From NCBI GenBank assembly GCA_047967505.1, contig CM106538.1: DNA of 64,000 nucleotides, one strand, 5' to 3'. This document shows, piece by piece, positions 1 to 64,000 of the stretch (positions are counted from its first letter, which is position 1; every line of letters begins with the position of its first letter). Source of the stretch: Dipteris shenzhenensis. Taxonomy: Eukaryota. The notes below the pieces were generated by a model that searched no databases, had not been told where the DNA came from, and worked only from the letters and a program-made list of their open reading frames with translations. The position numbers and the translations under genes were made by a program.

Positions 1-26881: not shown

Positions 26882-27500
26882 TATTACCGTCTTTGGGAGG
26901 CCTTGTGGGCCTATGAGACAAAAGCACAATCCACGGGTAAGTCATACAATCCACTGTGGGCTGAGGTAAATGGCTCGCTATTGCCCTTGCTGACTGCTTT
27001 GCTACAAAAACTCAAAACTCAAAAACCAAAACTTGAAAACTAGTACTCAAAACTAGTACTCAAAAAAATATAGGCAGGTTCGATGGTGGCTCTTATGTGG
27101 GCTGCGAAGATGTGTCTTATTTGTGTGTGTCGGGTCGTCTCGCACTGAGTAGAGCTGGGATGGGCTGGACGTCCATCGTGCGTGCTCTGGTCAGCCTCTG
27201 CATCATGTGTGGTCTCTGTGTCCCTCCCTCCACCGCGTTGTGCTGTCTCTTCCCACTGATCCATGCTGTCCTTATGTCAGCTATCTTCTCCTCTACTCCC
27301 GTATGTCCTAGGGTTGGCTCAAAAGCATAAAAGTGTGTGACAAGTCGTTGCACACGGTCAGCCTTCCGTGGCATTTGTCACCTCCTACTGCCTGATGTGC
27401 TGCAATAAAGTCTCTTTGTGTTGCCGCATCTACATCAAATAGAAGCCAACGCAAACCTGGTCATGAAAAGGGCTCAGTCGGGAGAGTGGCCCAAAACCGT
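26880..27500 (-). mobile_element. LTR-like fragment related to the LTR at 28055-29293
   Basis: GGGAGGCCTT-TGG...CCTATG...AAAAG...TCATACAA...CTGTGGGCTGA is shared with 28065-28140. Both start next to a (GA)n tract. The right boundary is uncertain. Confidence 0.55.
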
Positions 27501-28010
27501 GTCCCTCTTGAAAGAGATAATGGTACCATCCTTGGATCTCATAGTATGCTGGGCAAGTGCATAGGAAGTGCTCCTCTTTCTCTACCTCTAGCAATGTGCA
27601 TAGCTTCCATATCCTCTACTCCCTAGGCGTGCCTTTGGCTCTCCTTGCCTCGATCTTCAATTGGTGGGATGAGAGGCATATCTGTCCGATGGCAATCCTC
27701 AGTGCGTGTGAGACCCATCTGTCGTCCAGTTACCGAGGTCTAATAATCACCCCATCCTCTTATACTGTCAAGAAATGGTTGTGGTAGAACTGGATCTTGG
27801 TGGGGACTCCTGGTCCCTCCCCCCATGTGTAGATCCAACCGCATGATACGGTTGATCTCATCTCGTGAGATCTGGAGGGATGGGGCGTCCAAGCTATATT
27901 GAAAGGGGGGAAGGCGGTCCATTTGAATACCTTAACTAGTAGAGCAACTGGATATGTGTGCATACCAAGCCGTGCGATGGCTAGTTGTCTAGATGACTCT
28001 AGTGCCATTG

Positions 28011-28054
<44 letters not shown>

Positions 28055-28057
<3 letters not shown>

Positions 28058-30615
28058 ATGTTTTCGGGAGGCCTTATGGTGCCTATGGGAAAAAGTACAT
28101 CAAAAGAGAAAGAAACTCATACAAGCCTCTGTGGGCTGAAGCAAAGGGTGTGCTAGGGTCCTTGCTGAGTGCTATACTAAGCTAAAGAGCTCAAAAGCTC
28201 GAACTTGAAAATCAGAAACTCATAAGCTGAGAAATTGTGAGCTGAGACTGAGAACCCGAAGCCTGGTGCCATGGTGTCTCTCCCTTGGGCTGCAAAGATA
28301 TCCCGGATCTGCGTCTTTCGAGCTATCTCACGCTGTGGCGGCGGACGTGATCTCCTTGATATCTGCATCCGATGGGCTGTGTCAAGAGTGACACCTCATC
28401 TCTGGCAGTCTCCTCTAAGAAGAGCTGAGATAGACCGAGTCTGCTCTAGTCACTCGCCGTGTTCGTGTATGGCCTCTGCATGAAACCCAAACCGGATGAA
28501 ATCGCAAGTCAATTTGGCACCGTGGGATAGTTCACAATCAATGCGGGACTCTTTTGAAGCAAATCGCGGTACCCAGGGCAAGATGCCTGGTGCTGGAAAT
28601 TCCGTACATTCCTTGGGAAACGTGCTGAAATTGTAGAAATCAAATCGCCAACAAGATAGAGTGCTGGGGTAGAAGGGGTAAGGAGCAAAACACATCACTA
28701 GGGCCCAGAAAAGGGCTGGACCCCCCTAAAGGTCTTTATTGCAATAGAATAATCTTTGTACAACTGGCTCTTGAAAGAGCATAGAACTGAGTACAATTCT
28801 GAATACATTTGGGAGGCCTGGGGCCTTTTTTTTATAGACTTGGCCTAGCAAAAAGCTAGGGCCTGCTTTCTAAAAGCCAAGCTTTCAAGCGTTTCTTCCT
28901 AAATTGGAGGCTTTAGGCGTCTTTTTAGTCTTGTGGGCCCTCTTTTAAAAAGGTGCCTCGCTTATCCTTGCTTGAGAGCCTTGTGGGACCTGTTTTTTTT
29001 GTGCTTTTCTCCACAATCTTGGGTCCTTTTTGCATTCTCTTGGGTCCTACACATTGCACAAACAAATTCCAACACTTTAAACCAATAGAGGTTAGTGAAA
29101 TGCATACATTCCTAGTTCTTGGACTATTTCTAGTCCCTTGTGGGCATCCCCACAGTTCTCTTTTTACCAATGCAAGGCAAAAGTAAAAATAATAAAACTT
29201 ATTCCTGACTCACCAACTTCACTATTCTTTGACCGAAGTCAATTCTAATAAAGATTACTCTTTATTTTGTAGGAGAAGTCCCAAATGGTGACATCCCCTC
29301 GGCTGCTAAACAGTTGTCCTCAATTGAAAAGCTTCTTGATACAATTGTAGAACTTGAGGATACTTTGAGAAGAATTCCTCATCTACTTTCTTGGCATCAA
29401 GTGCTTGACAAGGTATCTACAGATAACCTTGCCTTTGGGTCCTTTCTTCTCTGTATGATTTACAATTTGTTCTGGTTGGAGGGTCTCCTCCATCTCTTCC
29501 ACCTCAGGTGGCTCTTCTTGAACTGGTTCTGTGGGTTCTGGTCCTTGATACTTCTTTAGAAGACTCACTTGAAAAGCACCAAGTCTCAGGTACTTGTCTG
29601 CTGCCTTCTTTTGCTTTTGTTAAGATCTTTCAATTGCTGTCCGAACTTGAGAGAAAGATGTATCTAAGTCTTGGACATACTGGTCAGCTGCAAATATCTC
29701 ATCCTTTGTTCTAAGGATAGGTGGTAGAATCACCTTTCCATAAATAGCTTCGAATGGGGATTTTCCTGTGGAGCTTTGAACAGTGTTATTGTATGCAAAT
29801 TCCACAAGAGGAAGATACTTTTCCCATGTGACCTTTTGCTCGGATGCATAACACTTGAGAAGATCCAATACCATGGAATTGGCATTCTCACCTTGTATGT
29901 CTGACTGAGGATGAAAAGTCCAGCTTCGTCCCCATATTATCAAATAATGCTCTCCAAAATAAACTAGTCATCCCGGGGTCTCGATCACTAACAATCAACT
30001 TCGGCATCCCATGGTACTTAAAGATCTGTGCCAAAAACAATCTAGCCATGTGGTCTGCCTTCATAGTTTTTCTTACTGGAATGAAATGGGCCTGCTTGCT
30101 GAACTTGTCAATGATGGTCCATATCCCATCATTCCCATATTTGGATCTAGGAAGATCAAAGATGAAAGCCATGGCGATCCTTTCCCATGGTCCTTGCGGT
30201 ATGGGCAGCGGCATGAGAAGTCCTGGGGTCTTTTGCCTATCATACTTTACCTTTTGGCACATAAGACATTCAGTTACAAACTTGTTAATGTCTTTCGGCA
30301 TCCCTAGCCAAAAGAAATCCCTCTCAATGGCCTGTGTAGTACATAGAATACCTCGATGCCCTGCATAAGGAGGAACATGACATTCTTCCAAGACTTTGGC
30401 TCGCATGTCTTGGGTCACACAAAGATGATCATTTTTCATGAGAAATCTGTCTTTCAGTGTATACTAGCTGAATGATACTCCCTATTGAATATTTCTCATG
30501 GTCTCTTCGAAATCTAGATCCTGTAAATAAAGCTCTTTCATAAGTCGTGGTGATATGCTATGCTGACATTATTCACTTTAGGCCCTGTAGATAAAGCATC
30601 CGCAACTCTGTTCCA
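28055..30615 (-). mobile_element. Chromovirus-like Ty3/gypsy 3' half: integrase, chromodomain remnant, PPT and ~1.24 kb 3' LTR
   Basis: NRVADALS (~30610), HVPPYAGHRG...CLMCQ, IDKFSKQAHF, IVSDRDP, LPLVEFAYNN, PEQIVNH...RYLVK. PPT/LTR junction GAGGGGA|TGTCACC at ~29293-29300. Confidence 0.85.
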
Positions 30616-31349
30616 AGCTTGTGCAAGGTTGGATGACCTGCCGTTGGCTCGGGAGAGCACTGGGGCACTGGTTGTGATACTGTCTTCTTGGGGGTGCAGT
30701 GGCAAGCCTTGGGCTCAGTAATGGCTTTGATTTATGTGGATGCATTGCTTGGCATGATGTCGGGTTGTTGTACTTGTGAAATGCTTGGCTACTGAAAGAA
30801 ACCAAGAGAATATCATTGGGAGTTGGTCACTTGCACAGCCACGGGTTGGCATTGTACTGGGTTGCACCTGCAGGTGAGTTCAAGAAGGGAGTCCCTTGTA
30901 TTTGAACTAGTCAGTGAGAATAAATAAATACCACAAGGAGCGCCAAGTGTTGAGGTCAAGAGGTGTCACTGTGTATGCTATTGAGTAGGGGCATTCTAGC
31001 CTCCCTTGTTTTGTTTGGTTCAGTGATGCTATGTTGTGGAATTATATGCTCTAAGTATTGTGTTTGGGCAATGGCAATGGAACATGGTGGCTGTATTTTG
31101 GTATTGTGAGATAATAGAGTAAGATATATTGCCCTTTGTTAGTCAAAGGCCGGTTGCAGTGGTTCCGTTGCTGGGACCCTCATCAAATCATCCAGAGGAG
31201 TCCCTGGGCAGGTTGGGCAGAGAAAGTATCTGCTGATTTTTCTTGGTACAGCCACCCATTGCCTTTAATATGGAGCATATAAGGCTTGGTTATGATGCAG
31301 ACTCAGAGTCTGAGCCAGAGTAGTAGATAAGGGGAGCACACCTTGGAAT

Positions 31350-34300
31350 AAGAGTGCAAGATGCAGCCCATGAAGGGCAGAATACTCAGGTTGATGCATT
31401 GGGGCAGCCAGCTCCACAAGTACATAATCCTGCTAGTACAGTTGCATTGGGTGCAGACCCAAGTGTACAGACAAATGCTATGGCCGTGATGCAAACTCAG
31501 ATGGCTTCTCTGTTGCAAGGTTTAACTCATCTCAAATAGAGCTTTGCTGAGAGTGTACATAATCCAGCTCTAATGCCGAGGGCAGAGGCACAGCGCATAC
31601 AGGATCCACAAATGCATGTGGGACAGCCACTACCAGAGCCGCAGACACCAGTGGTACAGCCACTTGCAGTGCCACAGAGGCAAGGACCACATGGGAATGA
31701 GCATGGTAGCAATGCTCAGAATGTGCAGCAAGGGGAGCCAGCTCAACCATAGCATGTGGTTCAGCCAACTCACTTAGGAGGAGGATCTATATTTCAGGCC
31801 ATGACCTCACAACCAGCCCCAAATTCTTTGTATGCTAATGTGGGGATACAGCCTGGAATACAGGGAGGTAGTCCCATGGTATCTCACACTCAAGCAATAC
31901 CACCTGTGCCACCAAATCTAGCTGTGAGGAGTGCTATACAAGCTCCAGAAGGACCCCAAGGGCAGCAGTCTCTTTATTTGCAACCCCTTGGCTATGATCA
32001 TCTGGAACCCAGGCTTAAGATGAAGGATTACAAGGAGGGGGGGGGGCAGCAGTGAAGTTTGAGACCTTCAATGAGCATGCAGATAGGATTAAGGATCTTA
32101 CCTTTTTGCAGCAATTTGACTTGGCTTTTGCTGGAGGTTACTTCAGAGAGTCTTCGAAAATCAATAAGGCAGCCACTTTTCTCAAAGGTAATGCAATGCA
32201 GTGGTGGTCTAGTCTACTTCTTCAGGGGCAGACACCTGCTACATGGGTTGATTTCAAGAAGGTATTCTCAGCCACATGGCTCACCACTACATTTGAAGTG
32301 GATGTCATGACTCAGTGGCATAACCTGAATGCTGGAATGCAAGAATTTAGAAGACTACCTTAAGAAGTTTTGGGATGCACTTCTGCCTATGAGCTCCTAC
32401 AGAACAATCCCCTTTTCAGAGCTGGTTGAAAAGTATTGTTGTGTCTTCCTAAAGAGTTGAGGGACTATTGCATAGACACATTTCCAGCATGTCACAGTTG
32501 ATAGAGAATGCAAACACAGATTACTTATGCATGGTAGAGTCTCAGACTTTAAAAGCAACTTTAAAGAGGAGCACAAGAAACCACAGCAAGCTGGAAAAGT
32601 ACCTTTCAAATCAAAGTTTGTGGCAGGCCAGAGAAGAAAACAGCAGCCCTCTTCCCTCACCTCCGAAGAGAGGAAGAAATTGTTTTCTGAAGGAAAGTGT
32701 TTCCTTTTCAAAGAGACTGGTCATAGGACAGCAGATTGTCCTAACAAGAAGAGAAAAGAACCTGCAGCAACTCGGGCTGAGTTTTAGAGGCAAGAAACCC
32801 AAGCCAAGTGCTGGCCACATTCTTGATATCATTGGGGGTGAGCATGATGAGAGATGTGCGGAGCATGGGGCAAGCTACGGGATCGGCATTGTTTGTACTT
32901 CTTTGATTCAGGGGCCAAAGCAAATTTTATAACTCCTGAACTTGCAGCTCAGTTCGGTCTTCGACCAGATCAGATCGACCCTCTTTGTGAGTCCAACATG
33001 GCTAATCCGGAGCCCAATACCCCTACACTCCTTTCATAGGGAAGCTACAAATTCACACTCAGGGATATGCTGAGGATGCACCTTGGATGTACCGTGTTCA
33101 TGCTATCATTGATACACATGATAAGAAGATTACCTTGACTTATAGGGTTAAAACCCGAGTCATAGATGTAAACATGAAGGGGAATCAGTCCCAGTTGTAT
33201 CCACTTTGGCAATATCTTCCGTAATGAAACAGCATCTTTTAGCGCATTTGATATTTGTAAAAGAAAAGGAACTAGTAGAGGATGAATCTAATTTCTCCAA
33301 GCTGAAAAAACGGCAAACTGAGTTTTTATTTTAGTTTCAAGATTGTTTCTCAAATGGACTCCCAGAGGAGTTACCTTCTGAAAGGCCAGAAGATCATATC
33401 ATTGATATCATTCCTAGTAGCTCTCCACCGAACCGACCACCATTCAGGGTTAGTGCGGTACAACTGGAGGAGATCATGTGTTAGGTGAATGAATTGCCAC
33501 AGAAGGGGCTGATTCAGCCAAGCTCTTCTCCATATTGCTCTCCCGTCCTACTAGTGCAAAAGAAGGATGGATCTTGGAGAATGTGTATTGACTACAGGTC
33601 TTTGAATAAGATCTCTATCAAGAATCGATTTCCCATCCCACGCATTGATGACATCTTGGATCGATTAGAGGGATCAGCCATCTTCAGTCGCATTGACTTG
33701 AAGAGTGGTTATCATCAGATACGAATTAGGCCCAAAGATGTACACAAGATTGCCTTTAGGACTACTTTTGGGTTTTATGAGTTTCTTGTCATGCCATTTG
33801 GTCCGACTAATGCTCTTGCTACCTTCAATCGCATGATGGACGCATTTTTCAGAGAGCACAAAGTTTGTGGTGGGAACACTCTTTGATGACATTATTGTGC
33901 ACTCGAAAGATGAAGAGGAGCATAGGCAATACTTGGCAGTTGTATTTGCAGAGCTCAGGAGACACAAGTTGTAGGTCAACACTAAAAAGAGTGAGTTCTT
34001 CATGCCAAAGATACATTTCCTAGGACACATCATCTCGCGGGATGGAGTAAGGATGGTACCTGCCAAGATAGAGGCAATCAAGAATTGGCCTCCATTGAAG
34101 AACCTACATGAAGTCCGTAGTTTTCTTAGCTTGTGTTCATATTACAGGCGCTTCATATGCCATTTTGCTGAGATAGCTTCACCTTTACATGCTTTACAGA
34201 AGAAGGCAGTGCCTTTCCGTTGGGTGAAAGAAAGAAATTGCAACATTCAATGAGATGAAGGAAAAGTCATGCTCTGATCCTGGTATCATTTTGCCAGACT

Positions 34301-34400
34301 TGCGAAAGCCTTTTGTTCTTCAATGCAATGCAAGTGGCAACAATGTTTGTGGAGTACTTATGTAGGAAGGCAGAGTGGTTGCATATGAGAGTAGGGTTCC
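31350..34400 (+). mobile_element. Ty3/gypsy 5' half: gag, protease, RT and start of RNase H (disrupted)
   Basis: Gag (ATFLKGNAMQWW, TWVDFKKVF), degenerate knuckle CFLFKETGHRTADC, protease FDSGAKANFI, RT ([43 protein letters not shown]), and RH start ending near GRVVAYESR. Confidence 0.9.
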
Positions 34401-35359
34401 ATCCATTCTTGTGAGAACTAGATCAATTTCTATAGTTGAGAGATTTATGAGAGATTTCTTAGTTCATGATAGAAATTGATTCTAAGAGAGAGTTCAGTTT
34501 GTCAAATTTTCGTCTTCCCATTCGGAGAGAAATATTTCCTTAGTGAATGAGAGATTTATGTGTAAGGTTGGTTTGGAAGGTTGCTTTGTGAGAAGCTCTC
34601 TTCCCTTCGACACTGGTCATCAGCAATAGATGCAGTCTCAGACCTACAAGCATCTGTCGACAAAGCTACGGCTTCAAGGCTCTAGCTGCAAATGCATTGA
34701 CTCTAACTCAAGCCTCCACTGACTCTCCCTCGTCAAACGACTATCTACACGAAAGCAGCATAACCTTATCTTCAAGGCTACCAACAACTAAGGTGCAAGC
34801 ATCTCCAAACAGCAAAGGCTACAATGAACTACGCTCCGGTTCAGCATAGCTCCACCAACGAGCTCAGCTCAAGCCAACGAGCCTCCAAACGGAACAAGGC
34901 TCACAGGTGACCTACAGGCAGAGACTCCACGACCGGCTTCTATCTACATCGCTCCAGCTCTATTAGATTTCAACGTAGCTCGAACGTGGCTCACATATGA
35001 TTGCCAACAAACGCTCAAACGCTCGCAGTCGGACTTCAAAGGGACGAGCAACAACGAGCCAAGCGGCTCCTCGACGGATGGAGCAGTGTCTCATGTGACG
35101 GCTACACGTATCAAAGCTCCAGATGGTTCCAGCGACTCACAACTCACGCCAGCCAGACCGCCTCCAATGCCTTCAACGCTTTGACACCCAACACGACCAA
35201 CGCATGGCTCACAAGCTCCTTCATCCATAAGCTCCTTTAGCCATATGTTCTGCTCTCAACGACTCCAAGCGACCGTCACACAAGGCGGCTCCCTCCATTG
35301 ACGAAGCGGCTCCGACGGGTATCGACTGTTCGTAGCGGGCTTAGAAGCTATTGTAGAAT

Positions 35360-37188
35360 GAGGTATTCTTGATTTGATACATATAGATGTATGGGGTTTT
35401 GCCCAAACCCACAATATCAATGGTTCACTTTACTGCTTGACTTTCATGGATGACTACAGTAGATATTCTTGGGTCTACTTTTTGAAAGAGAAATCTGAAG
35501 TGTTTCATATTTCAAGAATTCAAAGCCATGGTAGAAAATCAGACAAGCAAAAAGATCAAAGTCATGAGATCAGATAGAGGAGATGAATATGTCTTTAGCA
35601 TTCATGAACTTTTGCAGAAGTCACGGCATTCAAAGACAATTCACTTGTGCAAATACTCCTCAACAGAATGCAAGAGCTGAAAGGAAGAATGGTACTTTAG
35701 CATACAGTGCTAGAGCAATGCTTACTGAGAAGCATCTTTCGAATTAGTATTAGACAAAAGCAATAGTCCCGGCAAACTACTTGCTTAATTGGCTTCCTAC
35801 TGAACTAATACAGGGTATGACACCTTATGAAGCATTCACTAGATACAAGCTATGCATTAGGCATCTCCGCATATTTGGTTGCATAGCATATGCCCACATA
35901 CATAATGATCATCGCAGAAAATTGAATGCAAAGTCACGTAAATGCATCAAGGTGCATACAAGTTGTATGATTCCATTAACCGCAAGGTCATTATCTCCAG
36001 AGATGTAATCTTTGATGAGGAATCAGAATGAAAAAACTCAAATGCACAGAAGATAGACAATTTCACAGTCATCTATAGAAAAGGTTGATGAAGAAGAGCA
36101 AGAATTGTCAAAAGCACCCCAAGCAGATCCACATCAACTCAGACGGTTTACTAGGAAAAACAAACCTCCAGTCAAATTGACATATGCTCAAAAAGGCAAA
36201 GCAATTCAGGTTGAAACCACCAACTCTGCTCTTATGACTACCATCATGGCTATAGAAGAGCCAGTGTACTTCGAAGATGCAGTAGACAAGCCAAAATGAC
36301 AAACTACTATGAATGAAAAAATGGATGCTCTGTATAAGAATATTACTTGAAAATTATGTGACCTTCCACCAGGAAAGAAGGCCATAGCAAACAAATGGCT
36401 ATATAAAGTGAAGTATAATCTAGATAGAAGCATTCAAAGATTAAAGCCAGACTAGTTGCAAAAGGATTTGCATAGCAGTATGGTCAAGATTATGATGAGA
36501 CTTATGCTCCAGTAGGAAAGATGGATTCCATAGGGTTCTCGATATCACTAGCAACACTCAACAGATGGAATGTGTACTAGCTCGATGTCAAGAATGCATT
36601 TCTCAATGGTTACCCAGACGAGGAAGTTTACATGCAACAATCAGCAGATAATGTTGAACCAAGAAAGGAGAATCAAGTTTCCCATCTCAAGAAAAGTCTC
36701 TACAGCTTAAACAAGACACCTAGAAGTTGGTACAGCAGAATCAACCAGTATTTTGTTGATCTGGGATACATGAAATCCAATGCAAATCATACTCTCTACT
36801 ACAAAGTTCAAGGGGAAGACATTACTATTGCACTTTTGTACGTAGATGATTTGATTGTGACTCGAAGCAAGGATAGCTTCATTAAGAAATTGAAACAAGA
36901 CTTATATGCAGAGTTCGACATGAAAGATCTTGGACTTATACACTATTGTCTTGAAATTGAGTTCTGGAGAGATTCAAACAGCACCTTTATGAGTCAACTT
37001 AAACATGTTGAGTCTCCTGAAGAAGTTTCATATGGCAGATTGCAAGATTGCAGCCACTCCCATATAAGAGTTTGAAACTTACTAAAGATTCAGAAAATCC
37101 TACAATCAATGATATGTGTCCTCTCTCTCTAGCTGTGCCCTCTCTTCTCATCTCCACTCTTCTCCTCTCCCCTCTTCATATTTTGTCA
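35360..37188 (+). mobile_element. Second, deleted copy of the same copia family as 533-5100, in opposite orientation
   Basis: Closely matches the reverse complement of ~3310-1545 (INT-RT), then jumps directly into the last ~70 bp of the 3' LTR (rc of 533-600). Confidence 0.92.
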
Positions 37189-39831
37189 TCATGTTGTTAG
37201 CATAGTCCCAATTTATATATTTCCATTTACGATTTGTTTTGTGAGTATAAGTTTTAAGATGCAACACTATTGTCATGTTGTTGGCATAGTAATATATTTC
37301 CATGTAACAATATTTGAATATCAAACGTGTTGCTTAACACCATCTTTCTCTTGTCAATAAGAAAATTCACAATGCATGAAAATTATATGAGCATGTTTGG
37401 ATTCACAAAATTGATTTAAAATTGGTAGTTCACATGCAAATTTTTCAATAATAGTATGATATAATATTTGAATTGGTAGTTCACATGCAAACTTTTTAAT
37501 ATTTGAACAGTATAATGTAATATTCTCATGTTTCAATAGGATGAGATAATATGTGGCCAAATAAAAACTCGAATACATCTTTGTATATATGATTTTCACT
37601 ATTCTTTCCTTTCAAATTGAGAATTTTTCAAAATGTTGGGATTTTTCCAAAATTACTAATACTGTGTTGAAAGCTATGTTTGAAAAAGTATTGCAAATTG
37701 AACTTGGAACTAGAAGAAAAATTTGGTGTTGCGAGGCATGTAAGAAATGGAAAAGAGTCACATATTCCTGGTGTACGCTTATAAGCCAATTACCTATTAG
37801 GAACTAAGAGATCATCTATTGGGGAAAGCTATGTCTAAAAATTTATTTGCAAATTGATTGGTGAAGTCTCCAACTCATTTGATTACATTTCTAGATGGGC
37901 TAAGTTGTAGTTCAATGCACACATTGACACTTTAGATGATCATTTTAGATTTATGTATTCTTGGTACATCAATGATGGGACTATATAATAGAAGTGAAAT
38001 TCCTATGAAGAAAAGACTACATAGAATGATTAATAGATGTGTAAGGGGCCATAATAGAACACAAGAAAATTTTGAGAGTAAATGTGATTCAACTATTGAT
38101 TACTGCAACTAATGTCGTTAACAATGTTACATTTGAAATGGCAACATTATATTGTTGCCATTTTGTGATGATTAAAGATTCCCTTAGAATGTAAGAATTC
38201 ATATGAATTTTGTGAAGTCCTAAATTTTTCATATTTTGCAATCAAAAGCCACTAAAAATTGATTGTTTTACCATGTCCTAGGACCAAAATACAGAATACT
38301 ATAGTGATGTGGAAACACCTTTAGGTGGTGCCATGTACTTTGAGATCCATAAGTTGCAAACCGTGTTCTTGCAACAAAGCCACATATAAGAAAGTGGCAC
38401 ATATGCAAACCAAGAATTTCATTTTGGAAGAATTTTGAGTAGTATCTTCCTACACTTCACACTCCAAAATAGGAGTTTAGCAATTCACACATGTGAGCAA
38501 AACTAATGTCTCTATATGAGCATGAGAGATACTATATTCATCATATTTTAAGCATTGTTACTTATGTATTGTGCCTCTATTCTTTGATGGTTTACGTGTC
38601 AAGATGTTTGATTTTTTTTTAATATCAAGACCATACTTAAAATGTGTACTTTTACAATGGTCATCAAATAAATCTTTGTCTTTTCTTTTAAACTTTAACT
38701 ATTAAATAGGTGTAGCTAAGAATTATATACATCAGTTCAGGGTTATATAATTCATTGGTTTAGGGTTACATATTTTCTTTGCAATTAAAATATTAAAAAT
38801 TTTATCTCTCTAACCTACATGAAATTTTAAAATATTGAAATTTTATTGATACACACATGCACTTTGATTTCATTAAAATACATTTTTAAAAATACTCCAA
38901 ATGACTTCATCAAAAGTTTGTTTATATTTTTGCATTCACATATTATATCAACATATGTACCAATGTAATGACATCCTATTCAAGAGAAGAAAAAAAAGTA
39001 TTGCCTGATAAAAATGCACATAGTGAAAATAAACTAAAAACCATCAACGCTTCAAAGATCTATTAATCACCTCATGGGACTCCCAGCCTTGCTTGAAAGC
39101 TGAATGGTTAAATGAACTTAGAAATAAATTTTGATTCTAGAATATTGTAGATGATTGGCTTTGCTTTTCTCTCAAAATAGAAAACATGAAGATTATTAAA
39201 TTTGACCTTGATTCTCTTAAATTTGTTCACCACTATAACCTTTTTGTAAGCATTCTTATGTCCAAATTTTTGACAAGCAAGCTCATTATAGATTCAAACT
39301 CAACAAGACTCACAGATGAATGGCTAGTTGTATTGCCTATCTCCTCTCATGTCACATCCAACAAAAGGATGAGCACTAAGACCATGTGTAGATATGAGCC
39401 CTAAAGGACCAATGGTTCTAGTGTGAATGTAAATTTTAAAGGAGAGTCACTTTCCCTTACAAAATCATGAAGAAAGATTGATGGGGTGAGCATGTTTGCA
39501 AATTGGATTCATTCTAATACCTTTTTGATGCATAGTTGATGGCCTTTTACACTAGATCAAGTTACATTAGCCCACAATAAGTAGTTAAAGTTGCAGATAC
39601 TACAGTGAGTGTGGCAAGAATATGCACTAATCAACAAAACCTCCCAGGAGATGTGGAAAGTGTTCAATGAAACAAAAGGCTAGGAGAGCATTTAGGCATC
39701 TACCATGATTTTGAATATGTGATTCAAGGAAGGAGAGTTTCACAAGCACCCACTAGAAGAGTCTTAGAATTCAAAGATAGGTTCGACATGCCTCCATCAC
39801 CCTCCCATATTTAAATAATGTAGCAAGAGCA

Positions 39832-40700
39832 TGTTACGTCAGCCATATTCCCAAAATATTCTGGTGTGGTTATGGAGAAGCGGGAAACCAAAGGGCTCAA
39901 CAGTGTTTGGCCGATCGGAGCCTAGCGGGTCAGGGACTAGGAACTATCCTAGTCCTAGGCAAGAATGGGAGTGCAATGTTAAGGCCTAAAGGGCATTAAG
40001 GTACTAAGGTCCTTTATGACATGCGGCACTCAGGTGGGCTCCAAGTGGCAAGCATTGGGTTTAGGGGAGATTCTCTACTAGAGAAAGGCTCCACAAAAGG
40101 AAGAAAGAATAGGGAACTCAAGCAAAGTTGACGGATGGATGAAAGAGGGAGCACTCGACGAATCGTGGCTGGGTGGGGAATCAAAGAGAGCCCTTTTTAT
40201 GGTCATGTTACATTGGTATTAGAGCGGTTAAGAGAAAGGGATGAACATACATGATGAAATGGAATCTTAGCAAGCGTGTGAATTGTCGTCAAATTCTAGC
40301 AACCATTTTTGAAATCTGTAGAGCTTAGCTTCTGCTATGGTGCTGAATTGAAGCGCTATGTCTGACAGTTTGAGGGCTACGCCACTGCCGCTGAGGTATT
40401 ACTTAAATTCGAGGGTCGCACGCTTTGTGAAGTAGATTTTAGTCAAGACTCAAGGCCCAAGGACCCAAGAGTGGCTTGCGATATTTCTTGCACAGCAGGA
40501 GCATTGCTGTGAGTCTGTCAAGGAGCTGTGGCTACCGTGCGACCATCATTTTGATTGCAAGACACTGCGAGACCAGTGCAGATGTTAGTTGCTCAGCCTT
40601 CCATTACTTGGCCAAAGGTCCAGACTCTTAGGGGCGGCTTATGGATTTCAAAATTGGCGTGACAGCAAGCTAAACCAAACCAAGTTAAGAGCTTATTAGT
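39832..40700 (+). mobile_element. Probable 5' LTR (39832-40212) plus PBS and decayed internal sequence
   Basis: TGTTAC...GTTACA followed by PBS-like TGGTATTAGAGC at 40214-40225. The downstream coding remnant cannot be translated with confidence. Confidence 0.5.
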
Positions 40701-43700
40701 CAAGACTTAGCCTCTTGAATGGTTGTCTGACTCATCTGCAAGCCCAGCTTCATAACACAAGCTTATACTCACAGTCCCACAGCCTTCCAAGAGACATGCT
40801 ATAGCCTACAGCTACTGCGTATGATACGTAGCTTAGCTATTCCCTTCTACAGGCTTGAGCGATGGTATAGAAGTTCTGCAGAGTTTGAAAATCAAGATCA
40901 ACATGGTCTTCAAGAGGAGAGGTGCAAGAAACAGAGATGTTCCACATCATCTAAGGTCTACAAGACCTTAGTAAAAGCTACATCATCAACACCTTTTCTA
41001 CCCCTCTTCTTCCTAAGGTTTTAAAATCCTTTTTACCCCCTTGTTCTTCCCAATCTTCCTAACCTCGCCATTTTCAAAGAAGAAGATTGGAGATCAGTTC
41101 GAGGAGTTCGAAATGTAAAGGAAACGAAAAGTGGGATTTCAAAGTTTGATATCAAGGGAAGCAAAAGAACGGGAAGCGAGATCATGAATCAAAAGAATGC
41201 GAGGACGACTCGATTTCAAAGACAAATCCAAAACCTCCAACAAATATCAAGGAAGTGGGCATCATATTTTTCTCTTTGACATAAAGTGCTTTGCTTTATA
41301 AATTTTGGAAAATACACATCTTTAAAATGGCAACTCCAAAAAGGGATGATATGATTAGGGAGGCCAAGGAAAGGGCTAGAAAGGGAAAAGCAATAGTTGG
41401 AGAGGAAACACATAAGGTAAAAATTGAAAATCAAGAGGATAACGTGGAGAACATAGACTACGGTGATTATGGAATTCCGTATACTAAATTCACTAAACTT
41501 GAAACTCAAACACAAAATATAGAAACATAGCTAGGAGTTATCAGTGATACATTGAAAACCCTAGACCATGACACAGGTGATGGTGTAATGCAAAGGCCCC
41601 CACATGGGGTGGTGCCTATGATTGTGGAGTTCCTATGATTTAGGAGCTACCTCCATTGATGTAGGAGAGGTGCCATTGATTTAGACACCCTCTCTCCATT
41701 TCTATGAAAAGAGGGACTTCCCTCTCACAATGAATAGAGCACCCATTTGAATATCTCATGTGTTCTCACTCACCTCCATGATGAAGCTCTCCTCTCTCCC
41801 CAAGTTCCAACACATTGCACTATACAATTTCATATTTCCTCTCCTTCCATGCACAATCTTAAATTTTTCCACTACGCAATTCTATATTGCTTTTTCTTTT
41901 TTATATTAAATTTGATGGTAGATGATAGGGGAAACAATTAACACACTTTCTCTTGAATGATAATAGGAGCTATGGCTTTGATTTAGAAATTTGTGTTGAA
42001 GGGATAGAGGAAAAACTCAAAATAAAGTCCACACAAAAAAAATTGCTAGATAGAATCTCCCCAAGTTTTGTTATTTACCTAGGTATCTTTTGCTTGGAAA
42101 ATCTACCAAAAAACTACATGCTTCTTCTATCTCTCGAGGCATGGTGGACATGAGATCATGTTCCCTAAATCCCTTCCTAAAAATGGATTGATTGGGTAGC
42201 TTGCTAAAAAAGGAGATTTGGTCTTTACTTACTTAATCTAATTAGCTTAAGGGGTGCCTACTATTGATTGGGTAACTTGCTAAAAAAGAAGGAGATTCGT
42301 TATTTACTTAATCTAACTAACTTAAGGGGTGCCTACTATTGATTGTAAAAAATTTATGAAAAGCTCTTGAATTAGCACTATCAAGCTTGGGGGGTAGTCT
42401 AATCTCATTATAGGCAATACGCATGCGTGCACATGCGCGTGCGCGCACACACACACACAGTACATTACACTAGCTTCTATAGCAATGAAGTAAACACTTA
42501 CATGTGTACATATGCAACTCAATAGTCTCATATGGTTCTTAATAATAGTGCCATGTGTTGTCATTTCAATTGGGAGAGGAGAATACATTTGCTACTCTAC
42601 TTATTCAAGGCATCGATTACTTCACGTTGGTAAACAAAGATTTTTTAGTTAGCCTATTGATACATTTATGTATAGTCTCAACTGTGACTCAGGTGTCATG
42701 GGTATCTTGAAGGAATGCCGATGGAGCCTCCACTCCAAGCTACTCCTTGTGAGAGAAATGCAAAGCACGAGCTGTCCGGAGAAGGGAGAGGAGAGGGAGA
42801 AGGGGAGAAGAGAGGGGAGAAGGGAGGAGGAGGAGGGAAGGAGAGAGTGAAGGGGGATGGAGTGGAAAACACAAAGGCACAACAAGGGAAACAAGAGAGC
42901 ACCCAAAGATACTCTTGGAAGAGAAGAGGGAGCCTGTTTCCCAAACTTGTGCATACAACAATGAAGACCAAAGTCAACCATTTGGCCTTTTATACAAGTC
43001 ACCTTTTGAAGGGAGGGCCAACCCTTTTCCTTTTTGCACTCTCCCTTTCTTTACATTCACAAGGCTCTTGGGCCCATAGGGTGCCAACGCATCTTCTCTA
43101 TCCTTTCCTTCCGTCTTCTATTGTGGCTCCTATTGTTACGTTTCTCTGTGTGTCAAAAATAGCACTAGTGTTAACCATATAAGAGCACGTGGGACAATCC
43201 TGGTGTTAGGAGGAGCTCCTAACCGAGTCCCAAATAGGGCTTGTGTTAACCTCGCCCATCCGAGTACTAAGCCATCTAAGGCTCAAAACCCGGACGTGAG
43301 GCTCAAAACCTGGAGTGGCAAGGTTCTTGAGCCATTTGCAGCTCAAAACCCATAAAGCCTGTAACTGTACTCCCTCCATGGCTGTGCAACCGTTGAAGTA
43401 AATTATGAAGCCTAATCACTCATTACCTTGCATTCTATGACTATACTCTGTGAATGTTAGCATGCCCCCCTTCCTATTGCTGAGCCGCCCTTGGATCAGC
43501 CACGCTAGATGAGGGGGGTGGAGAGAACCGTCTGGAGGACTGCATAGTGGTCCAATTGGAGGGGAGTGATCCGGGTCAGGTATGAGCGGAACTTCCAAAA
43601 AAGGTTGGCATGCAGGTCCCTTTTTTATCTAAAAATTGAATAGGGACCCCCAAATGGAATTTGGGGCTATTAATTAAATTGTTCACACATGGATGGAGAA

Positions 43701-46164
43701 ATTAACCTAAGAAGAGGGATAGGATGGCAAAATTAATCTAAGGTGAGGTTCGATTGACATGACAGTGGCTTCACTCTACTAAAGTCTACCCTCGTAGGGT
43801 AGACCAAAAATAGAAAGTTCCTCTAAAGGAAAGTTGATGTATAGGAAAAACTCCTATAGGAAAGTTCCTGGATAGGAAAGTCCCTAGATAGGACAATTGC
43901 TATATAGGAAAAGCTCCTATATTGAAAACACCACTAACCACCCAACTAACCCTTGACCAATGAATAAAAATCCTTTATTGACGTCTACTATACTTGCCCT
44001 TGGCAGTAAATTGCCCTTGGTTACTATACTATACTTGCCCTTGGCAACAAATTGCACACCAGTGCTTCATGACGATTCTTATTGAGCAGCACGAGTGAAG
44101 AGAAATCTGATGATGCGAACACACTCAAGCAACAGATGCCACCAAAGGACATCCTCAAGCATCAGACGCCATTAAAGGAACATAGCAGGCCCAATGAAGT
44201 AAGCCACCGTGCCTCAGGAATGAAAGAAAGTTGTGCATAAGGTCAAAGTGTGCTAGGATGTGAGTCTAAGGGCATTGAATATGTGGTTGACTAGCATGAA
44301 AAGGTCCGACACCATGAAGACAGCTAGGAAAATTACAACACCATTTTGCAAAGAGGTCATGAGGAAAGAGGGTCAAATAGAACACATTCTAATGAATGAA
44401 TTGGAGATAAACACTACCACCAGCTACTGCAGCAGCAATATAGTAACGTGCAACGACTGGAGTAGTGCAATAAGGCCTTAACACAGCAGGTTGAGAAGTT
44501 CACCTAGCAAACAGTGGTTGAGATAGGCTCCTATGAGGACGTAATGGCCAATCCTCTAGTTCTCCAAACTATAGTGGACTATGTCAAGGAAGCGGTAAGG
44601 GTCTGTGCCAACGATCTTTTTAGCCACATGAAAAAGTATTCCAATGAATTCAAGCTCAGCCTTGTAATGGATCTGACATCGAGTCTGCTAAAAGTCTCTC
44701 TGCAATTGGAGCTATGCAAAAGCTTGTTATGGGTGTTTGAGAACCACCCGCGGATCCAAAGATAAAGGAGAACTAAATCCATGTGCTCAACCCTACCAAT
44801 TGTGCTAGCGCAGGAATCAATAGGCGATTGGAACTCGGTAATGGATTCCACAGCCTTCCTCAAAATGTCAGCTTGCAAAATTGATCGAGACGTCGTCTCT
44901 CTTTGCACCCTCTTCCTATCAATCACAGCTTCACTTCATGTTGATCCTATTGCATTGGTGTGTGAGAACTGATATGCAAATTATAGGAGGGCAACCTGGT
45001 GGGTTTTGAGAAGAAGGTGATGGCCAAGGGGAGTGGATTGGCACCAACAAGGGAGCAAGCGTACTCCCAGGCAAAAGGTGTATAAGAGGCATGCACTCAG
45101 GATATAAAAGAGCTTTCCCAACCCTATCGATGATCACCATTGCATAGTGTCTACAACAGTGAAAAGATACAAAGCTATTCTGAAGCCATGTTGAAAGCGT
45201 TTCCTTACAGTGGGATTTGCAAGACATGGTCAAGAATTCTATACTGTTGATTAGACAAGCAAAAAATGAATTGAAAGAATTCTCTCTTGACTATCAAACA
45301 TCATAGACTTAGTGATTTGGTTAGTCATAGTTGTTACACAAATAGATTTGTAGTTTTTTTTCAGTTTTTCGTTGAAGATTACACGTTGCACCTTGCACCA
45401 ATAAGCCCAAGTCTGGAAATTGAGTAGACTCTCTTGTGCACTCTACGCTCATGCTTCTTGCAATCACAGTGTAAACATTTATATAGTTTAGCTTTCCACT
45501 ATATCAAGGACCTAAAACAACTAAATCAAAGGCTTATACTAAATCAAGGGCCTAAAAAAGTGGTTAAATCAAGGGCCTAAATCAAGGGCTTACATTCATG
45601 ACCCGTGGCTCAAGGAGGTGTGAGAAACCCCAAACATCTCCCTAGGCTGCCTACCGCAACAAGTGAAAGAAATGAATGACTTTTGTCATTCATAAGGCCT
45701 GCCCAAAATGTAAACCAAACGAGGTAATGAATGGAGAGAGAGAGATGGAATGACAATAAAAAAACGGGGGCCTAAGTCTTGAATGTTCATTTCCAAACTT
45801 GTCTCAAAGCCATTAGTACACTTAACTCCCACTTGATGGTAGCCAATCAAAGCATCACACCTATTTTAGAAGCAAGTTAATCCTAAAAATTTTGAATTTC
45901 TACTTTACAAAATGAGAACGATTGCTAAGGCTACCTAGAGGGTAGACTAAAAAAGATTTTTAGCTTTTTTCAAGACAAACGGATCACGATACCCTACCCC
46001 CCTTAGCCAACAAGGTGGGGCTCCCACAAGGGCCCTACATGGCTTATTTTCTCTTGAGAATGATTGTCTTTGCCGAGGATTCAAGAAGTGTGACATGGGG
46101 AGGGCTGGCCCTTTTTTTCTAAGTGCGGTTAAGCATGTGGGCGATCACCTACTCGATGTATGCA

Positions 46165-46740
46165 CAAACAATATAGTGGTCTGTCTAGTACACGTGCGAT
46201 ATTTTTGTGTGTATTTGTGCTGATGGCAAGTCACTCCAAATGTGGTCCAAGTGTGAACCGTAGATAGTTGTGGGCTTATTTAGTTGTAGTTCGAGGCCTA
46301 AGGATTGCATGAGTCTTTCCAAGTTTGTTGATGTAGGTGATGCTTTGCTCATGTCTATTTGAAGTCTATTTTGTCCTATTGGTCATTATTATTTTTTAAA
46401 GATGAGTCAAGAACATGTTATATTTTTGAGATGGCAGCCTATATATATTGCAGATTTGGAAGTGCTGTCATGAATTGTTGTATTAATGGATGTTATTTCC
46501 ACTCCTTGGTCTATGTATGTCTCAACACTATGTATTGGCAAGTGCTTTCATACAAGTGTGCATTGTCCTGTGTGAGAAATTTTTTTGATTGCATTGATCC
46601 TTGTGGTGTGACTTGCTTTTGGTGTCTTGTTTTTGTTTCCTCAAGACAAATAATGCTTGAGTCCATTATTTTTTTTTGTTCCCTCAATGTCGAGGACGTA
46701 TTTTTCTAGTGTTCTTGTGTTTAGTGATGTTATTTTGACA
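46165..46740 (-). pseudogene. Apurinic/apyrimidinic (EEP-family) endonuclease domain directly after the helicase
   Basis: Manual translation across frameshifts gives KITSLNTRTLE...IMDSSIICLEETK...ICNIYRLP...DF(N)ID...NKPTTIYGSHLDHIWSD...Y*TDH, which are the EEP motifs in the expected order. Confidence 0.78.
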
Positions 46741-49700
46741 TTGCTGCTGCTGCTGGGAGTTCTCCATCGTTACCTAGGCTAGTGCTGAGTCTATGCATCT
46801 CATCTTGCACATGTGTGTCGACGTGGAAGTTTTCATTTTGAATTGGTTCCAATAGATACAATCTTTGAATCTCCTTGACTCGAGATAAAGACGTGTATGC
46901 TAGTCCGTGTCCTCGTACTCCCCTTGGTGAAAAAGCGAGTCTTTCCAATGTTAGCCCTTGGGCACGATGTATTGTCCTTGTTGCCGCCGCTAATTGTATA
47001 GGAATTTGTTCTCTAGTAAGGATGCTTGTTTTTTATGGCCCTACTTGTACCTTTTTCACGATTCTAAAGATAGGATTCCATTGTTTTGCGATGTGGTTTT
47101 CATAAGCATCGATGTTATTTTGGCATCCTCACAAGCCAATGTCTTTTGAAGGGAATAGTGTCCACACTATATCCCTCTCGATAGATGTCAAAGTTGTCAT
47201 GAAAACTCCATCGATGCCGTTCACCAAGCCATCTTGCTGGTCAATGTTTTGTGAGCAAAGTTCTACTAGCATTCCTTCTTTTATCTCGATTTTGGTATGC
47301 GGGCCACGTGTTTCTTGGATCATATAGTGTTTTTGTTCTGTTGCATGTTGCATGTGAGAAGTGATCCCTTGCAAGAAGTACGTGCTTTTGCCCGTGCAAA
47401 GCCGCATCATTGTGTTGTGTTTTCTTGTTTGCAAGTTTGTGTATAGGTGGGGGAATGTGTGGTCTAGCGGTATTGGGTGCAAGCATGTTTTGTTCATGTT
47501 ATCCAAGTCTTCGATTGTGTGGATGCATTTCTTGAATGAGTTGAGCGTGTTTATGAATGCATCATTGCTTTGGCGCATGATAGATTGTAGCTCAAAGAAT
47601 TTGGGTTTTGTTTGCCAATATGTCTCCGCAAGACATTCTAGCTCTCTTAAGGCTATTTTGAAGACCCACGAATCTTTCACTGGCTTGGCCTAGTAGAAGT
47701 CTCCACACGTAATGATGTCTACAACTCCAAAGAAGTGTGTGTGATCTCTTTTCAAAATTCTCAAATCAAAAAAATTAATTGTTCTTTTCTCGACCAACGA
47801 GATTTCATAAAAAACAAAAAGTTGAACTTGCGAATATAGGGTTGTCAATGTGTCCAACCTCTCCCTTGGAAAAGATGTTAAGTTGTTTGTGTGTGTAGGA
47901 AGATGCAAGGCAGAGTGAATCGTGTTATCATTAATATTGCACGATGCTTTTCTGGTGTAGGCTAGCAAGAGGGTTGTGGGCAGGTTGTAGTCAACATGCT
48001 CCAAAGTCTTGTGGTAATGTCCAAGCAAGCCTTGCACTATTAGGAGTTAAAAACAAGTGTATTTTTTCTTGTGGATCCAAATGCTTTCGCAACATGACAT
48101 TATCAAATAGCTCGTGCTGCTCCTTAGTAAATGATCTTATCTTCTAAAAGTACTTGGTGTTGTACATGAGAAGCTACTCTTTGGCGGTGACCATAAATTG
48201 GTCACTCTTAATGACTTTTGATACTGCAGGCATGTCTAGTGATATATCGTACAAGTTCTCATTTTGGGGTTCGTTGTCAAAATATGGGCTTCTACTATTT
48301 TCGTGGTCGCATGCGATGTTGGTCGAAGGACTTTCTATGTCGTTATTGTCATAGTACTGATAGTTGTATTTCTCTTTGTTCATGCGTATTATATCTTCTC
48401 TTGCATAATAGGCTTTGGCCCCTCATTGTTCCTCCTCATCCTCTCTAAAGGGGCAGTACAAAAGAAGCTGCTCGCGGTAGGTGATTGTTAGGGTTTTTAA
48501 ATTTGTTGAGCTTGACAAAGCTCAAGATTTTTTGTTTCTTTCTTTTCTTGGAAGTATTGTTATTATGATTGTATTCGGTAGTGAATGTCGCCAGACATAT
48601 GTCGTCCATGAGCTGTTGGTCAATGTATTTGTCAATGATGCTCCGACAAGAAATGTCAGTGGAGTCATTGTCAAGTGCTTGCAGTTTGTCTTTACATTTC
48701 AGAATGAATGCTCTTTTCTCCTTCACGTTTGTGTTAATGAATTGGAAGTCTCTGCTACATCTGTGCAAAGGAAGTGACAAAGTGATGAATGCTGCGAGTT
48801 GTTCGCTCATTTGCTGAGCATGTAAAAAAGCATTTCCCATTTTCCTTAATCTCTCTTGCATGGGGTTGTTCTCTTGCAAGCACGTCGTCAATGTGTCACG
48901 CATTGATTATGTGAGCGTGCTATCCATTTTTGTGATTAGGAAGTGCAGTATAATCCAGCAGCATATGGGTCCATGATGAATTATATGTCCATATTAGATT
49001 GCTAGAGGAAGCTAACCTTCTTGTTGAAAGCATTCGTGAAGATGTCCTTTGGTTCATGTTTTAGGAATACTGTTGGTTTCGATATTAAAGCCCTTAATGA
49101 TAGGATGTATGCTTGTATGTCTATTTGTAGAGTGTCCAACCACTGGGGTAACTTAACATCCTCCATTGTTTTGATTCTTTGAATTCCTTGTCGAATTCAA
49201 ATGCAGACTTCTTTGAATTTATCCCTTTCCCCACCCTCAAGTGGAGCCAATATCATTGTTGCATGCAATGGGGGCTTGGGATAGTGGAATCTGCAAACTT
49301 TGTGTTGACCCTTTGTGCATGTCTTTGTATGCCTGTGAGTCTGTATTTCAGTCATTTTTTCACCTAGCAGCTTCTTGTCACACGCGATGTGCTCGTCTAT
49401 GAGGGCTATCACCTCAACATCACTGTCAACATTGTATTGCGGTGCTTATTCGACCCACAAAATCCCATGCTCGTACTGGCTACCTCTACTTTGGAACTTT
49501 GTGACAAAGAAGTAATCAGCTACATTGCCTATTATTGAGTCGTCCTTGTGCAGTAGGTGGACCATATTTTGTAATTTGTGTGTATAATATCAGGTGCATC
49601 ATGACAAGTTTTGCCTAATGAGCCGCATGATGCTTGGTTCGTGGAGCATTGTATTGTGTGGTGGAGTCCCTATGCTATACTTTGTTTTGAGAGCACTCAC

Positions 49701-50881
49701 TAAAGGTTCCCACATCCGTTCGGTGCATGAGAAAGTAACAAAGAAACATGGTGGCCCCAATTGACGCATCATTGCAAATGCTTCTTTGCGTAGTCTTTCC
49801 TTGTGGTCGGGCGAGGTGCGATGGTTCTCAAAGTCCCTATATCCTATCCCTGATTTCATTATCTACTCAATGTTGGTATTATTTTTTTCATCCCTCGCAC
49901 ATAGCAATTTATTTTTTAGCATTCTTTTTCTTAAGTGTACCCATATGGATTGCAACACTTGATGTATTAAAACCTTTATAGCTTTAAAAAAAAGATTTGT
50001 AATATTATGAGCAAATTTCAATGACTTGTGCATTATTTCCCATTTTACTTTGTCTAAATATGTTAGCTTGTGATTGCAAACCATTCTAGGGAAGCCACAA
50101 TATAGTGACGAGAAATTCAACTCCTCGCTATGCTCATCTTTGGAAACACCTAACGGTTTTTTATTCTCTGAAGGTGGCACATAAATCGCCTATGTTTCAA
50201 AATCTATGACTTCCTCTATGCTAACTAAGTTGTGTATCAACGTGTCGATTTCTATCTTGTCCTCTTCCATTAGGCGCTCCTCGACATCATTTAGTATGCA
50301 CACGCCAGGCAAAGGCATATTTAGTGATGTATTCAATGGAGTGAAAAATTTAGGGATGATGTTCCTTTTTATTGTGTTGTTGCACTCATGACAAATTTTG
50401 TAGTGCTTTTCTATAAATCCAATGTTCGGATCTTCTCTTTTTTCTTTTACCCCCTCAAATGTTGCATTGCTAATGTACATGCTTTGTTTCCTGAAAAACA
50501 TTCTTTTGCATGAAAAACAATCATGTAATGAACTTGGCGGAGGTGATGTTTCTATCAATAGAAATTCTTTCCTTTTTTTTTTTTGAGTAGGCACTGGTAT
50601 AAAGGAAGTTTTTTGGTTGGAAGTTTTTGCCTCTTTGCTGCTTCCACCAGTTATCTCTTCGCGGGTACATTTTATTTTTAGAATCTTGCTTCTGATAATT
50701 GATGTTGAAATGTTGTAAGAGGGAAAACTTTGTTGCATGTGCTCTTTAATGTTGGTGCTTTTTGTTTCTCTTTCTTCAAGCACGATGCTTTGCAAGCATT
50801 CTTCCATGCTTGTAGACCATTGCCTTTGTTTGTTAGCGTGTTGAGAATAACTTTACATGGACAAATGGTCATAGTCGATTC

Positions 50882-51352
50882 CTAAGTCAACATCTGCATG
50901 GTTAAGGTTTTGTGATTCCAGTTGCGACACTCGTAGACTTTGTGGAACTGGTCGGTGCTTTCAAGAAATAGCTCTAATTTGAATGCATATGTTTTGGCTA
51001 ATGTGGGTAATGCAAATGAGTCGAATGGGTTGAGTGTGAACCCTTCGTGTTGCACACAATGAAGATACCCTTCAAAATCTGCAACTCTTGGATACAAACT
51101 CTCGAACAATGCATCGTTGAAACCATTCTTCCATTCAATGAAGCTTTGTTTCTTCCCTTCTATCAACCCCTTCACTTCTTTGCACATGCAAGCTTTTAAA
51201 GAGTGAGTGGATATGTGAAAATGAAGGAGATATGATACACACAATAGAACACACTTGTTGTTTGGGTATCTCTCCATCGTGAATTCGACGTCGAGAGATC
51301 TATAAGTGTCAATGGATGTACTTTCCATACCTTTGATTGGGCAACAACGCAA
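50882..51352 (-). pseudogene. OTU-like cysteine protease domain upstream of Rep
   Basis: NNKCVLLCVSYLL...HSLK...FEGYL...EG...ALPTLAKTYAFKLELF resembles the OTU pattern (DGNCxFxAxS...FxxYL...ALAxxYxxxIxVF). The position fits Helentron architecture. Confidence 0.5.
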
Positions 51353-53112
51353 TGAGAATATTGTAATCTACTCGAACACACTAAGACTCAAATCAAACTT
51401 TGATGAAAGATAGGAGATTACATTATGATCCTCGTATTGTGAAAAGACAAAACTCCATAGAAGTCTTTAGTACTAAGCAAACCATTTGTACAAAGTACTT
51501 TGCGAGCACATCTCTTACTACATTAAGAGAAGTAGACTTTTGGTTAAGGCAGCAACGTCTCTTACTACATTTAGAGAAGTAGACTTTTGGTTAAGGTAGC
51601 AACATGCCTCACTTCACATCCTCGACAGTGGGGGCAATAAAACCGGTAACACAACCAAAGTTGTTTGTAAGGAAACGGCCTTCCACTTTCTTGCTGAATA
51701 GGTAGGACTTCAACAACGATGTGTTTCCATGAAGCAACTCTGCAAAAGGTCAGAGAAGCCTTAAAACCTTGTCAACAATTGCATCCTTCAAAGTGACATC
51801 GATTAGTGCTCCTTCAGCTGTTGTTATGAGGGCCTTTATTTTGGGTATTTTAATAAGAGAGGATGTTTTGTTGTAAGACAAGCAAAAGACATTGTCTCCC
51901 CATCTCTTAATATTTTATTTCCCTTGTATATGGTCCTTCACTGGTCTTAGGTGTAAAATCACTTGTAGAAAATCTCAATTGTACACGGGGGAAGTAAGCA
52001 ACTAGAACTGGTTGCTATATCCAATGTGCTAGATGTGTGCACTAAAGACGTGCGAGAGATAGGCTACAAAAGGCGATGGGTCTTTGATGGACACAATTAT
52101 AGTAATGTCAAGGATATTTAAGACCTTGCATCCAACATTGTGCAATATGAACTTTGCCTCTCCAAAAACTTTGAATTTCTCTGAAGTGTTAACAAAGTTG
52201 GAGCGTCGATTGCTCCAGAAGGTGAGCTGTTGATATGTGTTCAAAAGTGTAGCATAAAAGTTTTAGACTTGTGCCATAAAAGTGGAGATAGTGGCAGACA
52301 ACAAATATGAGAGATGTAGCGGCTCATTCAAATTAAGTCTTACTCATGTCTTACTGTTATGAGATCCTTGAGTAGGTCACCATCTCCCACGATCAGCTCA
52401 TCACGTTGCTTGTACGAAGCCCCCAATTTTATGATGGTGACGGCAAGAGTTGCAAAAGGAAGCTGGTTTCCCTCACCCTTATTTACTAGATTCCTACACC
52501 CCTCTTTGTATTGGCTAATGGTTCCCTAGGGATAAATTCTGGCACCACAACAAAAGGTTCTATCCTTTCGACTCTAGTTAGAGCAGGCACATTGACGTTG
52601 TCAACATAGGGTGGGTACTCTTCTTTTACCTCTACCAGTTTTGTTTTTCTTTAATCAGAAGAATCTATTTCATCTAGCTTTCTTTTTGGGCAAGGTTTTG
52701 TAGCCACGGTTGTTTTCACAATAGGTGGTGGAGAGGAACTTAAAAGGGAAGCAACACCACCTACAAGGGAAGGATTGACAACATGTACACTCAAAGAAGA
52801 GATATTGGTTGGAAGGATATTGTCTCTCTTTGATTGAGGATGCACAACATCTGTTTCAACAAACTCAAACGTGTCAGAGTTGACATTGATATGTCTTCGT
52901 CGTTTTTCTTTATTGAAGTGGGATGACAACTCTTTGCATTTTTACAACTACTGCCACAAATCTTTATTCACTCTAAAATGAACAGAGAATTGCAAGATTA
53001 GAGATTTTGATTTCACTCAAATTGAAAGGGGCCAAACATATATATACAAATATATTAATACAGGGAAAATTAGACTCTATCGCTATAATGTTTTAATATA
53101 TACTTTTTCTTC

Positions 53113-53450
53113 TATGATGTAGTTATCTTCTCTTTAAATCCATTTGGGAACACTATAGCAATTGATACCATTTTTCTTAGCAATCCACAACACTTTTTTC
53201 GATCTTTTAGTTTGATTAAGAAAAACGAAATGTGGGGGGAGAAGTATCCTATATGCCATCTAAACCTTTACAAACTCAATACAATGATGGAGTTATTTTC
53301 TCTTTAAATTCATTTGGAAATATTGCAGCAATTGATAGCATTCTTTTAGCAATTCATAAAACTTTTGTTTCATCTTTTAGTCTGATTAGCGGAAGCGGGA
53401 TGTGGGGGGGTATATATCCTATATGCCATTCAAACCTTCACAAACTTAGA
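53113..53450 (+). repeat. Tandem duplication of ~170 bp
   Basis: ATGATG-AGTTAT-TTCTCTTTAAAT...GCAATTGATA...TGTGGGGGG...TATCCTATATGCCAT...ACAAACT occurs twice. Confidence 0.8.
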
Positions 53451-54694
53451 GACATAGTCACACACAATGCAATGAAGCAAGCAAAATATATACAACAAAA
53501 CATGTTGCAAGGCCAGTAAACATGAAGCGTGACTAACTGTCAAGCCACACTTACATCCTAGGGCCATCAAACTTGTAGCGCCACTAACTATCAAACCACA
53601 CTTATATCCTTCTAAGGACCAACACTGTCAACAAACCAACAGCATGAAAACCAAACTATACCGCTCAAATCCCTACCATCGAATAGCCTATTGTAGACAG
53701 CAAGTCTAGCACCATCAAACCCTCATCAAACCCACAATTCAGCTGTTGTATTAGTCATGCAAGAAGGCTAATGCTGCAACTAAGGACCTGCCAAATTAGA
53801 CTGTTGCACGCATCCAATCACCCGGATGTGCCAAGCACTCAAGTCTTGTCTAGTCAACATCTTCTTAAACGCAATCGAGCAGCCTAACATACACAACAAA
53901 CCATCGAACCCCCATGACACACGCGCAAGCATGCAGATTAGTCACAAAGAACAACACCTGAATGTCCACACACCAAACACTCGTCCTCCTAACATGAATC
54001 ATACACGACTATCACCACACCTAGAAACAACGCAACCCCAAAAATCAAGCCCAAACACTGAATTATAGAGCTTGTGCAGCAGCAACCTCCCTCACAAGCA
54101 AAGATAGCGTCCCCTCCCATGCGCAACACTTGCATGTACTACAAACTATATCGACCAAGCATCCGCATATACCACGCGTGCAACAGACTACCATATACAT
54201 GAAACCAATGGAAACTCCAAAAGAAACACTCAAAGGTCAACTATGACCTTCTGAGTTAGCCATCTCTGTATCAAAATCTTTGCAGCAAGAGTCAGACAAT
54301 GCATATACAACCATCGCAATCTTGTAGCCAAAGAATCGATGCAGCGACGTATTTATACATGCAAACATGCTTTTTCTAAATCGTGTCAGAGCACAGAGCG
54401 ATTTGCCTGACACGATTACCCCCATGCATCTATCTCTGATTGTTTGAAGAGGTGCAAGCCAAGAATGGCTTGCCCTGTTCAAGAAGCAGCCCTATTTTGC
54501 TACAAAACAACACACGAGATGGACGTCCATCCCCACCGAAGTATTCTCCACCATCGCCATGCTGTGCCCGCCAGGTAACAGTGAAGAAAAGCCTCTTGCA
54601 ACATGCCACAAGTTGCCAAAGAGCCCTCGCCCATGACAAGCATCAGAGCCCTCAAACCACCAGAACCCGCCAGAGAAGCCTAAAGAAAACCCAC

Positions 54695-54800
54695 GCAGAA
54701 GCCCATGACTAGCGCCAGAGAGCCCATGACCCACGCAAAAGAACCTACCAGAGAAGCCCATGACCCGCGCCAGAGAGCCCATGACCCGCACAGAAGAACC
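54695..54800 (+). repeat. Short tandem array of AGCCCATGAC-containing units upstream of the CCCH gene
   Basis: At least four AGCCCATGAC units with ~20-30 bp spacing, plus one GCCCATGAC at ~54630. Confidence 0.7.
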
Positions 54801-55177
54801 CGCGGTCGCCAATGAGACGAAGCAGAGCCGCCACACTCTTGGAGGCATTCACTACAAAAGAACAAAATAGGCACCCTAATTTCAAGAGTCCCATGGCCAT
54901 TTTGAAACGCTTATGACTTGTCATCCCTCGCTGTTAAAGACGGGCTCCGCGTGGAAGAATTGTAGCCAGTGGTTTGTTGCACTTTCGAGGCCGACGGAGA
55001 AAGCCGGAAAGGGCACAGGACTCGGGAGAGCGGGATTAAGAGCGAGAAGGTCTCCCAAAGAGGAGAGCGTGTTCACGGGAGCGTGAAGGATCCCAGATTC
55101 TGAGACGCACAGAGCGAGAGAGAGCGTCACAGACAGGGAGACGTTTCTTTTTATGGTTCAGTAGACAGCCCCGAGAA

Positions 55178-55228
<51 letters not shown>

Positions 55229-55266
55229 GGGGGCAGAGTCTGAGAGACTTTGGGTGTGTGTGTGTG

Positions 55267-55314
<48 letters not shown>

Positions 55315-55322
55315 CACCCCAA

Positions 55323-58300
55323 ATGGATTCGGCCGCAAGGCGTGGTGCTGGTAGCGCTGGAGGCGGATGCTCGGCTGATGGTATCATCCCTTGGGACGGA
55401 GTCTCGCCCGCGCACGACTACAGAGAGCACGCTTACCAGCCCCAGCGGGTTTCACGATCTTCGAGATGGAGTGATGGCCCCCCAGGGCAAGGGTCTACTC
55501 AAGAGGGAAACCCCCCCCCTGCTGGGCTGGAACCACCCTTCAAGAGAGTGAGGAACAATTCACAGGAAACTGTAGATCACAGGGACGATACAGGTCCTGC
55601 ATATAGATTTGATTCTGGTTCTGGGGAAGGCCCGCCGGGTCTTAGCTATGGTCGATCCGGATCTGCTACAGCAGGGGATATGCCGAGCGAAACTGGCCAA
55701 GGCTACGGAGGTTTAGGTGGTCAGATCTATGGCACAGGCTATGGTTCGCAGCAGATGCCATCTTATGGGGTAAACTATGCATCGCAGCAGAGCGCACCTA
55801 TGAGTTTTGCGCCTGGGTCTGCTAAGGGTGCAACAGGAGCTCTATTTTACAAGACAAAGCTGTGCACTAAGTTCAAGTCTGGTTCCTGCACTTTCAATGA
55901 ACGATGCAATTTCGCTCATGGCGTAGAGGAGCTTCGAAAACCTCCTTCTGGATGGCAGGACATGGTTGCAACGGGAGGTTCAGCGGGTGAAAGGCCTGGA
56001 GGTTATAGTACTGGACGAGGCTTTGATGCACAACCACGAAGGACTAAGCTCTGCCGGTATTTTATGGAAGGTAACTGTCCCTATGGGGAGCGATGCAATT
56101 TCCTGCATGGTAATGAGGAGGATCAGAAGATTCCAGGAATGGAGCCTCCCAACGCTTTTGCTTTCAGGGGTGGCATGAGGGGGCCTCCTGTTGCAAAAGC
56201 CAACTACAAGACTCGCCTTTGTGCAAAGTGGGAGAAAGGGGAACCTTGCGACTTCGGGGACAAATGCCACTTTGCGCATGGGCCTGAGGGTACTCTCTTG
56301 TTGGCTAATGGCTGTAAAGTCGCTTTGATGTCTGATTTTCCTTTTCCCAGGTTTTGTAGGATCAAATTTCCACGTGAAATACAAAGAACGTTGTCGTTAG
56401 TATCTATGAATCGGTGGTGGTTTTGTTTTCGGAGAACAATTTTTTATGATTGGGCGTGGTTATGTTTTTAGCTAATTTTTAACAACTGATCAGCAATGCT
56501 GGTATATTTCTGTTTCACGTAACTAAATTTCAGTGGAGGGAAATTTTTTGTTATCACTTGCCACGTATTTGAGTATTGCTTGTTTTAATTCTCCAATTCC
56601 TGAGGCTAGAGGGGAGTTATTTAGTAGTGGGCGTTATACTTGAGATGATTAAATGTATTGAAATTTTTTGAAAGACGATATAAGGAATTGTTCTTAAACT
56701 AAGGTGCAGCCCAATGGTCAGTCCCGTCTTATGACTGCAGATGTTTAAGTGTCTTTTCAGGTTCCCCCTCTACTATATCATAATTGGATTGAACTAGGTG
56801 CACTATGGATGTTATCTTTGAGGGCTTAATCTGGACCCCGAGGTCTTGGTTAATAATCAGGTCGCTCTATTTATCCTGTGGGTTTGAAGTAGGAAGTTAA
56901 CCTTTTCTATAGGCAACTGAAGTGTAGTCACCTTGGTAACAATGAAATTTTAAACTAATGTATTGCCTTCTTTTAGGTCTTCTTGAAATGCAGTAATTAC
57001 TGTTGTGTCCTTGACAACCTACGTAGGCTTAAATATTTGTGGAATGTTAAGCTTCTCGACTTTGCCAGTTTTCTCCAAGTGCTCTTGCTACAAATTAGAG
57101 TTTCTATGGGTTGAAATTATTTGAAAAATAGTAAATACTGTTGTAGCCTTGACAACTTAGGGAGGCTTAATACTTGTGGAATGTTAAGGTCAAATTGTGG
57201 GTTTTCTCCCCCCAATCGAACTTTTTATGAAATAAAGTAATTACAGCTATATGCTGACTGTCTGTTTTCAATAAGGAAAAAATTTCGCCTGGATTTAAGT
57301 ACTGTTTTATAAATAGCATTACCGTCTGTAATATTAATTAATTAAAGTACTTACAGCTATATGCTGACTGTCTGTTTGTAATAAGGAGAAATTTCCGCCT
57401 GGACTTAAGTACTGTTCTGTAAATAACATCACCGCTGTGCCTAGGATGATATTTGTAAACCATGAATGAATTTTGTTAAAGTTTGTCAGCTGTGCAGATC
57501 TTCCACTTTCTGTTGAGCATGAATTGTTGTTTCCAATTAGTAGAAGTAGTAATGCACTTTCGAATAGTAGTTTGTTGACAGTAGAAAAGCATGAACTTAA
57601 AAGTGTTAAAGTCATACTTTGTGCTTCTCTTAAAGGTTGTTTTATATTAATTGTTTTAAATAATTTAAATCTCTTCCCCTTAGTTCTGTAATCTCATTTT
57701 GACCTTTGTATAGTCACAGTATGCTTCTTTTTGGGATAGTAACTCGTTTTTGCAATTGATGCCTGCATTATGAATTTTGGATTGCTTTAAAGTTGTGATA
57801 TTGCAGGGCATTGTATATTACGTGCTCAATTCTAGTCAATATTCATTGTAATACAGGGTTTTGCACCGGTGAAAATGGGTTTGGTATTGATGATTATTTC
57901 TATCTGCTCCTGTAGATCTTTAACTCTGATTCTCATAGAGTAATACATCCTCAAGGTTCCACAACTGCATGGTCACAATTCTTCTTGCAGTTGGGATGTT
58001 TTTATTGTTCATTCCTGCTTTAACTCTATAAAACTGCATGTTTTATGCATTTCTTGTGAACTTCGTCGTCTCTCATTTTGTTGATTAAATGTGTGGCTCT
58101 GCAGAGCTGCAAAGATACTCTGGAGTTTCTACCTATCCAAATGGCGGCACTATGACTACGGATGTACAATATCCAGGTGTCAAGTCAGAGATGCCTGCTT
58201 CCCAGATTTATGCTGATCCAAGCATGATGAATCCCCCTCCTTTAGCTGCTCCCTATGGGGCTCCAGCTGATGCAGGTGGTGCTGGTCATATAGCTGCATC

Positions 58301-58787
58301 AAATGTAGACCCATATTCAGCTGCAGGAACAGCTTATGCAAGTTCGCAAGATGGTACTAATGGTTCCTCTGCAAATTACAACTACTGGGATATGGGTGCA
58401 GGTGCTGCTCAAAAACAGCCAAGTGTGTCTACTCAGGGCTATGTGCAGGCTAACCAAACAGTGCCATGGATGGCTGATTATTCTGTTGACGGAGGATATT
58501 ATAGAAGCGGGAATGACACAGCTGTTTCCCAGTATCCTGTACAGGCGCCTCCGCAGCAGCAAAATGTTCCCTTTTACACAGGTGGAAGTGCTCATGACTA
58601 CCAGGATCTGAAGCCGAACACGAATACACCCTATGTGCAGGATGACAGCCAGAGTAAATACCAGGGTGAAGCAAGGAATGGGGATGGCTATTATCATAGT
58701 GCATATACCGAGGCTAACTATTCCAGCCAGCAGCCAGATTACAGTGCCAGATATAATATGGCAGAACCTTGGGGGGGACCTATGTAA
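55323..58787 (+). CDS. Tandem CCCH (3x C-x8-C-x5-C-x3-H) zinc-finger RNA-binding protein; exons 55323-56289 and 58105-58787, 549 aa
   Basis: FYKTKLCTKFKSGSCTFNERCNFAHG, TKLCRYFMEGNCPYGERCNFLHG, YKTRLCAKWEKGEPCDFGDKCHFAHG. A phase-1 GT..AG intron (56290-58104) yields HFAHGPEELQRY, the expected post-finger motif. Total 1650 nt in frame. Confidence 0.88.
57234..57434 (+). repeat. Intronic tandem duplication (~110 bp period)
   Basis: AAAGTA-TTACAGCTATATGCTGACTGTCTGTTT...CGCCTGGA-TTAAGTACTGTT occurs twice. Confidence 0.85.
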
Positions 58788-60529
58788 TTGTTGTCTATGT
58801 GTGAAGTCCTTTTTCGCTTTTTTTGGGTGGTGGGTTTGAAAGGGGCTTTCCTTTTTCTTTTTTATCTTCTCCCCCGTGCTCCATGTCAAACCTTGAGCAC
58901 CCATGGTTGTTTGCTGTTTTTAGAGGGACTTCTATTAGTCCTTTTAGTAAGCTTTTCCATACCTATCCCTGTTTTTAAATCTCTACATTGGAGACTGGAA
59001 TTTTCTCACTGAGGCACTATTGGTGGGGAATTCAGCACATGCTGATAGAATGTGATTTTAGATGTTTTTAAATACTGCTGACTGGTCATATCTTGTCACT
59101 GTGACAAGAGCTTGTTCAGCTTTTTAGCATTTCTGGGGATTGCCATCAGGCAAGTGTCTTCTGATAGTAAGACTACCTCTTTCATATTTTGGACCAACAG
59201 CTGCAGCTTGATTCAAAGAAAGTGTCGAAGTGCACGGTGGCTCAGAAAGTCGAGAATTCTTGTTGCTGAGGCATGTAATGTGGAACAGGTGAGATCCATC
59301 CCTTCCCTTCCCTTCAGAGGAGCAGAAATACCTTAGTATTAAGGCAGTGGTGTCTTCAAATCATAAATTCAGTCATGTACTTAAGTTGATGAATCAATGG
59401 CACTGCGACATAGTTATTTAGTGGTTTTCTTTTGTCTTCTCGTTGCTTGAGGATGATCATTTATTGCCAAGACTTTCTCGAAGCGTTGGCAGTCCATGGT
59501 GCTCTCTGCTAAAGTTGAAGCACTTTCTTAGGAGGGGAAAATGCAATCGAAAGAGCAGGCTTCATCTTGCTTCAGTCCTTGGCAACTTGAATCAATATTT
59601 TTCAAGCCTTTTCTTGAAGTGGCAGACAAGAGGGAATGGAGGTATTTTGTTGACTTACATATGGGGGTCTTCGAATGTTTCCATAGTCTGTAATTATGCT
59701 TGATTAACCAGTTAAAAAACAAGAAGTGATATGCTTTGTTGTGATGTGAATTTTTTAATTCTGCGTTTCTCCTCTTTTTTCTTTTTGTTGGGGGGCTTTA
59801 GGTGTTCAGGATGTACCATGTTGTGAACTCAAGAGGATTAGTGAAGAATCTTTGTACTTAGCTGGGCCATTGTTTGTGAGGCCGTGTGTAGAACAAACTC
59901 CCCCCCCACCCATCCACTTCTCCCAAAAAAAGAAAAAAGAAAAACCCAAAAAGCACACACATGCACTGTATTGCTGAGTTACTAATACTGTGGCTAATGT
60001 ATATTCAGTCATTGAGAATCTGTTTGCTTGTAAATCACCAGAAGAATGAGATCTGACTTGGCTTTTCTTTTCTAAATCAATGCTCAGTTTCAATTTCTTA
60101 CTAGCATTTTCAGTTTTCAAGGGATAATTGAATCATGGAATTCAAAGTGTATTGCGGACATGCAGTAAATACTGTAAATAGAAAAAGAGTAGAATTCATT
60201 ACAAGTTTAATTTGAGTGCGGAAGATGTCTAAGTGATTTTCAAAGCTGCTATTCCGTGAGTGAGTATGGTAAATCAGTGAACAATATGTTTTCTAGTATC
60301 TCATAGATATTTTACTTTGGTCTGAAGACTGGCCCAGTTGAATCCTAGGTTCAGAGTGGGCATTTAAAGTCATGTTTTACTTGCTTAGCCATCAGTCCTT
60401 CTCTTTCTTTGGAGATTGCTCGAGGTGATGCATTGTAAGGTTGTTCATGAGGTATGTATGTAGTACTTAATCGAGTAGACAACTTTATGCTTGGACGCCT
60501 GGGTGGGAAAAACAACAAATTCCAGACAT

Positions 60530-61020
60530 TCAGCTTATGTGATGCTCTGCTCTAGATACGAGAATTTAAAAATGAAGTATGTTTGAAAGAGTTTGTGGTC
60601 CTTTATTCTCTCATTGTGTAAGGGCGATCTGGTTAGACGCATCTTGTGTTCTATAATTGAGGTGATATGGAAAAGAGCACGGTATGGTCTATTTCAAGTG
60701 CTTTAGATTTTAAGTCGTCTCTTTTGGCCTACAATTGTCTTGTAACTTCCGATTTTATACAGCTTATGTGATGCTACTCTAGCTAACAGAATTCGAAATT
60801 GAGGTTTATTTGAACAAGTCTATGATCAGTTATCTTCTCTTATTGTATCAGGGCGATCTGGTTAGATGTATCGCGCGATCTATAATTTTGGTGATATGGA
60901 CATGAACTTTGAATGATTTATTGGAGCACTGTATGGTCTGTCTCAAGTGCCTTAGATTTTAAGTTGTCTCTTTTGGCCTACAAGCGCCTTAAAATTGTCT
61001 TGTAACTTCCCAATTTATAA
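60530..61020 (+). repeat. Tandem duplication of ~230-260 bp
   Basis: CAGCTTATGTGATGCT...AGGGCGATCTGGTTAGA...TCTCTTTTGGCCTACAA...TTGTCTTGTAACTTCC occurs twice. Confidence 0.85.
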
Positions 61021-63749
61021 CTTTAGATAACAGAATTGAACGAGTTTGTGCTCTTTAACATTGTCTCGTAACTTCAATTTTATACAGGATTGTCCTTGTG
61101 TGAAAGTAAAATCTAGTAATTGATGATTTGTAGATAAGAAAGTGAATTGATTGAAGGAAAGGCCCACGTGATGTTGTGGATGGAAAGTCTTACGTGTGCT
61201 GGTTTTGGCTGTTATCAGCCAGGTATATGAAGGCCTCATAATGAAGATGTTTTAATTGTGTGGATGGGATAACAAATTGTATTCATATCTCCTTCCACAG
61301 CATTCAACTATGGTGCACTACCCAATTTGTCCACAATTGTCATTCGGATCAGTACTGTTTTGCCTATGCAAGAATTTGCTGTGTGTGTGCTAATGTCAAC
61401 TTTTTCTCACTCCATTTGTTGTGGAAGCATGCAAGGTTAAATGCTTAAAAATGGCACTAGAAATGCCCAAGATGTTGGTCTTCCATTTCCCTTTGTAACT
61501 GTCTCTTGTCTCTTCATATGGGGAGATATGCCTCTTAGAGTAAATGGTCATTAATTGAATGGCAATAGAAATGTTAAATTGTGAAGAGAATAAATGAAAC
61601 ATGACTGCGTGAGAGTGTTAAAGCTCTAGTAGCATGAGGGTAAATTTATATTTACAGATAATGGACAAGGTTGGGATGCTTTGAATTCTTTTGTGATAAG
61701 TGACATTCCAACCGCGACAAGTATATTTGCATATAATGGCAAACCATACGTGGATTGCTTTTGGAAATTCAATGCAAATAGTGGTTGAGAGAACATTATT
61801 GGACCCCCTAATTTGGTAGAAAGGTTTCAATTTATCTATTTCCAGTCGATTGATTATTTGTTTTGGTGTCCTTATCTTACATGCTTGCCTTTTTCAATCA
61901 ATGTAATGGAGTCAGGACTTTTAGATGGCAGGAAGATTTTTAATTGAAAAAATTCTTTTTTATATATTTTTTGTGAGGTTTTGCTCTACAGCACCTACTC
62001 TTCAAGGGTTAAAATCCTTTTTATGATATCTTTAGAATAACTAGACATGTTTGTAGATTTATGTTAGAATGTACTAAACACAAATCTATTGGCTGGGCAA
62101 ATATATGTCAGAATATTGCTTGTGGATTGACCTTCTAAGGTGGCAGCTTCCATAAATATCACTCGGAAAAACTGCAAGATAGAAATATCCCACCCAAAAC
62201 AATGGTGTCTTAAAAACATGTTAGAATGTACTAAACACAAATCTATTGGCCTTCTAAGGTGAAGACCTTCCTACTACAAACGTAAAGGGTAGTTTTTTTA
62301 TTAATGGTTCTTGCATTTGATTTGAAATTATAGAGACATAGGTCATTGAGCTTGTAAATATCAATTGAAGACTTTGATTATATTAAAAGTGTCGTTGCAA
62401 CTTGTAAGATATTGTGATTTGGACTATGATAATATATACGTTCTTTGATTTTGCCTCTGCCCTTGTGTCTTTCAATCCCCCAATAATCCTTGTGATCAAG
62501 AAGCATTAAAAGAAATTGTGGGTTAGCTTCCCAGAACATAAATTACGAGAGAATATATCGATTTTCTTTTATTCCTATAGTACAAGTAAAATACATGTGC
62601 ACGTGCATGCCTGGTGTGCAAGCATAGGACCAAGCTTGCATGCACTCACACATCCACCCACCCGCATTCTCGCGTGCGTGTGCACATAAGCACGACCATA
62701 GAAGAATGTAGCAAAGGGATGCCATGCCGCCTCTCAAGTAAGAGACATTATAATGGGTGTATTGGGTCTTAACACTTACATTGAGACAAGGGAACAATCA
62801 TTTAATGTCTCTAACTAAGAATAACAATCATTGTATTGGGTCTTGACATTTACATTGAGACATGTAAATAATTATTTGATATTTCTAAGTAAGAATAATA
62901 ATCTTGAAAATATAGAGATGGGAATAGTTTAATAGTAGTGCATGTAAAAAATGACATGAACCGTGCTCCAGCTAACTCTCCAATTGAGTGTGATAACTAC
63001 TAATAAAGAGAACATCTCATTTGCTAGCCACCCAGTTACAAAATCCTTACCTTCCCTTTGAGATCTTCTTCTCTAAATTCTCATGTGCCTCCTTATCTTG
63101 AGGCCTCATTTCCTCTTGAAGCTCTCTTTGGAATTCTCCCACCTAGCCCAACGCTTGCCCACTGGATTCTTTTTAATGGTACCATGTGTCCTTAAAAAAC
63201 CATGAAAAATGAGCCAAAATACATATAAAGAGAGCTAAAGTGTGGGATACTTCTACTCTTACATGAACAAGCACGTAGACTCTCTATCACCAAATTGAAT
63301 TGAGGAGCCAACTTGTTGTCATTGTCTCTCCCAAGTCCAAGTTTCGAAGGTGTTCGTCACCTATAGTCGTGTTGTTGCTTGTTGTCCCATAGGTGTTCAC
63401 AAGTGTAGCATAGGTTCACAAGTGTAGCATAGGTCCTTGATTCGTATTCTGGTGAGAGGTGTAAGCTAAAGCATCGAAAGTAGCTCTCATATGCGCATGG
63501 GTGAGAAAGAGGGCTTGATCACAACGATGGATGAAGGCTCTCACCTCCACAGGAGTTCAAGGGTTTAGAAGGGGGTTGCAAGGTTCAGAAGGGGGATAGG
63601 GTTAAGAGAGCTATCTAAGAGTTCCAGGTTTCAGAGAGGGTTGCAAGGTTTAAGAGAAGTCCAAGGTTGAAAGGTGGAGAGCTTTCCTATGTGACTTGAA
63701 GGGGTAAGGGTTACGGAGGAGGGACAAGGGAGAAGAGCCCCTCCACTTT

Positions 63750-63880
63750 TTGGGGAGACCTCTTGCGTTTCTACACAAAGTGGGGAATCTCATGAGTCCC
63801 TACGCAAAGTGAGGGAACCTCTTGAGTCCCTATACGAATTGGGGGGACCTTTTGAGTCACTCCACAAAGTGGGAGGACCT
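63750..63880 (+). repeat. ~30-bp degenerate tandem repeats, probably in a retroelement leader or LTR
   Basis: About four AGTGGGGAATCTCATGAGTCCCTACGCAA-like units. Confidence 0.6.
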
Positions 63881-64000
63881 AAAAAAGTGTATGCTTTTAG
63901 TTGTTCTCTTTCTAGTTTAAGTATTTCTCTCTCTAGGTCTTGATTTTGAGAGTATGATTGGATCTCTTCTAGAGAGGATTTTAGCTATCCTCATCCTTTA

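Follow-up and report, generated by a model that had tools for sequence, protein, structure and literature searches.

A probable Helentron (HLE2-type) relic with the remnant of a fused endonuclease in a chromosome of the land plant Dipteris shenzhenensis

In the stretch of 64,000 nucleotides analysed here (contig CM106538.1; "the window" below means this whole stretch), we found on the minus strand, from about 50525 down to 46150, a CxxC..CxxC finger with the start of a DUF6570 domain, a Rep domain (Helitron_like_N), a PIF1-like helicase and a frameshifted remnant of an AP-type endonuclease (EEP). Judged from its sequence, the locus is very probably a single, old and inactivated copy of an autonomous Helentron, an endonuclease-encoding Helitron-like element (HLE2), in a land-plant chromosome. 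The results support a Helentron-type HLE2 relic rather than a canonical plant Helitron with a stray piece of a LINE, the placement in HLE2 being drawn from one motif and from the domains that the nearest relatives carry. Rep and PIF1 motifs followed on the same strand by an endonuclease remnant had been proposed in the preliminary description of this DNA, and Pfam (for Rep and PIF1), an EEP profile and tblastn were in agreement with it. The features are as follows.

50885..51367, minus strand: open frame of 161 codons upstream, putative member of the element, without domain match
50268..50525, minus strand: CxxC..CxxC zinc finger and the first ~30 residues of DUF6570, ending LNDVEERL (finger/DUF6570 profile)
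48939..50288, minus strand: Rep (HUH endonuclease), one frame with in-frame stops (Helitron_like_N and tblastn; Pfam core 49461-49910)
49467..49499, minus strand: Rep motif 2, KFQSRGSQYEH, aligned to IEFQQRGSPHVH of related protein P0006
48366..48969, minus strand: Rep-helicase spacer, lying in two further frames (48969-48445, then 48479-48366; tblastn with P0006)
46781..48046, minus strand: PIF1-like superfamily-1 helicase, one frame with in-frame stops (Pfam PIF1)
46150..46769, minus strand: AP-endonuclease (EEP) remnant at the helicase C-terminus, four pieces in frames 2, 1, 0 and 2 (Helentron-EEP profile)
46769-46644, minus strand: EEP piece with SLNTR (profile positions 3-26, E 0.083)
46705-46514, minus strand: EEP piece with IICLEET (profile positions 23-50, E 0.0085)
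46467-46399, minus strand: EEP piece with IYRLP (profile positions 110-131, E 0.067)
46382-46188, minus strand: EEP piece with PTTIYGSHLDHIW (profile positions 152-206, E 4e-10)

Frames were read through with X at stops before the Pfam scan, and single ORF pieces were scanned as well. Of the element's domains only Rep and PIF1 were recovered in this way, the Exo_endo_phos, DUF6570 and OTU models matching no piece of the window; the EEP and finger assignments come from profiles built from relatives. On the read-through of 50852-49002 (P0001), Helitron_like_N gave an E-value of 9.1e-16 and 59 bits against a curated cut-off of 28.9, and single ORF pieces gave 2.7e-09 and 0.0013. In tblastn, the related protein P0007 spanned 50288-48939, and P0006 aligned to the Rep stretch with 32% identity over 318 residues, with six stops inside. 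Residues 320-459 of P0006 then fell on 48969-48553 (E 3e-17) and residues 519-559 on 48479-48366, and the Rep tyrosine motif falls at a frame change, at about 48950-48990. A PDB sequence search with the Rep read-through returned a chance match only (arfaptin, E 0.53).

The earlier reading of Rep motif 2 as KFQSRGSQYEH was confirmed at 49499-49467, and the RGS signature is present: the window has RGSQYEH where P0006 has RGSPHVH. In the account of this motif given by Thomas et al. (2014; PMC4067079), a serine between G and P (RGSPHxH) is diagnostic of Helentrons, and Helitrons carry a leucine there. The change from SPHxH to SQYEH replaces the first catalytic histidine by tyrosine and the proline by glutamine. 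A second Helentron signature, F/Y-x-R ahead of motif 2, is not cleanly present, the window reading FFV.

Upstream of Rep, the finger and the LNDVEERL string noted previously were borne out by a finger/DUF6570 profile from 35 relatives, to which piece 50852-50193 scored E 3e-09 and the next best piece of the window E 1.8. The match covers profile positions 16-102 of 207 and residues 110-195 of the piece, and the bulk of DUF6570 is missing from this copy; the Pfam DUF6570 model did not reach E 10 on the finger region. The OTU-like domain that had been suggested still further upstream, in the 161-codon frame at 50885-51367, found no support. No Pfam match was obtained there even at E 10, profiles of five Helentron OTU and five Herpes_teg_N domains did not match, and hhalign gave probabilities of 0.2-0.5% (0.2% for OTU). 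A single-sequence AlphaFold2 model of this frame had a pLDDT of 30.7 and was unusable. Heavy decay could hide a real OTU domain. The proposed extension of the element over 51368-52930 was likewise not confirmed: no Pfam domain was found there and none of the 156 relatives was similar to it in tblastn at E<=1. The A-rich skew of the element's coding strand fades at about 50950.

The helicase lies downstream of Rep and is collinear with full-length relatives in tblastn. On the read-through of 48046-46511 (P0002), the PIF1 model reached E 4.4e-11 (43.2 bits versus 25.9) and Pif1_2B_dom E 0.012, and 7005 representatives matched the helicase at E<=0.001, the best at 2.2e-68. Among the best 41 helicase representatives, scanned at E<=1e-05, 19 carried Exo_endo_phos or Exo_endo_phos_2, 10 DUF6570, three OTU and two Herpes_teg_N; EEP was absent at this threshold in the other 22, many of which are fragments. 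A further 22 representatives, picked by length among ranks 44-142 of 150, all had DUF6570, and 14 had EEP, three Herpes_teg_N and one OTU. EEP was thus found in 33 of the 63 scanned relatives, and in three of six Rep matches.

In a FastTree phylogeny of 123 helicase C-terminal segments, the window copy fell into a clade of nine tips with a support of 1.0. This clade includes the hypothetical protein KI387_017721 of the gymnosperm Taxus chinensis (P0021; partial, 409 aa), which is the closest named relative among those compared, as well as P0162 and P0012, both of which bear an EEP. Across a common segment of 231 residues, identity was 40-49% within the nine-tip group and at most 36% outside it, with Mytilus at 28%. 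P0021, P0162, P0012 and P0163 have in common with the window copy the helicase C-terminus and the EEP, at 40-49% identity within the clade of support 1.0. Unlike the window copy with its many stops, these four are open predicted proteins or fragments, and none of them includes Rep or the N-terminal part.

Horizontal arrival of the element from an animal or another non-plant donor in fairly recent times, with decay afterwards, would be in keeping with the known horizontal transfer of Helitron-like elements, with the presence of a mussel protein among the full-length named relatives, and with HLE2 subgroup b, where the HELIANO survey (Li et al. 2024; PMC11417382) has land plants together with fishes, molluscs and cnidarians. 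However, the closest group (40-49%, support 1.0) holds the Taxus protein while the mussel protein stands at 26-28%, and decay as heavy as this suggests that the insertion is old. A plant-resident pool also exists, since the same survey counts thousands of HLE2 copies in conifers, with 3367 in Taxus chinensis and 111638 in Sequoiadendron giganteum, and hundreds in a lycophyte (223 in Diphasiastrum complanatum); Allium cepa has 442. We consider such a transfer improbable. As the sub-lineage includes the Taxus chinensis protein, a plant-resident lineage appears more likely than a recent arrival from animals, a preference drawn from one named protein of the nine-tip clade.

The endonuclease was examined with a profile of the EEP domains at the C-termini of 16 related proteins. 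The search covered the whole 64-kb window, cut into 3528 six-frame stop-to-stop pieces. The four best matches in the window were collinear and lay directly after the helicase, and the fifth best anywhere had an E-value of 5.3; the AP-endonuclease remnant described earlier behind the last helicase motif (SLNTR..IICLEET..IYRLP..TDH) was thereby recovered, TDH lying one stop beyond the last piece. The GDFN-type EEP motif is unrecognisable, its stretch being an 18-residue gap in the alignment with P0162. The C-termini of 36 of the 156 relatives aligned to 46364-46134 in tblastn (best E 1.6e-08), and the phmmer stretches of several relatives passed query residue 470 into the EEP. A single alignment to relative P0162 (486 residues, 41% identity) begins in the helicase, crosses the junction and reaches the IICLEET motif of the EEP; this alignment, together with the RGS signature, supports the HLE2-type classification made in the preliminary description.

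The same region could be read as a canonical plant Helitron (HLE1) that has an unrelated LINE next to it, or was hit by one, with the LINE's endonuclease fragment passing for a fused domain, as EEP domains are typical of non-LTR retrotransposons, retroelement debris fills the window, and the general EEP models of Pfam miss the pieces, so that the domain is weakly defined. An independent LINE as the source of the EEP, a possibility named from the outset, was checked and did not hold, P0162 aligning unbroken across the junction. All four pieces share one strand and are collinear, the series begins no more than ~12 bases from the last helicase residues, and the pieces match the Helentron-EEP profile (E 4e-10) and not the general Pfam models. 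Motif 2 carries S and not the L of Helitrons. No reverse-transcriptase signal follows the EEP: the ORFs of 44257-46223 were without Pfam domain at E<=0.1 except for three chance-level matches (E 0.03-0.07). Related Rep-Hel-EEP proteins show exactly this continuation of the helicase into the EEP, which argues against a separate LINE insertion; this reading is largely refuted already, and we regard it as very unlikely.

The Helentron at this locus, when intact, would have encoded one large protein combining the zinc finger/DUF6570 region, an HUH Rep nuclease, a Pif1-like 5'-3' helicase and a C-terminal AP-type endonuclease. By analogy with established Helitron-like elements, this protein would drive rolling-circle transposition, in which Rep would nick one strand and hold it through tyrosine, and the helicase would peel the strand off, the single strand then being re-inserted, typically at TT. 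The endonuclease might help to nick the target, which is a guess; to our knowledge, no role has been established for the endonuclease in Helitron-like elements.

The present copy is dead. The reading frame contains at least 16 in-frame stops and seven frame changes, and because of these, the change to SQYEH and the loss of most of DUF6570 and of the GDFN-type motif, it is incapable of transposition. No outstanding candidate for its termini emerged among the 263 pairs of an inverted-repeat scan. Between the two flanks no exact inverted match exceeded 12 bp, a length reached in 45 of 200 shuffles, and the DNA fold of 46160-45880, the stretch past the ORF, was no better than that of shuffled sequences (z 0.14). 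Self-blastn revealed no second copy of the element within the window, and hence no TT target site could be read. Short tandem repeats are present at 45539-45589, 51511-51603 and 53114-53446, for which no tie to the element was found. Co-option of the remnant by the host, for example as a source of small RNA or as a regulatory element near the CCCH gene, which starts near 55100 at ~4 kb from the element, is about as improbable as the LINE reading: there is no intact frame above 220 codons and no Rfam family in the window, where Rfam and tRNA scans were empty.

The element is flanked by a PPR-DYW gene on one side and a CCCH zinc-finger gene on the other. The window contains a PPR/E/DYW ORF, RVT_2, RVT_1 and integrase fragments and the CCCH gene, with copia and gypsy elements, and the relatives of the PPR gene are land plants only, none above 52% identity; this context confirms the earlier assignment to a land-plant genome, and the host is judged to be probably non-flowering. 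That the Helentron stretch is foreign DNA, joined to plant sequence by contamination or misassembly, is the least probable reading of all, having in its favour only the long-standing view that land plants lack Helentrons, and against it the plant genes and plant-type retroelements on both sides within 64 kb, a G+C content of 46-52 kb (0.38-0.41) like that of the surroundings, a gymnosperm protein as closest named relative, and the HLE2 that an independent survey reports in many plant assemblies (PMC11417382).

Compared with known systems, the window copy resembles the Helentrons (HLE2 subgroup b of Li et al. 2024) in its order of Rep, Pif1-like helicase and fused C-terminal EEP, in its upstream finger with the start of DUF6570 and in the RGS of motif 2, and its nearest relatives carry EEP, DUF6570, OTU or Herpes_teg_N. 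It differs from them in being dead and internally truncated, and the subterminal inverted repeats and 3' stem-loop were not found in its flanks. As described by Li et al. (PMC11417382), EN, DUF6570 and Herpes_teg_N are almost exclusive to, or specific for, HLE2, and land plants are listed among the hosts of the EN-enriched subgroup b. Canonical plant Helitrons (HLE1) share the rolling-circle Rep and the Pif1-like helicase, both of which match Helitron_like_N and PIF1, but they have L in motif 2, according to the motif comparison in PMC4067079, and no endonuclease, in contrast to the S and the fused EEP of the window. HelenSM92 of Sphagnum magellanicum is an HLE2 of a land plant for which terminal repeats and TT sites are documented (PMC11417382); the description given there mentions a captured GIY-YIG domain, not EEP, and by that description sets it apart from the window copy.

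Elements of this kind are already reported in land plants. The preliminary description called the lineage little documented in vascular plants, which no longer holds, as HLE2 was found in six of the eight land-plant classes sampled in the survey (Li et al. 2024; PMC11417382, in its account of hosts), and since land-plant HLE2 elements were already described in print in 2024, our finding opens no new question. For annotation, the locus illustrates that Helentron-type relics can escape plant repeat pipelines built around canonical Helitrons, and that the endonuclease may be mislabelled as a LINE fragment and the helicase as a host PIF1 gene.

Tentatively, the window copy, the Taxus protein and the rest of the nine-tip clade may be seen as a distinct, anciently plant-resident branch of EN-bearing Helentrons, inherited vertically from the time of the last ancestor shared by host and conifers, or from earlier, and having its own undescribed N-terminal module (50885-51367, perhaps a very divergent cysteine protease); we think it possible, with the odds somewhat against it. 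If this were true, the complete Rep-Hel-EN architecture would have persisted in plants independently of animals, and plants would not have received it from them. The locus adds one more data point for EN-bearing HLE2 in land-plant chromosomes, from a sub-lineage common to a conifer, and this shared sub-lineage bears on whether plants inherited or imported their HLE2 elements.

The motifs quoted in the preliminary description, which had placed the element at 46160..52930, were all recovered in stop-to-stop frames of the minus strand from 51367 to 46185.

Frames with the quoted motifs (six-frame reading)
50852-50190, minus: CFSC...CHEC finger and LNDVEERL
49589-49446, minus: KFQSRGSQYEH, motif 2 of the Rep nuclease
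46769-46641, minus: SLNTR
46705-46511, minus: IICLEET
46467-46399, minus: IYRLP
46382-46185, minus: PTTIYGSHLDHIW
one stop beyond the preceding frame, minus: TDH

In Pfam searches, single ORF pieces matched Helitron_like_N with E-values of 2.7e-09 and 0.0013 and PIF1 with 6.4e-08. The Rep and helicase frames were also translated straight through, with stops written as X; the Rep frame (50852-49002) then scored E 9.1e-16 with Helitron_like_N, and for the helicase frame (48046-46511) the PIF1 match had E 4.4e-11, both over the Pfam curated cut-off, which confirmed the presence of Rep and PIF1 on one strand.

The AP-type endonuclease domain (EEP) was not detected by Pfam on single pieces or read-throughs of the element. 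When the helicase read-through was searched against 1.84 billion representatives, 7005 of them matched at E<=0.001 (best 2.2e-68), and Exo_endo_phos or Exo_endo_phos_2 lay behind the helicase in 19 of the 41 best matches (E<=1e-05). We built a profile from the C-terminal EEP domains of 16 helicase relatives and ran it unfiltered on the complete set of 3528 six-frame pieces from the window. The top four matches of this profile were four collinear pieces in different frames straight after the helicase, at profile positions 3-26, 23-50, 110-131 and 152-206 (E 0.083, 0.0085, 0.067 and 4e-10, respectively); the fifth-ranked match in the whole window had an E-value of 5.3. By tblastn, 46364-46134 was aligned by the C-termini of 36 of 156 relatives (best E 1.6e-08), the aligning part being always the extreme end of those proteins. 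The frameshifted remnant noticed earlier behind the last helicase motif was thereby recovered. An independent LINE insertion as the source of this segment is very unlikely. Decisive against it, in our view, is that the related protein P0162 (677 residues, PIF1 and Exo_endo_phos) aligns unbroken across the helicase/EEP junction: a single stretch of 486 residues, 41% identical to the window, leads from the helicase to ILCLIETR, opposite IICLEETK of the window. The GDFN-type endonuclease motif falls inside an 18-residue gap of this alignment.

The supported segments begin at 50852, 48969, 48479, 48046, 46769, 46705, 46467 and 46382 and lie in frames 2, 0, 2, 1, 2, 1, 0 and 2, that is, with seven frame changes. 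The alignments contain at least 16 in-frame stops: eight up to 48939, one in the Rep-helicase interval, six in the helicase and junction, and one ahead of TDH in the EEP remnant. Rep motif 2 reads RGSQYEH in the window versus RGSPHVH in the relative P0006, and therefore the HUH motif is without its first histidine. The Rep tyrosine motif coincides with a frame change, and the helicase motif APTGKAA has become AYTRKAS. As it stands, the copy is a fossil.

Upstream of Rep, the reported CxxC..CxxC finger and LNDVEERL were matched at 50525-50268 by a finger/DUF6570 profile of 35 relatives (E 3e-09; runner-up window piece E 1.8). The match took in both CxxC pairs and the start of DUF6570, some ~30 positions as far as LNDVEERL; the remaining ~100 positions are missing from the element. 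The distance from LNDVEERL to the expected Rep start, ~55 codons versus 130-290 residues in relatives, reveals an internal deletion between the two. The 161-codon open frame at 50885-51367 (minus strand), previously taken for an OTU-like domain, could not be confirmed as one: it had no Pfam match up to E 10, nothing from profiles of five Helentron OTU or five Herpes_teg_N domains, and an hhalign probability of 0.2-0.5%; in tblastn with the 156 relatives E-values did not fall below 0.77, and its AlphaFold2 single-sequence model had a pLDDT of 30.7. The A-rich coding-strand skew of the element begins at ~46100 and fades near 50950. For 51368-52930, neither tblastn with the relatives nor Pfam gave any sign of membership in the element.

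No termini of the element were found: exact inverted matches of one flank with the other reached at most 12 bp, a length attained in 45 of 200 shuffles, and the 281 bases after the ORF folded not above shuffles (z 0.14). No second copy was found within the 64-kb window. Tandem repeats flank the coding remnant at 45539-45589 (13-bp unit, four copies) and 51511-51603 (47-bp unit, two copies, 95% identity); internal repeats are known in Helentron derivatives (PMC4067079), and nothing in the window links these two to the element. Two tandem copies of a 170-bp unit (80% identity) lie at 53114-53446 in an A+T-rich stretch (G+C 0.29), just past the earlier upper boundary, with no tie to the element found.

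According to Thomas et al. 2014 (PMC4067079), the G and P of motif 2 are separated by S in Helentrons and by L in Helitrons; the window carries S, in agreement with the Helentron-type reading of KFQSRGSQYEH. Among six Rep relatives with names or domains, EEP was present in three and OTU additionally in one. In 22 further long helicase relatives, picked by length (ranks 44-142 of 150), DUF6570 occurred in all 22, EEP in 14, Herpes_teg_N in three and OTU in one. In Li et al. 2024 (PMC11417382), DUF6570 is described as specific to the HLE2 clade, the endonuclease (EN) and Herpes_teg_N as nearly confined to HLE2, and subgroup b (Helentrons) as enriched in EN. Membership in HLE2 thus rests on proxies, the S of motif 2 and the domain content of relatives, rather than on a phylogeny that includes named references for HLE1 and HLE2.

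The element lies among the following features.

Other features of the window (Pfam)
1090-4442, minus: decayed Ty1/copia-type pieces, RVT_2 over two frames and integrase core
19030-19947, plus; 29620-30463, minus; 32019-33883, plus: Ty3/gypsy-type fragments, namely integrase core, Integrase_H2C2, Retrotrans_gag and RVT_1
23365-26103, plus: intron-less PPR protein frame of 913 codons, E motif and DYW deaminase
36581-37072, plus: second RVT_2 fragment, Ty1/copia-type
55104-56468, plus: CCCH zinc-finger gene, three zf-CCCH matches

The DYW domain ends at profile position 67 of 93, so that this PPR locus is possibly a pseudogene or a truncated gene. Its relatives are land-plant proteins only, all at <=52% identity, most commonly from Diphasiastrum complanatum, Ginkgo (Gb_ identifiers) and Cryptomeria japonica, which marks the host as a land plant and probably a non-flowering one. 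A (GA)n run (55180-55311) lies within the leading part of the CCCH gene, and a second long open frame with no Pfam domain (58089-58784, plus) is possibly a later exon of it. Between the element and this gene, 53500-54900 shows GC skew to -0.45 and AT skew to +0.5 and contains 51-55-bp tandem units. The SLSLSL or ERERER open frames at 10388-10812 (plus) and 16291-16845 (minus) are long CT/GA microsatellites and were rejected as genes, being low-complexity sequence.

The one close relative of the element that has a name is the partial Taxus chinensis protein KI387_017721, with Exo_endo_phos and 49% identity over one third of the query. Over a common 231-residue stretch, identity to the window was 44% for P0162, 43% for P0012 and 40% for the Taxus protein; certain short fragments reached 49%, and all other relatives had <=36% (Mytilus edulis 28%). 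In a FastTree phylogeny (LG+gamma) of this stretch, restricted to the window and 122 relatives covering at least 150 residues, the window fell in a nine-tip clade (support 1.0) with the Taxus protein, P0162, P0012, P0163, P0042, P0049, P0067 and P0121.

The lineage had been called little documented in vascular plants. Older reviews, as quoted by Li et al. 2024 (PMC11417382), considered HLE2 seemingly missing from land plants; that paper itself reports HLE2 in six of eight land-plant classes sampled (13 of 74 species), which corrects this claim, and has land plants in its host list for subgroup b. The HLE2 counts in its supplement are 3367 for Taxus chinensis, 111638 for Sequoiadendron giganteum, 223 for Diphasiastrum complanatum, 442 for Allium cepa, 17 for Polytrichum commune and 1 for Physcomitrium patens, and the single fern sampled had no HLE. 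An explicit statement that plant members of subgroup b carry EN was not met in the available text; the Taxus chinensis protein shows that one plant member at least does so. Since HLE2 in land plants was published by Li et al. 2024, the element is correctly identified as a new but dead member of an already known kind.
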